Shown here piece by piece: positions 1 to 64,000 of a stretch of 64,000 bases of DNA (positions within the stretch are counted from its first letter, which is position 1; each line of letters starts with the position of its first letter). A program made the translations under genes and the position numbers. The DNA comes from Candidatus Atribacteria bacterium UBA6251 (GTDB lineage Bacteria; Atribacterota; Phoenicimicrobiia; Phoenicimicrobiales; Phoenicimicrobiaceae), in contig DJVR01000064.1 in assembly GCA_002441285.1 (NCBI GenBank), positions 313-64,312 on the forward strand. Direction: 5' to 3'. The notes under the pieces were generated by a model, which worked only from the letters and a program-made list of their open reading frames with translations, did no database searches and was not told the DNA's origin.

Positions 1-3000
1 GTCTAAAATTAAATTAAGATCAGCCTTTCTTAAAATAGGATTAATTACCCTGCTTATCGGATTAATAGTTACTGGTGCTTACTTAACCATTCGAAGTAAT
101 CTAGCCAGAGAAGAGCTTAAAAGATTGATTGCTGTTCAATTAGAAAAGATTATGGAGCGGGGCATCTATATCGGGAAGATTAAAAATTATTCTCTGCACT
201 CTTTAACTATATCCGATTTTAGAATCTATAGAGATAAAAATTTACAAGCAGAAGATTTGATCTTTTCTGCTGATGAAATGATAGCTAATTATAACCTCGA
301 TCTTTTTTCTGCTCTAAAAAAAGAGACTGGTTTGTTGCTTGAAGATATTACTTTTAGACAAGCAGAAATGACTCTAATTAGGGATCAAAAAGGAGTTTTT
401 GATTTTCCAGAAAAATTTAACCTTCACCTGGATAAGTTTCCAGTATTTTATCAGGTAAAAAAGATTAATTTTCAGGATAGTACACTAAATTACTTAGATT
501 ATTTTACCACTAAGGAAGATGGACTTTGTATTTTAGCAGATTCGGTACAGGGATATTTTAATCTGAGTAATTTGCCCAGGATAGAATTTAATATTTCTGG
601 ATTAAGAAGGGAAGACCAAAGCCCTTTGACTATTGGTGGACAATTTTTTCTTAATTCCTCTAACTATTCTCTGGACTTTACCCTTAAAGAAGCAGAAATT
701 AGTCATTTTCAATATTATGTAAAAGATGCCAGTATATTAAATCTAGAAAAGGGAAAGTTTGACCTTAATTTACATCTTGTTCATAATGAAGAAAATACTC
801 CAGCAGAGCTTATGCAAACTGGAGAAGCTTCTTTTAGAGAAGTAGAATTCTCCCCTGCATTTTTTGGAGGATTAAATTTTCATCAAGCAGAAGGAAAACT
901 TACCTTAAATAATCAAAAGATAACTTTGCAGCAGCTTAAAACCTTCTATCAAGATTCTCCTTTGGTTTTAAGTGGAAAGATTAACTATGATGACCAGGGT
1001 ATAGATTATCATTTAAATCTTAGCTCTAATAATTTTTCTTTAAGCGATTTAGAAGAAGGTTTACAAGAAAATTTTGCTTTTAATTCTGAGCTTAATGTTG
1101 CCGGTACTTCTCATTTAAGGATGGAAATAATTGGTTCATCAGATACACTACAGTTTCAGGGTAGTCTATCCAGTGCGCAGCTAAAATTAGGTGGATATGA
1201 TCTCTTTAAGATGAATACTGACTTTTCTTATGCTCAAGATGTTTTCTATTTAAAAAATTTTGAGGCGGAAGTAGAAAATGGCAAAATAAATGGGAAAGGA
1301 AAGATAATTTCGCTGAACCATCTACCTCAATATAATCTTTCTTTTCATCTAGAAAAGATAGATTCTACCAACCGCTTAATTGCTAATCTTCCTTTAAGTC
1401 TTTTAAAACAAGGTTTATGTTCAGCTGAAGTTGAAATTAATGGTGGGTTGAATTGGGAAGAAAAAATTAATCTTTTCCTGAAAGGAGAAATAGCTAATTC
1501 TTCAGGGACAACCTCCCTTCTAGCTAATGGTTTTATTTTAGAGGGGAACCATCTTAATCTATATGTTGAATGTTCTGGAATTGATCTTAAGGAATGCGGT
1601 AAAATAATTCCTGAGCTTGAGCTTTTTGGAAAGGCTAATTTTAGCGGTGAAATTAAAGGTGTTCCAGAAGATCTAAAAATAAATGGTAATCTAAAAATTA
1701 AAGAGGCTCAAATAGCCAAAATTCCTCTTAATAACTTAGAGACCCGGATAGATTATCAAGCCCATCAAGTAGAATTACAGGATATATTTCTAAAGAATGA
1801 CGGCTTAATAGCAGATGGGAAGGGGAAAATTATTTTTATTGAAAATCAAGGTATCAAGACAGATCTTAATTTTCAAGTCGAAGAGCTGGGTTTAAATTAT
1901 CTTAACCAGTTTATAAGTAAGGAGAATCTCCCTTTAACTGGTAAGGCCAAGGGAGACCTTAAATTACAGGGAATTGATTCAGCCATTACTGCTCAGGGAA
2001 ACTTAGAAATTTGCGATTTTGCAATCGCAGATTTTAAATTTAATTCTGCAGACCTAACCTTTGATTATCAAGAGGGAAAGATAATACTAGATAAAGTTTT
2101 GCTTAATTCCCCAGGAGGTGCTCAATGTTATGCTCAAGGAGACTTAGATTTATCTTCCGAATCTCCCTTGAATTTAAGGATAAATTTCTTAAAGCAAGAT
2201 CTTACCGCTATAATTTCTAATTTTATTAATTTAAAAGAGTTACAAACGATAACTGGGCGGGCTACAGGTTCCCTGGAGATAAAAGGTGACTTAAAATCCC
2301 CTGATTTTACTCTAGCTTCTGTCGTTGATTTTGCTCGGGTAGGGGAAATTCCTTTAAATTCTATAGAGATAAAGGCAGAAAAGATCGGTGAGGTGATTAG
2401 CATAAATAATTTGACTCTGCATCAAAAAAAGGGTAAGTTTACTGCTCAGGGATGGATTGATTTAAGAGAAGATAGGCATAATCTAGGAATTTTACTTAAT
2501 GCTGACCAGGTAGATTTAAAACAATTAAATGATATCTTTGGTTTTACAGAAGAGATTGAGGGTTTAGTGAGCCTGCATGCAGAAATAAATGGTCCTTTTA
2601 ACTCTCCCTATATCTCTATCCAGGGAGATATAAAACAGGGCAAGGTTGCTGATTTTGGGTTTGAAAAATGCAGCATAGATGCCTTATATGAGCAAAATAT
2701 TTTACAGATTAAAAGTTTTAATTTAGAGAAGGAAGGGCATCTTATTCAAGGAACAGGAAGGATTCCTTATAAATTTTCTCCGGGAAATAAGGAAGAAACA
2801 GTTACCAGCCTTGCTGATCTTCCTCTGGATTTTAATTTACTGATGCAGAATATGGAATTAAGTCTATTGGAACTATTATTCCCTCAAGAAATTAAACAGA
2901 TTCAAGGAAGAGGTAATATTTCTTTACAGCTTTCTGGGAGCTTTAATCAACCCATCCTTAATGGAGTGATTTCCTTACAAGTAAGCGAAGCAGAATTTTA

Positions 3001-4147
3001 CTCTTTGTCTAAAAAAATAAATAATTTAAATGCCTCTCTAGAAATAAAAGATAACTTGGTTAAAGTAAAAGAAATGGATTTTTTGGTAGATAATTTTAAG
3101 CTAAATACTGCCGGTACTCTAGTTTTAGAAAAATGGAACCTTCAGGATATTAGTTTAGATCTCTGGACAGCTGAAGAAGCATTTGCCTGGCAGGATATCT
3201 TTCAGGCTCAGGTTAAACTCCAGGCCAGGATAGAAGGTTCCCTTAAGGCAGCCCATCTTTCTGGAAATTTAGTTATTGCCCAAGGGAAGATTAACTGGAC
3301 TACCATTAATCAGAATATTTCATTTCAACCGGATCAGCTTTTTACCCCTTTAGCTGGTTTATCGGGTGATGTTGATTTAGAGATAGAAATTGTTGATGAT
3401 CTTCAGGTAAGAACCTCTGATATTGATTTAAAATTAGGCGGTATTACCAAGCTGCAGGGTGATTTAACTTCTCCCCGTTTTAATGGGGAATTGAAAATTA
3501 AACAGGGATATGTCTCCTTTTTAGATAAGAGTTTCAGAATTTCCAGTGGTAGATTATTATTGGTTGATTCTACAGGAGATGATATGATATTAGATATCGA
3601 TGCACGAACTAAAATTGATGATATAGAGGTATTATTAAAAATAAGCGGTATTTTAGGACGACCAGTTATGACTTTGAGTTCTTCTCCTTCGCTAAGTGAA
3701 GGGGAGATTGTCGCTTTATTAATGTTTAATAAAAATTATGCCGGGCTTACTCAGGGAGAATTAGAAATAGTTTTACAGGAAGAATTAATCAATTTAATTG
3801 CTCAGGGGTTAAGTATAAGATTTTTGAACCAATTGGAAAATAGAATAGCAGAATCTTTAGGTTTGGATGAATTTAAAATAGAAACTATTTTCCAGAAAGA
3901 AGAAACAGATTCTAGTTTTAGCCTTTTTCCTGATTTTAGTTTACAATCTTTAGCTTTTAAATTAGGTAAATATTTTACTGATAATTTCTATTTCAGTTAT
4001 TCTATGCCTTTATTGGAAATGGGTTTGGGAGAGCTGGAACTAGAATTTAAATTAGATGAAGATCTAACTTTTAGCACTAAACTTGATTCTTTAGGTTTAC
4101 AAAAGAATGAATTTGAAGTAAAATTTGAGTTAAACTATGAGTTTTAA
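1..4147 (+). CDS. tamB: TamB-like translocation/assembly module protein (C-terminal DUF490-type), 5' end outside window
   Basis: The ORF track starts at 125, but the same frame stays open back to nt 2. There it encodes a hydrophobic N-terminal anchor (FLKIGLITLLIGLIVTGAYL), so the true start is at or left of the window edge. The protein is >1300 aa, repetitive and beta-rich. The C-terminal block LSSSPSLSEGEIVALLMFNK is typical of TamB. It lies directly upstream of bamA. Confidence 0.8.
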   Translation, partial: SKIKLRSAFLKIGLITLLIGLIVTGAYLTIRSNLAREELKRLIAVQLEKIMERGIYIGKIKNYSLHSLTISDFRIYRDKNLQAEDLIFSADEMIANYNLDLFSALKKETGLLLEDITFRQAEMTLIRDQKGVFDFPEKFNLHLDKFPVFYQVKKINFQDSTLNYLDYFTTKEDGLCILADSVQGYFNLSNLPRIEFNISGLRREDQSPLTIGGQFFLNSSNYSLDFTLKEAEISHFQYYVKDASILNLEKGKFDLNLHLVHNEENTPAELMQTGEASFREVEFSPAFFGGLNFHQAEGKLTLNNQKITLQQLKTFYQDSPLVLSGKINYDDQGIDYHLNLSSNNFSLSDLEEGLQENFAFNSELNVAGTSHLRMEIIGSSDTLQFQGSLSSAQLKLGGYDLFKMNTDFSYAQDVFYLKNFEAEVENGKINGKGKIISLNHLPQYNLSFHLEKIDSTNRLIANLPLSLLKQGLCSAEVEINGGLNWEEKINLFLKGEIANSSGTTSLLANGFILEGNHLNLYVECSGIDLKECGKIIPELELFGKANFSGEIKGVPEDLKINGNLKIKEAQIAKIPLNNLETRIDYQAHQVELQDIFLKNDGLIADGKGKIIFIENQGIKTDLNFQVEELGLNYLNQFISKENLPLTGKAKGDLKLQGIDSAITAQGNLEICDFAIADFKFNSADLTFDYQEGKIILDKVLLNSPGGAQCYAQGDLDLSSESPLNLRINFLKQDLTAIISNFINLKELQTITGRATGSLEIKGDLKSPDFTLASVVDFARVGEIPLNSIEIKAEKIGEVISINNLTLHQKKGKFTAQGWIDLREDRHNLGILLNADQVDLKQLNDIFGFTEEIEGLVSLHAEINGPFNSPYISIQGDIKQGKVADFGFEKCSIDALYEQNILQIKSFNLEKEGHLIQGTGRIPYKFSPGNKEETVTSLADLPLDFNLLMQNMELSLLELLFPQEIKQIQGRGNISLQLSGSFNQPILNGVISLQVSEAEFYSLSKKINNLNASLEIKDNLVKVKEMDFLVDNFKLNTAGTLVLEKWNLQDISLDLWTAEEAFAWQDIFQAQVKLQARIEGSLKAAHLSGNLVIAQGKINWTTINQNISFQPDQLFTPLAGLSGDVDLEIEIVDDLQVRTSDIDLKLGGITKLQGDLTSPRFNGELKIKQGYVSFLDKSFRISSGRLLLVDSTGDDMILDIDARTKIDDIEVLLKISGILGRPVMTLSSSPSLSEGEIVALLMFNKNYAGLTQGELEIVLQEELINLIAQGLSIRFLNQLENRIAESLGLDEFKIETIFQKEETDSSFSLFPDFSLQSLAFKLGKYFTDNFYFSYSMPLLEMGLGELELEFKLDEDLTFSTKLDSLGLQKNEFEVKFELNYEF

Positions 4148-4184
4148 GTAAAATATAAAAATAACCCTCCAGGAGGAATAAAGA

Positions 4185-5936
4185 ATGAAAAAGAAAAAGT
4201 TCAAGTGGTTTTTATGCTGTTTTATTTTAGTGAACGTATTTTTAGTTAGTATTGTTAATTCTACCTTAGCTCAAACCAATAATCAGGGCAAGATTACAGC
4301 TATAGTGGTAGAAGGAAATGAAAACGTTGCCAAGGATTTAATTATATCTCAAATATCTTCTAATCTGGGGGATGTTTTTTCTAAGGAAAATCTGGAAAAA
4401 GATATGAAGGCTATTTATGATCTGGGTTATTTTCAGGATGTGAAAATTAAATTAGAATCATTTAGAAATGGTTATAAAGTAGTATTTACAGTGATAGAGA
4501 ATGCTATTCTTAAAGATATAAAGTTTTCAGGTAATACTATAGTATCCGAAGAAGAGATGAGGGAAGTAATGATTGTGAAGGAAGGACAGATTCTTTCTTA
4601 TAAAATATTGAAGAATGATTTGGAACGTATCTCTCAACTTTATAAAGAGAGGGGTTACCTATTAATCGATTTTGCCAAGGTTGATTTTAGCCAGGAGGGA
4701 ATTTTAAGTATAGAACTTATCGAAGGGCGATTAGAGAAGGTAGCAGTAGAAGGAAATGACAAGACTAAAGAGAAGGTTATTACTAGAGAAATAAACCTGA
4801 AAACTGGTGATCTTTTTAATTTTGAAAAAGCAAAGAAGTCTCTTCAGAATATTTATAATCTGGGATTTTTTGAGGATGTGAGTATGAGGTTAGAGCCAGG
4901 AGAAGAGCCAGAATCTGTAATTTTGGTAATTAAGGTTATCGAAAAAGATACTGGTAAAATTGGAGTTGGAGTCGGATATAATACCGAAGAAGGATTAATG
5001 GGCTTTGCCGAATATGCTGAAGAGAATCTTTTTGGAGGAGGACAAAAACTACAAGCAAAACTGGAAATTGGGGGACGTACTACTTATAAATTTTATTTTT
5101 TAGAACCCTGGTTTGCCAATACTCCAACTTCGGTGGGGGTGGAGGCTTATGACAAGATTATCACCCGAGAAAACAAAGAAGGATCTACAGTAATTGGTGA
5201 ATATGATCTGGAGAGATTGGGAGGGAGACTAATTCTGGGTAGGAAGATAGGAGAATCCTTCAACTTAGGATTAGAATTAAAGAGTGAAAAGGTAACCTAT
5301 GAATTAGTTTCTGGAGAATTACCTGAAGATATTAATGAAGGATGGACTAATACCCTTACTCCGACCCTTTCTTATGATACGCGAGATAATGTATTCGAAC
5401 CTACTTCCGGATGGTTTCATAGTCTTTCTATAGAAAAAGCTGGTGATTTTTTAGGAGGAGATTATAGTTTTACTAAATATAATTTAACTTTACGGGCTTA
5501 TATTTCTACTAAATTTATTACTGATATATTTGATTTAAGAAGTTTAGAAAGCATTACCAACAAACTAAGCGAAGGAGTGTTAGCTCTGCGAGCAGCAGGT
5601 GGAATTGCCGATACCTCTTTACCTTCTTTTGCTGAGTATCAGGTAGGCGGGATGAATACTTTGAGGGGTTATGATTTTAATCAATTCTCCGGTGATAAAT
5701 CCCTGGTCTTTAATCTAGAATATAGGATTCCCTTGACGGATAGTTTTCAAGCAGTTATCTTTGCGGATTGGGGACAGGCTTGGGATTATTCAGAGGCTTT
5801 CAATCTGGAAGACCTAAAATTTGGGAGAGGATTAGGATTTCGTTATGAGACTCCTTTAGGACCGATTAGATTTGATTATGGCATCAATGAGGAAGGAGAA
5901 GGAAAGAGTTACTTTAGTATAGGTCATACTTTTTAA
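4185..5936 (+). CDS. bamA: Outer membrane protein assembly factor BamA (Omp85 family, POTRA repeats plus beta-barrel)
   Basis: Signal peptide, POTRA-like repeats (ITAIVVEGNENV..., LEKVAVEGNDKTKEKVI...), an Omp85 barrel and a terminal aromatic residue (...FSIGHTF). RBS ccaggagg lies upstream. Confidence 0.9.
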   Translation: MKKKKFKWFLCCFILVNVFLVSIVNSTLAQTNNQGKITAIVVEGNENVAKDLIISQISSNLGDVFSKENLEKDMKAIYDLGYFQDVKIKLESFRNGYKVVFTVIENAILKDIKFSGNTIVSEEEMREVMIVKEGQILSYKILKNDLERISQLYKERGYLLIDFAKVDFSQEGILSIELIEGRLEKVAVEGNDKTKEKVITREINLKTGDLFNFEKAKKSLQNIYNLGFFEDVSMRLEPGEEPESVILVIKVIEKDTGKIGVGVGYNTEEGLMGFAEYAEENLFGGGQKLQAKLEIGGRTTYKFYFLEPWFANTPTSVGVEAYDKIITRENKEGSTVIGEYDLERLGGRLILGRKIGESFNLGLELKSEKVTYELVSGELPEDINEGWTNTLTPTLSYDTRDNVFEPTSGWFHSLSIEKAGDFLGGDYSFTKYNLTLRAYISTKFITDIFDLRSLESITNKLSEGVLALRAAGGIADTSLPSFAEYQVGGMNTLRGYDFNQFSGDKSLVFNLEYRIPLTDSFQAVIFADWGQAWDYSEAFNLEDLKFGRGLGFRYETPLGPIRFDYGINEEGEGKSYFSIGHTF

Positions 5937-6026
5937 ATAAATCATTTAGTTAGTTGATTTAAGTTTAAACCTGAACCAACTAACCAGTTAAGAAAATAAT
6001 TAACCAAAAGAAATTTAAGGAATAAA

Positions 6027-6581
6027 ATGGAGGAAAATATGCAAACTTTGGGAAAAACATTAGTTAACAAAGTAGTAGTTATGGTATGGTTGTTAATTCT
6101 GACTATAGCTTTATGCTATAACGGAGCAGAAGCAGCGACCGCAAAAATTGGTTATGTAGATCTAACCGTAATATTAGCCCAACACCCCTATTCTCAAAAT
6201 ATCAAACAACTTACCCAGAATTTAGAAGAAGAACTAAAGAAGAGACAGGAGGAATTAAATAAACAGGGTAAAGGATTAGATGAAACAGAATTAAAAAAAT
6301 TAGAAGAGAAGTTTAACAGTGAATGGGAACCCATAAAACAAAAGATTTTATCCGAGATACAATCTTACCAGGCTGCCCGCTATGCTAATATCATAGAATC
6401 GATTAAAGCCGTAGGAGAAAACGGGAAATATGATTTAATATTAAGCAGCGAAATAAATGTTTCTTTGAGCAGTACTAGTCTGAATTATCCGATCATCCTC
6501 TATGGAGGAGAAAATATTACCCAGGATGTAATTAACGAAGTGTTAAAAAGGGTAGAAGAAGAACAGAAGGCAAAAAAATAA
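6027..6581 (+). CDS. skp: OmpH/Skp-like periplasmic chaperone
   Basis: 184 aa with an N-terminal signal/anchor and a lysine/glutamate-rich coiled coil, in the conserved position immediately after bamA. The start could instead be the internal ATG at 6039. Confidence 0.7.
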   Translation: MEENMQTLGKTLVNKVVVMVWLLILTIALCYNGAEAATAKIGYVDLTVILAQHPYSQNIKQLTQNLEEELKKRQEELNKQGKGLDETELKKLEEKFNSEWEPIKQKILSEIQSYQAARYANIIESIKAVGENGKYDLILSSEINVSLSSTSLNYPIILYGGENITQDVINEVLKRVEEEQKAKK

Positions 6582-6585
6582 ATTA

Positions 6586-7014
6586 ATGCAAATAAAATTA
6601 TCTATTCGGGAAATTGTAGATCTCTTACCCCATCGTTATCCTTTCTTGTTGGTAGATAAGATTATAGAACAAGAAAAGGATAAGATAGTGGGATTAAAAA
6701 ATGTAAGTAGTAATGAACCTTTTTTTTCAGGACATTTTCCGGGGTATCCAGTTATGCCGGGGGTACTGATTATTGAAGCTATGGCTCAGGTGGCTGGAGT
6801 ATTAATGTTTTCCCGGGAGGAAAATAAGGGAAGGATTCCTCTTTTAGTGGGCATCGATAATGCTCGCTTTAAGAAACAGGTCTTTCCGGGAGATCAATTA
6901 ATTCTGAAAGTTGAAATTATTAAGCAAGTAAAAGGTGTTGGTAAGGCTCGAGCAGAAGCTTTTGTAGATCAAACTTTGGTCGCCTCTGCCAATCTTATGT
7001 TTACTACTATGTAA
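6586..7014 (+). CDS. fabZ: 3-hydroxyacyl-ACP dehydratase FabZ
   Basis: Canonical hot-dog motifs: LPHRYPFLLVD and GHFPGYPVMPGVLIIEAMAQ. Confidence 0.95.
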   Translation: MQIKLSIREIVDLLPHRYPFLLVDKIIEQEKDKIVGLKNVSSNEPFFSGHFPGYPVMPGVLIIEAMAQVAGVLMFSREENKGRIPLLVGIDNARFKKQVFPGDQLILKVEIIKQVKGVGKARAEAFVDQTLVASANLMFTTM

Positions 7015-7043
7015 AAAAAAGTGCCAGGCACCTTTTTTTACAT
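7009..7043. repeat. Family A palindrome copy 1 (ATGTAAAAAAAAGTGCCAGGCACcTTTTTTTACAT), terminator-like
   Basis: 35-nt palindrome centred on 7026 with one mismatch. It contains the fabZ stop codon (7012-7014). Nearly identical copies sit at 17815, 18450 and 21963. Confidence 0.9.
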
Positions 7044-7054
7044 CTGGGGGGAAG

Positions 7055-7780
7055 TTGGTGCAGACTATTAAGACAGAAAGTTTAATTAAGGTTTACCGAA
7101 GAAGAAGGGTAGTTGATGAGGTAAACCTGGAGATAAAAAGAGGAGAAGTGGTAGGCCTTCTGGGACCAAATGGAGCTGGAAAGACCACCACTTTTTATAT
7201 CATTGTAGGTTTAATCAGTCCGGACAAAGGTAAGGTTTTTTTTAATAATAAAGAAATCACCAAAATTCCTATGTATCGACGAGCACGAATGGGTTTAGGT
7301 TATTTAGCCCAAGAACCCTCTATCTTTCGTAAACTTACGGTAGAAGAAAATCTCCTTCTCATTTTAGAATCTTTAGGTATAGAAAAGAGTGAACAAAAAG
7401 AGCTTTGTTATTCTATCTTAAAAGAATTACAGATAGAACATCTGGCTGACTACCGAGGTTATATGCTCTCAGGAGGAGAGAGGCGTCGGGTAGAGATTTC
7501 TCGCACCCTGGTTAGTTCTCCTTCTTTTATGTTGCTGGATGAACCATTTACCGGAGTAGATCCTATTGCTGTTTGTGATATTCAAGAGATTATCGCTTAC
7601 CTTAAAGAAAAAGGGTTAGGGATATTGATTACCGATCATAATGTTAGAGAGACTCTTAAGATTACTGATCGAGCTTATATTATGCACAATGGAAAAATCT
7701 TGACCCAGGGTACTCCTCAGCAGGTAGCTCATTGTGAGATTACGCGTAAAATCTACTTGGGAGAGAGGTTTAATCTTTGA
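7055..7780 (+). CDS. lptB: LPS export ABC transporter ATP-binding protein LptB
   Basis: Walker A GPNGAGKTT, signature LSGGERRR, Walker B MLLDEP, and an LptB-type C-terminal tail YLGERFNL. TTG start with the gggggaag RBS. Confidence 0.9.
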   Translation: MVQTIKTESLIKVYRRRRVVDEVNLEIKRGEVVGLLGPNGAGKTTTFYIIVGLISPDKGKVFFNNKEITKIPMYRRARMGLGYLAQEPSIFRKLTVEENLLLILESLGIEKSEQKELCYSILKELQIEHLADYRGYMLSGGERRRVEISRTLVSSPSFMLLDEPFTGVDPIAVCDIQEIIAYLKEKGLGILITDHNVRETLKITDRAYIMHNGKILTQGTPQQVAHCEITRKIYLGERFNL

Positions 7781-7821
7781 AATAGAATATTAATTAGTTA
7801 ATAAAGAGGGATTCAGAATAT

Positions 7822-8955
7822 ATGTATAGTTTAATTTTGATCCTTACTCTAATTATTGTTAGTGGTTTAATCGCCTCCATCGGTGATTATATAGGTTTAA
7901 AGATTGGAAAAAAAAGAGTATCTATTTTTGGTTTACGCCCTCATTATACTGCTATATTTATTACTATAATAACTGGAATTTTAATTGCAATTATCACTAT
8001 CACAGTGCTTACTATTACTTCTCAAGATGTTCGGACTGCTTTATTTGGAATGGAGGAATTGAAAAATCAGCTTTCCTATCTTTCTAAAGAAGTAGAAAGC
8101 CGAAATATACAGCTATCTTCCCTGCAGGGAGAATTAAAACAAAAATCCAATCAATTGCAGGAAATAGAAGAGCAATTCCAGCAGTTATCTCAGGAAATAC
8201 AGGATAAAACAGTACAACTTACTGATTTGTTATCAGTCAGAGAAGAATTAATTAAAGAAAAAGATAGACTAACTAAAGAAGTAGAAGAATTAAATAAAAC
8301 TATTAAAGCATTATATACTGGCATAACCCTGATGCGAGAAGGCGAGGTAATTTTTGAACCAGATGAACAGATTACTTTTACTGTTATTCAAGGAGGAAAA
8401 CCCAAAGAAGAAATTACTAAAGAATTAATTAAATTTTTAAATGATTCTTCAAGTGTAGCCTTATCTAAAGGAGCTAAATTAGATGAAAGAACCAATCAGG
8501 TGTTTATTATAGCTCAGCAAAATTATGATAATATTGTAGAAAACATCCATCATAGTGATAATAATAAGTATTGGGTAGTAAGACTTTTATCTGCCATTAA
8601 TATCCTGAAAGGAGAACCGGTATTAGCCTATTTTTCATTATTAGAGAATAAATTAATCTTCCAAAAAAACGAAGTAATTATTACCGAAGAAATTACGAGG
8701 TCTGGGGTATCTGAGGAAGTAGAGAAAAGTTTAATATCTCTATTGAGAAAAGTAAATCTTTTAGCGGTAGAAAAAGGGATTATTCCGGAACCAAAGACCA
8801 ATTTTGTAGGTTATGTTTCCGCGGTGAATCTCTATGATATAGTAAAAAAAATTGAGGAATCAAACTCTCCTATGCATGTCTCAATCATTTCTATAAATGA
8901 TACCTGGAGTACTAGCCCTTTAAGGGTAAGAATAGAGGCTGAGCCAGTTTCTTGA
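7822..8955 (+). CDS. Membrane-anchored coiled-coil protein (DUF3084-like architecture)
   Basis: Two N-terminal TM helices, a long heptad-rich coiled coil (QLSSLQGELKQKSNQLQEIEEQFQQLSQEIQDK...) and a C-terminal globular part. The family assignment is from memory of the architecture only. Confidence 0.5.
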   Translation: MYSLILILTLIIVSGLIASIGDYIGLKIGKKRVSIFGLRPHYTAIFITIITGILIAIITITVLTITSQDVRTALFGMEELKNQLSYLSKEVESRNIQLSSLQGELKQKSNQLQEIEEQFQQLSQEIQDKTVQLTDLLSVREELIKEKDRLTKEVEELNKTIKALYTGITLMREGEVIFEPDEQITFTVIQGGKPKEEITKELIKFLNDSSSVALSKGAKLDERTNQVFIIAQQNYDNIVENIHHSDNNKYWVVRLLSAINILKGEPVLAYFSLLENKLIFQKNEVIITEEITRSGVSEEVEKSLISLLRKVNLLAVEKGIIPEPKTNFVGYVSAVNLYDIVKKIEESNSPMHVSIISINDTWSTSPLRVRIEAEPVS

Positions 8956-9032
8956 ACCTAAATAAAGAAGATAAAGGTAGTTAACAAATATATATTTTAC
9001 TATTTTCTTTATGATCCTTGATTTATTTTTAC

Positions 9033-9062
9033 TTGACATACTATAATCATAATGCTTATAAT
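9033..9062 (+). promoter_or_regulatory. Sigma70-type promoter for the SLH porin gene
   Basis: TTGACA (9033-9038), 18-nt spacer, TATAAT (9057-9062). Implies a leader of about 350 nt before the ATG at 9421. Confidence 0.6.
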
Positions 9063-9420
9063 ATAATAAGGAAAAGTAAAGGATTTTAAGAAGAATTATA
9101 CAAGAGATTATTTGTTAAAAAATTAAAAAATTTTTCTAAAAAAAGAAGGATTTTTTTTACACCTTATAGTAATAATATCTAATGAATGAAATTAATTCAG
9201 CAAATAGACGTATCATCTCTAGAAGGTTAAAGTAGGAAGAAAGGAGGTGAAAAAATACTTGGATCTGCTTTAATTTAATGAGATGGTATTAAAACCAGTT
9301 AGTTTATTGATCAAAGGAAGTACTGATGAGGGAACTTTGGATACTCAAAAAGTATTTCCTCCAGATAGATAAGCTTACTGGTGAAATAAAAAATAAAAAC
9401 AAAAAACCAAGGAGGAAAAA

Positions 9421-11091
9421 ATGAAAAAATTACTTTTAGTACTAGTATTGGTCTTCGCTTTTGCACTTCCTGCATTAGCTAACCCCTTTGCCGATGTTCC
9501 ATTAAATCATTGGGCTTATGATGCTGTACAGTCTTTAGCAGCAAAAGGGGTCATTGTAGGTTATCCCGACGGAACCTTTGGTGGTGGGAAAAACCTAACT
9601 CGTTATGAATTTGCTGAAGCAGTAGCTAAAGCCTTAGCTTACGTAGAAGGTATGGATTTTGCCTCTGCTGAAGATGTAGCTATTCTGGAGAAATTAGCTA
9701 TTGAATTTGCAGATGAACTAGCAAATCTTGGGGTGACTGTTGCTGATTTAGAAGCTGCAGTTGGCGCAAATTCTGAAGCCATTGCAGCTTTAGAAGAGAA
9801 AGTAGCCAAACACGAGAAATTCTTTGAACCATTAACTATTACCGGTCAATTTAGAGTAACTTACGACAAGGACGTTCTCCCCACTTCAGCCACTGCTACT
9901 CTAGTAGATCGTACCAGACTATGGTTTAAAGCAGAAATTAATGATACCACTTCAGCAGGAATTAGACTACAGGCTCAGAATACTATTTATGGTACCCCTG
10001 CTATCACCTGGAGCAATTTCTGGCTTGAACACAATGGAGAAAATCTTTTCCTGAGAGTAGGAGATGTATTACCTGATGCCATCGGTTTAGGTTTAATTGC
10101 TTACTACGGAAAAGATGAATGCAGTTCCTACAACTTTGATGGATTTTTAGCCAAGTGGACCTGGGACGATGTTACTGATACTGATTTAGGTAACTGGACT
10201 TTCTTCGGCGATGTGGAAGATTACTATACTTTACACGTAGCCACCACTCTCGGTGAAAAAGATGAAGTCGATTTAGGTCTTACTGCTTCTTATGATTTAG
10301 CTGCTGGTGGTTATGCTGGTGGTGTAGACTTGGCTTTTGATCTCGGTGAAGAAGATGAAGTATCTATTGGTTTAGAAGGTGGAGTATTCTATGATCCTGT
10401 AGCTGCTGCCCTTTCTTATGCAGCTGCTGTTGATGTCGGAGCTTCCCTCGATGATCTAGCTCTTTCTTTAGGTGCATGGTATGTACTTCCTGGTTTTGCT
10501 CCTACTATGACCGATTATAGTGCAGATACATTAGGTGGCTATGTCCAGGCAAAATACCCCTTCGATGAAGAATTTACTGGAAAGGTAAAATTCACCTATG
10601 AGATGGATTCTGCCTTAACTGCTCCAACTACTCAGAAGGTAAGAGGTACTTTAAACTATGTTCCTGAGGATGGTGCTAAGGATGAAAAGGCAGAAGTCTA
10701 CTTAGAATACAACTTCTTAACTGCTGCTGTTACCGCCTTCGGAAAATATATGAACTATCCATTAGCTGATGACTTTGTATTGAGTGGCTTTGTAAAATAT
10801 GTCTATCCTACCAACAATTATGTAGGAGCAGCTACTTTAGAATATAAATTAGCTGATGATATGGATCTAATGGTTGAAGGTCGTGTAGATAGTGATGGAG
10901 CAGCCCTCTGGAGCGCTGAAGCACAAGTAACCTATGCTATTGCTACTAATACTAAGTTGACCTTTGGTTTTGAAATGAACGATTGGAGTGATAACCTCAA
11001 GGATTACGATCCGATAGATACTTGCGAAGATCAGACTACTATACTTGATAATGTTGGCACTCTGAAGGCTCAACTAACCGTAAGCTTCTAA
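9421..11091 (+). CDS. SLH-domain outer membrane porin (OmpM/Mep45/Slp-like OM-peptidoglycan tether)
   Basis: Signal peptide and an N-terminal SLH motif (FADVPLNHWAYDAVQSLAAKGVIVGYPDGTFGG...TRYEFA). Then a coiled-coil stalk and a long amphipathic beta-strand region ending ...LKAQLTVSF. Codon usage is visibly biased (GCT/GGT/GAT/ACT), with a strong RBS aaggagg. Confidence 0.85.
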   Translation: MKKLLLVLVLVFAFALPALANPFADVPLNHWAYDAVQSLAAKGVIVGYPDGTFGGGKNLTRYEFAEAVAKALAYVEGMDFASAEDVAILEKLAIEFADELANLGVTVADLEAAVGANSEAIAALEEKVAKHEKFFEPLTITGQFRVTYDKDVLPTSATATLVDRTRLWFKAEINDTTSAGIRLQAQNTIYGTPAITWSNFWLEHNGENLFLRVGDVLPDAIGLGLIAYYGKDECSSYNFDGFLAKWTWDDVTDTDLGNWTFFGDVEDYYTLHVATTLGEKDEVDLGLTASYDLAAGGYAGGVDLAFDLGEEDEVSIGLEGGVFYDPVAAALSYAAAVDVGASLDDLALSLGAWYVLPGFAPTMTDYSADTLGGYVQAKYPFDEEFTGKVKFTYEMDSALTAPTTQKVRGTLNYVPEDGAKDEKAEVYLEYNFLTAAVTAFGKYMNYPLADDFVLSGFVKYVYPTNNYVGAATLEYKLADDMDLMVEGRVDSDGAALWSAEAQVTYAIATNTKLTFGFEMNDWSDNLKDYDPIDTCEDQTTILDNVGTLKAQLTVSF

Positions 11092-11120
11092 TTAGAGAAG
11101 TTTTAAAAAGTTAAATTAAA

Positions 11121-11153
11121 TAACCCCCGAAAAATTTCGGGGGTTATTTTTTT
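11121..11153 (+). terminator. Rho-independent terminator of the porin gene
   Basis: TAACCCCCGAAA-aa-TTTCGGGGGTTA stem followed by a T7 run. Confidence 0.85.
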
Positions 11154-11360
11154 ATGGCTATTTCTATTGCGGAGATTCCCAAATTATATTATAATTTAAT
11201 TAGTTACTTGGTTAGATAGTTATCTAGTTAATCTGGTTAATTAGTTGGTAAATAAGTTCCCAGTTAATTAAATAATTACTAAACCAACCAAAACAGTCTC
11301 TATCTATTTTTTCTTAACCATTTAACCAACCAGCTAATTAACAGTTTTTAAATTTTTATA

Positions 11361-11409
11361 TTAACTAACTAATTAACTAACTAACCAGTTAACCATTTAA
11401 CTAACTAAC
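11361..11409. repeat. Octamer-periodic tract (CTAACTAA-like units x6)
   Basis: ttaactaa|ctaattaa|ctaactaa|ccagttaa|ccatttaa|ctaactaa, ending just before the RBS aaaggtgg. The complementary-type words (ttagttac ttggttag ...) lie at about 11201-11260. Confidence 0.8.
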
Positions 11410-11428
11410 AAAAAGGTGGTGGCTATAA

Positions 11429-12361
11429 ATGATATTTAAAAAATCATTTGCTCTTCTTTTGGTAATTATTTTTATCTTTACTTCAGTTTTAGCTAATTTT
11501 TCTTGGGCTGCTGAGGTATCTCAGAAGGCCTTGTTGGCAGATTTATCCCAGATAGAAAAGACTATCTATGGTACAATTTCTACTCAGCCTCTAGTCGAAC
11601 GAGTAGAATACTTAGAAAAAGAAATGGTAGGACGCACTCTTCCCGGAACTATTACCAATAGAGTTAAACAATTGAAAGATTTCGTTATTACTGGCACAAT
11701 GGAAGAACCTTCACTTATCTTCAAAATCAATACTTCCCAGTGGACTCTGGATAACCAGATTTCTAATCAACCTTTAATTACCAAGATTGAAAATTTAGAA
11801 AATTTATTATTTGGTAAAACCTCTGAAGATGTCCTAGCTATGAGAGCAGAAGCAATCTTTAGTCTTTGTTTCAAAGAAGGAAAACCACAATTTACCGAAG
11901 TCATTCTTCCGGCTGGGACCTTAATATTAATCAAGTTCCTTAATCAAGTAAGTTCAAATAAGAGCGAGGAAGGAGAAACTTTTAATTTCCAAGTGGCAGA
12001 AAATATTTTCATAGAAGAAAAACTGGTTATTCCAGCCAATACCCAGGGGGTCGGGAAGGTTTCGGAAGCCAAAAAAGCTACTTTATTGGCTCGTCCGGGG
12101 AAATTGACTCTGGAATTTGAAAAGATTTCTGCATTAGATGGTACTCCCTTACAATTAGTGTTAGGGGAGGAAGCCAAAGAAGAGAATAAAAGGATAGCAG
12201 TAGCAGTAGGAGTGGGTGTTTTGGGTTTAATTATCTTAAGTAATCCAGTGGGCTTAATTGCTGGAGCATTAGTTCCTGGTAAGAATGTGAAGATTGAGGA
12301 AGGGACTGAAATGTTCCTGCAAATTGAACAGGATACCCCAGTTATTGCCTTAGTGCCATAA
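11429..12361 (+). CDS. Hypothetical secreted/membrane protein with a glycine-zipper-like TM segment
   Basis: Signal peptide (FSWAAEV). The C-terminal region carries AVAVGVGVLGLIILSNPVGLIAGALVPG. No family recognised. Confidence 0.55.
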   Translation: MIFKKSFALLLVIIFIFTSVLANFSWAAEVSQKALLADLSQIEKTIYGTISTQPLVERVEYLEKEMVGRTLPGTITNRVKQLKDFVITGTMEEPSLIFKINTSQWTLDNQISNQPLITKIENLENLLFGKTSEDVLAMRAEAIFSLCFKEGKPQFTEVILPAGTLILIKFLNQVSSNKSEEGETFNFQVAENIFIEEKLVIPANTQGVGKVSEAKKATLLARPGKLTLEFEKISALDGTPLQLVLGEEAKEENKRIAVAVGVGVLGLIILSNPVGLIAGALVPGKNVKIEEGTEMFLQIEQDTPVIALVP

Positions 12362-12370
12362 TAAAAGAAT

Positions 12371-12442
12371 AAAAGAGGAAAGTCTACTTTTATATAATGC
12401 ATAAAAGTAATATAAGCACATAAAAGTATTCTGTCCCCTTTT
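12371..12442. repeat. Family B inverted-repeat element copy 1 (arms AAAAGAGGAAAGTCTACTTTTA / TAAAAGTATTCTGTCCCCTTTT)
   Basis: Fills the gap between the convergent stop codons at 12361 and 12453. Arms match the family consensus AAAAGGGGACAGGCTACTTTT. Confidence 0.8.
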
Positions 12443-12452
12443 ATTCTCCCAA

Positions 12453-13688
12453 TTAATATTCTACAATGGTGAAAGTTGAATCAGTAGGGTAAACTTGGAC
12501 TTCCTGGGTAATATCAATACTGGTTAATAGATTATCCAATTCTGTAACCCAGTTTTTTATATAGAGATAGGCTTCCTGCAAGCTGACCCTGGTATCCAGA
12601 TTAGTATCCGCTGGGTAACTACCAGAGTAACCGCAACCCTCACATAAAGCCATAGAAAAGACTGCGAAAGGATCGAAGGTTTCTGGTATTATTGGAGAAA
12701 TTTCCATACATTGTTGGTAGTAATGACAGGAAGTTAAGACTTGGTATTGATTTGTGGTAAGTAATCCTTTAGATGGAGCTTGATGAAAAACCTTAATGAG
12801 CTCATTATTAAATGAGTACAATTCTTCTTGAAGTTTTTTTATTTCCTGATATTTTTTACCGATAAAACCTCCAGAATGGCAGGCATCAATAAAGACTACT
12901 TTTATTCCTGGGATAGCGCTTAAAGCATTTTCTAATTCATTTACACTTATAGCTGTATTTACAAAAAAAGTCATATCCGCGGGACAAAGATAAGAAGTGT
13001 TTTTTAATAGCATTCCGTGTCCGCTAAAATAAAAATAGGAAATATCATTATTATCTGCACCTAAAAAACAGGAAGTAATATTCTGCAGGATATTTGATTT
13101 GGTAGCTTGCCAGTCCTTTAAATACCAAATATTAGAAAATAAAGTGTTTGAAGAACCAAAACTGCATTTACTAAGAATATAACACATTCTATCCACATCA
13201 TAAGGCGGGGAAGATAAGTCATTATCACTACCCCAAATATAATTACCTACTCCCACACAAAGAGCTCGATATACTACTTCATTTTGAGTGACAGCAACTG
13301 CCATTGTATCCGATTTGCTTATATTTCCTTCTGTGTAAGTGACTAAGATAATAGTTGTTCCTACTGATATTCCAGTAATTAATCCGTTTGAGTCAACACT
13401 GGTACAATCAGGGTTAGCACTGGAAAAAATACAATTGTTAAGCTTTATGTCTGCTGAGCTAAAATCAGAATAATAAGCAGTCACTGAGGTAATGTATTTT
13501 GATTCTCCCACCTTTAATTCTATAGTCTCAGGTTGAATCTCTATTTTAGTAAGGTAAGGGAGTAAAGTAGTGGAATTAGATGGATTAGGAGGATAGAGAT
13601 ATCTCCAGCAACCGACAAAACATATTAAAAAAGCCAGTAGAAAGAAAAAAATTAATAAATTTTGATTAAAGAATCTTTGTTTATACAT
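12453..13688 (-). CDS. Secreted caspase-family (peptidase C14) protein with N-terminal Big_2-like Ig domain
   Basis: Catalytic motifs YFYFSGHGMLL (His) and VVFIDACHSGGF (Cys). The N-terminal hydrophobic segment ends FVGC (lipobox-like). Big_2-like segment: IEIQPETIELKVGESKYITSVTAYY...GTTIILVTY. Confidence 0.85.
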   Translation of the reverse strand: MYKQRFFNQNLLIFFFLLAFLICFVGCWRYLYPPNPSNSTTLLPYLTKIEIQPETIELKVGESKYITSVTAYYSDFSSADIKLNNCIFSSANPDCTSVDSNGLITGISVGTTIILVTYTEGNISKSDTMAVAVTQNEVVYRALCVGVGNYIWGSDNDLSSPPYDVDRMCYILSKCSFGSSNTLFSNIWYLKDWQATKSNILQNITSCFLGADNNDISYFYFSGHGMLLKNTSYLCPADMTFFVNTAISVNELENALSAIPGIKVVFIDACHSGGFIGKKYQEIKKLQEELYSFNNELIKVFHQAPSKGLLTTNQYQVLTSCHYYQQCMEISPIIPETFDPFAVFSMALCEGCGYSGSYPADTNLDTRVSLQEAYLYIKNWVTELDNLLTSIDITQEVQVYPTDSTFTIVEY

Positions 13689-13791
13689 AACAAAAACTTC
13701 TAAATAAAGAATAAAGATAGTCTTTATACTATATATAATTATTCGATAAGGTTAAAAAAATCTTTTTACCTAAAAATTATTTATTTGATTA

Positions 13792-13852
13792 AAAAAGGGA
13801 CTGTTTACTTCTAAACTGAGATATAGTATAAAAGTAGCCTGTCCCCTTTAAA
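13792..13852. repeat. Family B inverted-repeat element copy 2
   Basis: Arms AAAAAGGGACTGTTTACTT and AAAAGTAGCCTGTCCCCTTTAAA. Lies downstream of the minus-strand lipoprotein gene and upstream of the caspase gene. Confidence 0.75.
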
Positions 13853-13887
13853 TAATTTTCATTATTAGATCCAGATTAAGTTAAAGA

Positions 13888-14208
13888 TTAAGGATAAAGA
13901 TACACATAGTTTACTCCAGCATGAATATATCTTGTGACATAATAATAGCCCCACCAATAACCATCGACATCAATTGCTTCAAAGAAGTGATTTCCTATTG
14001 GAACATTATATAAGACATAAGTCCCTGGTGCAACTCCCGAGAACTTTTGAGTGTAATCCATCCAAATGTTATAATACCAGGAACCTGATACCACTATATA
14101 AACTGTTCCTGTAGTCGGATAAGTTGGTACACATCCTGTAAATGCGAGTGACAAAAATGCAATTACTACTAATACCAGAATACCTTTTACTAAAACATTC
14201 TTTTTCAT
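13888..14208 (-). CDS. Small Tyr/Trp-rich lipoprotein (PEGA-like beta-sandwich?)
   Basis: Lipobox LAFTGC. 106 aa and very aromatic-rich (GYWWGYYYVTRYIHAGVNYVYLYP). Strong RBS (gaggaggtg on the minus strand). Confidence 0.7.
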   Translation of the reverse strand: MKKNVLVKGILVLVVIAFLSLAFTGCVPTYPTTGTVYIVVSGSWYYNIWMDYTQKFSGVAPGTYVLYNVPIGNHFFEAIDVDGYWWGYYYVTRYIHAGVNYVYLYP

Positions 14209-14513
14209 TAAAATTCACCTCCTCTCGGATCTTTATTAGTATTATACAGTATCTTCCTAAAAAAATCCTCTTTTTTGTGAAAAATATTTCGATTTCCCCT
14301 ACAAAATTAGAATCAAATATGGTTTTCCCAAGAATACTATCCAGGTTTTTAATAAAGTACTTAATTTTTAAGTGTTTAGACTTTATAGTTATAATATGTT
14401 ATATTATTATAAGTGATTTATTATATTAAATTTTTTACCATAAACAGAATTTTCAACTAAATAACAAAAGAACCAACTAACTAATTAACCAAAAAAGGAG
14501 TCCTCATAAATAA

Positions 14514-15746
14514 ATGCATAGTAAAAATATTTTAATTTTTTCCCTTATCTGTCTATTAATATTATCTATCAATCTAACTGGCTGTTATTTATTCCCTCCC
14601 TCTAATCTCCCTGAATGGACGGTAATGGTCTATCTTGATGCTGATAATGATTTAGAAAGTTATGGGATTAAGGATATCAATGAAATGGAAATGGTCGGTT
14701 CTAGTTCCCAGGTAAATATATTGGTACAAATAGACCGTATTCCTTATAATGTATTAAATTCTCTCTATATAGGGTATCTGGATGATTTTTCTAACAGCAA
14801 CTGGTCTACTACCCGTAGATATTATATTACTCAAGATATGGACCTCAATCTGATAAATTCCCCCTTACTGGCTGATTTAGGCGAATTAAATATGGGAGAT
14901 CCTCAAACCTTGATTGACTTTGTTAGTTGGGCAATTACTAACTATCCAGCCAGGAAGTATTTGCTGGTACTCTGGAATCATGGTGGTGGATTTAGGAGTG
15001 TATCTTTTACTACTAAAGATATTTGCTGGGATTATAGTAACGGTTTGGATAAAATTACTATGCCAGAATTGGCGGATGCTCTTTCAGTAATTAGCAGTCA
15101 GGCTGCTGGGAAAATAGATATATTAGGGATGGATGCCTGTCTTATGGCTATGACGGAAGTTGCTTATCAGGTGAAAGACTTTACCGAAATTATGGTAACT
15201 TCCCAGGAATATGTACCAGCTGAGGGCTGGCCTTATGAGGCTATTTTAGCTGAACTAATTGCCAATCCATCTATGTCTAAAGAAGAACTAGCTACTCAAA
15301 TTGTAGATAAATATATTTTATCTTATCCTTTTAAAAATGTTACCTGTTCAGCAACTGATTTAAGTCAGATGGATATTTTAGCTGGAGAAGTATCTGCACT
15401 GGCTCAAGCGGTAATAGCTGATAATTCTACTTCGAAAAATATATATTTACAATGTGGCCAGCAAAGTCAGTATTTTTCTGATCCTGATTTTGTAGATTTA
15501 TATGATCTTTGTCAACAGTTTTTAAATTATTCTAATAATATAGAGGTAAAAAATATAGCCACCAGCATTCAGCAGACTTTAAATTATGCACGCCTTAAAT
15601 CTGTAAATAATGGGGGAGCACTAAAAGATGCCAATGGTCTTTCCATCTATTTCCCCTGGTATCGTGGTTATTCCAGTTATTATAATTTAACTGATTTTGC
15701 TCAGGATACTACCTGGGATGAAATGCTTTTACATTTAGGGCTTTAA
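14514..15746 (+). CDS. Clostripain-family (peptidase C11) lipoprotein
   Basis: Lipobox LTGC, WTVMVYLDADNDLE, and the catalytic His/Cys context LVLWNHGGGF and LGMDACLMAMTEVAYQ. Confidence 0.85.
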   Translation: MHSKNILIFSLICLLILSINLTGCYLFPPSNLPEWTVMVYLDADNDLESYGIKDINEMEMVGSSSQVNILVQIDRIPYNVLNSLYIGYLDDFSNSNWSTTRRYYITQDMDLNLINSPLLADLGELNMGDPQTLIDFVSWAITNYPARKYLLVLWNHGGGFRSVSFTTKDICWDYSNGLDKITMPELADALSVISSQAAGKIDILGMDACLMAMTEVAYQVKDFTEIMVTSQEYVPAEGWPYEAILAELIANPSMSKEELATQIVDKYILSYPFKNVTCSATDLSQMDILAGEVSALAQAVIADNSTSKNIYLQCGQQSQYFSDPDFVDLYDLCQQFLNYSNNIEVKNIATSIQQTLNYARLKSVNNGGALKDANGLSIYFPWYRGYSSYYNLTDFAQDTTWDEMLLHLGL

Positions 15747-15761
15747 TGATATTATTATAAT

Positions 15762-16355
15762 ATGCGAAGAAGTAAAAATATTTGGTTGATAATAATTTTA
15801 ATCATTTTTCTATCTATAGGGGCATATTTTTATTTTTTTTCTAACCGAGAAAAAGATAAGGAGCTAGAACAGCCAAAGGAAGAAAAAAAAGAGATAGCTG
15901 AAGAAGAGGTCATCGTTAATGAAGCCCCGGTCAGGATTGAACAGGGAAGAGTAGTGGGAATGAAAGGCGGGGTAAAAGAGTGGGAGATAGAAGCAGAAAA
16001 GATCTCTTTAGCCCAGGACAGAAAAATGACTGTTTTTGAGAAGATTAACAAGGCGATTATCTTTAGAGACAATGAGCCTTACTGGAATATTCAATTAGAG
16101 AAATGTATTGCAGATATGGGTAGTAATAATATGGAATTAATAGGCGGAGTAATCTTTGAATCAAAAGAAGGAGATATTTTAAAGGGGAATAGATTTTACT
16201 GGAATTCACAAGACCAAACCTTATCCAGCTTAGAGCCTGTGGAACTGCTAGTAGAAGATAATTGGATAATCGCAGATTGGATGAGCACTGACATAGAATT
16301 AAATATGCTCGAATTGGAGGGAAAAGTAAAGGCAGTTTTTAAAATTAAAGGATAG
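15762..16355 (+). CDS. LptC-like bitopic protein (tentative)
   Basis: 197 aa with a single N-terminal TM helix followed by a beta-rich domain. Called from size, topology and position upstream of an OstA/LptA-like gene. No diagnostic motif could be checked by eye. Confidence 0.45.
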   Translation: MRRSKNIWLIIILIIFLSIGAYFYFFSNREKDKELEQPKEEKKEIAEEEVIVNEAPVRIEQGRVVGMKGGVKEWEIEAEKISLAQDRKMTVFEKINKAIIFRDNEPYWNIQLEKCIADMGSNNMELIGGVIFESKEGDILKGNRFYWNSQDQTLSSLEPVELLVEDNWIIADWMSTDIELNMLELEGKVKAVFKIKG

Positions 16356-16385
16356 AATATCTTATTTAAAAGAGATGGAAAGAGA

Positions 16386-16721
16386 ATGAATAAAGAGAGA
16401 TTAAAAAAATCTATTATATCTTTATACCAAAAAATAGATCCAGAAAGAATAATTCTGTTTGGTTCTTGGTGTAAAGCAGAACAAGATCAATACAGCGATG
16501 TAGACAGGATCATAATTTATGATACTAAAAAGAGGGTTTTAGATAGATTAAAAGAGCTTTACCTTTTATGGAATATCCCCATTGCCTTTGATTTGCTTGC
16601 TTATACCCCACAAGAATTTGAAAAGATGCTGAAAGAAAAAAATCCCTTTATTGAAAGAATAAAAAAAGAAGGAGAGGTTGTCTATGAAAGACTCGGACAA
16701 GAAAGCACTTCGCTGGTTTAA
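16386..16721 (+). CDS. Nucleotidyltransferase-domain protein (MNT-type antitoxin)
   Basis: The LFGSWCKAEQDQYSDVDRIIIY motif (GS...DxD), 111 aa, overlapping the start of a HEPN remnant. Confidence 0.8.
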   Translation: MNKERLKKSIISLYQKIDPERIILFGSWCKAEQDQYSDVDRIIIYDTKKRVLDRLKELYLLWNIPIAFDLLAYTPQEFEKMLKEKNPFIERIKKEGEVVYERLGQESTSLV

Positions 16722-17108
16722 GCACTCAGAAGATGACCTTGAAATGGTAAGATGGTTGAATGTTGAATAAAGAAAAAAATTTTTTAGATAAAGGATGTTT
16801 TATAGCTCAGCAAACTGGAAAAAAACATTGAAATCCGGACTTTATACTTAAGGAGAAAGAATAGTAATAAGGCATTCTTTTAAGAATTTTTTGAAAAAAT
16901 AAGAAATGAAGTTTTAGAATTTTAGGAAATTAGGGATGAATGTAGGAGGTTAGATCGTGATTATATTCCTACCAGATATCCTAATGGTTTACCTGGTGGA
17001 ATACCTTTTCAGTATTTTATGGAAAGTGATATAAAAAGTGCTTTAAAAGATAAGGAAAAGGTTTTAAATTTTTATAGGATATTTCTCCAGAAGAAAGGAG
17101 GGTTATAA
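16684..17108 (+). pseudogene. Decayed HEPN-domain toxin gene (partner of the MNT gene)
   Basis: ATG 16684 gives MKDSDKKALRWFKHSEDDLEMVRWLNVE, then TAA at 16768. Further HEPN-like pieces lie in other frames (CFIAQQTGKK...). The C-terminal fragment LDRDYIPTRYPNGLPGG... runs 16950-17108. Confidence 0.7.
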
Positions 17109-17113
17109 ATAAA

Positions 17114-17815
17114 TTGAAAAATATTCAAAAAACCTATTTTATTAAAATTATTGTTTTGCTTTTTAGCTTATTTTTAATAGTAACTTTATCTTCAGTGGTG
17201 GTTTTGGCACAAAAAGCAGAAAGCGAAGAAGGAAAAGAGGCAACAGAAACTACAGTAAGTATAGAGGCGGATAAGGTTCTTTATGATAAGAGTATGGATA
17301 AGATGAACTTTCAAGGAAATTTAAGAATTTTGCAGGAGGATATTGTTTTAACGGCAGAGGAAGCTGAATTTGATGTGAACCAGAAGATTGGGCAGATTAA
17401 GAACAATATTAAGTTGGTGCAGAAAGATATCACCATTACTGGTGAAGCTCTGGAAGCATTTCTTAATGATAAAAGATATATCTTCCAGGGAGAAGTAAAA
17501 CTAATTCAAGAACGCAAAGATGAAGAAGGAAAAGAAGATAATATTATCTGGAATGCCCCTCAATTGGAGATTTTGGCTGATAGCAAAGATATTACTGCTA
17601 CCGGAGGAGTAAAGATTTTAAAGAAGGACTATACTATTACAGCAGAGCAGGCAGTTTATAATGATCAGGAACAGAAGATAGAACTAAAAGGAAAAGTAAA
17701 GATAGAAGAAGAGGAAAGTAATCGCTGGATCTCCGGTGATCAAGCTATCTTTTTTATCGAATCTGAAAGATTAGAAGTCACCGGCAATGTACATAGCGGC
17801 CTCAAATTAGACTAA
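17114..17815 (+). CDS. LptA/OstA-like periplasmic protein
   Basis: Signal peptide and repeated OstA-like strands (IEADKVLYDKSMDKMNFQGNLRILQEDIVLTAEEAEFD...). TTG start after the RBS aaaggaggg. Confidence 0.65.
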   Translation: MKNIQKTYFIKIIVLLFSLFLIVTLSSVVVLAQKAESEEGKEATETTVSIEADKVLYDKSMDKMNFQGNLRILQEDIVLTAEEAEFDVNQKIGQIKNNIKLVQKDITITGEALEAFLNDKRYIFQGEVKLIQERKDEEGKEDNIIWNAPQLEILADSKDITATGGVKILKKDYTITAEQAVYNDQEQKIELKGKVKIEEEESNRWISGDQAIFFIESERLEVTGNVHSGLKLD

Positions 17816-17849
17816 TGTAAAAAAAAGTGCCAGGCACTTTTTTTTACAT
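17815..17849. repeat. Family A palindrome copy 2 (perfect)
   Basis: ATGTAAAAAAAAGTGCCAGGCACTTTTTTTTACAT, starting at the last base of the preceding stop codon. Confidence 0.9.
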
Positions 17850-17865
17850 CGAGAGGGAGAAGGAA

Positions 17866-18447
17866 ATGAAAGATTGCAGAAAATGGTTTATATTAATCAT
17901 TTTGGGAATAGTTTTATTGACGGGGGGATGTGCTCGCTGGCCTGATGGTTCAGATGAGCCTGGTGAAACTCAATATCAAGTACAAATTACCGTCCAGGTT
18001 CAAGGGCAAGTTAGTTCAGATTTAAATAAGGGAAAATATTATATAGTGCTAGATACAGATGAGAATACTGCTGATGGACCAGGGGCTAATATTTTGCTCT
18101 GGGATGATGAATTTTATTATATTATAAAGTATGAGGGTGGTTTCTTTGATTTTACTCAAGTAGGAGGAGTAGAATCTTTTACCGGTAGTGGAGAGGTAAT
18201 TGAGGAAGACGAAATAAGAGTTACTTTCGATTTGAATGATTTAGGTAATCCCGAAAGCCTGGATATTAATGTAGTAACTACCGACAAAGATAATAATACC
18301 TATGATTCTCTGGATGCAGGTTATTTTTCTATTTATACCAACCGACTTGGTGCTACTAATACTATAAATGATCGTTTTGATGATTCAGGAGAGGGAGGAG
18401 TAGATTTTGACATCATTAAAGTGACAACTTTAATCACTACTCCCTGA
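17866..18447 (+). CDS. Acidic lipoprotein of unknown family (candidate LptE analogue)
   Basis: The track ORF starts at 17827, inside the palindrome. The ATG at 17866 (MKDCRKWF...) follows the RBS gagggagaagg and gives the lipobox LLTGGC. The product is about 193 aa. Confidence 0.7.
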   Translation: MKDCRKWFILIILGIVLLTGGCARWPDGSDEPGETQYQVQITVQVQGQVSSDLNKGKYYIVLDTDENTADGPGANILLWDDEFYYIIKYEGGFFDFTQVGGVESFTGSGEVIEEDEIRVTFDLNDLGNPESLDINVVTTDKDNNTYDSLDAGYFSIYTNRLGATNTINDRFDDSGEGGVDFDIIKVTTLITTP

Positions 18448-18449
18448 TT

Positions 18450-18484
18450 ATGTAAAAAAAAGTGCCAGGCACTTTTTTTTACAT
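18450..18484. repeat. Family A palindrome copy 3 (perfect), bidirectional terminator position
   Basis: Fills almost exactly the 37-nt gap between the convergent stop codons at 18447 and 18485. Confidence 0.9.
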
Positions 18485-20764
18485 CTATTGTTGGCCGATG
18501 GTGATCTTTTCGGTGGGGAAGGCTTTGATGTAAAATTCTAACCAGAAAGATTGAGTGGCTTGTTTATAATTAAAACGAATTTCTCGGCAATGTAAATCTC
18601 TGGTAATACCGATTACACTATTTCTTACTTCCCAATCCTCTAAGTCGATTATACCTTTATAATTAACCTTCCAATTATCGCTCAGTTTAAGATCAAGGGT
18701 AGTATTTATCTCTTTGCTCCACTCTGAGGTATTTAAATTGTAAGAGGTATTAAAATTCATTTTCCAGTCTTCTTTAGGTTTATATGCTAATTTAGCTACC
18801 AGGCTGGCGAAGCTTTCCGCCACAAAATCATAATTAGTAGATAAATTTAAGTCGATTTTTTCAGTAGGAGTAAAAGCCAAAGTCCCTTTGATAAAATGTG
18901 TTAGGGGGTCAATATAATCAAACTTAAAAGGTGTTGGCCCTTCTGTCTTATTATAACTATAGTTCAAAGTAGCGGATAGATAAGGATTATAAGTAGTTTT
19001 TACCTCTATTTTTCCTCCGACTAAATAGCGTGCTTCACCGGTGAGATAGACATCCTGTCGGAAGATACCAGCTGGAGTAATACTGATATTATCTCCAAAT
19101 TTGAAAGGTCTTTTTAAATTAAAAATAAATTCACCACGCCAGTTATCCTCATCTGAGGAATATTCATAAAAATGAGCCACTGAGGTATTAATATCATAAG
19201 AAATCTTGGTTTCTCCCAGAAGGGCAGAGCTTTTTATAAAAGTAAATTCTGGTAAACGATCGATTATTTTGGAAACATTTTCTCCCGTGTAATCATCTTC
19301 ATCCAGGTCAAATCTCTTTTTTGCAACTACATTCACTTTATAGCCTTCGCCCTGAAATTTTAATTCCCACTCTGGAGTGAGCTCCAAATCAGCAAATTCC
19401 TGAGTAGAGGGATGATTTTGGGTAAAATATAGAGTAAGTATAGAATTTAATTGATCACTAATAGTATAGTCATATTTTGCCTTGATATTGCCATTAATAC
19501 CCAGATTATCTAAATCCTTTCCACTAAATTTATATTTTCCGGATAGTTGAAAAGTATAATTTTCTCCGGCTTTATCTAAAGTAAACTGGGAATTCAGGGT
19601 ATTACTGGCTAAAGTTCCATTTGGATTTCTAACCCCGGAATAATTTAAAATCATCTGAGTCGTCAAATCCTGCCCTTTGAATTCCTGCTGATATTTTAAT
19701 TCTCCGTTCAAACTGATCTTATCAGTATCCTTATTCTTAATCTGATAAAGATACAAAGAAGTCTCGCCAGGGTTATTATCTCCTCCAATTTCTAAAGTAT
19801 GAGTAAATCCCAATCCTAATCCCTTCTTCTGTAACCAGTCTGCATAAATGATACCATAAGATTTTTCGGTTATATAATAATTGAAATTAGTCTTTATATA
19901 CCAGCCGTCAGCACTGTTTTGTCCAATCTTAGGGAGGATGGGTTGTTGAGTTTTACGATCTAAAAAGATTATAAAATAGGGAAGGGTAATAATCTTCAAG
20001 TTTCCTTCGTACCAGGAGATATGGCGGGCAATGATTTTATCTTTAGGATAGATAATTAACTCTTTAGCTTCCAGGTGATAATGAGGTTCTGCCAGATCAC
20101 AGGTGGTGAAAGTCCCTCCAGTTATTTCCACTGTCTCCGGGAAGTTTTCCATCTTTTCTCCAGTAAAATAGATCTTCCCCTTTATTCCTTCACCAGTCAA
20201 TTCTCCTTTTAAGCGAATAAGGATTATCTTTTCTGTCTTCCAGTTGTAAGTGACTTCTTCACAATAAGTTTCTGTCTCTTCTTGCTTTAAAAAAACCTCT
20301 CCAGAAGCCCAGAATAAATTTTTATTTAGGTTAATCTTTAATTCCTGACTCTTTATTTCCGTATTATTATATTTTAATTCGACTCCTTCTCGGGCGACAA
20401 TAATATCTTCACCTTCCACCTTTTCATAGGTAATAGATTCTGCCTTTAAGGAAATTTCGTCCTCTGCTTCTTTCCCGGTTTCTTCACTTTTTGCTTCTGC
20501 CTGTTCTTCTCCGAGCTCAATTATTGTCGAGGAAGTTTCAGTTGAAAAGGTATTAGTAGAGGAAATTTCTGGTGATCCGGGGCCTTCTCCTTCTTCAGAG
20601 GCAGGTTCAATATCTGTAGTAGCTGGAGTCTCTTGAGCCCAGGCAGTGGAATCTATTAGCCATTTTCCATTAAAAATAAAGTTTGGTGAGCTTACTCCTA
20701 AAACCGTTGTTAGCACTATTATTAAATAAATTATTAATGGAAATATTTTTTTTGATTTTTGCAT
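18485..20764 (-). CDS. LptD-like outer membrane beta-barrel with N-terminal OstA-like domain
   Basis: 759 aa with a signal peptide and an acidic low-complexity linker. OstA-like segment (ISLKAESITYEKVEGEDIIVAREGVELKYNNTEIKSQELKINL...) followed by a long alternating beta-strand region. Lies adjacent to lptF/G. Confidence 0.6.
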   Translation of the reverse strand: MQKSKKIFPLIIYLIIVLTTVLGVSSPNFIFNGKWLIDSTAWAQETPATTDIEPASEEGEGPGSPEISSTNTFSTETSSTIIELGEEQAEAKSEETGKEAEDEISLKAESITYEKVEGEDIIVAREGVELKYNNTEIKSQELKINLNKNLFWASGEVFLKQEETETYCEEVTYNWKTEKIILIRLKGELTGEGIKGKIYFTGEKMENFPETVEITGGTFTTCDLAEPHYHLEAKELIIYPKDKIIARHISWYEGNLKIITLPYFIIFLDRKTQQPILPKIGQNSADGWYIKTNFNYYITEKSYGIIYADWLQKKGLGLGFTHTLEIGGDNNPGETSLYLYQIKNKDTDKISLNGELKYQQEFKGQDLTTQMILNYSGVRNPNGTLASNTLNSQFTLDKAGENYTFQLSGKYKFSGKDLDNLGINGNIKAKYDYTISDQLNSILTLYFTQNHPSTQEFADLELTPEWELKFQGEGYKVNVVAKKRFDLDEDDYTGENVSKIIDRLPEFTFIKSSALLGETKISYDINTSVAHFYEYSSDEDNWRGEFIFNLKRPFKFGDNISITPAGIFRQDVYLTGEARYLVGGKIEVKTTYNPYLSATLNYSYNKTEGPTPFKFDYIDPLTHFIKGTLAFTPTEKIDLNLSTNYDFVAESFASLVAKLAYKPKEDWKMNFNTSYNLNTSEWSKEINTTLDLKLSDNWKVNYKGIIDLEDWEVRNSVIGITRDLHCREIRFNYKQATQSFWLEFYIKAFPTEKITIGQQ

Positions 20765-20766
20765 CT

Positions 20767-21891
20767 TTATTTCTTTTCAGCTCCTAGCATAATAAATATG
20801 CCTAAAATGCCAAAGACTAGGTTCGGTAACCAAGCTGAAGTAATCGGGTCTATCATTCCACCTCGACCCATAGAGCGAGTAACGGATAAGAAAACATAAT
20901 AGGATAAGATTAAAACAATACTAATCACTATTCCAGTTGCCTTGCTACCTCTCTTAACTCTTAGACCCAGGGGTACACCCATTAAAACAAAGATTAGTCC
21001 TGAATAGGGTATAGAAAATTTCATATGGTAATCTACTTCAAAATTTTTGGTATCTGCCCCAGCTTGTTTCAAAATCTCTATCTGTTGACTTAACTCTTTA
21101 CTACTCATTTCCTGAGGGGTCCGTTGATTGGTAAAGAATTTTTGTAAATCTTCCTTTACTATAATATCCAGATTGATAAAGTCCATTTCATAAGTAATTT
21201 TACCATTTTCATCGTAATTGTAGATAGTTCCATTCTCCAGTTTCCAGGTATCTACTACCCAGACACCTCTTTTTGCTGTAATAACTCGAGGGAATTTTTC
21301 TCGAGTCATTTCATAAACCATAATATCTTGCATAATCATTCCATCTTCATCCAGTTTATTGATGTAAAAATAACGATTTTCTGCATCCCTAAAGAAGACA
21401 TTGCGCATGATATTGGGAGGACCCTTTTTTAAGACAATTTCGCGAATAATATTCTGGGAAATGTGGTTTGCTTCCGGAACTATGTAATCATTGATGTAAA
21501 AAGATAATATGCTGACTAATAGGGAGGCGACCAAGAAAGGAATCATAATCCGCCTTAGGCTTATTCCTCCAGCGCGCATAGCGGTAATCTCTCCATCGGT
21601 AGATAATCTAGCAATCGCAAATTCACTGGAGGCTAATAAGGACATAGGGAAGGTTACTACTAAGTAGGCAGGAAGACGGTAAATTAATAATTTAGCTACA
21701 TATTGCCAGGCTACCCTTTTATTAATCAATATATCCAGTAGTTCAAAAAGGGTTTGCATAATAAGCATAATAGTAAGGGCAGCAACTGCCAGTGCCACAA
21801 AACTTAACACCTCTTTGATAATATAGCGGTCTAATATCTTAGGCCACCATAAAAAACTTCTTCTCCTCTTTACCGACATCTCCATAGTCAT
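20767..21891 (-). CDS. LptF/LptG family permease (YjgP/YjgQ)
   Basis: 374 aa with 6 predicted TM segments and a periplasmic beta-jellyroll insert. The N-terminus ILDRYIIKEV is typical of the family. Confidence 0.85.
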   Translation of the reverse strand: MTMEMSVKRRRSFLWWPKILDRYIIKEVLSFVALAVAALTIMLIMQTLFELLDILINKRVAWQYVAKLLIYRLPAYLVVTFPMSLLASSEFAIARLSTDGEITAMRAGGISLRRIMIPFLVASLLVSILSFYINDYIVPEANHISQNIIREIVLKKGPPNIMRNVFFRDAENRYFYINKLDEDGMIMQDIMVYEMTREKFPRVITAKRGVWVVDTWKLENGTIYNYDENGKITYEMDFINLDIIVKEDLQKFFTNQRTPQEMSSKELSQQIEILKQAGADTKNFEVDYHMKFSIPYSGLIFVLMGVPLGLRVKRGSKATGIVISIVLILSYYVFLSVTRSMGRGGMIDPITSAWLPNLVFGILGIFIMLGAEKK

Positions 21892-21962
21892 TTTAGCTTC
21901 CTATTTTCCTGCTTATACTATTGTATTTTTATCCAGTATAACATATTTTCTTTTTTAACAAA

Positions 21963-21997
21963 ATGTAAAAAAAAGTGCCAGGCACTTTTTTTTACAT
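21963..21997. repeat. Family A palindrome copy 4 (perfect), in a divergent intergenic region
   Basis: Same 35-mer, lying between the starts of lptF/G (21891, minus) and the TPR gene (22063, plus). Confidence 0.9.
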
Positions 21998-22062
21998 TGA
22001 ACTAGCTGGGGAACTATTATATAATTATAAAGTTAAATGGAAGAAAAGAAAAGGTAGGAAAG

Positions 22063-22935
22063 ATGAAAAATATTGCCAATAATCTACCAAATCAGCAAAT
22101 AGACGTCTTCTGGCTAACTACAATTATAGTGTTAGTATTGGGACTTTTTTCTTTTTCGAGTATTTTTCTTTTTAGCTCGATCCAGGTAGCCGCAGATTCG
22201 ACGCCATCCCTCCCTGAAACATCACCACAGAAGTCTTTTAACGAGGGATTAGCCCTGTTTAGGCAAAGTAAATACGAACAGGCTATTCCTTATTTTAATA
22301 CAATGCTTCTCCAGGATCCTGAACATACTGAAAGTTATTACTATTTAGGACAATGTTATCTTCAATTGGGAATAATAGAATATAATCAAAAGAATATCTT
22401 TAAGGCTTATAGTCTATACCGTAAAGCCAATGAGATAGCCGAACAGGTGATTCCTCTTTACATAAAGGGAATTAAGCAGGATCCTGATGAACTAGATAAT
22501 TATATAAAGCTGGGTTATATTTACGAATTAAGGAGTGAGGTGCCTTTTAATGATGAATACAAAATTGCTTTAGAATACTATCTAAAAGGGTTAGAAGTAG
22601 TAAAAAGATTGGAAAATAATCTAATCTCTGATCCATCTATTTCTGCTTCTAATACTCAAAGGTATAGCCCTTATCGAGGAATAAAGATTTATTTTTTATC
22701 GAGAGCCGGATATATCTACTGGCTAAAAAAAGATTATACGGAAGCTATTGATTATTTAGAACAGGCAGTGGAATTATCCCCTGAGAATATTGAGGGAAAC
22801 TATTATTTAGGTTTATCTTATGTTAAAATAGGAGAAAAAGAAGAAGCTAAACCATATCTTTTACGGGTAATAGAACTGGTCCCTCAATCAGAATACGCTC
22901 AAGAAGCAGAAAAAATATTAAAGAAAATAGATTAG
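22063..22935 (+). CDS. TPR-repeat protein with N-terminal membrane anchor
   Basis: TM helix followed by several TPR-like units (YEQAIPYFNTMLLQDPEH, YTEAIDYLEQAVELSPEN). Confidence 0.75.
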   Translation: MKNIANNLPNQQIDVFWLTTIIVLVLGLFSFSSIFLFSSIQVAADSTPSLPETSPQKSFNEGLALFRQSKYEQAIPYFNTMLLQDPEHTESYYYLGQCYLQLGIIEYNQKNIFKAYSLYRKANEIAEQVIPLYIKGIKQDPDELDNYIKLGYIYELRSEVPFNDEYKIALEYYLKGLEVVKRLENNLISDPSISASNTQRYSPYRGIKIYFLSRAGYIYWLKKDYTEAIDYLEQAVELSPENIEGNYYLGLSYVKIGEKEEAKPYLLRVIELVPQSEYAQEAEKILKKID

Positions 22936-23204
22936 TTGATTAATTAATTTGCTAGTCGGTTGGCTGGCTGTTCAATTTTAATTAGTTACCTAATTAATTA
23001 GCTGGTTGTCTAATCTTTTTACCTATCTAATTAACTGGTTAGCCATTTTGTCTATTAAAATTAAAATTAAAACAGCATATAGTTTGTGCTACTTGGCTTT
23101 GGTTTTAAGGGTGGTATTAAATTTATTGATTAGATAAAAAAATAGGTATCAAACAAAAAAGATAAATTTTATTATTTTATTATTTCACTATTATTATTAT
23201 TATT

Positions 23205-24548
23205 ATGGTGAGACAAAAATACCTACTATATATCGGCGGAGGCATCAAGGATTTGAATCAATATAAAATAAAAGAAGCATTTAAAAAATTCAAAAGCAAA
23301 AAAAATGGATTAATAATCTTATTATTATTAGGCAGTCTCTTTTCTCTGTTGACTTTAAGTGGTTGCCTGTTTAATTCCTTCTATAAAGGTTCTGTAGAGG
23401 GATATATTTATGAACAGACTATTTTAGAACCACGCCCTCTTAAAGATGCCTTAATCAGCATAACTGGCTCAACCAATACTGCCTTAACCGATGAAGATGG
23501 ATACTTTCATCTTGATGAGGTAAGCATCGGAACAAGAACCCTAACTATAGCTAAAGAAGGTTATGTTACTACCAAAGTATTGAATGTAGTGATTACTAAA
23601 GATGAAACCACCTTATTAAATGATGGTAATCCCTTAATTATTTTTCCTACTGATGATAAATATCTCTTTGATAGCGGAGTAAGCTATTATAATTTAAAAG
23701 ACTATAATTCCTCCCTGTCCACTTTTAAAGAATTAGTTACTACTTATCCAGACAGTCCTTATGCGGATGATGCCCAGTATTATCTGGGCTATATCAATGA
23801 ATATAAGTTATACAATTATATTCAAGCCTTTCAAGAGTATCAATACTTAATTGATACTTATCCAGACAGTCCTTATGCGGATGATGCCCAGTTAGGTTTA
23901 GGAAACTGTTATTATGCTACTTATGATTATACTCACGCTATTGAGGCTTATCAGCAGTTACGCCAGGATTACCCTGATTCCAATCTTGCCCCCATGGCTC
24001 AGTATTATATTGGACATAGCTATCGAAAACTATATAATTTTAGTCAGGCTATTATTGAATATACTAAAGTACTTATAGATTTTCCGGAGAGTGAATATGC
24101 GGCTCCCGCCCAATACTATATTGCCTATACATATTATAGTGACAAACAATACGATCAAGCTATCTTAGAATTCCAAAATACAGTAAATAACTACCCCGAT
24201 TCTACCTGGCCAGGTGAACCAGACCGACTTATTGCCCCTTGTGCCCAATTTTATATCGGATTCTGCCTGATGAAAGCAAAAGATTATAATGAAGCTATTC
24301 GAGCCTTTCAGGTAGTAATTGATGATTATCCTGAAGATTCCTGGAATGACAATCGTATCATTGCACCGGAGGCTCAGTATTATATTGGGGATTGCTACCG
24401 ATTACAAGAACTCTGGACAGAAGCTTTAGAGGCTTATCAGAAAGTAATCGATAATTATCCCGAAAGTAAATGGTGGGATGGTACCTCAATCCCGGATTCT
24501 GCCCAATACTGGATTGACTGGATCAATGAAAAACATCCCCCAACTTAG
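23205..24548 (+). CDS. Lipoprotein with carboxypeptidase-regulatory-like domain and YbgF/BamD-type TPR repeats
   Basis: Lipobox LTLSGC. CarbopepD_reg-like segment: GYIYEQT...TDEDGYFHLDEVSIGTRTLTIAKEGY. Seven repeats of the ...YPDSPYADDAQYYLG... type. The start codon is uncertain. Confidence 0.7.
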   Translation: MVRQKYLLYIGGGIKDLNQYKIKEAFKKFKSKKNGLIILLLLGSLFSLLTLSGCLFNSFYKGSVEGYIYEQTILEPRPLKDALISITGSTNTALTDEDGYFHLDEVSIGTRTLTIAKEGYVTTKVLNVVITKDETTLLNDGNPLIIFPTDDKYLFDSGVSYYNLKDYNSSLSTFKELVTTYPDSPYADDAQYYLGYINEYKLYNYIQAFQEYQYLIDTYPDSPYADDAQLGLGNCYYATYDYTHAIEAYQQLRQDYPDSNLAPMAQYYIGHSYRKLYNFSQAIIEYTKVLIDFPESEYAAPAQYYIAYTYYSDKQYDQAILEFQNTVNNYPDSTWPGEPDRLIAPCAQFYIGFCLMKAKDYNEAIRAFQVVIDDYPEDSWNDNRIIAPEAQYYIGDCYRLQELWTEALEAYQKVIDNYPESKWWDGTSIPDSAQYWIDWINEKHPPT

Positions 24549-24971
24549 TAAATTAGTGCATAGTATTGATAATATATAATAATTTGTATCTAACCGTTAT
24601 GTTAGTATTATAGAGTATATTATCTTTAACCAGTAGAGATTGAATAGAAATTGAATTAAAAATTAGATGCTGAAAAATTTTTTATTTTATTATATCTTTT
24701 CCTAACTAAGTAACTATTTAATTAACCAAGATACTAACTAATAAAGCAACTAATCAGCTAATATAGCTAAGTAATATAATCGAGCAATCAATAAATTGAT
24801 TAATTGACAAATTAGAAAAGTAATAAATTAATAAATCACGCAATTGAATTATCGCTTACCAAAACAAATAGTTTCAACAGGACCAGCGGTAAGCATAAAC
24901 TGCAATAGTCTTTTTAATACTAATGATTATTTATTATACACTGACCATTAGAAAATCGGAGAATTTCCTAA

Positions 24972-25553
24972 ATGGATGAACTTAAAATTATTGAGCTTTG
25001 TCTTCTGGGAAAGACCCAATATTTTTCCCGGTTAATTGATAATTATCAACATATGATCTTTAACTTAGCTTATCGGATGAGTAATAATCTCCAAGAAGCG
25101 GAGGATATTGCCCAGGAAACTTTTATTAAAGCCTTTCAGCATCTGAACCATTTTAATCCTAACTATAAATTCTCTACCTGGCTTTACCAGATTGCCTTAA
25201 ATATTATGCGAGATAAATTTAAAAAAAAGGAAATACATCCTTATTCTCTGGACACTCCGAAAGAAGGAGCAGATACAGAATCTTTACCTCCCGAACCAGC
25301 AGACCATACCCATAATCCGGAATGTATTCTAACCCAAAAAGAAGAAACTGAACTAATTCAAAGGGCAATTAATGCCCTCCCTTTAAAATATAAAGAAGTA
25401 ATTATCCTGCGACATATTCAAGACTTATCTTATCTAGAAATTGCCCGTATTCTAAAATTGCCAGAAAGCACAGTAAAAATACGCCTCTTCCGTGCTCGTG
25501 AACAATTGAAGCAAGAGATTGAAAAAGAGGGGAGAGGCTGCTTTTTTGATTAA
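24972..25553 (+). CDS. ECF (group 4) sigma-70 family factor
   Basis: Region 2 (AEDIAQETFIKAF...FSTWLYQIALN) and region 4 (ILRHIQDLSYLEIARILKLPESTVKIRLFRAREQL). Confidence 0.9.
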   Translation: MDELKIIELCLLGKTQYFSRLIDNYQHMIFNLAYRMSNNLQEAEDIAQETFIKAFQHLNHFNPNYKFSTWLYQIALNIMRDKFKKKEIHPYSLDTPKEGADTESLPPEPADHTHNPECILTQKEETELIQRAINALPLKYKEVIILRHIQDLSYLEIARILKLPESTVKIRLFRAREQLKQEIEKEGRGCFFD

Positions 25554-25591
25554 TTTTAAAAAATAACCTCTACCCTTTTTTATCCTTTTTT

Positions 25592-25619
25592 TGTAACTTT
25601 TCTCTTAATTTTTCGTAAT
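25592..25619 (+). promoter_or_regulatory. ECF-type promoter candidate (TGTAAC-N16-CGTAAT) upstream of the anti-sigma gene
   Basis: tgtaac (25592-25597), 16-nt spacer, cgtaat (25614-25619). The 12-mer TGTAACTTTTCT is identical to that at 27717. Confidence 0.6.
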
Positions 25620-25715
25620 ATATGGTGAAGAGAAAAGGAACCCTAAAGCCAAAGAGGGAAGGGCAAAAAAATTTAAGTCTTTCCAAAGAATAAAAATTAG
25701 AAAAAAGATGAAAGA

Positions 25716-26405
25716 ATGAATACCAGAATGGATTGTATAAAAATTAAAACGCTACTAAATGAATATATAGAACAGCTTACTAATGAGGATTCTACTAATC
25801 AGATAAAAGAGCATCTTCGCTCCTGTCCATCTTGTCAACAGGAATATCAAAGGTTGCAAAAATTAATCTCATCCCTGCGCAGTTTTACTCCTCAGGAAGC
25901 ACCTGCAGACTTCACCGAAAAGGTGATGGCTAAGATTGCTCAAGAAAAAATAGAAATTGATCCTTCTTTCTGGAAGGAAATAAAAAGAAAGATTACGGTA
26001 CCTCTACCTTCTTTGCCTTCTTTGCGGGTTATGGGAGTATCTAGCGCTCTCATTGTTGTATTTTTATTTTTTGCTTTTAATTATCTCTTTAAACCAGTAG
26101 AAATAATCCCTCTCTGTTCAGCGGAAGTAAAGTTTTCTTTGCGGGTAGGGGATAACCAACAGATTCATACCATTGCGATTGCTGGTGATTTCAATAACTG
26201 GGATCCTCAGGCAAATATCTTGCAGGATTCCGATGGTGATGGCATCTGGACAGCTACCTTAAAACTACCTCCCGGTAGATATGAATATATGTTTGTTTTA
26301 AATGGAGAAAAGTGGTTGCCTGATCCCAATGCCCTACGTTACGTCAAAGATGGTTTTGGGAACAGGAATGCTATCTTAGAGGTAAATAATTGTAGCTCAA
26401 CTTAA
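25716..26405 (+). CDS. Anti-sigma factor: zf-HC2 N-terminus, one TM helix, extracytoplasmic CBM48/AMPK-beta-like glycogen-binding domain
   Basis: HLRSCPSCQQEY zinc-finger motif and TM helix VSSALIVVFLFFAFNYLF. C-terminal IAIAGDFNNWDP...GIWTATLKLPPGRYEYMFVLNGEKWLPDPNA is typical of E-set/CBM48 modules. Confidence 0.8.
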   Translation: MNTRMDCIKIKTLLNEYIEQLTNEDSTNQIKEHLRSCPSCQQEYQRLQKLISSLRSFTPQEAPADFTEKVMAKIAQEKIEIDPSFWKEIKRKITVPLPSLPSLRVMGVSSALIVVFLFFAFNYLFKPVEIIPLCSAEVKFSLRVGDNQQIHTIAIAGDFNNWDPQANILQDSDGDGIWTATLKLPPGRYEYMFVLNGEKWLPDPNALRYVKDGFGNRNAILEVNNCSST

Positions 26406-26478
26406 TCTCAATCTGAATAGGTAAGTTATTCGGTTATTTTGTTATGGTTATCTTGACTAAAAGAAATGGGTAAATAGA

Positions 26479-27483
26479 ATGACAAAAAAGATCCTTAAAG
26501 CTAACAACACAATAAAATTAACTTTAATAAATTCAATTATTTTAATCATTTTAGTCTCTTTGACTACCACTGTTCTTTCTGCTGCAACAGAAGGAGGAGA
26601 TCCAGTTATTGAACAACAATTAGCACAACTAAAAGATATTTTAGATAATTCCTCCTCTTATAGTGAATTCCAGAAGAATCAGATGCTTCTACCAACTTTG
26701 CAGAAGATCTTAGCCAGTGGTATTTCCTTTGAAGAGACTAATGAAATAGTGGAAAAAGGGGTAAACAATTCCTTTGATGCTTATAATATGAAAAAGATTC
26801 TAGATATCCTTCAGGAGACTAAAGAAGAAGATTTGCCAGTAGAACCCTTGATCAATAAAATAAACGAAGGATTAGCTAAAAATGTAAATAAGACTACCTT
26901 AATTTCAGTAATTTCTAAAAAGGCAGAAAATTTGAAAAAAGCTAATGAAATTTTAAGGGCAGCCGAGCAAGAAGGCTTAAAAATTGAAGATGGTGAGGAA
27001 GTCATCAGGATTATCGGGGATAGTCTGGAAAATGATGTCCCTGCCGAATCTTTATCCTGGCTAATTAAGACCGGATTAAAACAGGGGAAGAGCTTAGAAG
27101 AGATTACCGAAATTAGTGATGAACTGGGATATTTAAGTTTAATGGCTTATGATGCTGGCCTATCTTCTGATAAGATAAATCTCTTATTTAATCAATCCAT
27201 AGAAGGCAGTATATTAGTCGAAGAGATATGCGTAACTATTCAAAAGAATTTAGAAGCAGAAATTGCCTTAAATACTATGGGAGGGAATGGAACCAAACCT
27301 TCCTCTCCTGCCAGTGGAGGAGCAACTTTACCTACCTCACCCACTGAAGCAGTGAGTGGCTTTACTGATATGGGAGGAACACCTGCACAAGAGGCAGGAG
27401 AAGCCCCTACCGAAAGTGGTAGTGCTCCTATACCCTCTGAGCCATCTGAAGAGGAGAGCCCAACTCCACCACCGGAAAACTGA
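26479..27483 (+). CDS. Secreted all-helical protein with Pro/Ser/Thr/Gly-rich C-terminal tail
   Basis: Signal/anchor, repeated helical modules, and a C-terminal low-complexity tail (GTKPSSPASGGATLPTSPTEA...PSEPSEEESPTPPPEN). Confidence 0.6.
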   Translation: MTKKILKANNTIKLTLINSIILIILVSLTTTVLSAATEGGDPVIEQQLAQLKDILDNSSSYSEFQKNQMLLPTLQKILASGISFEETNEIVEKGVNNSFDAYNMKKILDILQETKEEDLPVEPLINKINEGLAKNVNKTTLISVISKKAENLKKANEILRAAEQEGLKIEDGEEVIRIIGDSLENDVPAESLSWLIKTGLKQGKSLEEITEISDELGYLSLMAYDAGLSSDKINLLFNQSIEGSILVEEICVTIQKNLEAEIALNTMGGNGTKPSSPASGGATLPTSPTEAVSGFTDMGGTPAQEAGEAPTESGSAPIPSEPSEEESPTPPPEN

Positions 27484-27716
27484 TTAATGAATGTGATTTT
27501 AATCACTATGTGCTCCTTGACAAAAGAATAACTAAGTCAATATCAGGAAAGATTTTAAATTAAAAACTTATCTTAGCACAAAGATAATTCGCTTATCTGG
27601 TGATCTTATAATAATCTTCTTTAAGCTTAATTAACCAGATACACTGTTTTATGGTTTAACATTGCCTGGTGATTATCTTAACAGCTAAATTAGTTAATCC
27701 ACTAACTAACTAATTA

Positions 27717-27744
27717 TGTAACTTTTCTTGACTTTTCTCGTACT
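27717..27744 (+). promoter_or_regulatory. ECF-type promoter candidate (TGTAAC-N16-CGTACT) upstream of the Cys-rich lipoprotein gene
   Basis: tgtaac (27717-27722), 16-nt spacer, cgtact (27739-27744), with the same TGTAACTTTTCT core as 25592. A sigma70-like alternative overlaps it (TTGACT 27728, 17 nt, TAGTAT 27751). Confidence 0.55.
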
Positions 27745-27870
27745 ATTTATTAGTATTTATTTAGTTACTTAGTTAAATAGTTAAAAATTTAATTAATTTC
27801 TTATATTAGGCAAGTTATCTTTATTTTAACTAATTAGTTAACCAATGACTAATAAATGATTATACAGTGG

Positions 27871-27967
27871 TAGTTTCTTCCCGTGCGAGGTCGACGTGCG
27901 GTAGGATTGCTTATGAAATAAAGCATAAAATAATAACTACTCATAAGCCAAGAGTTTAAAGAAACTA
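27871..27967 (+). ncRNA. Candidate structured 5' leader (three-way junction), class unknown
   Basis: P1: UAGUUUCUU (27871-27879) pairs with AAGAAACUA (27959-27967). P2: CCGUGCG-AGGUCGA-CGUGCGG (27881-27901). P3: GCUUAUGA (27909-27916) pairs with UCAUAAGC (27941-27948). A GC-rich patch in an otherwise very AT-rich spacer, about 90 nt upstream of the ATG at 28054. Confidence 0.45.
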
Positions 27968-28053
27968 TTAAAAAAAAAGAAATTAGATTAGTTAATTTCG
28001 CGAAATTAAATAATTAAAAGATAAATGACCTTAAAAAATGAAAGGAGAAAGAA

Positions 28054-28959
28054 ATGAAGAAACTATTCTTGTTGTTATTAGTTGTAGCCTTAGCCGCCTT
28101 CTTATTTGTCGGCTGTATTCCTGTAACTCCCGGAGAAGGTGAAGGAGAAGGTGAAGGAGAATTAGAAGTAACTATAACATTTGAGAATGAATATACTGAT
28201 GCTAAGGGGGTAACCTTTATACCATGTTCTGGCGAGGTAACAGTTACTTTATCGGCTCCTGTAGCTGTAGATAATGTCGTATATGTTGCATTGAAAGAAG
28301 ATGATGGAGACTATGATTGTTCTGAACCACTTACTCCTAATGCCGATCGGACAGTCTGGACTGGAGATTATACTCCAAACATATGCTCTCCTAGCATTGA
28401 TGAGTGCGAACCGTTCTGTGTAGTCGCCCTAGTCAAACATCCCTGCTGCCCCGGTGAAGAGGTTGCCCTAAAAGTAGTGAGAGCGGATTGCACACCACCT
28501 ACACTTGACCTTTTTGTTAAATTTTCAGATTGTACTGATCCTTGCGTAGATCCAGACCCTTGTGTCGAACCATTTGCGGGTGTATCTATGGAATGGACTA
28601 GCAGAACTACCAGTCTCTGCGAGACTACCGATTGTTGTGCAGATAACTGTTCCGGAGTTGGTGGCTGGAGCCTGGTGATAGATCCAGATGAGTGTGAAGG
28701 CCCATGTGATACTGTAGAAGGAACTGGTTGTCATGTAGAAGGAGAATTAGGGTGTGAATGTTTTGCCTATGCTGACACAGGTGAAGTCTGCTACATCATT
28801 GAATTCACTCTCGAAGATAATGTAGGAAATGCAGTTGAAAGCAAGTGGGAACTTTGCTTAGATACCGATTCCGTGGTTTCATTCTCTATAGTCGATGGAG
28901 ACACATTAACTGCAGATTCTGAAGGTTGGTACACAGTTTACAATGATTGTCAACCTTAA
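28054..28959 (+). CDS. Cysteine-rich acidic lipoprotein (24 Cys), unknown family
   Basis: Lipobox LFVGC followed by a (GE)4 linker. 23 further Cys occur in CxxxC, CC and CxC spacings (DECEPFC, HPCCPG, DCTDPCVDPDPC, DCCADNC, DECEGPC, GCEC). Visibly higher G+C and biased codons, with the strong RBS aaaggagaaag. Confidence 0.8.
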   Translation: MKKLFLLLLVVALAAFLFVGCIPVTPGEGEGEGEGELEVTITFENEYTDAKGVTFIPCSGEVTVTLSAPVAVDNVVYVALKEDDGDYDCSEPLTPNADRTVWTGDYTPNICSPSIDECEPFCVVALVKHPCCPGEEVALKVVRADCTPPTLDLFVKFSDCTDPCVDPDPCVEPFAGVSMEWTSRTTSLCETTDCCADNCSGVGGWSLVIDPDECEGPCDTVEGTGCHVEGELGCECFAYADTGEVCYIIEFTLEDNVGNAVESKWELCLDTDSVVSFSIVDGDTLTADSEGWYTVYNDCQP

Positions 28960-29019
28960 CCATTTTAACTGTAATAAATCAAAATAAATAATAGAATAAT
29001 CTTTAAATAGGCAATTGAT

Positions 29020-29053
29020 ACTAAAGGGATATCCAATAGGGTATCCCTTTAGT
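29020..29053 (+). terminator. Terminator-like hairpin after the Cys-rich lipoprotein gene
   Basis: 12-bp stem ACTAAAGGGATA / TATCCCTTTAGT with a 10-nt loop. There is no clean T-run. Confidence 0.5.
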
Positions 29054-29149
29054 ATATATAAATAAAAAATATACTCTTTATTATTATGATTTATACGAAT
29101 TTGATATTCAATAAACAAAATAGCCAAAGATGATAGAAAGCTAATTTAA

Positions 29150-29178
29150 TTGACATCTAAAAACAAGCCCTTTATAAT
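29150..29178 (+). promoter_or_regulatory. Sigma70-type promoter
   Basis: TTGACA (29150-29155), 17-nt spacer, TATAAT (29173-29178). Confidence 0.65.
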
Positions 29179-29245
29179 TAAAAAGAACATAAAATTTAAA
29201 AGAATTGATTTTCAATTAACAATTAAAGACAAAGGGGTAAAATAA

Positions 29246-30040
29246 ATGCAAAAAAAATTATGGGCTATTTCATTTTTATTAATATTATCGTTAGGTTTAT
29301 TTGCGGGCTGCGCTCCTGGGATTACACCTGAACCAGACGAGCCAGAGCCGGAACCAGAACTACCAACCACTGACAATAGGGTGGTAATGGTAGAATTGTT
29401 TGTTGCACCTGGTTGCAGTAGATGTCCTAGTGCTAAATCAGATATGGCACAGTTATTAGATGAATACGGTCTTGATAAAATAGTAGTTTTAGAAGAATAC
29501 GCCTGGAATTATCCGCTTTCCTCAGGATGGGCCACTCCTGAAACTATTAGTAGATATTCTATGTATACTTCCGATACCGCTACTCCCGATGCTTATTTTA
29601 ATGGTTTAAACCAATCTGTTCATCAGGATGATTCAAGTTATAATAATTATAAAAATGCAATTAACCAGGAATTGGAAAAATTAACACAAATTACCATTAT
29701 AGCTTCAGCGTCTAAAGATAATTCTATTAATTCAATTAACATTTCCGGAAGCATTAAAAATATTGGGATTAACACCTTTTATAATATCGAAATAGGAGCA
29801 ATGATTTACGAAGATTCAGTTCAATTAGGAAATAGTATTGCTAATCATGTAGTTAGAGATATTTTAACCCCTGTTCAGGTAGAAAGTTTATTTTCGGGGG
29901 AAACTTATGATTTTTCCTTTACTTCCAGATCAGAAGATTTAAAATGGGTCAGTAATTTTAATAATTTACATATAGTGGTTTATGTTCAATCTCCCAATAG
30001 TTTGACAAAAGAAATCTTACAAGCTTTGTATGTTGAATAA
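29246..30040 (+). CDS. DUF1223-like thioredoxin-fold CxxC lipoprotein, paralogue 1
   Basis: Lipobox LFAGC. VVMVELFVAPGCSRCPSAKSDM...VVLEEYAW...GW...TPDAYFNG parallels the DUF1223 pattern (VELFTSQGCSSCPPAD...HVDYW..GW...TPQ.VVNG). C-terminus ILQALYVE. Confidence 0.7.
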   Translation: MQKKLWAISFLLILSLGLFAGCAPGITPEPDEPEPEPELPTTDNRVVMVELFVAPGCSRCPSAKSDMAQLLDEYGLDKIVVLEEYAWNYPLSSGWATPETISRYSMYTSDTATPDAYFNGLNQSVHQDDSSYNNYKNAINQELEKLTQITIIASASKDNSINSINISGSIKNIGINTFYNIEIGAMIYEDSVQLGNSIANHVVRDILTPVQVESLFSGETYDFSFTSRSEDLKWVSNFNNLHIVVYVQSPNSLTKEILQALYVE

Positions 30041-30160
30041 ATTTATTCTATGATATAAAAACCGCTTTTAAATAAAAATATATTAAGGAAAATATTGATC
30101 GGTGGAGATCAAATTGTAGTTGTAAAAAAAATTAGGAACATTTTTAAATAGGTTATTTAC

Positions 30161-30943
30161 ATGCTAAAAAAATTTTATTTATTTATAGTGATGGTAATAT
30201 TGATTTATTCTTTTATTGGTTGTTTTTCTACTAATCCTATAGAAGAAACGGAAAGCGATAATGGAGAAATACCGGATTCTATAAAAAGGGTAGTTATGTT
30301 AGAGTTATTTGTAGCTCCAACCTGCAGTCGTTGTCCTTCTGCAAAATTAGCAGCGAAATCTTTATCAAATAAATATGGTCTTGACCAATTAGTAATATTA
30401 GAGGAATATGCTTGGGATGATCCTAATGGTGTATATACTGGCTGGTCAACTTACGAAATTTTTAATAGATTTAAATGGTACAGTAAATCTACTAAGACTC
30501 CTCATGCTTTTTTTAATGGCTTAAATCAAAATATCCCTTATTATGAATTTTCACTTTTTAATTATGAAGAAGCTATTAAAGCAGAATTGAATCGTTCTCC
30601 AAAAGTATCTATTTCAGCTTCTTATGATATTTTTGCACAAAAAATTACTATAAATGGGAAGATATATAATATTAGTTCTGGTAATCTAAACAAAATTGTT
30701 ATTGGAGCAATGATTTACGAAGATTCAGTTCAATTAGGAAATAGTATTGCTAATCATGTAGTTAGAGATATTATTGTTTCTGATACAATTGATATTTTAA
30801 CTGAAGGATCTAATATAACTTTTTATTTAGAGTCAGAAAATTTGAGCAATGTCAAAAATATGGATAATATACATATAGTAGTATATGTGCAAGAACCTTT
30901 TATTGAAAACAAGGAAATACTACAGGCATTGTATATAGAATAA
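30161..30943 (+). CDS. DUF1223-like thioredoxin-fold CxxC lipoprotein, paralogue 2
   Basis: Lipobox FIGC, VVMLELFVAPTCSRCPSAKLA...ILEEYAW, C-terminus ILQALYIE. Shares a 69-nt identical block with paralogue 1. Confidence 0.7.
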   Translation: MLKKFYLFIVMVILIYSFIGCFSTNPIEETESDNGEIPDSIKRVVMLELFVAPTCSRCPSAKLAAKSLSNKYGLDQLVILEEYAWDDPNGVYTGWSTYEIFNRFKWYSKSTKTPHAFFNGLNQNIPYYEFSLFNYEEAIKAELNRSPKVSISASYDIFAQKITINGKIYNISSGNLNKIVIGAMIYEDSVQLGNSIANHVVRDIIVSDTIDILTEGSNITFYLESENLSNVKNMDNIHIVVYVQEPFIENKEILQALYIE

Positions 30944-31346
30944 ATTAAATATAATTAAATGTATGATAATATTAATCTGATTAACTGATACAGCATATAA
31001 ATGTGCACTTATACAATAAAGCTTAATAATTGATTTATTAAAATGAAAGAATATTGGCTTTTAGAAATATTTAATAATGAGATGAAATAGAAGAACTAAA
31101 TGAAAGTGTAAAAACGAATAAAAATATTATCTATAATAATCAATATCTTTTTAGTTATATCTTTCTGTGTTCTTTAACTTTTACTACTAAGGAAACTCAA
31201 TTAAATAGATTGAAAAAATAATAAAAAAAACTATAAATGATAAAGATATAGATTTATTTATCTATAACATATCTTATAATTATATTAATTCCAAACGTTA
31301 TATAAGATAATTATTTAATAATTTATTGAACTGGAGCTCAATATAA

Positions 31347-33491
31347 GTGGAGCAAAAAGAAATAATTTCATCTCATATATTTAGCGGAAAATCAATTTAT
31401 ACAAAGGCCATTGAGGTAATAATTATCGCTCTCCTTATTTTAATCCCAATTGCGTTTTACCCTTATTTACTTCGAATATTTAATCCACCTAAAGAACTGA
31501 TTTTTAATTTTTTAGTAATTGCAGGTCTAATGTTCTGGGGATTCAAGATGGTCGATGAAGAAAAAATAAAGGTTATTTCCACTCCTTTAAATCTTCCCAT
31601 TTTTGCCTTTATAATTATTGGTCTTCTCTCCTTACTTTGGTCTAATAGCCCCAAGGTAAGTCTTTTAGAATTACCTCTATTTCTAGTAGGTCCTTTATTA
31701 TTTTTTATAGTTGCTAATAATATTAGTGAAGAACGTCAAATCAATTGTCTGCTTTATACTGCCCTTATAGTTAGTAGCATTCTGGGCGTATATGGTATCC
31801 TGCAATATAATGGTATAGATTTTTACTTCTGGAAGGCTAATATTGGTAGGCATATGGTATTTGGTCTTTTTGGAAATGTCAATTATTTTGCCGAATACCT
31901 GATTGTACCCTTACCCCTTGCTATATCTTTATTCTTTACCACTCGAAACCGCACTAATAAAATTTTACTCCTGATTGGAATATTGACAATGGGAGGAAGT
32001 TTAATTCTTACTTTTACCCGGGGATCTTATCTAGCCATAGGAATTTCATCCTTCTTTATGCTCTTCCTTTATCTGGTCACTCGAGGTAAAGGCTTTATTA
32101 AAGAGCATAAAAAAATCTTTATCTTTATCCTTTCTCTTATCATCTTAGCAACATTTCTCTTTGCTTTGCCTAATCCACTAAATGAACCAGGAACTGTTAT
32201 CTCTAAAATAAAGAGTCGAATTTCTATTTCTCAACTTACTAAAGATACCTCTCTTAAAAGGAGAGAAGCTATTTGGGGATTTACCACCCTGATGATCAAG
32301 GATCACCCTATACTTGGCTCGGGACTGGGAACTTTTAAATATAATTCTTTATCCTATCAAGCAAAATTTTTTAACCTGGGTGAAAATCGCCACCTTTATC
32401 CTTACGGAATTGCCGATAAAGCTCATAATGAATATTTGCAGCTTTGGGCGGAATTAGGGTTAATCGGCTTAGGTATTTTTATCTGGATTATCATTGTATA
32501 TTTCAGGTCTGGAATAAAGTATTTAAAAAGGATAAAAGATAGATATAAACAAGGAATAATAATTGGCTTAATGGGTGGGGTAATAGCCGTATTGATTGAT
32601 GCTATTTTCGGTTTTCCTCTTCATTTACCAGCTACTATTTGTTTATTTTGGTTGAGTCTAGGGGTTACTTTTTCTATTGGTAGAATAGAAACAAAAAGTA
32701 TTGTAAATGTTTTTGGTAAAAAAGAAAAGATAGATATTCCACCGGACAAAAAAGATAATAAAAAAACTAAAAAATCCAAAAATAATTTAAGGGACGATTC
32801 AATTTTCAAGTGGAAGCCACTTTTATACCTTATAATTATTTTATTTTGCACTATTTTAGTAATAATAACCTACAGACCCTTTATAGCTCAAGTTTATGAA
32901 TTTTTAGGAATTCAAGCAGCAGTAAAAAGAGACTATAATACTGCTACTAGCTATTTTCATTTAGCTTTAAAATGGAATCCTTATTTTGGAAATATATACT
33001 ATAATCTTGGACAAATAGTATATCAAAAAGGTATTTATAATAAATCTATAGAATATTTTGAAAAAGCGGAAAAATTTATAGATCATCCTAATTTGCCTTC
33101 GAAATTAGCTTATCTTTATTTGAAGAAGGGTGAGATAGAAAAAGGAATAAGTTATTTAAAAAAAGCAATTTCCTATCAAGAAGATGAAAAAGATACGATT
33201 CCCTTACTTACTGATTTAGGCAATAACTATATGAGATTAAAAAAATATAAACTTGCAGAAGAAGCTTTCAAAGATGCTTTAGATATAAATCCTGATTTTA
33301 TAAATGCCCACTATGGTCTGGCGGGGGCTTATTTAAAACAAAATCTAATAAATAAAGCTCAGATTGAGTTACAAAAAATAATCGAACTTGCTCCGGATAG
33401 TCCAGAAGCTCAATATGCTAGAAATATGTTACAGCAAATAGCTCAAGAAAAACTATCTAAGGAAGAGCAGGAAGAAGAAAAATCTCCTTGA
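31347..33491 (+). CDS. O-antigen ligase/polymerase-like (Wzy_C) membrane protein fused to a C-terminal TPR domain
   Basis: About 11 TM segments and the Wzy_C signature AHNEYLQLWAELGLIGLGIF. Then a Lys-rich linker, a further TM helix and TPR units (NYNTATSYFHLALKWNPYF...). Confidence 0.8.
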   Translation: MEQKEIISSHIFSGKSIYTKAIEVIIIALLILIPIAFYPYLLRIFNPPKELIFNFLVIAGLMFWGFKMVDEEKIKVISTPLNLPIFAFIIIGLLSLLWSNSPKVSLLELPLFLVGPLLFFIVANNISEERQINCLLYTALIVSSILGVYGILQYNGIDFYFWKANIGRHMVFGLFGNVNYFAEYLIVPLPLAISLFFTTRNRTNKILLLIGILTMGGSLILTFTRGSYLAIGISSFFMLFLYLVTRGKGFIKEHKKIFIFILSLIILATFLFALPNPLNEPGTVISKIKSRISISQLTKDTSLKRREAIWGFTTLMIKDHPILGSGLGTFKYNSLSYQAKFFNLGENRHLYPYGIADKAHNEYLQLWAELGLIGLGIFIWIIIVYFRSGIKYLKRIKDRYKQGIIIGLMGGVIAVLIDAIFGFPLHLPATICLFWLSLGVTFSIGRIETKSIVNVFGKKEKIDIPPDKKDNKKTKKSKNNLRDDSIFKWKPLLYLIIILFCTILVIITYRPFIAQVYEFLGIQAAVKRDYNTATSYFHLALKWNPYFGNIYYNLGQIVYQKGIYNKSIEYFEKAEKFIDHPNLPSKLAYLYLKKGEIEKGISYLKKAISYQEDEKDTIPLLTDLGNNYMRLKKYKLAEEAFKDALDINPDFINAHYGLAGAYLKQNLINKAQIELQKIIELAPDSPEAQYARNMLQQIAQEKLSKEEQEEEKSP

Positions 33492-33524
33492 TCATCTACT
33501 TGATATCATTATTGGAGGCAGAAA

Positions 33525-34025
33525 ATGTCCTTAAAAAAGAAGATCCTATCCCTTGTATTAGTTATCAGCTGGTTAGTATTGTTGCTACTACTTGAAGGTT
33601 GTAACCTTCTATCTTCTGATAAAACGCAGATTAATCAGATTGCGGAAAATATTCAAAAAGCTCTGGAAGAGAAAGATGTAGATCTATTTATGGAGAATAT
33701 CTCTTCTAATTATTCTGATGAAGAGGGTGGCACTTACGATAATCATATTAATAGTTTACCAGAACAGTTAATCTCCCAAATACAAGATGCTGAAGATTTA
33801 ATAGGTAATTTTCCATTATTGAAGATAGAGACAAAAGTTACTATTCCGGAAGCTGATTTAACCATTTTAGATACCCTTGCTACTGGAAAGATGAAGATTG
33901 AAATTACCCTTAAAGCTTGTGTGGCTTGGGTAATATGTTCAGATTTATACCACGATAATATAGAATATAATGTTGATTTTATCAAAGAAGATGAAGATTG
34001 GAAGATTATCTCTCTGGCAGAATAA
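33525..34025 (+). CDS. Small lipoprotein, unknown function
   Basis: Lipobox LLEGC, 166 aa, acidic. Confidence 0.65.
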   Translation: MSLKKKILSLVLVISWLVLLLLLEGCNLLSSDKTQINQIAENIQKALEEKDVDLFMENISSNYSDEEGGTYDNHINSLPEQLISQIQDAEDLIGNFPLLKIETKVTIPEADLTILDTLATGKMKIEITLKACVAWVICSDLYHDNIEYNVDFIKEDEDWKIISLAE

Positions 34026-34095
34026 AAGGGAACCGGCTACTTTTTCTTTACTTTTTATTTTTAGAATCCTAAAAAAGTAACTTTACCCTTTTTAG
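34024..34095. repeat. Family B inverted-repeat element copy 3
   Basis: Arms AAAAGGGAACCGGCTACTTTTT and AAAAAAGTAACTTTACCCTTTTT. The left arm begins in the stop codon of the preceding gene. Confidence 0.8.
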
Positions 34096-34113
34096 AAAAG
34101 GAAGAAAATTCTT

Positions 34114-36217
34114 ATGAATTTGATGGAAAATGATAAAATAGTTTTGAAGAATAATGAAGAAACAGTATATTTAAAAATAATTGAATTGGTCATTTTAGCA
34201 TTGATTTTCTTGGTACCCCTGGTCTTTTATCCTTATTGTATTACTGTTTTCTTGCCGGCGAAGGAACTTGTAGTAGAATTTTTGACTTTAATTGCTTTGA
34301 TGTTTTGGGGATTACGAATAGTAAGTCTAAAGAGATTTAGTTTTCAATCTTCTCCCCTCAATCTACCCATTTTAAGCTTTATGATGATAGGAATTTTTTC
34401 CCTAATCTGGTCTTCTAGTTTTTTTATTAGCTTAAAAGGACTACTTCTGTTCTTATCTGGACCTTTATTATACTTTGTAGTAATTAATAATATTAAAGAA
34501 GAAAAACAAATTTATCGGTTTCTCAATTTTTTAATATTATTAGGAGGCTTTTTTGGAATATACGGTATTTTACAATATAATGGTATAGATTTTTCTTTCT
34601 GGATTCGCAATATTGGTAGACAACAAGTTTTTGGGCTCTTTGGTAATATTAATTACTTTGCAGAATACTTAATAATTCCTCTTCCAGTGGCAATTGCTTC
34701 TTTCTTTATATTTCGCAATAAATTGTATAAAACTTTTGTATTCTTTTCTATTATAACTATGGGTTTAAGCCTTATCTTTACCTTTACTCGTGGCTCTTAT
34801 CTTGCTTTAGGGGGTTTCCATAAGTGTAATGTTTTTGCTTTTTCTATCCTTGCAAGGTAAAGAATTTTTAAAGAAGAATAGAAAAATATTTATCTTCATT
34901 ATTATATTAATGGTTATTATCTCAATTTTATTTATTGTACCCAATCCCTTAAATCAAACCGGAACAGTTTTATCAAAAATAAAAGGAAGAGTTGCTCTAA
35001 CCCAATTAATTACAGATAATTCTTTAAGGGCAAGATTAGCTACTTGGAAATCTGCCTTAATAATGATTAAAGAAAGACCTTGGTTAGGTTTAGGAATAGG
35101 AACCTTTAAATATAATTCTTTACGCTATATAGCTAAATTTTTAGAACAGGGAGAGAATCGTTCTTTTTATCCTACCCTTGCTTCTACTGAAGCTCACAAT
35201 GAATATTTACAATTTTGGGCAGAAATCGGAATAATCGGTTTATTGATTTTTATTTGGTTTATCATTAGTTATTTTAAATATTGTCTAAAAATGATAAAAA
35301 AGATTAAGGATGAATATGCTCGAGGAATCTTAATAGGTATGATAGGAGTAGCGGTTGCTATGGTAGTGGATTCTATCTTTGGTTTTCCTTTACATTTGCC
35401 TGCCTCGGTTAGCTTGTTCTGGTTAATAATTGCTCTCAGCATAACTTTAATTAGAATAAAAGTTTATGCCCAAGAGAACAAAAAATTTGTAAAAAAGATA
35501 GATAAATCAGGCAAAAAAGATGAAAAAGCACTATTGCTTAGTACAAAAAATTTATTATCTATAGCAATAATCCTTTTTACTGTTTTTTTGAGTACGCTTA
35601 TCATTCGTCCATTTATGGCTCGAACCTATTGGTTTTCGGGAAATAAAGAGTTAAATGCTAAGAGAGTGGATAATGCCATAAAAAATTACCAACAAGCATT
35701 AAGATGGGATCCTTATTTAGGTGAAGTATATTATCAAATAGGCAAAATTTTACAGAATAAAAATTTAAATAATGTTGCCTTACAATATTTTGAAAAAGCA
35801 GAAAAATATGTCGATCATCCTGATTTATCTCAGGATCTTGCCAGGATCTATCCGTTAAATAAATCTTACGATCTAGCTATTTTGAAATTGAAACAAGCGA
35901 TTACCTATCAATCTGATCTGAAATCAATGCTGCCTTTAATGTATCAATTAGGTTCAGTATATATTATCAAAAAAGATTATGATCAAGGCGAAATAATATT
36001 TAAGAAAGCCTTAAATATAGACCCTTCTTATTACAAAGCTAATTATGGATTAGCTACCATCTATCTTAATCAGAATAAAATCGAAGAAGCACTGGTTGAA
36101 TTAAAAAAGGTAATCGAACTTGCCCCGGACAGCCTGGAAGCAAATTATGCCCGGAATATTATGCAACAAATCGCTCAGGAAAAGCTAAAATCCCAACCAA
36201 CGGAAACAGACAACTGA
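34114..36217 (+). pseudogene. Second Wzy_C-TPR paralogue, interrupted by a +1 frameshift in a G5 run
   Basis: The track splits it into 34114..34860 and 34829..36217. Removing one G from GGGGG (34810-34814) restores LALGVSISVMFLLFLSLQGKEF, collinear with LAIGISSFFMLFLYLVTRGKGF of the upstream paralogue. Confidence 0.75.
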
Positions 36218-36232
36218 AATGATTGGTAGGAT

Positions 36233-36276
36233 GGTTACCCAGTTGCCCGGTTATCCGGTTTGCCAGTCTGCCATTT
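36233..36276. repeat. Octamer-periodic tract (GTTNCCNG units)
   Basis: ggttaccca|gttgcccg|gttatccg|gtttgcca|gtctgcca. Bases 36250-36272 recur with one mismatch at 61537-61559. Confidence 0.75.
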
Positions 36277-36427
36277 GGAATCAGTTAAGCTATTTATCAG
36301 TGAGTTAGCTGACTATATAATTGTAAATCTCCTCCTCTCTATTATTGCAAACCAGAGTTGACAAATAATCAATTATAATGTAAACTATAGTTAGCAATAT
36401 CACAGTAAAATAGTAAAAGGAAACAGA

Positions 36428-37900
36428 ATGGCAAAAAATATAGAAGGCAAAGAAAAATTGAAAAAACTTTTATATTTCCATAACCCTTGGTGGATAGGCC
36501 ATAGAGTTCCAGACTCCCTCAAGCTAACTTACCGAAGGCCGGTATTAAAAAAGCTCCTCGAGTATTTTAAATTAGATAGGGCTATCCTTATTAAGGGACC
36601 GCGAAGGACAGGGAAGACTACCCTTCTTTACCAAATTATTGATGAATTAATAACTAAAAGAGAAATGCCAGCCCAAAATATAATTTATCTTTCCTGTGAT
36701 GACCCTGAATTAAAATTGCTCACCAGCTCTCCCTCAGATTCACGGATAAACCTGTCTGATATATTAGATGTTTATGAACAGCTAAGAGAAAAAACTATAA
36801 AAGAATTAAAACCCAATGAGAAGATTTATCTTTTTTTAGATGAAGTTCACTTCTGGGAAGGATGGCAGTTTGAAATAAAAAAATATTTTGATAAAAAATA
36901 TCCTCTTAAATTTATATTATCAGGTTCCTCAGCTTCTCTTATCAAGAGAGGGTCTGAATCATTAATGGGCAGGACCATAGAAGAGCTTATATTGCCCTTT
37001 AGTTTTTATGAGTTTTTATCCTGCCAGTTAAAAGATAAAAGATTAGATAAAATTATTCTTAATTTGCAGAAGGATTTTACCCCTTCTAATTTACTTAAAG
37101 GGGTAACCGGTCTTTTTTCGGACAGGGATAGTATATCGCCAATCGACCAGCTGATTCCCTATCAAAATAAAATTAAAATTCTTTTTGCCGAATATCTTAA
37201 TCGGGGAGGATTTCCCCATCTTCTAGAGGTAGAAAATCCTATTCTGTGGCAGAGGCTTCTTCGAGAAGATGTTATTGAAAAAGTTATTTATCGAGACCTG
37301 GTAGACCTTTACGAAATAAAAAAACCGCAGGTTCTGGAAAAATTTTTCCTCTATCTGGCCGGTCACTCTTCTGATATTATGAACATTACTAATATAGCTA
37401 ATTCCCTCTGCCTGAGCAGAGAATATACCCTAAAATATTTAAATTACCTTATCGAATCATTTTTAGTTTTTGGGATAAAAAAGTATTCTCCCTCGGTAGA
37501 AAAGCAGATTCGTAGTAATCAGAAGGTTTATCTTATCGATAGCGGTTTAATTACTGTCTTTGGAGGGGGAAATAACGAGAATAGGGTAGATGGCCAAAAA
37601 GTAGAGAGCTTGGTTGGCAGGTGTTTCTTAAAAGATAAAGTTTTTTATTGGAGGGAAAGAGAAGAAGTTGACTTTGTGCTTGATATAGATGGAGTCGGCA
37701 GTAATTCTCTTCTGCCTGTCGAAGTTAAATATCGTAATACTATTTTGCCAGGAGACCTGAAAGGGATAGTCAAATTTATGGGAAGGTATGGAGTTAGAGA
37801 AGGGGTGGTGGTTAGTAAAGATTTGTTGCAGAAGAGGGAACAGGATGATAAAATATTATGGCTAATCCCCGCCTGGCTAATTTTATTGTTAATAAGTTAA
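36428..37900 (+). CDS. AAA+ ATPase (AAA_14 plus DUF4143 architecture)
   Basis: Walker A GPRRTGKTTLL and Walker B LFLDEVH. The C-terminal VDFVL...PVEVKY block is typical of DUF4143 ATPases. Confidence 0.8.
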   Translation: MAKNIEGKEKLKKLLYFHNPWWIGHRVPDSLKLTYRRPVLKKLLEYFKLDRAILIKGPRRTGKTTLLYQIIDELITKREMPAQNIIYLSCDDPELKLLTSSPSDSRINLSDILDVYEQLREKTIKELKPNEKIYLFLDEVHFWEGWQFEIKKYFDKKYPLKFILSGSSASLIKRGSESLMGRTIEELILPFSFYEFLSCQLKDKRLDKIILNLQKDFTPSNLLKGVTGLFSDRDSISPIDQLIPYQNKIKILFAEYLNRGGFPHLLEVENPILWQRLLREDVIEKVIYRDLVDLYEIKKPQVLEKFFLYLAGHSSDIMNITNIANSLCLSREYTLKYLNYLIESFLVFGIKKYSPSVEKQIRSNQKVYLIDSGLITVFGGGNNENRVDGQKVESLVGRCFLKDKVFYWREREEVDFVLDIDGVGSNSLLPVEVKYRNTILPGDLKGIVKFMGRYGVREGVVVSKDLLQKREQDDKILWLIPAWLILLLIS

Positions 37901-37959
37901 ATAGAATTATAGTTTCAAGCCTCTTTGCTCTTTGTGAGTAAAAATTAAATCAATATATC

Positions 37960-37995
37960 TCCTCCCCCTTGAGGGGGGAGGATTAAGGTGGGGGT
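37960..37995. repeat. GC-rich hairpin repeat (TCCTCCCCC-ttgag-GGGGGAGGA-TTAAGGTGGGGG), copy 1
   Basis: 9-bp perfect stem. A reverse-complement copy (roughly 85% identity by eye) is at 62655-62697. Confidence 0.8.
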
Positions 37996-38065
37996 GAGAG
38001 AATATTTGATTGTATTTCTCTTACACTTGTAGCCAGCGCCTATACGCTAAACGTTGTATGCTAAC

Positions 38066-38083
38066 TAAATACTAACGACTAAA
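38066..38083 (-). repeat. TAGTCGTTAGTATTTAGT 18-mer (heptamer TAGTATT-type), minus orientation
   Basis: The reverse complement of actaaatactaacgacta. The same 16-18-mer is on the plus strand at 61442-61459 and 62638-62653. Confidence 0.8.
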
Positions 38084-38102
38084 AAAACAGGAGGTTTTTT
38101 AA

Positions 38103-39329
38103 ATGCCGGAAATACAGGAAGAAGAAATTGATTTACGAGAATACATTAATGTCTTACTAAAAAGAAAAGGAATTATTATCTTAATTTTTCTAATTGCGGT
38201 GATTACTGCCGCAGTGGTGAGCTATTTTGTTTTAAAACCTGTCTATGAGGCAAATGTAGTTATAACAGTTTCAACACCCAAGATTAAAAATTCACTTATA
38301 GACGAGATTTCTATAGAAGATTACAAAAACTTAATTAAAGATATTGAAATCGAAGAAGAACTAATACAAAAATTAAATTTAGACAAGGCTCCCTTCGAAC
38401 TAACCCCTTACGATTTAGATCAAATGCTTACCATAGAACTGCCAAAAGGTACTAATCTTATAAAAATAAGTTTACAGGCCTCTAATCCCAAGTTAACTAA
38501 AGATATAATTAATAACTGGGCAACTTTATTTGTAGAGAAAAACAAAAAATTATATTTCGATAAAGTAAAAAAAACTAAAATTAGCGTTGAAGATAGATTA
38601 AAATATGCTGAAAAGGATTATTTTGAAATTGAAGAGAAATTAATGAAATTTAATGAAACTGATAATGTGGAAACAATAGAAAATGAAATTAAATATAAAA
38701 CAACAAAAATATCAAATTTTAAATCAAGATTGATTGATATTCAATTATCTTTAGAAAAAGAAAAGGTAAAAAAAGAACAAATTGTTAAAGCAATAAGTGA
38801 GCAGGAAAAAATATTAAAATTAAATAAATCAATAGTTGATGACCTATTTTTCCAACAGTTAATATCTGACATTACAGATACTAATCTTGAAGTTGCTAAT
38901 CTGACCTATATTAGCGAAGTAACAAACCCAATTTATTATAATTTAGCTCAACAGTTAATTTCTACAGATATTTTAGTTAATTGTTTAATAGCAGAAGAGA
39001 ATCAATTGAAAAAATATATTAATGATTTTAATGCAAGTTTAGAAGATTTAAAAAAAGAATTAACTGAAAAAAAATTAATTCTATCCCAATTGAATAGAGA
39101 ATATAGTGTGAAAGAAAAATTGTATAATAATCTTCACAAGCAAGCTGAAGAAATTTGGCTTACCGAAACTGCCGAAAAAGATTTATTGAAGATTGCCAGT
39201 TTAGCTTATGAACCAAAATATCCTATTAAACCAAACAAAAAATTAAATATCTTAATCGCTGGAGTGCTTGGTCTATTCGTAGGTATATTTGCGGCTTTCT
39301 TCCTCGAATTCTGGCAAAAAGGAAAATAG
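38103..39329 (+). CDS. wzz: Wzz-type polysaccharide chain-length determinant (PCP family)
   Basis: N-terminal IDLREYINVLLKRKGIIILIFLIAVITAAVVSYF, a long coiled-coil periplasmic region, and a C-terminal TM helix LNILIAGVLGLFVGIFAAFFLEF. Confidence 0.75.
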   Translation: MPEIQEEEIDLREYINVLLKRKGIIILIFLIAVITAAVVSYFVLKPVYEANVVITVSTPKIKNSLIDEISIEDYKNLIKDIEIEEELIQKLNLDKAPFELTPYDLDQMLTIELPKGTNLIKISLQASNPKLTKDIINNWATLFVEKNKKLYFDKVKKTKISVEDRLKYAEKDYFEIEEKLMKFNETDNVETIENEIKYKTTKISNFKSRLIDIQLSLEKEKVKKEQIVKAISEQEKILKLNKSIVDDLFFQQLISDITDTNLEVANLTYISEVTNPIYYNLAQQLISTDILVNCLIAEENQLKKYINDFNASLEDLKKELTEKKLILSQLNREYSVKEKLYNNLHKQAEEIWLTETAEKDLLKIASLAYEPKYPIKPNKKLNILIAGVLGLFVGIFAAFFLEFWQKGK

Positions 39330-39336
39330 AAAATAT

Positions 39337-39360
39337 GTCATTCCTGCGCAAGCAGGAATC
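39337..39360. repeat. GTCATTCCTGC-GCAA-GCAGGAATC hairpin element (family D)
   Basis: 6-8 bp stem with a GNRA loop. A half copy gtcattcctg is at 39425. A related reverse copy is at 61604-61650. Confidence 0.7.
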
Positions 39361-39530
39361 TATTATTATTTTTTCTTATACCACAGGAAAAGGGTCCTGT
39401 GTTTTTACTGGAGTAGGCTTGCTTGTCATTCCTGAAATATAGGGGTTCAATGCATCGAGCTTGCGATAAACTTTTATGACCGCTGAAATTATTGCAAAAT
39501 GTAAAGTAATATACTTTATAATTGTAAATA

Positions 39531-39559
39531 TTGACAATTGTTTTACTTATTATTATAAT
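39531..39559 (+). promoter_or_regulatory. Sigma70-type promoter of vapBC with overlapping inverted repeat
   Basis: TTGACA (39531-39536), 17-nt spacer, TATAAT (39554-39559). An ATTGT-N8-ACAAT dyad overlaps the -35 box. Confidence 0.6.
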
Positions 39560-39596
39560 TAAGATGAATAATAGTATAGTAAAAGAAGGTGTAAAA

Positions 39597-39836
39597 ATGA
39601 AGACAATGATAACGATCAGCAGTAAATATCAAATTGTTATTCCTCGAGAGGTAAGGGAAAAATTAGATCTCAAAGCCGGAGACAAGCTAATAATAAAGAC
39701 CAATAAGGAAAAAATAATTATCTACCCCCAACCAAAAAGTTATGCAAAATACGCCTTAGGATTAGGAAAAGAAATTTGGCAAGGTATTGATGCAACTGAA
39801 TATGTGCGAAAGGAAAGGGAAACGTGGAAGACCTAA
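39597..39836 (+). CDS. vapB: AbrB/MazE/SpoVT-family antitoxin (VapB-like)
   Basis: ISSKYQIVIPREVREKLDLKAGDKLII motif. The ATG at 39597 is preferred over the track start at 39531 because of the RBS gaaggtg. Confidence 0.8.
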   Translation: MKTMITISSKYQIVIPREVREKLDLKAGDKLIIKTNKEKIIIYPQPKSYAKYALGLGKEIWQGIDATEYVRKERETWKT

Positions 39837-40258
39837 AAGGAAAGATAGTAGGTCTGGATACTATGGTTTTTATTTATCACTTTGAAGAGAATCAGCTATA
39901 TTCTCCTTTAACTTTTTCTATTTTTGAAAGCTTAGAAAAAGGAAATTTTAATGCCGTTACTTCTATACTTACTTTGTTAGAAATTTTGGTTAAACCCAAA
40001 AGAGAGAACAATTCAATTCTTACTGAAAGATATAAATTATTATTTGAAACCTTCCCTAATTTACAGGTGAAATCTCTTGATGAAAACATCGCCGATATTG
40101 CTTCCAGTTTAAGAGCTAACTATAATATTAATGTTCCCGATGCTATTCAGATAGCTAATTCCTTAGAAGCAAAAGCTGATATATTTATTACCAATGATGC
40201 AACTTTGAAAAAAATAACAGAAATAAAAGTTTTGTTATTAGATGAAATGTTAAAATAG
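39824..40258 (+). CDS. vapC: PIN-domain toxin (VapC-like)
   Basis: GLDTMVFIY (first acidic residue) ... FITNDATL (last Asp). The GTG start overlaps the antitoxin end. Confidence 0.8.
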   Translation: MEDLKGKIVGLDTMVFIYHFEENQLYSPLTFSIFESLEKGNFNAVTSILTLLEILVKPKRENNSILTERYKLLFETFPNLQVKSLDENIADIASSLRANYNINVPDAIQIANSLEAKADIFITNDATLKKITEIKVLLLDEMLK

Positions 40259-40297
40259 TCCATCTAGTTCTACCTAAAAACCGAAGGTTTTTATATT

Positions 40298-41092
40298 ATG
40301 AAAATAAACCAAAAAATATTTATATGGATATCTGTTATAATATTTTTATCAGCCAGTAATGTCTTTACTCTTGAAGTTTTTACCCAGAATCAGAATAATG
40401 AGTCTACACCCAAAACTGTTCCCCAAACTGTCCTGGTGGAATTATTTGTGCAATCGACTTGTACTACCTGTCCAACTGCTGAATTCTGTTTGGAAGATTT
40501 AGCCTGGGAATATGGCACCTCAAAATTTATCCTGGTGCAGGAACATCTCTGGGGAGATGGATATGATACCCCGGAAACTAATGCTCGTTATGATTGGTAT
40601 GTCGGAGAGGGAGATAAGGGAACTCCTGATGTATTTATAAATGGTTTAACCAAAAGATATCTGGGATTATTTTGTGAATGTGCGGAAGAGAATTATGAAT
40701 GTTATAAAAAGGCAATTGATGAAGAATTAGACAAACCATCTTTTCTTCAGATTTCTGCTACCTGGAGGCAAGAGGGGTCTGCTCTGATTATTGAAGGCAC
40801 AGTAAAAAATTTAAGTGATCAACCTTTAGAGAATCTAGCGGTAAGTGGTATGTTAGGTAGGGAGGAGAATGAACCAGGTCTCTATAATTACATTCAGGAC
40901 ATCTTTGCCTTTCAGGAAATACCAACTTTTTCTCCTGGAGCTATCTTTTCTTTCACTTTTTATCCCGAAATTAATTTTCCGCTTAATACTGATAGGGAAG
41001 AAAAAGAGGATATCTCTGAAGTTTTACACCTGGTGGTCTTTGTTCAGAATTTAGAGACCAAAAAAATTTTACAATCTTTTTATATAGAATAA
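40298..41092 (+). CDS. DUF1223-like thioredoxin-fold CxxC protein, paralogue 3
   Basis: TVLVELFVQSTCTTCPTAEF...LVQEHLWGDGY...TPDVFINGL and C-terminus ILQSFYIE. Has a signal peptide without a lipobox Cys. Confidence 0.7.
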   Translation: MKINQKIFIWISVIIFLSASNVFTLEVFTQNQNNESTPKTVPQTVLVELFVQSTCTTCPTAEFCLEDLAWEYGTSKFILVQEHLWGDGYDTPETNARYDWYVGEGDKGTPDVFINGLTKRYLGLFCECAEENYECYKKAIDEELDKPSFLQISATWRQEGSALIIEGTVKNLSDQPLENLAVSGMLGREENEPGLYNYIQDIFAFQEIPTFSPGAIFSFTFYPEINFPLNTDREEKEDISEVLHLVVFVQNLETKKILQSFYIE

Positions 41093-41167
41093 AAGAGAAC
41101 AGGCTACTTTTTATAACTATTATTCCGGATAATATAAAATCTATAAAAAAGTAACTTGTCCCTTTTT
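41091..41167. repeat. Family B inverted-repeat element copy 4
   Basis: Arms AAAAGAGAACAGGCTACTTTTT and AAAAAAGTAACTTGTCCCTTTTT. The left arm starts in the stop codon. Confidence 0.8.
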
Positions 41168-41191
41168 ATCTAAGGGAGGAAAACTTAAAAG

Positions 41192-43012
41192 ATGGATTAT
41201 TTAGAAAAATATAAATTTTGGTTAGAGAATGAATACTTTAGTGAGGAAGCAAAGGCTGAATTACGTGCTATTGCCGCTGATGAAGAGGAAATAAAGGATC
41301 GCTTTTATAAAGAATTGGAGTTTGGTACTGGAGGCTTGCGAGGTAAAATTGCAATAGGTACTAATCGAATGAATATCTACACTGTTTCTCGGGTTACCCA
41401 AGGGCTTGCCAATTATCTTATTGAAAAAGCCCAGGAAGAAATCCGAAAAGAAGAAAATATTCCTCCCTTAGAGTACCTACAGAAAGGTGTAGTTATTGCC
41501 TATGATTGCCGTCATCAATCTCGGGAATTTGCCGAAACTACCGCTTTAGTCCTTGCCGCCAACCACATTAAAGTTTATCTTTTTTCCGATATTCGTCCTA
41601 CTCCTGAACTTTCTTTTGCCGTAATCCATCTTAAAGCTATTGCCGGTATAGTAATTACTGCCAGTCATAATCCACCAGAGTATAATGGTTATAAAGTTTA
41701 TGGACCTGATGGCGGACAGGTGATCCCGGAGATCGCCAACCGCATTACTGCTCATATCAATCGAATTACAGATTATTCCTTGATTCAGAAAATAGAACGT
41801 CCTACTGCCCTTCAACAAGGACTTCTAAAAATAATAGGAGAAGAAGTAGATTCTCAGTATTTAAAAAAAGTTCAAGGGCTTGCCATTCGCTCCCATTTTC
41901 CCGGTGAAATAGATCCGTCTATAAAAATCGTTTATACTCCCCTCCATGGGGCAGGGTATCAGCCCATTAGTACTATTTTAAAACAACAAGGCTTTACCCA
42001 TCTCTATTTCGTTAAAGAACAAATTCCTCCTGATCCTGAATTCTCTACCGTAGAATCACCCAATCCGGAAAATCCCGCTGCCTTTAAGTTAGCTATTCAG
42101 TTAGCTCAAAAAGTTGAGGCCGAAATTATTCTAGCTACCGATCCTGATGCAGATAGACTGGCTTTAGCCGTGAAATCTCCATCCTCTTCTAACTCTCCTT
42201 CTACCTCTAACCCTCCTTTTTCCTATACTATCCTTAATGGCAATCAGGTAGGGGTTCTTCTACTTCACTATATCTTAAGTAGTAAACAAGAAAAACAACA
42301 GCTCCCCCCAAATAGTTTTATAGTGAAAACAGTAGTAACCAGTGATATGTCCCGGGTAATTGCGGCAGATTTTGGCGTAGAAACCTACGAAACTCTCACT
42401 GGATTTAAATTTATCTGTAATAAAGCTATTCAGGTGGAAGAAAAGGAGAAAAAGAATTTTCTTTTTGGTTATGAAGAAAGTATCGGATATTTAACCGGAA
42501 CCTTTGTTCGGGATAAGGATGCGATTATTTCTGCCCTCTTAATCAGTGAGATGGCTGCCTATTATTTCCGGCAAAAAAAGAATTTATTTCAGGTCTTACA
42601 GGAACTTTATCAAAAATACGGATACTATCAGGAAGAAGGACATTCGGTCTATCTGGAAGGAATGGAAGGGGAACAAAAGATGGCTCAGATTATGGAAACC
42701 TTTAGAAAGGAACTTCCTCCCATTCCAGGAATGGAAATCCTTCGCTATGAGGATATTCTTACTGGCACCAGCTATAATCTAAAAACTCAGCAAACCAAAA
42801 GCCTCGACTTACCTTCTTCCAATGTCTTAAAGATTGTCTTTACTGATGGCTCCTGGTATTGCCTTCGTCCCTCTGGCACAGAACCTAAAATCAAATTCTA
42901 TTTTTCTTTTTCTGCTCCGACTCAGAAGGAAGCCCAGCAAAAACTAAACCTTACCAAATCCATCATCTTAAAAAAGATAGATTCTTTGATCGGGGAGACC
43001 GAAAAAATCTAA
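41192..43012 (+). CDS. Alpha-D-phosphohexomutase (phosphoglucomutase/phosphomannomutase)
   Basis: Active-site loop TASHNPPEYNGYKVY, metal loop DPDADR and sugar loop GYEESIG. Contains a Ser/Pro low-complexity insert (SPSSSNSPSTSNPP). Confidence 0.9.
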   Translation: MDYLEKYKFWLENEYFSEEAKAELRAIAADEEEIKDRFYKELEFGTGGLRGKIAIGTNRMNIYTVSRVTQGLANYLIEKAQEEIRKEENIPPLEYLQKGVVIAYDCRHQSREFAETTALVLAANHIKVYLFSDIRPTPELSFAVIHLKAIAGIVITASHNPPEYNGYKVYGPDGGQVIPEIANRITAHINRITDYSLIQKIERPTALQQGLLKIIGEEVDSQYLKKVQGLAIRSHFPGEIDPSIKIVYTPLHGAGYQPISTILKQQGFTHLYFVKEQIPPDPEFSTVESPNPENPAAFKLAIQLAQKVEAEIILATDPDADRLALAVKSPSSSNSPSTSNPPFSYTILNGNQVGVLLLHYILSSKQEKQQLPPNSFIVKTVVTSDMSRVIAADFGVETYETLTGFKFICNKAIQVEEKEKKNFLFGYEESIGYLTGTFVRDKDAIISALLISEMAAYYFRQKKNLFQVLQELYQKYGYYQEEGHSVYLEGMEGEQKMAQIMETFRKELPPIPGMEILRYEDILTGTSYNLKTQQTKSLDLPSSNVLKIVFTDGSWYCLRPSGTEPKIKFYFSFSAPTQKEAQQKLNLTKSIILKKIDSLIGETEKI

Positions 43013-43237
43013 CTATAAATAAAAAATAGTATTTACAAAATATTTTTGTTTTTATAAAATTAATAAATACAAAACTTTTTAAATCTGTTATTTTTAAAAC
43101 CTCAAAGCTTAATTAAAATTTTTTATTAAAACCTAATATTATTTTTATTAGCTAATTTCCTTCCAAACTAAGGCGGTAGAAGGGGTTTAAATTAAAAGTA
43201 AGGGTAAAGAGCGTAAATAAGAGACTCGGGAGATAAA

Positions 43238-44161
43238 ATGTTTTCATTAAAAAATAAAAAAAATCTTAGCAATAAAATCTTTCTCTTTTCAATCTTAATT
43301 TACTTATTCACTACTATTTTATGGCTTTCCTACTTTGAAATCAAAGACCCTTCTTCCTACGATATGGAAGATATATTTTTTGAGGGAATGTATCTATCTA
43401 TTGCTGGTATTTGCTTTTTCTTTATCAATAAACTAAAATCTGCTTCCTTTAATCTAGGCTGGGGTTTATATGTCTGGGGATTAGTGATCAATATTCTTGA
43501 TGAGTTTACTTCAGAACCTGGCTTTTATGATACTGTATTAGAAGGGATGATTGTTATTGCTGGATTAGTAGTAATTACCTACCATATCTATACTTTCTAT
43601 TTTCAACAACAGAAATTGGGAAAAAGATTAATCTACTTAGCTACTCATGACCCCATAACTAACTCTTATAATCGCCGCTATTTAAAGATATTGATTCGCG
43701 AAGAAGAAAAACGTTCTAAAAGATATAATCACCAGATAGGATTGATGATGATGGATATTGATAGATTCAAAGAACTTAACGATAAGTTTGGTCATCAAAT
43801 GGGGGATAAAGTTTTGCGTCGGGTGGCTAAATTTTTGGAAACTCAATTCCGAGTAGTGGATAGGGTTATTCGCTATGGGGGAGATGAATTTCTGATTGTC
43901 CTACCTGAAACTCAAAGCCTTAAAGACCTTAATCAACTTAAAGAACGACTAAAGGAAAAATTTAAAGAGGAGAAATTTGAGGAGCTTCCTACCGATTTTA
44001 GTTTCTCTCTTTCTATTGGTTGCGCCCTATGGAACCCCACTCAGGCTGCTTCCGTAGAAAATATGATTGATCAAGCCGACAAACAGATGTATCAAGAAAA
44101 GGAAAAGGGGAAAAACAATTATTCCCTCTCTCCTTCTTCCAACTTCCACTCTAAAACCTAA
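43238..44161 (+). CDS. Membrane-anchored diguanylate cyclase (GGDEF) with intact I-site
   Basis: Several N-terminal TM helices. RYGGDEF is preceded by RVVD five residues upstream (RxxD I-site). Confidence 0.85.
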   Translation: MFSLKNKKNLSNKIFLFSILIYLFTTILWLSYFEIKDPSSYDMEDIFFEGMYLSIAGICFFFINKLKSASFNLGWGLYVWGLVINILDEFTSEPGFYDTVLEGMIVIAGLVVITYHIYTFYFQQQKLGKRLIYLATHDPITNSYNRRYLKILIREEEKRSKRYNHQIGLMMMDIDRFKELNDKFGHQMGDKVLRRVAKFLETQFRVVDRVIRYGGDEFLIVLPETQSLKDLNQLKERLKEKFKEEKFEELPTDFSFSLSIGCALWNPTQAASVENMIDQADKQMYQEKEKGKNNYSLSPSSNFHSKT

Positions 44162-44581
44162 AAAATCTTAAAAATTCTAAATCCTAATTTTGTTCAATTT
44201 TAGAATAATTATAATCTATCTTCTGCATATTATTTTTTTATTAGTCTGCCCCCCATATCTATTGGTTATTTCATTATATATTGTGGTAATAGGTAATAAG
44301 ATATAAAACATAAACAGGCCAAGGCTAAAAAAGAGATGAATCTTTTTCTACTATTTAATTAATATTATTTGTTCTTTAGCAAAATCCTGAGTTTTTAATA
44401 TGAAATATTAAATTTTTAAGCTTATAATAACCATAGGAAGAATGAAAAAATATAAAGATAAAAGTAAATAAAATTTGCAACTAAAAATAGATCGAGAATT
44501 AAAAAACATTACACTTAGAACATTAAAAACTCTTCCTGCAATTCTATTTACCGCTTTACTTCAATCATAAATTTAAATAAA

Positions 44582-44642
44582 TTGACTTTTCTTTCTTTCC
44601 ATTTTATAATGGTAAAGGTACTAAGTTCACATCTTGAACATT
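44582..44642 (+). promoter_or_regulatory. Sigma70-type promoter plus AAGTTCA-N5-TGAACATT operator (site 1)
   Basis: TTGACT (44582-44587), 17-nt spacer, TATAAT (44605-44610). The palindrome is at 44623-44642. Confidence 0.65.
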
Positions 44643-44789
44643 AATGAGCAGGCTGGTAAGCTAACCAATTAATTAGGGGACTCTTAAATTGGTTGATTAG
44701 TAATTATTGCTTAGCCATTATCGATTAGCAATTGCTGTTTGCCTTTTGCCTTGGTTGATTGATACACCGTATAATTGAAAGGACTCCTT

Positions 44790-45425
44790 ATGATGCAAAA
44801 AGATGAACTAAATACCCTTTTAGAAATAAAAGAAAATCCATCAACCACTCAAAGATCACTATCTCGTAAACTTAACATCTCCTTAGGTCTTACCAATGCC
44901 ATTTTAAAGAACCTGATTGAGCGTGGCTGGATTAAGGTACAAAAATTAACCGGTCGTAAAATCCTTTATCTTATCACTCCTAAAGGAATGATGCGGGTAA
45001 CTAACTTGCTCTACGAACGGTTTCACGAAACCCAGCACTACTGTCAGCATACCAAGGATTTAATCAACCATTATTTTATAGAACTCTACCAGCAGGGGAT
45101 TCGGGAAGTAGCCCTCTACGGCATCAATCAGCTCTCGGAAATAACCTATCTTGCCCTCCTGGATAGCCCTCTGAAATTGCACTCCATCCTCAATAATGAC
45201 CCTTCATCCCCTAAAAAGAAATTCCTGGGTCATGAGGTGCTAACTTTATCCGACTTTTTTCAAAGAATATCCGATACACCAAATCCCGAAAACTTAATCA
45301 TACTTTCTACCGTCAATTATGAAGGTAATAAAATCCTGAATGCTGAAAGAAAAAAATGGGAAAACATATCCCAAAAGATTAAAATATTCAATCTCGAAGA
45401 TCTCTTAAAAAATAATACCCAATAA
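44790..45425 (+). CDS. EPS-associated MarR-type winged-helix regulator with C-terminal Rossmann-like domain
   Basis: LNTLLEIKENPSTTQRSLSRKLNISLGLTNAILKNLIERGWIKVQKLTGRKILYLITPKG resembles the EPS-associated MarR subfamily. The track start at 44775 is TTG. The ATG at 44790/44793 is preferred. Confidence 0.7.
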   Translation: MMQKDELNTLLEIKENPSTTQRSLSRKLNISLGLTNAILKNLIERGWIKVQKLTGRKILYLITPKGMMRVTNLLYERFHETQHYCQHTKDLINHYFIELYQQGIREVALYGINQLSEITYLALLDSPLKLHSILNNDPSSPKKKFLGHEVLTLSDFFQRISDTPNPENLIILSTVNYEGNKILNAERKKWENISQKIKIFNLEDLLKNNTQ

Positions 45426-45437
45426 CAGAGGGGTAAA

Positions 45438-45492
45438 TTGACAGGCCATTCTTTCTATGGTATATTTTATATAAGTTCATATTATGAACATT
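45438..45492 (+). promoter_or_regulatory. Sigma70-type promoter plus AAGTTCA-N5-TGAACATT operator (site 2)
   Basis: TTGACA (45438-45443), 17-nt spacer, TATATT (45461-45466). The palindrome is at 45473-45492. Confidence 0.65.
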
Positions 45493-45494
45493 CT

Positions 45495-45532
45495 GTCATT
45501 GCCAGGGGGGCTTTAGCAACCGAAACAATCTC
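45495..45532. repeat. GTCATTGC...CAATCTC element (family E), intergenic copy
   Basis: gtcattgccaggggggctttagcaaccgaaacaatctc. It shares its termini with the copy inside ugd. Confidence 0.6.
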
Positions 45533-46032
45533 TACTTACAACCTAAAAAGATATAAATTATCTCATTACCTTGCACTTTGAAATGCTTAATATACAAGGG
45601 TTTCAGAACCCTCTTAAAATTATAAAAAATATTCATCACGAAAATCGTCTCCAAAGCAAGTAAAAGAGTGCCATAAATAGCCTTTTGAGCTCTTGAAAGG
45701 GTTGCTATATAAGGCTTTCAAGTGATATTCGCGTATAACGCGTATAATGCATTTTTTTGAAGTCCATAAGGTAAAACCCTTTAAATTTCAAAAAAATGCT
45801 TAATATGAGCGTTCTATTAGATCTAGCCCAAAAGGCTTTTATGATAAGGGTTTCCGACAGCTCAATAATGAAATAATTAACTAATGCTTAGCTTAGTGGG
45901 ATAGATAATCGTTCACTGTTTCAGGAAAATTAAATATTAGAAATAATTGGTCAATTGAATAACCTGGCAACTTTTTTAAAACTGTAAACTTTACATTTGC
46001 AACTTGCATCTAACTTTTCATCCTGAATTTTT

Positions 46033-46104
46033 AACCGGTAAATCGGGTAACTGGTTAACTGGTGAACTGAGTCTGACCGCTAGACTGGAAGACTGGGAGA
46101 CTAA
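46033..46104. repeat. Octamer-periodic tract (ACTGGNNA units x8)
   Basis: aaccggta|aatcgggta|actggtta|actggtga|actgagtctg|accgctag|actggaag|actgggag|acta, immediately upstream of the ugd RBS. Confidence 0.75.
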
Positions 46105-46127
46105 ATTTTATAAACGGAAGGAATAAA

Positions 46128-47489
46128 ATGAATATATGTATTATCGGTACTGGCTATGTTGGCCTGGTCACAGGCACTTGCCTTGCTGACTTTGGTCTTT
46201 CTGTAACCTGTGTTGATCAAGACGAAACAAAAATTTCTCTTCTAAACTCCGGTGGCGTTCCCATTTACGAACCGAATTTAGAAGCGTTAATCCAAAAGAA
46301 CATCTCAGCTGGCCGTCTTACCTTTACCACTGACCTTGAAAAAGCAGTCCAACAATCCAAAGTAATCTTTATTGCTGTTGGAACTCCTCCCAATCACGAT
46401 GGATCCACAAATTTAGAGCAGATTGAAAAGGTAGCCCAGCAAATTGCCGCCTCTCTAAATGAATATAAAGTTATAGTAAACAAAAGCACTGTCCCCATCG
46501 GCACCGCCACCAAAATCAAAGAAATAATAAATAAAAATGTCATTGCGAGGAGCGAAGTAAGCCTGCCCCAGCGAAAGCAGGGGAAGCAATCTCACCCTCA
46601 ATTAAAACCAATTGAATTTGACGTCGTCGCCAACCCTGAATTCCTTCGGGAGGGCTCAGCAGTCTATGACTTTACCCATCCCGATAAAATAGTAATCGGC
46701 ACCGAAAGCCCCAAGGCTCTAAAGATAATGCAGGAAATTTACCGCCCTCTCTACCTTATCGATACACCCTTTGTGATTACCAATCCCGAAACTGCAGAAT
46801 TAATTAAATATGCCTGTAATGCCTTTTTGGCTACCAAGATTACCTTTATTAATGAAATTGCCAACCTCTGTGACAAAGTAGGAGCAGATGTGCATCAGAT
46901 AGCCAAAGCTATGGGTTTGGATGGCCGTATCAGTCCTAAATTTCTCCATCCCGGTCCTGGTTATGGTGGCTCCTGTTTCCCTAAAGATACCGAAGCCCTT
47001 TATCATTTTGCATCAACTTGCGGATATGATTTTAAACTCCTAAAAGGGGTAATCTCTGCCAACAATCGCCAAAGAGAACTGATGGTAGAAAAAATTAAAC
47101 ATCATCTTGGCAATCTTAAAGGAAAAACCATCGGCATCTTAGGCCTGGCCTTCAAACAAAATACTGATGATATTCGAAAATCCCCTGCAATTGATATTAT
47201 CCAACTATTACTTAAAGAAGGCGTGCGTATCAAATGCTTCGACCCTCTGGCAATGGATAATACTAAAAAAATCCTTCCCAACTTAACCTATTGCCAGGAT
47301 GAATACGAAACTGCTCAAGATAGTGATGCCCTGGTAATTGCTACTGAATGGAATCAATTCCGTAATCTGGACCTACTTAAAATAAAAAAACTATTAAAAT
47401 CTCCCACCTTACTTGACCTAAGAAACTTATACGACCCAGAAAAAGTAAAACTCTTAGGCTTTATCTATGAGGGAGTAGGAAGGAAATAA
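46128..47489 (+). CDS. ugd: UDP-glucose 6-dehydrogenase
   Basis: N-terminal ICIIGTGYVGLVTGTCLADFG, NPEFLREG and catalytic GGSCFPKD. Carries a 19-codon in-frame insert at 46539-46595. Confidence 0.9.
   Translation: MNICIIGTGYVGLVTGTCLADFGLSVTCVDQDETKISLLNSGGVPIYEPNLEALIQKNISAGRLTFTTDLEKAVQQSKVIFIAVGTPPNHDGSTNLEQIEKVAQQIAASLNEYKVIVNKSTVPIGTATKIKEIINKNVIARSEVSLPQRKQGKQSHPQLKPIEFDVVANPEFLREGSAVYDFTHPDKIVIGTESPKALKIMQEIYRPLYLIDTPFVITNPETAELIKYACNAFLATKITFINEIANLCDKVGADVHQIAKAMGLDGRISPKFLHPGPGYGGSCFPKDTEALYHFASTCGYDFKLLKGVISANNRQRELMVEKIKHHLGNLKGKTIGILGLAFKQNTDDIRKSPAIDIIQLLLKEGVRIKCFDPLAMDNTKKILPNLTYCQDEYETAQDSDALVIATEWNQFRNLDLLKIKKLLKSPTLLDLRNLYDPEKVKLLGFIYEGVGRK
46539..46595. repeat. Family E hairpin element inserted in-frame in ugd
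   Basis: gtcattgcgaggagcgaagtaagcctgccccagcgaaagcaggggaagcaatctcac. Terminal ATTGC/GCAAT inverted repeat and an internal CCCC-a-GC-GAAA-GC-a-GGGG hairpin. Translated as VIARSEVSLPQRKQGKQSH. Confidence 0.7.
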
Positions 47490-47505
47490 CAAATATTTTT
47501 TTAAT

Positions 47506-48978
47506 ATGAACACAGTCCAAAGAATTGCAAAAAATACAGCAGTTTTACTTGCTGCTACTATAATTAGTAGAGTGTTAGGCTTTTTTTATGTACTGTATAC
47601 TGCCCGTTATTTAGGGGCAGAAGGTTTTGGAATTTTATCTTTTGCCCTTGCTTTCACTGGAATATTTGGCGTTTTCACCGACCTCGGTCTTGGATCATTG
47701 ACAGTGAGGGAAGTTGCCCGGGATAAATCATTGGCAGTTAAATATCTTGACAACATTACAGTAATAAAAATAATTTTAGTTACTTTCACATTTGGATTAA
47801 TTGCTTTAGCCATAAATGTTTTAGGTTACCCGGAGCAAACAATCAAGGTTGTTTATCTTATTGCTTTATCTGTTGTGTTTAATGAGTTTGCTATGATGTT
47901 TTATTCGATATTTCAGGCATTTGAAAAAATGGAATATCAGTCATTGGGACAGATTTTAAGTAGTGCTTTAATGTTCTCAGGAGTTATACTTGCTATAAAA
48001 TATAATTTTACTATCGTTGTCTTTGCGTCTTTATATCTTATAATTAGTGTTATAATTTTAGGGTATAATATTGTCGTTTTAAGATGGAAGTTTTCCAATC
48101 CGTTCCTTGCCTGGTCTCCAAGAAATATAAAAATAGATTGGAGTTTTTGGAGCCCTACAATTAAGGAGGCATTACCCTTTGGGTTGAGTGGAATTTTCAT
48201 TACAATTTATTATCATATTGATACTGTCATGCTTTCTTTAATGATACCTAATGCGAATGAAATTGTTGGTTGGTATAATGCAGCGTATAAAATAGTTTTT
48301 GTTTTAATGTCTATACCACATATGTATGTTATAGTAATTTTTCCTATTATGTCAAGATTTTTTAAAACTTCGGAGAAATCCTTGAAATTTATTTTCGCTC
48401 GTTCTATTAGATATATACTACTTATAAGCATTCTAATTGTGGTTGGAATAACATTACTGTCGGATAGGATAATTTTATTAGTTTTCGGATCAGATTATAT
48501 TCCATCAATAATTGCACTTCAAATTTTGGTTTGGTCGTTTCTTTTTGCAGCTATCGGAGGTGTTTTCGGATACTTATTAAATTCTATAAATAGACAAGCA
48601 ACATTGACTAAGATTGTTGGATGTGGTATGGCCTTAAATTTAGTTTTAAATGCTCTTTTAATACCGAATTATAGTTACATTGGTGCGAGTATTGCAACAG
48701 ATTTAACTAGATTTTTTGTAATCTTAATAGAATTTATTATACTTTCAAAAATTGGTTTTAACCTGCAGAATAGCATGTTTTTTGCTGTGGTGCTGAAAAT
48801 AATTGCTTCAAGTTTAATAATGGCAGGCTTTATTGAATATTTCAGAAATATAAATCTTTTATTGCTGATAATTTTATCTGCGTTTCTATATTTTATAGCA
48901 TTTTATTTAATGGGGGGATTGGATAAAGGTGATATTTCTTTAGTTAGGAGGCTATTGCATGGAAGAATTGAAAGCTAA
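47506..48978 (+). CDS. wzx: Wzx-type polysaccharide flippase (MOP superfamily)
   Basis: 490 aa with about 14 TM helices. The N-terminus KNTAVLLAATIISRVLGFFYVLYTARYLGAEGFG is typical of the family. Confidence 0.8.
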   Translation: MNTVQRIAKNTAVLLAATIISRVLGFFYVLYTARYLGAEGFGILSFALAFTGIFGVFTDLGLGSLTVREVARDKSLAVKYLDNITVIKIILVTFTFGLIALAINVLGYPEQTIKVVYLIALSVVFNEFAMMFYSIFQAFEKMEYQSLGQILSSALMFSGVILAIKYNFTIVVFASLYLIISVIILGYNIVVLRWKFSNPFLAWSPRNIKIDWSFWSPTIKEALPFGLSGIFITIYYHIDTVMLSLMIPNANEIVGWYNAAYKIVFVLMSIPHMYVIVIFPIMSRFFKTSEKSLKFIFARSIRYILLISILIVVGITLLSDRIILLVFGSDYIPSIIALQILVWSFLFAAIGGVFGYLLNSINRQATLTKIVGCGMALNLVLNALLIPNYSYIGASIATDLTRFFVILIEFIILSKIGFNLQNSMFFAVVLKIIASSLIMAGFIEYFRNINLLLLIILSAFLYFIAFYLMGGLDKGDISLVRRLLHGRIES

Positions 48979-50743
48979 CAAAGAAGAGGCAAATCGAAAA
49001 TGGCATTTATCAGAATTCCAATATGAAAAAGAGAGTGGAATTTATTTATCGGAGAAGTCACATACAATTTGCTATTCAGATGGAGCAAGTGTCGAAAATT
49101 ACATTTTACAATCTATAAAAAAAGCTAAAGATATTACGGATGACTCGGAAGAGCTTATGAAAATGGCAAAAGACTGGCCCTCTTATTATCATTTAGGGAT
49201 AGGAAGATCAAATATCTTAAAAACCCTTAATTTGCTTCCTAACGCTAAAGTTTTAGAACTTGGTTCTGGGTGTGGAGCCTTAACAAGATATTTAGGCGAA
49301 AATTTTGAGTCGGTTGATGGTATTGAAGGAAGCCCTCAACGCGCACAAATAGCACACGAAAGATGTAGAGATTTAAAAAATGTTAAAATATTTTGTTCGG
49401 ATTTTAATAGAGTAAAATTTAACAATAATTATGATATTGTTACTTTAATAGGTGTCCTGGAATATTCTCCTAAATATTGCTTAAATCAATTAGATACAAC
49501 AGATGCCTGCTTAATGCTTTTAAATCTTGCAAAAACTGCCCTAAAAAAAAATGGTATTTTACTAATAGCAATAGAAAATAGAATTGGAATTAAATATTGG
49601 AGTGGCTGTCCGGAGGATCATACGGGAAAAATATTTAGTAGTATTTACGGATATCCCGAAGGAAAGGGCGTAATAACTTTTTCTAAAAAAGAATTAAATT
49701 CTTTATTGGAAAAGGCAGGTTTTTTAAATAATTCTTTTTATTCTTGTTTTCCTGATTATAAATTTGCATCTACTATATTTAGTGATATTGAGGATGAAAA
49801 AGATTTTTATCTTCATAATTGGGTAGAAATTCCTTTTCGTACATATAGTGTTCCAAGAAGTTATACTTTTCATGAAGGTCTAGCAATTAAGACATTATCT
49901 AAATCAGGATTATTGAGAGAATTTGCAAATTCTTTTTTAGTTATAGCAAGTAAAAGTGAAAATAATATAGTTAATAAACCGGATTGGATTGCAAAAAGAT
50001 TCTCCACACAAAGGCGAAAGGAATTTCAATGTATAACTACATTAAAGATAAATCCTAAAATTTATATAGAGAAAAAAAAGATAATTAATGATAAAAATTA
50101 TATAATAAAAAAGAATAATTACAAAATAAAACAAAAAGCTATAAATTCTCCTTGGTATGATGGTGATTTATTAATATTTGATATATATAAAATGTCTATT
50201 TGTAAGGATTATAAAAAAAAGTTATTAAAAATATTTAATTTGTATTACCAAGAACTATTTAAGCGCTATTATATAGGGAGCAATGACAAGGAAGGTTATC
50301 CTCTTTTGAAGGGTGAGTCAATCGATTTTATTTTTAGAAATATAATAAAAGCAAATAACAAAATTTTACCTATAGACAATGAATGGTTTATAGAAAATTC
50401 TATTCCTGCAGACTATGTTATGTATAGAACTGTAATAACTGATATTGTGGGATCACAATTTCCTTGGATTGATAAAAAAATTAAAAATGTTGATAAATTT
50501 ACAGTTGAATTAATAAAATCAATTTTTCCAAATTATGGGAATAGAAGAAACAATAAAAACAAACTGATTGAAAAATCTTTCCAGGATGGTGTAACAAATG
50601 GATTAAATCAAATAAATTTATTACCAAATTACTATTTTTTAAGAAATAAAATAATTAGGAGTCTAACTTTAAAAGTATGGAGTAAAATATTGCCTAGAAG
50701 AATAAAAACCGTAATAAAAAAGATTATTTTTAAAAAACAGTAA
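48959..50743 (+). CDS. Class I SAM-dependent methyltransferase fused to a kinase-like domain and basic C-terminal tail
   Basis: Motif I VLELGSGCGALTRYL. Downstream DFIFRNIIKANNKILPIDNEWF resembles the DxxxxN...(I)DxE catalytic loops of APH/choline-kinase-like folds. Tail: RRIKTVIKKIIFKKQ. Confidence 0.65.
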   Translation: MEELKANKEEANRKWHLSEFQYEKESGIYLSEKSHTICYSDGASVENYILQSIKKAKDITDDSEELMKMAKDWPSYYHLGIGRSNILKTLNLLPNAKVLELGSGCGALTRYLGENFESVDGIEGSPQRAQIAHERCRDLKNVKIFCSDFNRVKFNNNYDIVTLIGVLEYSPKYCLNQLDTTDACLMLLNLAKTALKKNGILLIAIENRIGIKYWSGCPEDHTGKIFSSIYGYPEGKGVITFSKKELNSLLEKAGFLNNSFYSCFPDYKFASTIFSDIEDEKDFYLHNWVEIPFRTYSVPRSYTFHEGLAIKTLSKSGLLREFANSFLVIASKSENNIVNKPDWIAKRFSTQRRKEFQCITTLKINPKIYIEKKKIINDKNYIIKKNNYKIKQKAINSPWYDGDLLIFDIYKMSICKDYKKKLLKIFNLYYQELFKRYYIGSNDKEGYPLLKGESIDFIFRNIIKANNKILPIDNEWFIENSIPADYVMYRTVITDIVGSQFPWIDKKIKNVDKFTVELIKSIFPNYGNRRNNKNKLIEKSFQDGVTNGLNQINLLPNYYFLRNKIIRSLTLKVWSKILPRRIKTVIKKIIFKKQ

Positions 50744-51000
50744 TAGAAGTTCATTTATACCTAAATTATAAATCCATATAAACTTATATTTTCTGTTATT
50801 TTAATTGTTTTATAACAAAAATAATACCAATAACATAGTGTGATTTGATATAGAGGGGTTATAAAGTTTTTATTCATCTATAGTGTTTAACTAAATAGAA
50901 AAAAATTACTCCAATACTGTTTTTAAAAGAATGTTTTTCTTTAATTAGGTATAACTAAGACAGATAATATATAAAATTTTTTATAATGGAGATAAGAATA

Positions 51001-51882
51001 ATGAAAGGCATAATATTAGCCGGTGGGGCGGGGACCAGACTCAATCCCTTAACCAAAGCAATAAGTAAACAATTAATTCCAGTGTATGATAAACCGATGA
51101 TATATTATCCCTTATCTACTTTGATGCTAGCGGGGATCAAAGATATTTTAATTATTTCTACTCCTCAGGATTTACCGAAATTTAGAGATTTATTTGAGGA
51201 TGGTAAAGAAATTGGACTTAAAATTACCTATAAAGAACAGCCCAGGCCAGAGGGGATTGCCCAGGCCTTTATTATTGGAGAGGAATTTATTGGAGAAGAT
51301 TCAGTATGCTTGATACTGGGGGATAATATATTCTATGGGCATAATTTGTCAATGACTTTGCAGAAGATGGCAGGACTAAAAGAAGGAGCTTGTATCTTTG
51401 GTTACTGGGTAGCTAATCCGCAAAGATATGGGATAGTGGAATTTAATGAAGGTAATGAAGTTGTAAGCATAGAGGAAAAACCGAAGGTTCCTAAATCCAA
51501 TTATGCTGTTCCTGGACTTTATTTTTATGATAATGAGGTTGTGGATATAGCTAAAAAATTAAAGCCCTCTGGCAGAGGGGAACTGGAGATAACTGATGTA
51601 AACTTAGCTTACTTAGAGAAAGGGAGTCTTAAGGTAGAACTTTTGGGTCGAGGTTATGCCTGGTTGGATACCGGAACACCGGACAGTTTGCTTGATGCTT
51701 CAAATTATATTGCTACTATGGAGAGAAGACAGGGCCTAAAGATTGGCTGTATAGAAGAGGTAGCTTTCAGGATGGGTTATATTAATAAGAATCAGTTTGA
51801 GGGAATAATTGAGCGATTACCGGCAAATGATTACAGAAAATATCTGGAAATGATTTTAAAAGAAGAACAAAAGATAAAGTAG
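51001..51882 (+). CDS. rfbA: Glucose-1-phosphate thymidylyltransferase
   Basis: [18 protein letters not shown]... The track start at 50986 is also possible. Confidence 0.95.
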
Positions 51883-51891
51883 AGGGTGGCT

Positions 51892-52386
51892 ATGGAATTT
51901 AAAAAAGGTGAAATCGAAGGGGTAGTAATAGAAAAATTAATTAAATTTTCTGATGAGAGAGGTTTTTTGATAGAGACCTTCAGGATAGATAATCTGCCGG
52001 ATAATTTACAGCCAATAATGAGCTATGTCTCTTATACCAGGCCAGGAGTCGCTCGAGGACCTCATGAACATAAGGAGCAGACTGATATCTTTTGTTTTAT
52101 GGGGCCGGGTAATTTTAAGATAAAACTGTGGGATAATCGAAAAGAGAGTAAGACTTATAGATGTTGTATGGAGATAATTGGAGGGAAAGATAATTCCATC
52201 AGGGTAGTTGTTCCTCCCGGGGTAGTTCATGGTTATAAAAATATCTCTAAAGAGGTAGATGGAATGGTGTTAAATTATCCCGATAAATTATATCGAGGTT
52301 GGGGCAAAAAAGAAGAAGTTGATGAAATAAGACACGAAGATAAAGAGGATGAATTTTATTTAGATTTTATTAAAGAGGATAAATAG
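51892..52386 (+). CDS. rfbC: dTDP-4-dehydrorhamnose 3,5-epimerase-like cupin (short form)
   Basis: FSDERGFLIETFR and HEHKEQTDIF motifs, positioned between rfbA and rfbD. Confidence 0.8.
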   Translation: MEFKKGEIEGVVIEKLIKFSDERGFLIETFRIDNLPDNLQPIMSYVSYTRPGVARGPHEHKEQTDIFCFMGPGNFKIKLWDNRKESKTYRCCMEIIGGKDNSIRVVVPPGVVHGYKNISKEVDGMVLNYPDKLYRGWGKKEEVDEIRHEDKEDEFYLDFIKEDK

Positions 52387-52389
52387 TCT

Positions 52390-53289
52390 ATGATCTGGCT
52401 TATCGGAAATAAAGGAATGCTGGGTAATGATGTAGAAAAATTATTAAAAGAGCGAGGGCTTACTTATTGGGCCAGTGATAAGGAAGTCGACATTAGCGAT
52501 TATAAAGCGATGGAGAAATTTGGAAAAGACAAGAAGATTAAATGGATAATCAATTGTTCAGGATATACCAAAGTAGATAAGGCAGAAGAAGAAGTAGATG
52601 AGGCCTTCAGAATAAACAAAGATGGGGTTAGGAATATTGCCTTATTTTCGGCAAAGAGGCAGATCAAATTAATTCATATTTCCACAGATTATGTATTTGA
52701 TGGTAGTCAAGAGGGCGGTGGGGGTGTCGTTGCTTACAGTGAAGATGATAAAACTAATCCTATAAATATATATGGTAAGAGCAAATTAGCTGGGGAAGAG
52801 GAGATAAAAAAGATATTAGAGGAATATTTTATCATCCGCACCGCCTGGCTCTATGGATTACAGGGGAATAATTTTGTCTATACTATGTTAAGATTATTCA
52901 AGGAAAGAGATTTGGTAAAGGTAGTAGAAGACCAGTGGGGCTCTCCTACTTATACGGTGGATTTAGCGAGAGCTATTTTAAAGATAATAGAAGATGATTC
53001 AGTTAGTTATGGGATATATCATTTTACCAATGAGGGAGTAACCAATTGGTATGAATTTGCTAAGGCAATTTATAATAGAGCTAAAAGATTAGGATTGATT
53101 GATGACAATAAAAAAGTAGAGATACAACCTATCAAGACTGAGGATTATCCTACAGCTGCCAGGAGACCAAGATATTCAGTTTTATCTAAAGAGAAAATAA
53201 AGAAAGAATTTAATATTGAAATTCCTTATTGGAGAGAGTCTTTAGAGAAATACTTGAAGAGGATTTTGGATGAAGGATATAGGATTTAG
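52390..53289 (+). CDS. rfbD: dTDP-4-dehydrorhamnose reductase
   Basis: HISTDYVFDG, YGKSKLAGE and RPRYSVL motifs. Confidence 0.9.
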   Translation: MIWLIGNKGMLGNDVEKLLKERGLTYWASDKEVDISDYKAMEKFGKDKKIKWIINCSGYTKVDKAEEEVDEAFRINKDGVRNIALFSAKRQIKLIHISTDYVFDGSQEGGGGVVAYSEDDKTNPINIYGKSKLAGEEEIKKILEEYFIIRTAWLYGLQGNNFVYTMLRLFKERDLVKVVEDQWGSPTYTVDLARAILKIIEDDSVSYGIYHFTNEGVTNWYEFAKAIYNRAKRLGLIDDNKKVEIQPIKTEDYPTAARRPRYSVLSKEKIKKEFNIEIPYWRESLEKYLKRILDEGYRI

Positions 53290-53291
53290 TT

Positions 53292-53648
53292 ATGAATTAT
53301 GAAGAGCTAAATGTATTCAAAGAATCTCATAAGTTTGTTTTAGAGATTTATAAAATAACTGAGACCTTTCCAAATGAGGAGAAATTTAGGTTAGTTGATC
53401 AACTAATAAGAGCGTCATATTCTATTCCGTCAAATATTGTTGAAGGAAACAGCAGAAATACGACAAAAGATTATATAAACTTTTTATATAATGCAAGGAG
53501 TAGTGCAAATGAGATTAAATATTTTTTACTTTTATCAAAAGATTTAGGATATATCAGTATGGAAAGATATTTGGAACTGAAAACTAAAATAGAAGATATT
53601 ATTAAAATGTTAAATGGATTAATAAATTCATTGAAAAGGAAAATATGA
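53292..53648 (+). CDS. Four-helix-bundle protein (23S rRNA intervening-sequence protein family)
   Basis: LIRASYSIPSNIVEGNSRNTTKDYINFLYNARSSANEIKYFLLLSKDLGYI is diagnostic of the family. Wedged between rfbD and rfbB with an ATGA stop/start overlap. Confidence 0.85.
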   Translation: MNYEELNVFKESHKFVLEIYKITETFPNEEKFRLVDQLIRASYSIPSNIVEGNSRNTTKDYINFLYNARSSANEIKYFLLLSKDLGYISMERYLELKTKIEDIIKMLNGLINSLKRKI

Positions 53649-54886
53649 TGAAGAAAGAAAAGAACACTAATGATTTACAAAATCACAAATCCCCAATCCT
53701 AAATCCCAAATCCATCCCCCTACATCCTAAATCCATCTTAGTTACCGGGGGAGCAGGATTTATCGGCTCAAACTTTATTCATTATGTTTTTAAGGAAACT
53801 AAATTTGATGGGAAAATTATCAATGTAGATAAACTAACCTATGCTGGTAATTTAGAGAATTTAGTAGAGATTGATAATAAATATGGTGGAGAGAGATATT
53901 TTTTTGAGAGAGTAGATATATGTGATTTTAATGAGATTAAAAGGATATTTGAGAAATATGATATTGATACCGTGGTTAATTTTGCCGCAGAATCACATGT
54001 AGATAGGTCTATCTTTGGGCCTAAAGATTTTGTGCAGACTAATATTATGGGAACATTTAATCTTTTGGAAGTAGCATATAAATACTGGATGGAGAAGCCA
54101 TTCAAGTATAAAGCCAGATACTTGAATGGAGGGAACATAGGATTTAGGGGTAAGGGTTTAGAAAGTAACGAAATCCAAAATCCAAAATCCAAAATTCATT
54201 TTCCTCGCTTCCATCATATCAGTACTGATGAAGTCTATGGTTCGATTGAGAAGGGAGGATATTTTTATGAGGATACTGCTTATAAACCAAATAGCCCTTA
54301 TTCTGCCTCTAAAGCTTCTTCTGATCATCTAGTAAGAGCTTACCATAAGACTTATGGCCTGCCCGTTACTATTTCTAATTGTTCTAACAATTATGGTCCT
54401 TATCAATTTCCGGAGAAATTAATTCCTTTGATGATTTTAAACATTTTAGAAGAAAAGGCTCTGCCGGTATATGGTGATGGGAAAAATGTGCGGGATTGGC
54501 TGTATGTGGAAGACCACTGTTCGGCAATTTGGGAGATATTAAATAAGGGAAGGGTAGGCGAGACCTATAATATCGGTGGAGAGAATGAGTGGGAAAATAT
54601 AAAGCTGGTTAATTCTCTTTGTGAGAAGATAGCGAAGATAAAAGGAAAAGATAAAGATTATTATAAAAAATTAATTACCTTTGTCAAAGATAGACCTGGA
54701 CATGACCGACGATATGCCATTAATTGTGATAAGATAAAGCGTGAGCTGGGCTGGAATAGGCAATATGATTTTGAAAAAGGATTAGATTATACCATCAAAT
54801 GGTATATAAATAATCAAGACTGGGTAGATAGAGTAAGAAGTGGGGAGTACAGGAAGTGGATTGAGAGGAATTATAATAGGAGATAA
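53645..54886 (+). CDS. rfbB: dTDP-glucose 4,6-dehydratase with repeat-derived N-terminal extension and internal insert
   Basis: ILVTGGAGFIGSNF, HISTDEVYGS and YSASKASSDHL. The extra segments coincide with heptamer repeats at 53687-53737 and 54140-54198. Confidence 0.9.
   Translation: MMKKEKNTNDLQNHKSPILNPKSIPLHPKSILVTGGAGFIGSNFIHYVFKETKFDGKIINVDKLTYAGNLENLVEIDNKYGGERYFFERVDICDFNEIKRIFEKYDIDTVVNFAAESHVDRSIFGPKDFVQTNIMGTFNLLEVAYKYWMEKPFKYKARYLNGGNIGFRGKGLESNEIQNPKSKIHFPRFHHISTDEVYGSIEKGGYFYEDTAYKPNSPYSASKASSDHLVRAYHKTYGLPVTISNCSNNYGPYQFPEKLIPLMILNILEEKALPVYGDGKNVRDWLYVEDHCSAIWEILNKGRVGETYNIGGENEWENIKLVNSLCEKIAKIKGKDKDYYKKLITFVKDRPGHDRRYAINCDKIKRELGWNRQYDFEKGLDYTIKWYINNQDWVDRVRSGEYRKWIERNYNRR
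53687..53737. repeat. Heptamer tandem repeat (AAATCCN) translated as the rfbB N-terminal extension
   Basis: aaatccc|caatcct|aaatccc|aaatcca|tccccct|acatcct|aaatcca. Confidence 0.75.
54140..54198. repeat. Palindromic heptamer-repeat element inside rfbB
   Basis: ggattta|ggggtaa|gggttta ... aaatcca|aaatcca|aaatcca|aaattca. The two halves are mutually complementary. Confidence 0.75.
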
Positions 54887-54959
54887 ATTAAAATTTAAAA
54901 AATCTAGAATTAGCAGTAATTTATTGATTAATTTACTATAGAGGAATAAATAAAATATT

Positions 54960-55976
54960 ATGAATGAACCTTTAATTTCTATAATTTCTCCTACTTATAA
55001 TCATAGATTGTATATAGGTAAGTGCATAGAAAGTGTTTTAAAACAGACTTATATAAATTGGGAAATGATTATTATTGATGATTTTTCCAGTGACGGAACA
55101 CCAGAAATTATTGAGAAATATATTAAAAAAGATAAAAGAATAAAAACTATTAGACATACAGAGAATTATGGAATTTATCGATTATCTGATAGTTATAACG
55201 AGGCTTTAAAAATTGCAACTGGTGAATTTATTGCAATTTTAGAAGGCGACGATTATTGGCCCAAAGATAAGTTAGAAAAACAAATAATATTTTTTAATAA
55301 TGATAAAGTTATACTTGTATGGGGGAAAGGAGCTTATATTAATGCAAAAGGAAAAATTATCAGATTAATGTCTTTCCCTAGAATATCTTTAAGGTCTAAA
55401 TCAATCTATTATAATAAACCAATTGGTATGGCATTAAAAAAGTTATTATTTGAAAATTTCATCGTTCCTACAGCAAGTATAATGGTAAAAAAAAGCGCTC
55501 TTTTATCAATAGGTGGTTTTAAACAGCCTTCAAATATTTCCTATGTAGATTATCCAACCTGGCTTGAACTTTCGTTAAAAGGTGAATTTTGTTTTTCAAA
55601 TGATATTCTTGGTTATTGGAGGATACATTCTTCTCAAGCAACAGCCACTTTTTTGAATGAGCAAATATTTAGTCGTTCAAAAATAGCTTTTGAATTTTGC
55701 AAGTCTTTACCTGACGATTTCAAGAAATCTTTAGAAATAAATGATAGAACTATTGAGGTAAGATATTATTGGTTCGAAGGAAGATCAAATTTATTAATAA
55801 AAAATTGGAGTGATTCTCGAAACGATTTCATTAAAGTATTTTTAAAAGGATCGCTATTTATGAAGATAAAAGGGATAATTGGATTATTTAGTAGTTATTT
55901 AAAAAAAGATATTATTAAGTATTTAGCAAAGATAATCAATCGAAAATTATATAATGGTATAGAAAATGAAAATTAA
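54960..55976 (+). CDS. Family 2 glycosyltransferase
   Basis: ISIISPTYNH...IIIDDFSSDGT...LEGDDYW. Confidence 0.85.
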   Translation: MNEPLISIISPTYNHRLYIGKCIESVLKQTYINWEMIIIDDFSSDGTPEIIEKYIKKDKRIKTIRHTENYGIYRLSDSYNEALKIATGEFIAILEGDDYWPKDKLEKQIIFFNNDKVILVWGKGAYINAKGKIIRLMSFPRISLRSKSIYYNKPIGMALKKLLFENFIVPTASIMVKKSALLSIGGFKQPSNISYVDYPTWLELSLKGEFCFSNDILGYWRIHSSQATATFLNEQIFSRSKIAFEFCKSLPDDFKKSLEINDRTIEVRYYWFEGRSNLLIKNWSDSRNDFIKVFLKGSLFMKIKGIIGLFSSYLKKDIIKYLAKIINRKLYNGIENEN

Positions 55977-57183
55977 TGGAGTTAAAAAAGTATTATTTTC
56001 TTTATTTATATTAGCAATTCCATTTGATAATTATAATATATTTTCACAATTTTCTACTTCTGATATATTTTTAATTTTTTTATTGTTTTTCTTGTTAATA
56101 AATATTCTACTTGGGAAAAGTAAATTTGAATGGAATAATGTAAATACTTTATTAATAATATTATTATTTTGGTTTATTTTGTCTTTTTTTAATTCAGAAA
56201 ATTTGGATATATCTTTACGTACATTAATAACAAGTATTATGGTAATCCTTGTAGTTTATATTACTATATATTATAATGATTCACAAAAAGCATTAAGAAA
56301 TATTTATTGGATTATCATAGTTACTGGAATAATTTCAGCTACAACAGGTATATTACAATTTTTATTATATAAAAATCTGGGTATTATATTATGGCATCCA
56401 AGATTTTATTATAGTGATTTAACGAATAGTAGTATTTTTAGAATAACAGGAAGTTATTTCGATCCCAATTATTATACTTTATATTTAATTATTCCAATGA
56501 TATTATCATTAATGATAATTGTTGAAAAGAAATTTTTTACACATCGGGAAAGAATATATGCTTTTTTTTCTTTAATAATAATAACGATACCTTATATTTT
56601 GAGTTTTTCCAGAGCAGGTTGGCTAGTTTTAGCGGTATTCTCTTTTTGCTTTGTTTTTAGAAGATTAAAAATTACAGGAAGATTTTTTTTATTTAGTTTA
56701 GTTATTGTAATTTTAATTACTGGAATAATTCCAAAACTATTTTATAATTTAGTAAATTTTAACTATGAATCGATAATGCAACGTTTTACCATTGCAATTT
56801 ACAGTTTACGAACAATTTTTAGTCATCCAATAAATGGCATTGGTTTAGGAGTAAGGATTTTCAATCCATATACTGGATATAGGATGGAAACACATAATAC
56901 ATTTCTCCAAGTAGGGACATATGCGGGTCTTTTTGCTTTAATTGTTTTTATCGCAATCGTAATATATATTTTTTATTGCGGAAGTAAAACTTATAAAAAA
57001 ATAAAAGGCACACAAGATGGAGTAATTTTAGAGGGATATATATGGGCATTTAGTAGCTGTCTTCTGGGAATGTTAACCTTGAATGGATTGTTTTTGAAAC
57101 ACTTTTGGGTACTTAGCGGTTTAGTAATGTCTTATTATTTACTAATTGGGAAAGGCAAGTATAATATTGAAAGTATTAAATGA
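55966..57183 (+). CDS. wzy: O-antigen polymerase (Wzy)/O-antigen ligase-like membrane protein
   Basis: About 10-11 TM helices, a SRAGWLVL loop and ETHNTFLQVGTYAGLFAL (Wzy_C-type). Confidence 0.75.
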   Translation: MKINGVKKVLFSLFILAIPFDNYNIFSQFSTSDIFLIFLLFFLLINILLGKSKFEWNNVNTLLIILLFWFILSFFNSENLDISLRTLITSIMVILVVYITIYYNDSQKALRNIYWIIIVTGIISATTGILQFLLYKNLGIILWHPRFYYSDLTNSSIFRITGSYFDPNYYTLYLIIPMILSLMIIVEKKFFTHRERIYAFFSLIIITIPYILSFSRAGWLVLAVFSFCFVFRRLKITGRFFLFSLVIVILITGIIPKLFYNLVNFNYESIMQRFTIAIYSLRTIFSHPINGIGLGVRIFNPYTGYRMETHNTFLQVGTYAGLFALIVFIAIVIYIFYCGSKTYKKIKGTQDGVILEGYIWAFSSCLLGMLTLNGLFLKHFWVLSGLVMSYYLLIGKGKYNIESIK

Positions 57184-58357
57184 TAAATTAATAAATATTC
57201 TTTATTTTGAAAATGTTGCTATTTTAGGTGGAGCAGCAATTGTTTTAAGGAATCTTATAAAAGAAATTAAAAAAGAAGAGGGAATAAATCTTATTGTAGT
57301 TTGTCCGGAAGGAGAATTAGCAAAAGCCTTTAGAGAAGATGGTATAAAAGTTGAGGTTGTTAATTCTAAAAGAATTGTAAAAACTTTAAACCCTTTAAAA
57401 TTGCTATTTTATTTTTATAATTTTTTACAAGTAAATTTGAAGCTAATAAAAATAATCCGAAAATACAATATTGATATTTTACATTCCAATTCTTTGGGAG
57501 CACATATTTATAGTTTTTTTGCTGCAAAAATATCAGGTATTCCTAATATTTGGCATTTACACGATATTTTAAAAAAAAGAATATCTAACCAATTATTATG
57601 TGTTTTTTTAAGTAAGATGGCTACCCAAATTATTGTTGTTTCTTGTGCTGTTAAAAAATCTTTAGTCAATTTTGGTATTAATTCGAATAAGATAAAAGTT
57701 ATTTATAATGGATTAGATTTAAAATTTTGGAAATCGCACGTTTATACTCAAAATTATTTGTTAAGAGAATTCAATATAGATAAAAATAATTTTATTAAAA
57801 TAGGAATTATTGGGCAATTAACTAAATGGAAAGGGCAAGATGTTTTTTTAGATTCTGTAACAAATTTAATAAGAATAGGAAATACTAACCTAAAGTTTTT
57901 TATCATAGGTGATGAACTTTTTAAAGAGGAAAATGAATATAAAAATAGCCTTTATAAACAAGTTCAGGTTAATCATATTGGGGATTATGTAATATTTACA
58001 GGCTGGAGAAATGACATACCAAATATTATGGCTTTTTTAGATATTGTTATTGTTTGTTCTTGCTATCCTGATTCTTTACCGACAGTTGTATTAGAGGCAA
58101 TGGCGATGGGTAAAGTTGTGATTGGTACAAATATTGGAGGTATACCAGAAATGATATTAAATGATGAAACTGGGATATTAATACCGCCAAACGATCCAAA
58201 AGCTTTGGCAAAAGCCATTTTAGGTTTAATTAACCAACCTGATAAAATCAAAGAAATGGGATTTAAATCAAGAGAAAGATTAAAATCAAATTTTACAATA
58301 GAAAAAAATGTTGAGATGGTTAAAGATTTATATCAAGAAATACTAAAAAAACAATAA
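57146..58357 (+). CDS. Family 4 (GT-B) glycosyltransferase
   Basis: SLPTVVLEAMAMGKVVIGTNIGGIPE. The TTG at 57167 (MKVLNDKLINILY...) is a plausible alternative start. Confidence 0.85.
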   Translation: MGKASIILKVLNDKLINILYFENVAILGGAAIVLRNLIKEIKKEEGINLIVVCPEGELAKAFREDGIKVEVVNSKRIVKTLNPLKLLFYFYNFLQVNLKLIKIIRKYNIDILHSNSLGAHIYSFFAAKISGIPNIWHLHDILKKRISNQLLCVFLSKMATQIIVVSCAVKKSLVNFGINSNKIKVIYNGLDLKFWKSHVYTQNYLLREFNIDKNNFIKIGIIGQLTKWKGQDVFLDSVTNLIRIGNTNLKFFIIGDELFKEENEYKNSLYKQVQVNHIGDYVIFTGWRNDIPNIMAFLDIVIVCSCYPDSLPTVVLEAMAMGKVVIGTNIGGIPEMILNDETGILIPPNDPKALAKAILGLINQPDKIKEMGFKSRERLKSNFTIEKNVEMVKDLYQEILKKQ

Positions 58358-58410
58358 TAATTTTTATAAGTATAAGTTATAAAAAAAGACAAATATAAAG
58401 GAACATAATT

Positions 58411-59568
58411 ATGCGTATAGCAATTGACCTTACTTCGCTTCCTACCCAACTGGTGGGAGTTGGGAGTTATGCAAAAAACCTTATTACTTCACTAAAAAAA
58501 TTTGATACAGAAAATCAATATTTTATTTTTGTAAAGAGAGAACATTCTAATGTTTTTAGCATAAATCAAAATAACATAAATATTATTTATCAAAAAAATA
58601 TACTAAGAAATAAAATATTAAGAGTTTTATGGGAACAAATTATTTTACCACTTTATATTAAGAGGTTAAAGATTGATCTCTTACATTCAATTCATTATAC
58701 TATTCCTTTATTTGCAGGATGTAAAGTAGTAGCAACTTTTCATGATATGACTTTCTTTCTTTATCCCCAAAAACATATTTTTATAAAAAGGATATTTTTT
58801 AAGTTGTTTATTCGCATTTCTAGTTGGAAGGCGAATAGAATAATTGCTGTTTCAGAAAGTACAAAAAAGGATATAATTAAATTTTTAGGTGTTAGTAATA
58901 AGATAGATGTAGTTTATGAAGCCGTAGATTCTAAATACCATCCCTTTAAGAATGAATCTATGGCTTCAATTATTATGAGGAAATATGGAATTTTTAATAA
59001 ATTTATTCTTTACGTAGGTACTCTTGAGCCTCGAAAAAATATAGTACGATTGATTCAAGCCTATTATAATTTAATTTTTAAAAATAATATAACTCACCAA
59101 TTAGTTATTGTTGGGAAAAAAGGATGGTATTATCAAGAAATATTCAAAATCGTAGACGAATTAGGTTTAAACAAAGAAAAACAAAGAGTAATTTTCACAG
59201 GATATGTACCAGATGATGAATTACTATTTTTGTATAATGCAGCAGATTTTTTTGTATATCCGTCTTTATATGAAGGATTTGGGATTCCCCCCTTAGAAGC
59301 CTTGGCATGTGGAGTTCCTGTTATTTCTTCAAATATATCTTCTCTACCAGAAGTTATAGGAGATGCAGGTATGCTTATAGACCCATATAATGTTCAGGAA
59401 ATAAGTCAAGCGATGTTCGAAATGTTAAAAAATCATAAAAAGAAAGTACAATTTAAGATTAAAGGTTTAAAAAGAGCAGAAAAATTTTCAAATGAAAAAA
59501 TAGCAGAGGGAACAATTAAAGTATATAAAAAGACGATGCAAGAAGGTAATAAATTATATGAAACATAG
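58411..59568 (+). CDS. Family 4 (GT-B) glycosyltransferase
   Basis: YEGFGIPPLEALACGVPVISSNISSLPEV. Confidence 0.85.
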   Translation: MRIAIDLTSLPTQLVGVGSYAKNLITSLKKFDTENQYFIFVKREHSNVFSINQNNINIIYQKNILRNKILRVLWEQIILPLYIKRLKIDLLHSIHYTIPLFAGCKVVATFHDMTFFLYPQKHIFIKRIFFKLFIRISSWKANRIIAVSESTKKDIIKFLGVSNKIDVVYEAVDSKYHPFKNESMASIIMRKYGIFNKFILYVGTLEPRKNIVRLIQAYYNLIFKNNITHQLVIVGKKGWYYQEIFKIVDELGLNKEKQRVIFTGYVPDDELLFLYNAADFFVYPSLYEGFGIPPLEALACGVPVISSNISSLPEVIGDAGMLIDPYNVQEISQAMFEMLKNHKKKVQFKIKGLKRAEKFSNEKIAEGTIKVYKKTMQEGNKLYET

Positions 59569-60343
59569 TATTGATATTTCAATTGCTATAGTAACTTATA
59601 ATAATAGTAAAATTATAAAAAAATGCTTAAATAGCATATTTAAAAATATAAATAATACTAATTTTGAAATAATCATTGTTGATAATGGTTCCTCTGATAA
59701 TACTGTTGAAATTATAGAAAATAATTTTAAAAATATAAAATTAATACAAAACAATAAAAATATTGGATTTGGTGCTGCTCATAATATAGCTATTAAACTA
59801 GGGAGAGGGAAGTATCATTTAGTTCTAAATCCTGATGTTATTTTTACAGAAAACTCTGTTGAAAAACTTGTTAATTTTATGGAAGAAAATCTAGATGTTG
59901 GATTAGTGTCTCCAAAAATAGTATATCCTGATGGAACAACGCAATATTTATGCAAGAGATTACCCTGTCTTTTTGATTTAGCTATAAGAAGATTTACTCC
60001 AAGATTTATCCAAAACTTATTTAAAAAAAGAATAGATTACTTTGAAATGAGAGAAACAGGTTATAATAAAATTATGGAAGTACCATACTTATCTGGTTCG
60101 ATTATGTTATTTAGAAAAAATATATTAGCAAAAATCGGTGGTTTTGATGAAGATTATTTTATGTATTTTGAAGATGCGGATATAACGCGAAAAATTAGCG
60201 AGATCTCAAGAGCAGTATTTTATCCGCATACAAGTGTAATTCATTTATGGCAACGTGATTCACACAAAAATATTAAATTATTTTTTGTTAGTCTTATATC
60301 CACTATTAAATATTTCAATAAATGGGGATGGAAAATAGTTTAA
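59558..60343 (+). CDS. Family 2 glycosyltransferase
   Basis: ISIAIVTYNN...IIIVDNGSSDNT...FMYFEDAD. Confidence 0.85.
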   Translation: MKHSIDISIAIVTYNNSKIIKKCLNSIFKNINNTNFEIIIVDNGSSDNTVEIIENNFKNIKLIQNNKNIGFGAAHNIAIKLGRGKYHLVLNPDVIFTENSVEKLVNFMEENLDVGLVSPKIVYPDGTTQYLCKRLPCLFDLAIRRFTPRFIQNLFKKRIDYFEMRETGYNKIMEVPYLSGSIMLFRKNILAKIGGFDEDYFMYFEDADITRKISEISRAVFYPHTSVIHLWQRDSHKNIKLFFVSLISTIKYFNKWGWKIV

Positions 60344-60422
60344 AGAATTATAGAATTAAAATAATTTTAGTATAGGAAATTTTTAATAGAATAATTTTAA
60401 AAAGTAGAAGGATGAAAAGTAT

Positions 60423-61107
60423 ATGGTATTTTTAATTTTTATAGTATCATTCATAGTTAGTTTTGCGGGATTTCCCATAGTTATACCTCGACTTAAGAGT
60501 GCGGGAATTGTAGGCAAGAATATGAATAGCGAGAAAGAGGAAGAGATTGCAGAGATGGGTGGATTGCTGATAGCAGCTGGTGTTGGTGCCTCTGGGAATT
60601 ACCGGGGCAGCTAATGCCGTTAATATACTGGCCGGTTTTAATGGCCTGGAAGTTGGCATGGGAATGGTAGCGGTTGGGTCATTGGCTGTTATTGCTTATT
60701 TGATTGGGCAGACCACTGCTCTTATAATTTTAATGGCAGCTTTGGGAGCATTGGTGGCAACTCTACATTATAATTGGTATCCGGCCAGGATTTTGGTGGG
60801 AGATGTAGGAACTTTAAGTATTGGGGCGGTTATTGCCTGTGCGGTGATTGTGGGAAATTATGAGACGGCTGGAGTTATTATTATAATACCTTATGTGGTG
60901 GATTTTTTAATTAAGGCGAGAAATCGTTTTCCCTATAGTTTTGGGATTTGTAGAGAGGGGAAATTGTATTGCCCGGATAGCGGTCCGGTAGGATTAGCAC
61001 AATTAATTATGAAGGTGTGTGGCGGAATCAGCTAGCGTAATCTGGTGTTGGTGTTGATGGGGATTGAGGCAGTTTTTGGAGTAGTGGCGATATTGCTTTA
61101 TGTATAG
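60423..61107 (+). pseudogene. Decayed WecA/MraY-superfamily (archaeal/eukaryote-like GT4) initiating phosphoglycosyl transferase
   Basis: N-terminal piece 60423..60614 (..KNMNSEKEEEIAEMGGLLIAAG..). Frameshift into 60580..61035 (AANAVNILAGFNGLEVG motif). In-frame TAG at 61033-61035, then 23 further sense codons (RNLVLVLMGIEAVFGVVAILLYV) up to 61107. The total of about 228 codons is roughly 100 short of typical family members. Confidence 0.75.
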
Positions 61108-61186
61108 TTAGTCAAGTCTTTAGATGAATTAGAAGAAATATTAGATAAGAATAGTAGAAAATAACTTGTGTTAAAGGAGATAGGAA

Positions 61187-61387
61187 ATGAGTCTTTATGA
61201 TTATGAAGAGTCGAAGAAAATAGCAGCAGAAGGTCAGTTATTTGCATCTTTGATAATGGCAGCCGCCTGGAAAGCTGATACTTTAAAATTTGGCAAACTA
61301 AAATCAGCATTCCCAGAGATTATAAAGGAGTTTGAAAAGAGATATTTCACGGGTGGAGCTTATCACGAGGATAAAAGAGAAGATTAA
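61187..61387 (+). CDS. Small hypothetical protein (66 aa)
   Basis: RBS aaggagatagg followed by ATG. No family recognised. Followed by a half family-B arm at 61397-61418. Confidence 0.35.
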   Translation: MSLYDYEESKKIAAEGQLFASLIMAAAWKADTLKFGKLKSAFPEIIKEFEKRYFTGGAYHEDKRED

Positions 61388-61433
61388 TTTTGGAAAAGAA
61401 AAACGGGGACTACTTTTTAAATCCAAGATGTGT

Positions 61434-61468
61434 TTAGTATTTAGTCGTTAGTATTTAGTATTTAGTGA
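61434..61468. repeat. Heptamer tandem repeat (TAGTATT x5, degenerate)
   Basis: tagtatt|tagtcgt|tagtatt|tagtatt|tagtgag. Contains the 18-mer TAGTCGTTAGTATTTAGT (61442-61459). Confidence 0.8.
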
Positions 61469-61603
61469 GGAAAAGATTATTTAATTTACCAATTGACCGA
61501 TTAAAGATACAAGTTACAAGATAATTCAGTTAGCCTGTTATCCGGTTTACCAGTCTGCCGGTCTACGATTCTGAATAAATTCATATATGTGGGTATAAGT
61601 GTT

Positions 61604-61650
61604 CTGGATTCCCGCTTTCGTAGGAATGAAAAGAAGAGTGCGGGAATGAC
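61604..61650 (-). repeat. Family D element (GTCATTCCCGC ... CATTCCTAC-GAAA-GCGGGAATCC), reverse orientation
   Basis: The reverse complement reads gtcattcccgcactcttcttttcattcctacgaaagcgggaatccag. Confidence 0.65.
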
Positions 61651-61703
61651 AATTAGTTAAGAAGTGATGAAATTAATAACGGGGTATGGGGTGGTGCATA
61701 ATC

Positions 61704-62441
61704 ATGAAGTCTTATATTATAAAAATCGAACTACTTAATTCAGATCCACTAATATGGAGAAGAGTGATCCTACCAGCAGGTGCTACTTTTAACCGGCTTC
61801 ATGAGGTGATTCAGTCGGTGACAAACTTTAAAAGCGGATACCCTGTTGGGGATTATCATCTTTATGAGTTTGATCTAAAAGAAGAGAACATTAGGGTAAC
61901 CAATGATGAAAAGGTATACCAGGAACATCTTCATTTCAAGCAAAATAGAAAAGCATATGAAGAAAGACTGAGGACAATGCCTCCCGACATCGCTGAGTTT
62001 GAGATAGCACATCAAGAAAGCCTTAAAGTTGAAGTACGCAAACCTAAAGGACTGAAGATCGATGAATACATCGAAAAGCATAAAGAGATTATTTACAATT
62101 ACGATTTTGGTGATAATTGGCAGTTCATCGTGAGGCTTGAGGACATTGTAGATGATTATTACTTTGGTTATCCAACATTACTTGATGGGGCAGAGACCGC
62201 GCCGCCAGAAGATGCAGGTGGACTATCTGGATTCTATGAATTCTTGAAAGTTTACCAGGATGAGAAGCATCCAGAGCATAACGAAATTAAGGCATGGGCA
62301 AAAGAGCAGGGTTTCGAAGAATATGATCCTGAAAGGATTAATGATATTATAAAGAACCTTAGCTACAAGAAAACAGAATGGGATAAAATCAATCATAATA
62401 GATATAGGATTATTGAGGATAAGTATCGCAAGAACCATTAG
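61704..62441 (+). CDS. Plasmid pRiA4b ORF-3 family (PRiA4_ORF3) protein
   Basis: YIIKIELLNSDPLIWRRVILPAGATFNRLHEVIQ...HLYEF...YNYDFGDNWQFIVRLE...DGAETAPPEDAGGLSGFYEFL is the family signature. The track start at 61686 is also possible. Confidence 0.85.
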   Translation: MKSYIIKIELLNSDPLIWRRVILPAGATFNRLHEVIQSVTNFKSGYPVGDYHLYEFDLKEENIRVTNDEKVYQEHLHFKQNRKAYEERLRTMPPDIAEFEIAHQESLKVEVRKPKGLKIDEYIEKHKEIIYNYDFGDNWQFIVRLEDIVDDYYFGYPTLLDGAETAPPEDAGGLSGFYEFLKVYQDEKHPEHNEIKAWAKEQGFEEYDPERINDIIKNLSYKKTEWDKINHNRYRIIEDKYRKNH

Positions 62442-62645
62442 GGACGGTTCTGTAAAGTTTATTCAACTATCAGTTTTCGTGACTTTGGTAATTATGATGC
62501 TGTAAAAGGAAAGCTACTCCGTGTTGCATGTGGATTCTATAAACTTTCTGAATACAGTGAATTCTTAGGAGAAGAAATCGCTGTAGATCCAGCTGAGGTC
62601 GCTAAGGCTTATGCCTGTGCAAATCAATGGACTAATGGTCGTTAG
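62442..62645 (+). other. 67 sense codons continuing in-frame after the TAG stop of the PRiA4_ORF3 gene
   Basis: GRFCKVYSTISFRDFGNYDAVKGKLLRVACGFYKLSEYSEFLGEEIAVDPAEVAKAYACANQWTNGR, then TAG. An open stretch this long is unlikely by chance in such AT-rich DNA, so it may be a former C-terminal domain cut off by a nonsense mutation. Confidence 0.45.
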
Positions 62646-62654
62646 TATTTAGTA

Positions 62655-62697
62655 AAATCCCCACCTTAGTCCTCCCCCTGCAAGGGGAAGGAAATAA
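62655..62697 (-). repeat. GC-rich hairpin repeat, copy 2 (reverse complement of 37960-37995)
   Basis: The reverse complement reads ttccttcccc-ttgca-gggggagga-ctaaggtgggga. Directly abuts the GTCGTTAGTATTTAGT 16-mer (62638-62653). Confidence 0.8.
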
Positions 62698-62705
62698 GAA
62701 GTAGA

Positions 62706-62762
62706 CAGGCGAGACGCCTGTCCAACAGATGCTGATGATAACAGGTGAGACGTCTGTTTTAT
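62706..62762. terminator. Two tandem hairpins (GACAGGCG-aga-CGCCTGTC; AACAGGTG-aga-CGTCTGTT followed by TTTTA)
   Basis: Located between the ends of the plus-strand fragment (62645) and the minus-strand wHTH remnant (62769). Confidence 0.55.
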
Positions 62763-62768
62763 TAATTA

Positions 62769-63589
62769 CTAATTTATTTTCAGTTCCTTATCATTTATAT
62801 TTAGCATTACCACTCTTCCCGATACTACTTTAAAGATATCTTTAACTTTTTCTTTATTTGCTTTGTTATTGCCAATTGCATCTAAAATATCTCTTCTGAA
62901 TTTATGTATATGCTGTATTATTCGAGTATAGATAGCATCTTCATCATCTTTTTTCCAAATTTCATCTAATATATTATCATAACTTACTATTTTTTTCTAT
63001 GTTGGGCTAAAAGATAGAGTAGGGAAAACCCTTTGGCGGTAACTTTTATCTCTTGCCCTTGAAAGATGACTCGGTCGGGGCGGTGTCGGTCGATTTCTAA
63101 GATGGTTTTCGGTTGTCGGTTTCTAGTTTTTGGTTTGTTGTTTTTTGTTGGAGATAGGTTAGAGAAGAGATCAAGTTTTTGTTTAATTCTTTTTATTAAT
63201 TTTTCCGGAAGCATATGTTTTAAGTCTTCCTCTGACAATTGCCTTAAACATTCTTCGTTGGTGAAACCTTCTCTTACTAAGATTCTTATATAATTCCTAT
63301 TTAATCCTCTTATATATAGTTACGCTAATTCTAAACCTTCTTCTTCTACACCTATATCTAATCTTTTAGAAAGTATTTTAATTTTTTCTAAACCCTTGGG
63401 ATTGTCTTTAGCCCAACCTATGCTCTCCACAACTGCTGCTAAGCTATCTGCTAACCAGGAAAAGCTCTTTCCTAATCTCTGGATAGAATTAGCCTGAAGG
63501 CCATATTTTTGTTGAATGCTTTTAATTTCTCTATTTTCTATCCAATCATAAAGAGAAGAGATAGCTGAGAAAATAAAATTGCTAAGAAA
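62769..63589 (-). pseudogene. Remnant of a Hel308/Ski2-like helicase C-terminus fused to an OmpR/PhoB-type winged-helix domain
   Basis: The minus frame is open from 63589 with no start codon. Hel308-like segment: IQQKYGLQANSIQRLGKSFSWLADSLAAVVESIGWA...ILSKRLDIGVEEEGLELA. Then an in-frame TAA (63320-63322) followed by LYIRGLNRNYIRILVREGFTNEECLRQL (HhH-like). Next VIFQGQEIKVTAKGFSLLYLLAQHRKK and a -1 shift at the A7 run (62990-62996). Finally IVSYDNILDEIWKKDDEDAIYTRIIQHIHKFRRDI...VVSGRVVML (trans_reg_C-like), with the stop at 62769-62771. Confidence 0.6.
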
Positions 63590-64000
63590 TCATGGACGGA
63601 TAAGCAAGAAATATGAGCATGAAATAGAGGGTTACAGTAGTAGATTGGATAATTTGCAGGCAGCAATATTAAGAGTTAAGTTAAGGCATTTAAATAAGTG
63701 GAATGAGAGTCGAAGAAGAAATGCTAAAAAATATAATGAATTATTAAATAATATAGACGGGATTATTACTCCTTATGAAGCTGATTATGCTAAACATGTC
63801 TATCACTTGTATGTTATAAGGACAGATAAAGGGCGAGATAAGCTAAGAGAAGAACTTAAGTCCAAGGGTGTAGCTACCGGAATACATTATCCCATTCCTC
63901 TACATCTACAGCCTGCTTATAAATATTAGGGACATAAAAGAGGAGATTTTCCTGTTACCGAAGAGTGCAGCCAAAAGATTTTGTCTCTGCCAATGTTTGC
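63552..64000 (+). pseudogene. 5'-truncated DegT/DnrJ/EryC1/StrS-family aminotransferase fragment with in-frame TAG, running off the window
   Basis: Only the C-terminal third is present ([35 protein letters not shown]...HVYHLYVIR...[16 protein letters not shown]). TAG at 63927-63929 is followed by GHKRGDFPVTEECSQKILSLPMF, which matches the family C-terminus. Confidence 0.8.

Follow-up and report, generated by a model that had tools for sequence, protein, structure and literature searches.

The locus described here raises the question of why an apparently ordinary gene for UDP-glucose 6-dehydrogenase, ugd, carries inside its reading frame a short GC-rich segment with the termini of a palindromic repeat, what this segment is and whether it remains in the protein. 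The window, i.e., the whole stretch of Atribacterota DNA that was analysed, is 64,000 nucleotides long. Our reading, to which we assign a probability of about 0.8, is that the segment is a copy of a CGTC/TGTC-tagged repeat of the REP class (the class of dRS3/NTS, RPE-6 and the Ssn-related motifs), lying in frame in a loop of Ugd and translated with it.

The ugd gene (46128..47489, + strand) is an intact ORF of 453 amino acids with all three Pfam domains of the UDP-glucose/GDP-mannose dehydrogenases (N, central and C), the N domain having 204 residues against the 187 positions of the profile. The nearest solved structure is the UDP-glucose dehydrogenase 4a7p (E=2e-133). Exactly the same protein was found on eight contigs from separate assemblies, among which are a Logan run assembly and a JGI metagenome, and given these eight contigs the allele is not an assembly artefact. 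An AlphaFold2 model based on an alignment of 58 sequences was discarded (mean pLDDT 63, pTM 0.50, much of the known fold below 50). Because this model was unreliable for the insert, the insert was placed by aligning the protein with 4a7p and 2y0e, which puts it in the NAD-binding domain, in a loop that leads from a helix to a strand. The spacing between the anchors KSTVPxGT and NPEFLREG, which bracket the loop, is 58 residues in the window and 36-127 in Atribacterota as a whole; at about 55 non-Atribacterota loci, which are without the segment, it is 36-43, in agreement with the shorter linker stated in the initial annotation. The 120 Ugd homologues compared (about 80-90% identity) are 431 to 506 amino acids long, and the anchor-to-anchor spacing alone spans 75 amino acids, which matches this range.

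The initial annotation postulated an element of 57 nt and 19 codons inserted in frame at 46539-46595. The quoted sequence is present there on the + strand within the ugd ORF and the insertion is in frame, but the size has to be revised: the empty allele at the related locus L099, which reads ...AAAAAT/CAACCTACC... at the loop site, and the filled alleles together give borders at 46539..46592 (+ strand), i.e., 54 nt or 18 codons, GTCATTGCGAGGAGCGAAGTAAGCCTGCCCCAGCGAAAGCAGGGGAAGCAATCT, coding for the mainly hydrophilic peptide VIARSEVSLPQRKQGKQS. The 3' border is set at 46592 because the following CAC (His, 46593-46595) matches the flanking CAA (Gln) of the relatives. The junctions are seen most clearly when L099 (AAAAAT/CAACC) is compared with the related locus L130 (AAAAT/GTCATTGCGAGGAGCGAAGCGACGCGGCAATCC/CAACC); this one clean pair differs by an insertion of 33 nt without target-site duplication. 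Few or no repeats are found in the loop at L099, L104, L106 and L006. The short alleles of 431 amino acids were also considered as ancestral empty sites and were rejected, since they retain the left arm of a D-type repeat (see below) and resemble deletions between TCCCTT direct repeats. Tryptic peptides diagnostic for the translated 54-nt segment would be SEVSLPQR and QSHPQLKPIEFDVVANPEFLR.

Within the insert the left terminal repeat ATTGC (46542..46546, + strand) pairs with the right terminal repeat GCAAT (46586..46590, + strand) in a stem of 5 bp which begins with AT, and the T at 46538 makes up the tag TGTC (46538-46541). The interior of 39 nt (46547-46585) contains an inner hairpin, CCCC-A-GC-GAAA-GC-A-GGGG (46566..46583, + strand), found in RNA and DNA folds and by comparison with canonical copies. 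Termini and GAAA-loop hairpin are present as first described, but the complete insert does not form a hairpin of unusual stability: its RNA fold (z=-1.38) is equalled by 20 of 200 shuffles, and its DNA fold has z=-0.68. The canonical element of 33 nt, which we call A-type, likewise folds no more stably than its shuffles, and it is only weakly palindromic. Where the canonical element has CGAC (4 nt), the window insert has 25 nt (46558-46582) with the inner hairpin; judged by this comparison the window copy is a long variant, the canonical element with its centre swapped for a GAAA-loop hairpin.

The same 54-mer occurs in the Ugd loop of the related locus L088, a related long-variant copy is intergenic at L139 (500-552), and the peptide module of the insert recurs in P0006, P0012 and P0072. 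The pattern GTCATTGC-N12-42-CAATCTC matches the window twice, at 45495-45532 and at 46539-46593, whereas 100 dinucleotide-preserving shuffles gave no match. Outside the phylum, canonical A-type DNA (GTCATTGCGAGG...GAAGCAATC) is found with 32/32 identity on the Methylosinus trichosporium plasmid pOB3b1. The plasmid copy is tagged CGTC, ends in a CCAG tail and is part of an inverted dimer situated between convergent genes. Exact A-type 32-mers are present in 51 IMG/VR contigs with GC contents from 39% to 71%.

The second match in the window, in the ugd leader (45495..45532, + strand), is an A-type copy whose centre has diverged; it lies about 30 nt 3' of a strong promoter-like site, TTGACA-17-TATATT (45438..45466, + strand; 11/12 with TG). 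This site is predicted by consensus match only; with a promoter at this position the leader copy would fall within the ugd transcript. The leader copy resembles the insert in its termini alone. Its kinship with the insert, claimed from the start, is upheld by L092 and L165, which hold more canonical copies in the same conserved flanks, and on these sequence grounds it is a true A-type member.

Three further families were recognized by sequence comparison. The B-type has the form TGTC-ATTCCCGC-GAAA-GCGGGAAT-CCA and encodes VIPAKAGIH. One copy in the window (39336..39362, + strand), TGTC-ATTCCTGC-GCAA-GCAGGAAT-CTA, has the CGTC-1 architecture and is located 7 nt past the stop of the ORF 38103..39329; its 8-bp stem and GCAA loop (DNA fold z=-4.77) are terminator-like on both strands. 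The other is an intergenic "double" copy (61604..61651, - strand), a 5' half-copy followed by a full copy, an architecture which is also seen in the Ugd loops of relatives, where it encodes VIPDPSSVIPAKAGIH. The D-type palindromic repeat, CCCCCTTGAGGGGGGAGG...GGTGGGG, is intergenic at 37956..37993 (+ strand) and at 62659..62696 (- strand) and its family encodes PSPLRGEGGVRVK in relatives' loops; the E-type palindrome GACAGGCGAGACGCCTGTC, intergenic at 62704..62722 with no strand assigned, belongs to a family encoding RRTGVSPVY there. The window holds two A-type and two B-type copies only. The sampled Atribacterota DNA, about 0.5 Mb, contains about 20 intergenic A- or B-type copies, and 21 of 22 point the same way as the neighbouring genes; this DNA was mostly selected for containing ugd, and density estimates are biased accordingly. 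A BLAST search with the B-type found at least 40 places in N. gonorrhoeae records. The insert belongs to a dispersed family, in line with the initial annotation, and this family also has noncoding copies in the window, in related genomes and in other phyla.

The Ugd loops of the relatives are mosaics of these four short GC-rich families with up to five or six repeats in tandem, a hot-spot character which the initial annotation did not see. Among the GTCAT-tagged repeats in the loops 66 tags are forward and none reverse; two of the three reverse frames are open, so stop codons alone cannot account for the forward-only tags. Between alleles the repeat copies diverge by 0.04-0.06 per site against 0.13-0.26 for the flanking ugd DNA, and the variation among copies has no third-position pattern: the repeats are conserved at the DNA level, and more so than the ugd gene itself. 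A second gene with in-frame repeats codes for PGM/PMM (L081), where a B- and an A-type copy lie between Pfam domains II and III.

To explain these observations we propose that the Ugd loop is an old landing pad in Atribacterota, in which repeats of four families would have accumulated head to tail with the tag on the sense strand. The arrays would have been gained, swapped and trimmed over time, and selection would retain only those combinations which preserve the frame and are free of stops. The repeats may spread by a route involving single-stranded DNA, and homologous recombination between resident copies would then reshuffle the arrays. We infer active mobility of the repeats in general; the window allele itself may be plain inheritance of an old insertion.

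The likeliest agent would be a small GIY-YIG nuclease, a candidate of the Ssn type, whose gene (85-87 amino acids) is found 1-3 kb upstream of ugd in relatives. A stand-alone GIY-YIG ORF is present at L089 (3675-3932, Pfam E=7.5e-18), and homologues with about 90% identity lie between the gene for an HTH_24 regulator and ugd (L166). Around these homologues there are A-type copies at -112 to -2573 and at +401 to +915; such copies within 5 kb on either side of the gene are seen in L165/L167, L171 and L089, in a neighbourhood which is repeat-rich in any case. The Atribacterota ORF shares 36% identity with a GIY-YIG gene of Azospirillum that has four perfect SRMs at its flanks; this layout of nuclease and SRMs is the architecture described for Ssn (PMC11893778). 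In Azospirillum the nuclease gene is tightly bracketed by repeats, whereas the Atribacterota gene is embedded in a split four-helix-bundle gene. No GIY-YIG gene is present in the 64-kb window, and homologues of the nuclease are likewise missing from all 51 viral contigs that carry an A-type copy. A GIY-YIG single-strand nuclease cognate to CGTC-type repeats was described only in 2025; SsnA cuts single-stranded DNA and limits transformation, and repeat mobilisation is not among its shown roles (PMC11893778).

The alternative which survives best, and to which we would give slightly less than an even chance, regards the loop as a passive substrate: a repeat was gained once in an ancient event, there was no transposition in this lineage, and homologous recombination or gene conversion between resident copies and between alleles, together with slippage deletions, later produced the variants including the long one in the window. 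Distant Atribacterota with 59-65% Ugd identity (L005, L007, L135) already have A- and D-type copies in the loop. The composite units B-D, B-A and the B double copy are found between genes as well as in loops, which would allow copying of entire blocks, and the resemblance of the 431-aa alleles to deletions between direct repeats fits the same picture. The correlation of pairwise-distance matrices reaches its minimum at the loop (N2-C1, r=0.25; the other adjacent pairs give 0.37-0.75), which suggests a breakpoint; N1-N2, inside the N-terminal half, is also low, however, at 0.41, the 5' half of the gene being mosaic overall, and the breakpoint signal is weak. It should be noted that the initial insertions still require a mechanism, and that the exact presence or absence of 33 nt without flanking homology (L099 versus L130) favours insertion or excision over recombination. 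This alternative speaks only to the proximate origin and does not conflict with our main explanation.

A different explanation is that the arrays are kept for a function in cis, either as sites where the putative Ssn-type nuclease would cleave or bind single-stranded DNA and which limit or steer recombination at the edge of a variable polysaccharide cluster, as NTS in Neisseria, or as RNA hairpins acting on the ugd mRNA. The ugd gene is the head of a polysaccharide cluster whose downstream genes differ from contig to contig. The repeats are concentrated in the leader, the loop and the 3' flank of ugd in many relatives, but the sample is ugd-centred. The sense orientation of all tagged copies and their conservation above that of the gene would also agree with a cis function, and the NTS repeats of Neisseria are strand-specific and clustered around particular genes (PMC11893778). 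On the other hand the arrays vary strongly in composition, and four loci have almost no repeats or none, which argues against a required function; the copy within the gene is without a terminator-like tail. We find this explanation doubtful. Equally tentative is the more far-reaching version of our own proposal, which we regard as rather improbable, in which the putative Ssn-type gene nearby would act together with the loop as a targeted landing pad, a "mosaic repeat element inside a gene", and the arrays, actively turned over on single-stranded DNA, would mark or control recombination at the boundary of the variable polysaccharide locus.

The segment might also be removed before or after translation in the manner of an intron or an intein, leaving a mature enzyme without it. 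The sole point in favour is that the segment is dispensable, as alleles without it exist. Removal would free length and stops from constraint, yet all 52 distinct loop DNAs, representing every Atribacterota locus which spans the loop, are in frame and stop-free, with A-type copies read in three frames (29, 8 and 4 copies). Moreover, 54 nt is far below the size of any known self-splicing intron or intein, and an Rfam scan of the whole window matched no family. We consider removal very improbable; the in-frame, stop-free loops throughout argue for translation instead. Enzyme surface loops commonly vary in length, but an ordinary lineage-specific extension or an assembly chimera, with a repeat similarity due to chance, is already contradicted by the 54-mer in L088 and its intergenic relative in L139, the 32/32 match in Methylosinus, the absence of the termini pattern from the shuffles and the eight contigs with the exact protein, and retains a negligible probability.

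The reading as a translated REP-class copy extends the class of CGTC-tagged repeats, which are abundant in many bacteria, to a candidate phylum of the deep subsurface. At the ugd locus the junctions of filled and of empty alleles are defined to the base, and a single codon-level site of an essential-type enzyme carries dozens of naturally occurring arrays; in the relatives a candidate nuclease gene is found next door. If the reading as a targeted landing pad with active turnover is true, the series of empty, single-copy and multi-copy alleles would show directly how CGTC-type repeats (dRS3/NTS/RPE-6) multiply. A practical consequence concerns annotation: a peptide such as VIARSEATKQS, SLRATEGSAAI, VIPAKAGIH or PLRGEGGVRVK in a predicted protein is a translated repeat and not a conserved domain.

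Several known systems share features with the Atribacterota repeats. The GTAG REP/BIME repeats associated with RAYT tyrosine transposases (REPINs) are likewise short and palindromic, carry a conserved tag that is unpaired and are clustered into mosaics. Movement as single strands via a domesticated enzyme is proposed for both, and neither makes a target duplication. REPINs, however, are tagged GTAG and the Atribacterota repeats TGTC/CGTC, and no Y1 transposase was noticed in passing at the loci examined. MITEs such as Correia and ERIC are also small, non-autonomous, bounded by terminal inverted repeats and able to fuse in frame with ORFs; the present repeats differ in having no target-site duplication at the sole clean junction (L099/L130), in being far shorter and in having no known parent insertion sequence. 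The small dispersed repeats of Nostoc, of about 21-27 nt, reportedly become inserted at the hairpin tips of repeats that are already in place, which resembles the hairpin-tip replacements in the long A- and B-type variants; the sequences and the phylum differ. Literature searches with the repeat sequences and peptides as strings gave unrelated primers only, and nothing relevant on palindromic elements in Atribacteria.

The Rickettsia palindromic elements (RPEs), with which the insert was originally compared, also occur in frame in unrelated housekeeping genes, are tolerated by the proteins and have noncoding copies, as is the case here. RPEs of the RPE-1 type are about 100-150 bp long and encode one conserved peptide in one frame (reviewed in PMC10969869). 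This is at variance with the present units, which are 26-54 nt long, with the A-type read in three frames and several families stacked at one site. The analogy is nevertheless closer than first supposed, as the companion B-type repeat in relatives' loops encodes VIPAKAGI(H), as does RPE-6 in R. conorii.

With the NTS and SRM repeats (PMC11893778) the Atribacterota repeats share directionality and clustering around particular genes. The NTS is CGTCATTCCCGCGMAVGCGGGAATCYRG and the B-type here TGTCATTCCCGCGAAAGCGGGAATCCAT. The SRM pattern HGTCWYN(0-2)YYVSBRHN(0-5)WNVSBRGN(0-2)RNCYNB has no match in the window, the A-type insert included; it does match B-type copies, ten in relatives' Ugd loops and one in the PGM insert. 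SRM copies within coding sequences are not discussed in PMC11893778.

The CGTC REPs were analysed by Di Nocera, De Gregorio and Rocco (2013, PMC3733652), in whose scheme CGTC-1 REPs equal Neisseria dRS3 and RPE-6 of R. conorii. A CGTC REP has a CGTC tag (TGTC and CCTC are allowed), a stem of 8-9 bp starting from A-T and T-A pairs, a loop of 4-5 nt and a CCA-type tail. Such REPs are chiefly intergenic and close to the 3' ends of ORFs, but some are in frame in genes, single, dimeric or grouped, with in-gene clusters encoding 43-82 amino acids, and VIPAKAGI is given for the in-frame CGTC-1 (RPE-6) copies in R. conorii (PMC3733652). The B-type fits CGTC-1 exactly (TGTC tag, 8-bp stem starting AT, 4-nt loop, CCA tail) and shares the peptide VIPAKAGI. 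The A-type of the window has the tag TGTC (CGTC in the Methylosinus copy), but departs in stem and loop, with a closing stem of 5 bp and a long variable centre. The 3' tails differ, being ...GCAAT-CT(C) in the window A-type, CCC or CTC in its relatives, CCAG in Methylosinus and CCA in the relatives' B-type. Like the CGTC REPs, the Atribacterota repeats are dispersed, multi-copy and chiefly intergenic near ORF 3' ends. CGTC REPs are mostly head-to-head dimers, whereas the Atribacterota arrays are head-to-tail in a single orientation; the A-type peptides are absent from the list of intragenic REPs in PMC3733652, and the species named there do not include Atribacterota. In-frame insertion of a CGTC REP is already published, and it is the phylum-wide hot spot which distinguishes the Atribacterota ugd case.

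The ugd gene of the window (46128..47489, forward strand), coding for UDP-glucose 6-dehydrogenase, is an open reading frame of 453 codons which encloses the element at 46539-46595. A Pfam search finds the three domains of UDP-glucose/GDP-mannose dehydrogenases, and the N-terminal one covers 204 residues against a profile of 187 positions. The closest solved structure is the UDP-glucose dehydrogenase 4a7p (E=2e-133), and the sole long gap in the alignment to it lies between ...IKEIINKN and ...EFDVVANPEF. The stretch between the anchors KSTVPxGT and NPEFLREG is called the loop here. In the fetched DNA the distance between these anchors is 58 residues in the window, 36-43 in about 55 non-Atribacterota loci and 36 to 127 in Atribacterota, which agrees with the initial annotation that other Ugd proteins have a shorter linker.

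The genome records nearest to the window are Atribacterota; the Ugd of "Atribacteria bacterium SCGC AAA255-G05" is 81% identical to that of the window, followed by several Atribacterota MAGs including Candidatus Oleincola. The 120 best Ugd homologues (roughly 80-90% identity) are from 431 to 506 residues long, and the distance from KSTVPxGT to NPEFLREG alone shows the same 75-residue spread. The exact window protein occurs on 8 contigs, among them ones from a Logan run assembly and from a JGI metagenome, and the allele is therefore not an assembly artefact. One related contig (L145 149-988) has a Ugd with a big in-frame internal deletion, from residue ~68 to ~240, which takes out the loop; either a defective allele or a collapsed assembly could account for it.

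The element reads GTCATTGCGAGGAGCGAAGTAAGCCTGCCCCAGCGAAAGCAGGGGAAGCAATCTCAC on the forward strand and is conspicuous by its composition since the window is AT-rich (G+C 32.7%). It had been described as an in-frame insert of 57 nt (19 codons) with ATTGC/GCAAT termini and an inner GAAA-loop hairpin. The frame, the termini and the hairpin are all found, but the size has to be corrected by 3 nt: comparison of filled alleles with L099, a locus which has no A-type copy, puts the 3' boundary at 46592, giving an insert of 54 nt (18 codons). The fold is also weaker than implied, the whole element not being more stable than shuffled sequences of matched composition (RNA z=-1.38, DNA z=-0.68). The empty L099 (...AAAAAT|CAACCTACC...) and the filled L130 (...AAAAT|33 nt|CAACCC...) differ by exactly 33 inserted nt, and the target is not duplicated. 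The window copy is this canonical 33-mer with CGAC swapped for 25 nt which complete the GAAA-loop hairpin; the L088 loop contains an identical 54-mer, and L139 has a related copy in intergenic DNA.

In the Ugd homologues the extra loop residues consist of a few modules recurring in varied order. Peptide comparison gives VIARSEAT(K/R)QS, the window module VIARSEVSLPQRKQGKQS, VIAREQSDRSNP + NLNRRTGVSPVY, SLRATEGSAAI, SHCEGAKRPKQS, SVIPAKAGIHP and SPLRGEGGVRVK. At the DNA level these are four families of short GC-rich repeats: A (GTCATTGCGAG...GAAGCAATC), B (GTCATTCCCGCGAAAGCGGGAATCCA), D (CCCTCTCCCTTGAGGGGAGAGGG...GGGTGAGGGTGAA) and E (GGACAGGCGTCTCGCCTGTC). The peptides "VIA", "SLR" and "HCE" are the one A family in three reading frames, with 29, 4 and 8 loop copies in frames 0, 1 and 2, while D and E are translated as PSPLRGEGGVRVK and RRTGVSPVY in the loops of L086, L083 and others. 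All 52 distinct loop DNAs, from every Atribacterota locus spanning the loop, keep the anchors in one frame with zero stops, a constraint which would not be expected of a segment excised from RNA or protein. In pairwise comparison A and B copies from different alleles differ by 0.04-0.06 per site against 0.13-0.26 in the flanking ugd segments, and the repeat variation lacks a third-position pattern. This uniformity points to recent copying, homogenisation or constraint at the DNA level, not to peptide selection. Loop copies with the tag (an unpaired 5' TGTC or CGTC) are forward in 66 cases and reverse in none; stops alone do not explain this bias because two of the three reverse frames are open. 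D is mostly forward in the loops, with a few reverse pattern matches, e.g., in L107. A single metagenome series, Ga0210003, contains contigs with loops of 40, 48, 51, 76, 79 and 90 residues.

Outside ugd the window has a terminator-like B copy at 39336-39362, beginning 7 nt past a stop codon, an opposite-strand B "double" copy at 61604-61651, intergenic copies of the GC-rich palindromic D repeat at 37956-37993 and 62659-62696, and an intergenic GC-rich E palindrome at 62704-62722. The related copy which the initial annotation placed in the ugd leader at 45495-45532 is confirmed as an A-type copy with a divergent centre: a pattern matching both window A copies has 0 occurrences in 100 shuffles, and L092 and L165 carry more canonical copies within conserved flanks matching those at 45495. 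About 20 further A or B copies are spread over about 0.5 Mb of DNA from related Atribacterota, nearly all intergenic and in the orientation of the local genes. One more gene is hit besides ugd, a phosphoglucomutase/phosphomannomutase gene upstream of ugd (L081 190-260) in which B+A (…RNPSPPSSMSFPRKRESINLSLRVPVGSEAIPTHNN…) sit in frame between Pfam domains II and III.

The leader contains other features. Some 660 nt upstream of the ugd start is a promoter-like site close to the consensus (TTGACA-17-TATATT with TG), site and leader occupying 45438-46127. Blocks of the long leader are conserved in relatives, e.g., TATATAAGTTCA...GAACAT and AAGGGTTTCAGA, and the leader gave no Rfam match when the window was scanned. 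Degenerate tandem repeats of 8-nt period are found in leaders just upstream of genes, before ugd at 46040-46110 (GGTAACTG GTTAACTG GTGAACTG AGTCTGAC...) and also at 11357-11412, 14453-14510, 36232-36280 and 61527-61567, and in L166 at 2290-2420 and 3030-3200 with GATTGGNN units; TRF picks up only the 11360 array. A separate AT-rich family is a 35-nt perfect palindrome, ATGTAAAAAAAAGTGCCAGGCAC(C/T)TTTTTTTACAT, with four copies (7009-7043, 17815-17849, 18450-18484 and 21963-21997) which may be a bidirectional terminator.

A 2025 study shows that, across phyla, repeats resembling the Neisseria repeat NTS go together with a small free-standing GIY-YIG protein, the nuclease Ssn. On single-stranded DNA this protein binds the hairpin of one strand and cleaves immediately upstream; the repeat-gene-repeat layout is likened there to a mobile element (PMC11893778). 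A GIY-YIG gene was not found in the 64 kb of the window. L089 has an 85-aa GIY-YIG ORF (Pfam E=7.5e-18) about 2.7 kb upstream of ugd, and many assemblies from sediment and the subsurface contain homologues at ~90% identity. The L166 gene is placed between an HTH_24 regulator gene and ugd, an interval where the window has only the leader A copy. Relative to the GIY-YIG gene, A-type copies on different contigs are found at -112 to -2573 and +401 to +915. The Atribacterota protein is 36% identical to a GIY-YIG protein of Azospirillum lipoferum, whose gene lies between sufB and sufC with four perfect Ssn-related motifs (SRMs) around it. In L089 (3560-4280) and L166 (2440-3010) the ORF, of 85-87 aa, is followed by an inverted repeat (CCTGCCCTGTTAAATA...TATTTAACAGGG), and together they split a four-helix-bundle (23S rRNA IVS protein-like) gene, an arrangement suggesting that the nuclease gene itself arrived there by insertion, as a unit. 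In L173 (324-1358) an IS110-family transposase gene (DEDD_Tnp_IS110 / Transposase_20) neighbours both the GIY-YIG gene and an incomplete copy of the A type. The phage recombinase which targets the Neisseria repeat dRS3 is IS110-like. In Neisseria, dRS3 has been identified as a phage recombinase target (PMC11893778).

The most likely history combines single-strand spread, an Ssn-type nuclease, in-frame survival and shuffling of arrays. CGTC-tagged repeats would multiply by a single-strand route dependent on, or at least policed by, an Ssn-type nuclease, and would preferentially land close to the nuclease gene and to copies already present. Within ugd only in-frame copies would survive, and only in a helix-to-strand loop of the Rossmann fold that is remote from the cofactor site; the 4a7p alignment and general Rossmann-fold topology suggest that the loop is on the side opposite to that site. 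Recombination between copies would then reshuffle and trim the arrays. The 431-aa alleles (SSSPSPFD), which retain the left arm of a D repeat, look from their sequence like deletions between TCCCTT direct repeats. Composite blocks, among them B-D, B-A, the doubled B copy and B variants with an altered hairpin tip, e.g., VIPAKPVLDPDRGAGIH, are present in relatives in the loops and also in the ugd 3' flank. Possibly the loop is a recombination junction: the pairwise-distance-matrix correlation of 189-nt segments is lowest across it (r=0.25), but the 5' half gives low values too (0.41, 0.37) and only the 3' half gives high ones (0.60-0.75). The interest of the locus is moderate at present and would be greater if the nuclease link or the recombination role is true.

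The B-type repeat is the Neisseria dRS3/NTS, CGTCATTCCCGCGMAVGCGGGAATCYRG (PMC11893778), and the CGTC-1 family of the "CGTC-tagged REPs" of Di Nocera et al. (PMC3733652), in which the tag is often TGTC, the stems are 8-9 bp starting from AT, the loops 4-5 nt and the tails mostly CCA. BLAST against plasmid-collection records places the B consensus at at least 40 places in Neisseria gonorrhoeae and at many in Azospirillum, Legionella, sphingomonads and Photobacterium. Di Nocera et al. treat CGTC-1, dRS3 and R. conorii RPE-6 as equivalent, list VIPAKAGI, SFPRKRES and DSRFRGND within R. conorii proteins and the phosphomannomutase RC0657 with an in-frame CGTC-1 copy, and report REP clusters encoding 43-82 residues (PMC3733652). 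Because the repeat description is the same, and the VIPAKAGI peptide and the coding clusters are found there as well, the B modules of the Atribacterota loops are the same repeat as CGTC-1 and act alike, in frame in proteins. The proposal of an invasive element comparable to the Rickettsia palindromic elements is supported.

The canonical A-type is identical at 32/32 positions to a copy on the Methylosinus trichosporium plasmid pOB3b1 (L161 3998-4085), an inverted dimer between convergent genes with CGTC tag and CCAG tail. Copies ~90% identical occur in plasmids of Calothrix and other cyanobacteria, and exact 32-mers in 51 IMG/VR viral contigs (L179-L229; G+C 39 to 71%). A 32-nt core common to an Atribacterota gene loop, an alphaproteobacterial plasmid and viral contigs is very widely spread for so short an element. 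Like the CGTC class the A family has the tag, a closing stem starting with AT and probably the short tail, which reads CT(C) in the window copy, CCC or CTC in relatives and CCAG in Methylosinus, but it lacks the regular 8-9 bp stem. Its peptides are absent from Di Nocera's list of intragenic REPs and it fails the published SRM search pattern. We file it as a variant within the CGTC class which belongs strictly to none of the four described CGTC families.

A search of the available literature library found no paper tying Atribacteria to such repeats. In-frame insertion of CGTC-type REPs, grouped copies included, is already published for Rickettsia and other bacteria, so the kind of insertion is known. 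What is new is the phylum, the A-type variant with its hairpin-tip derivative, the neighbouring candidate nuclease gene, and a single codon-level site with up to five or six modules which vary among co-occurring strains.
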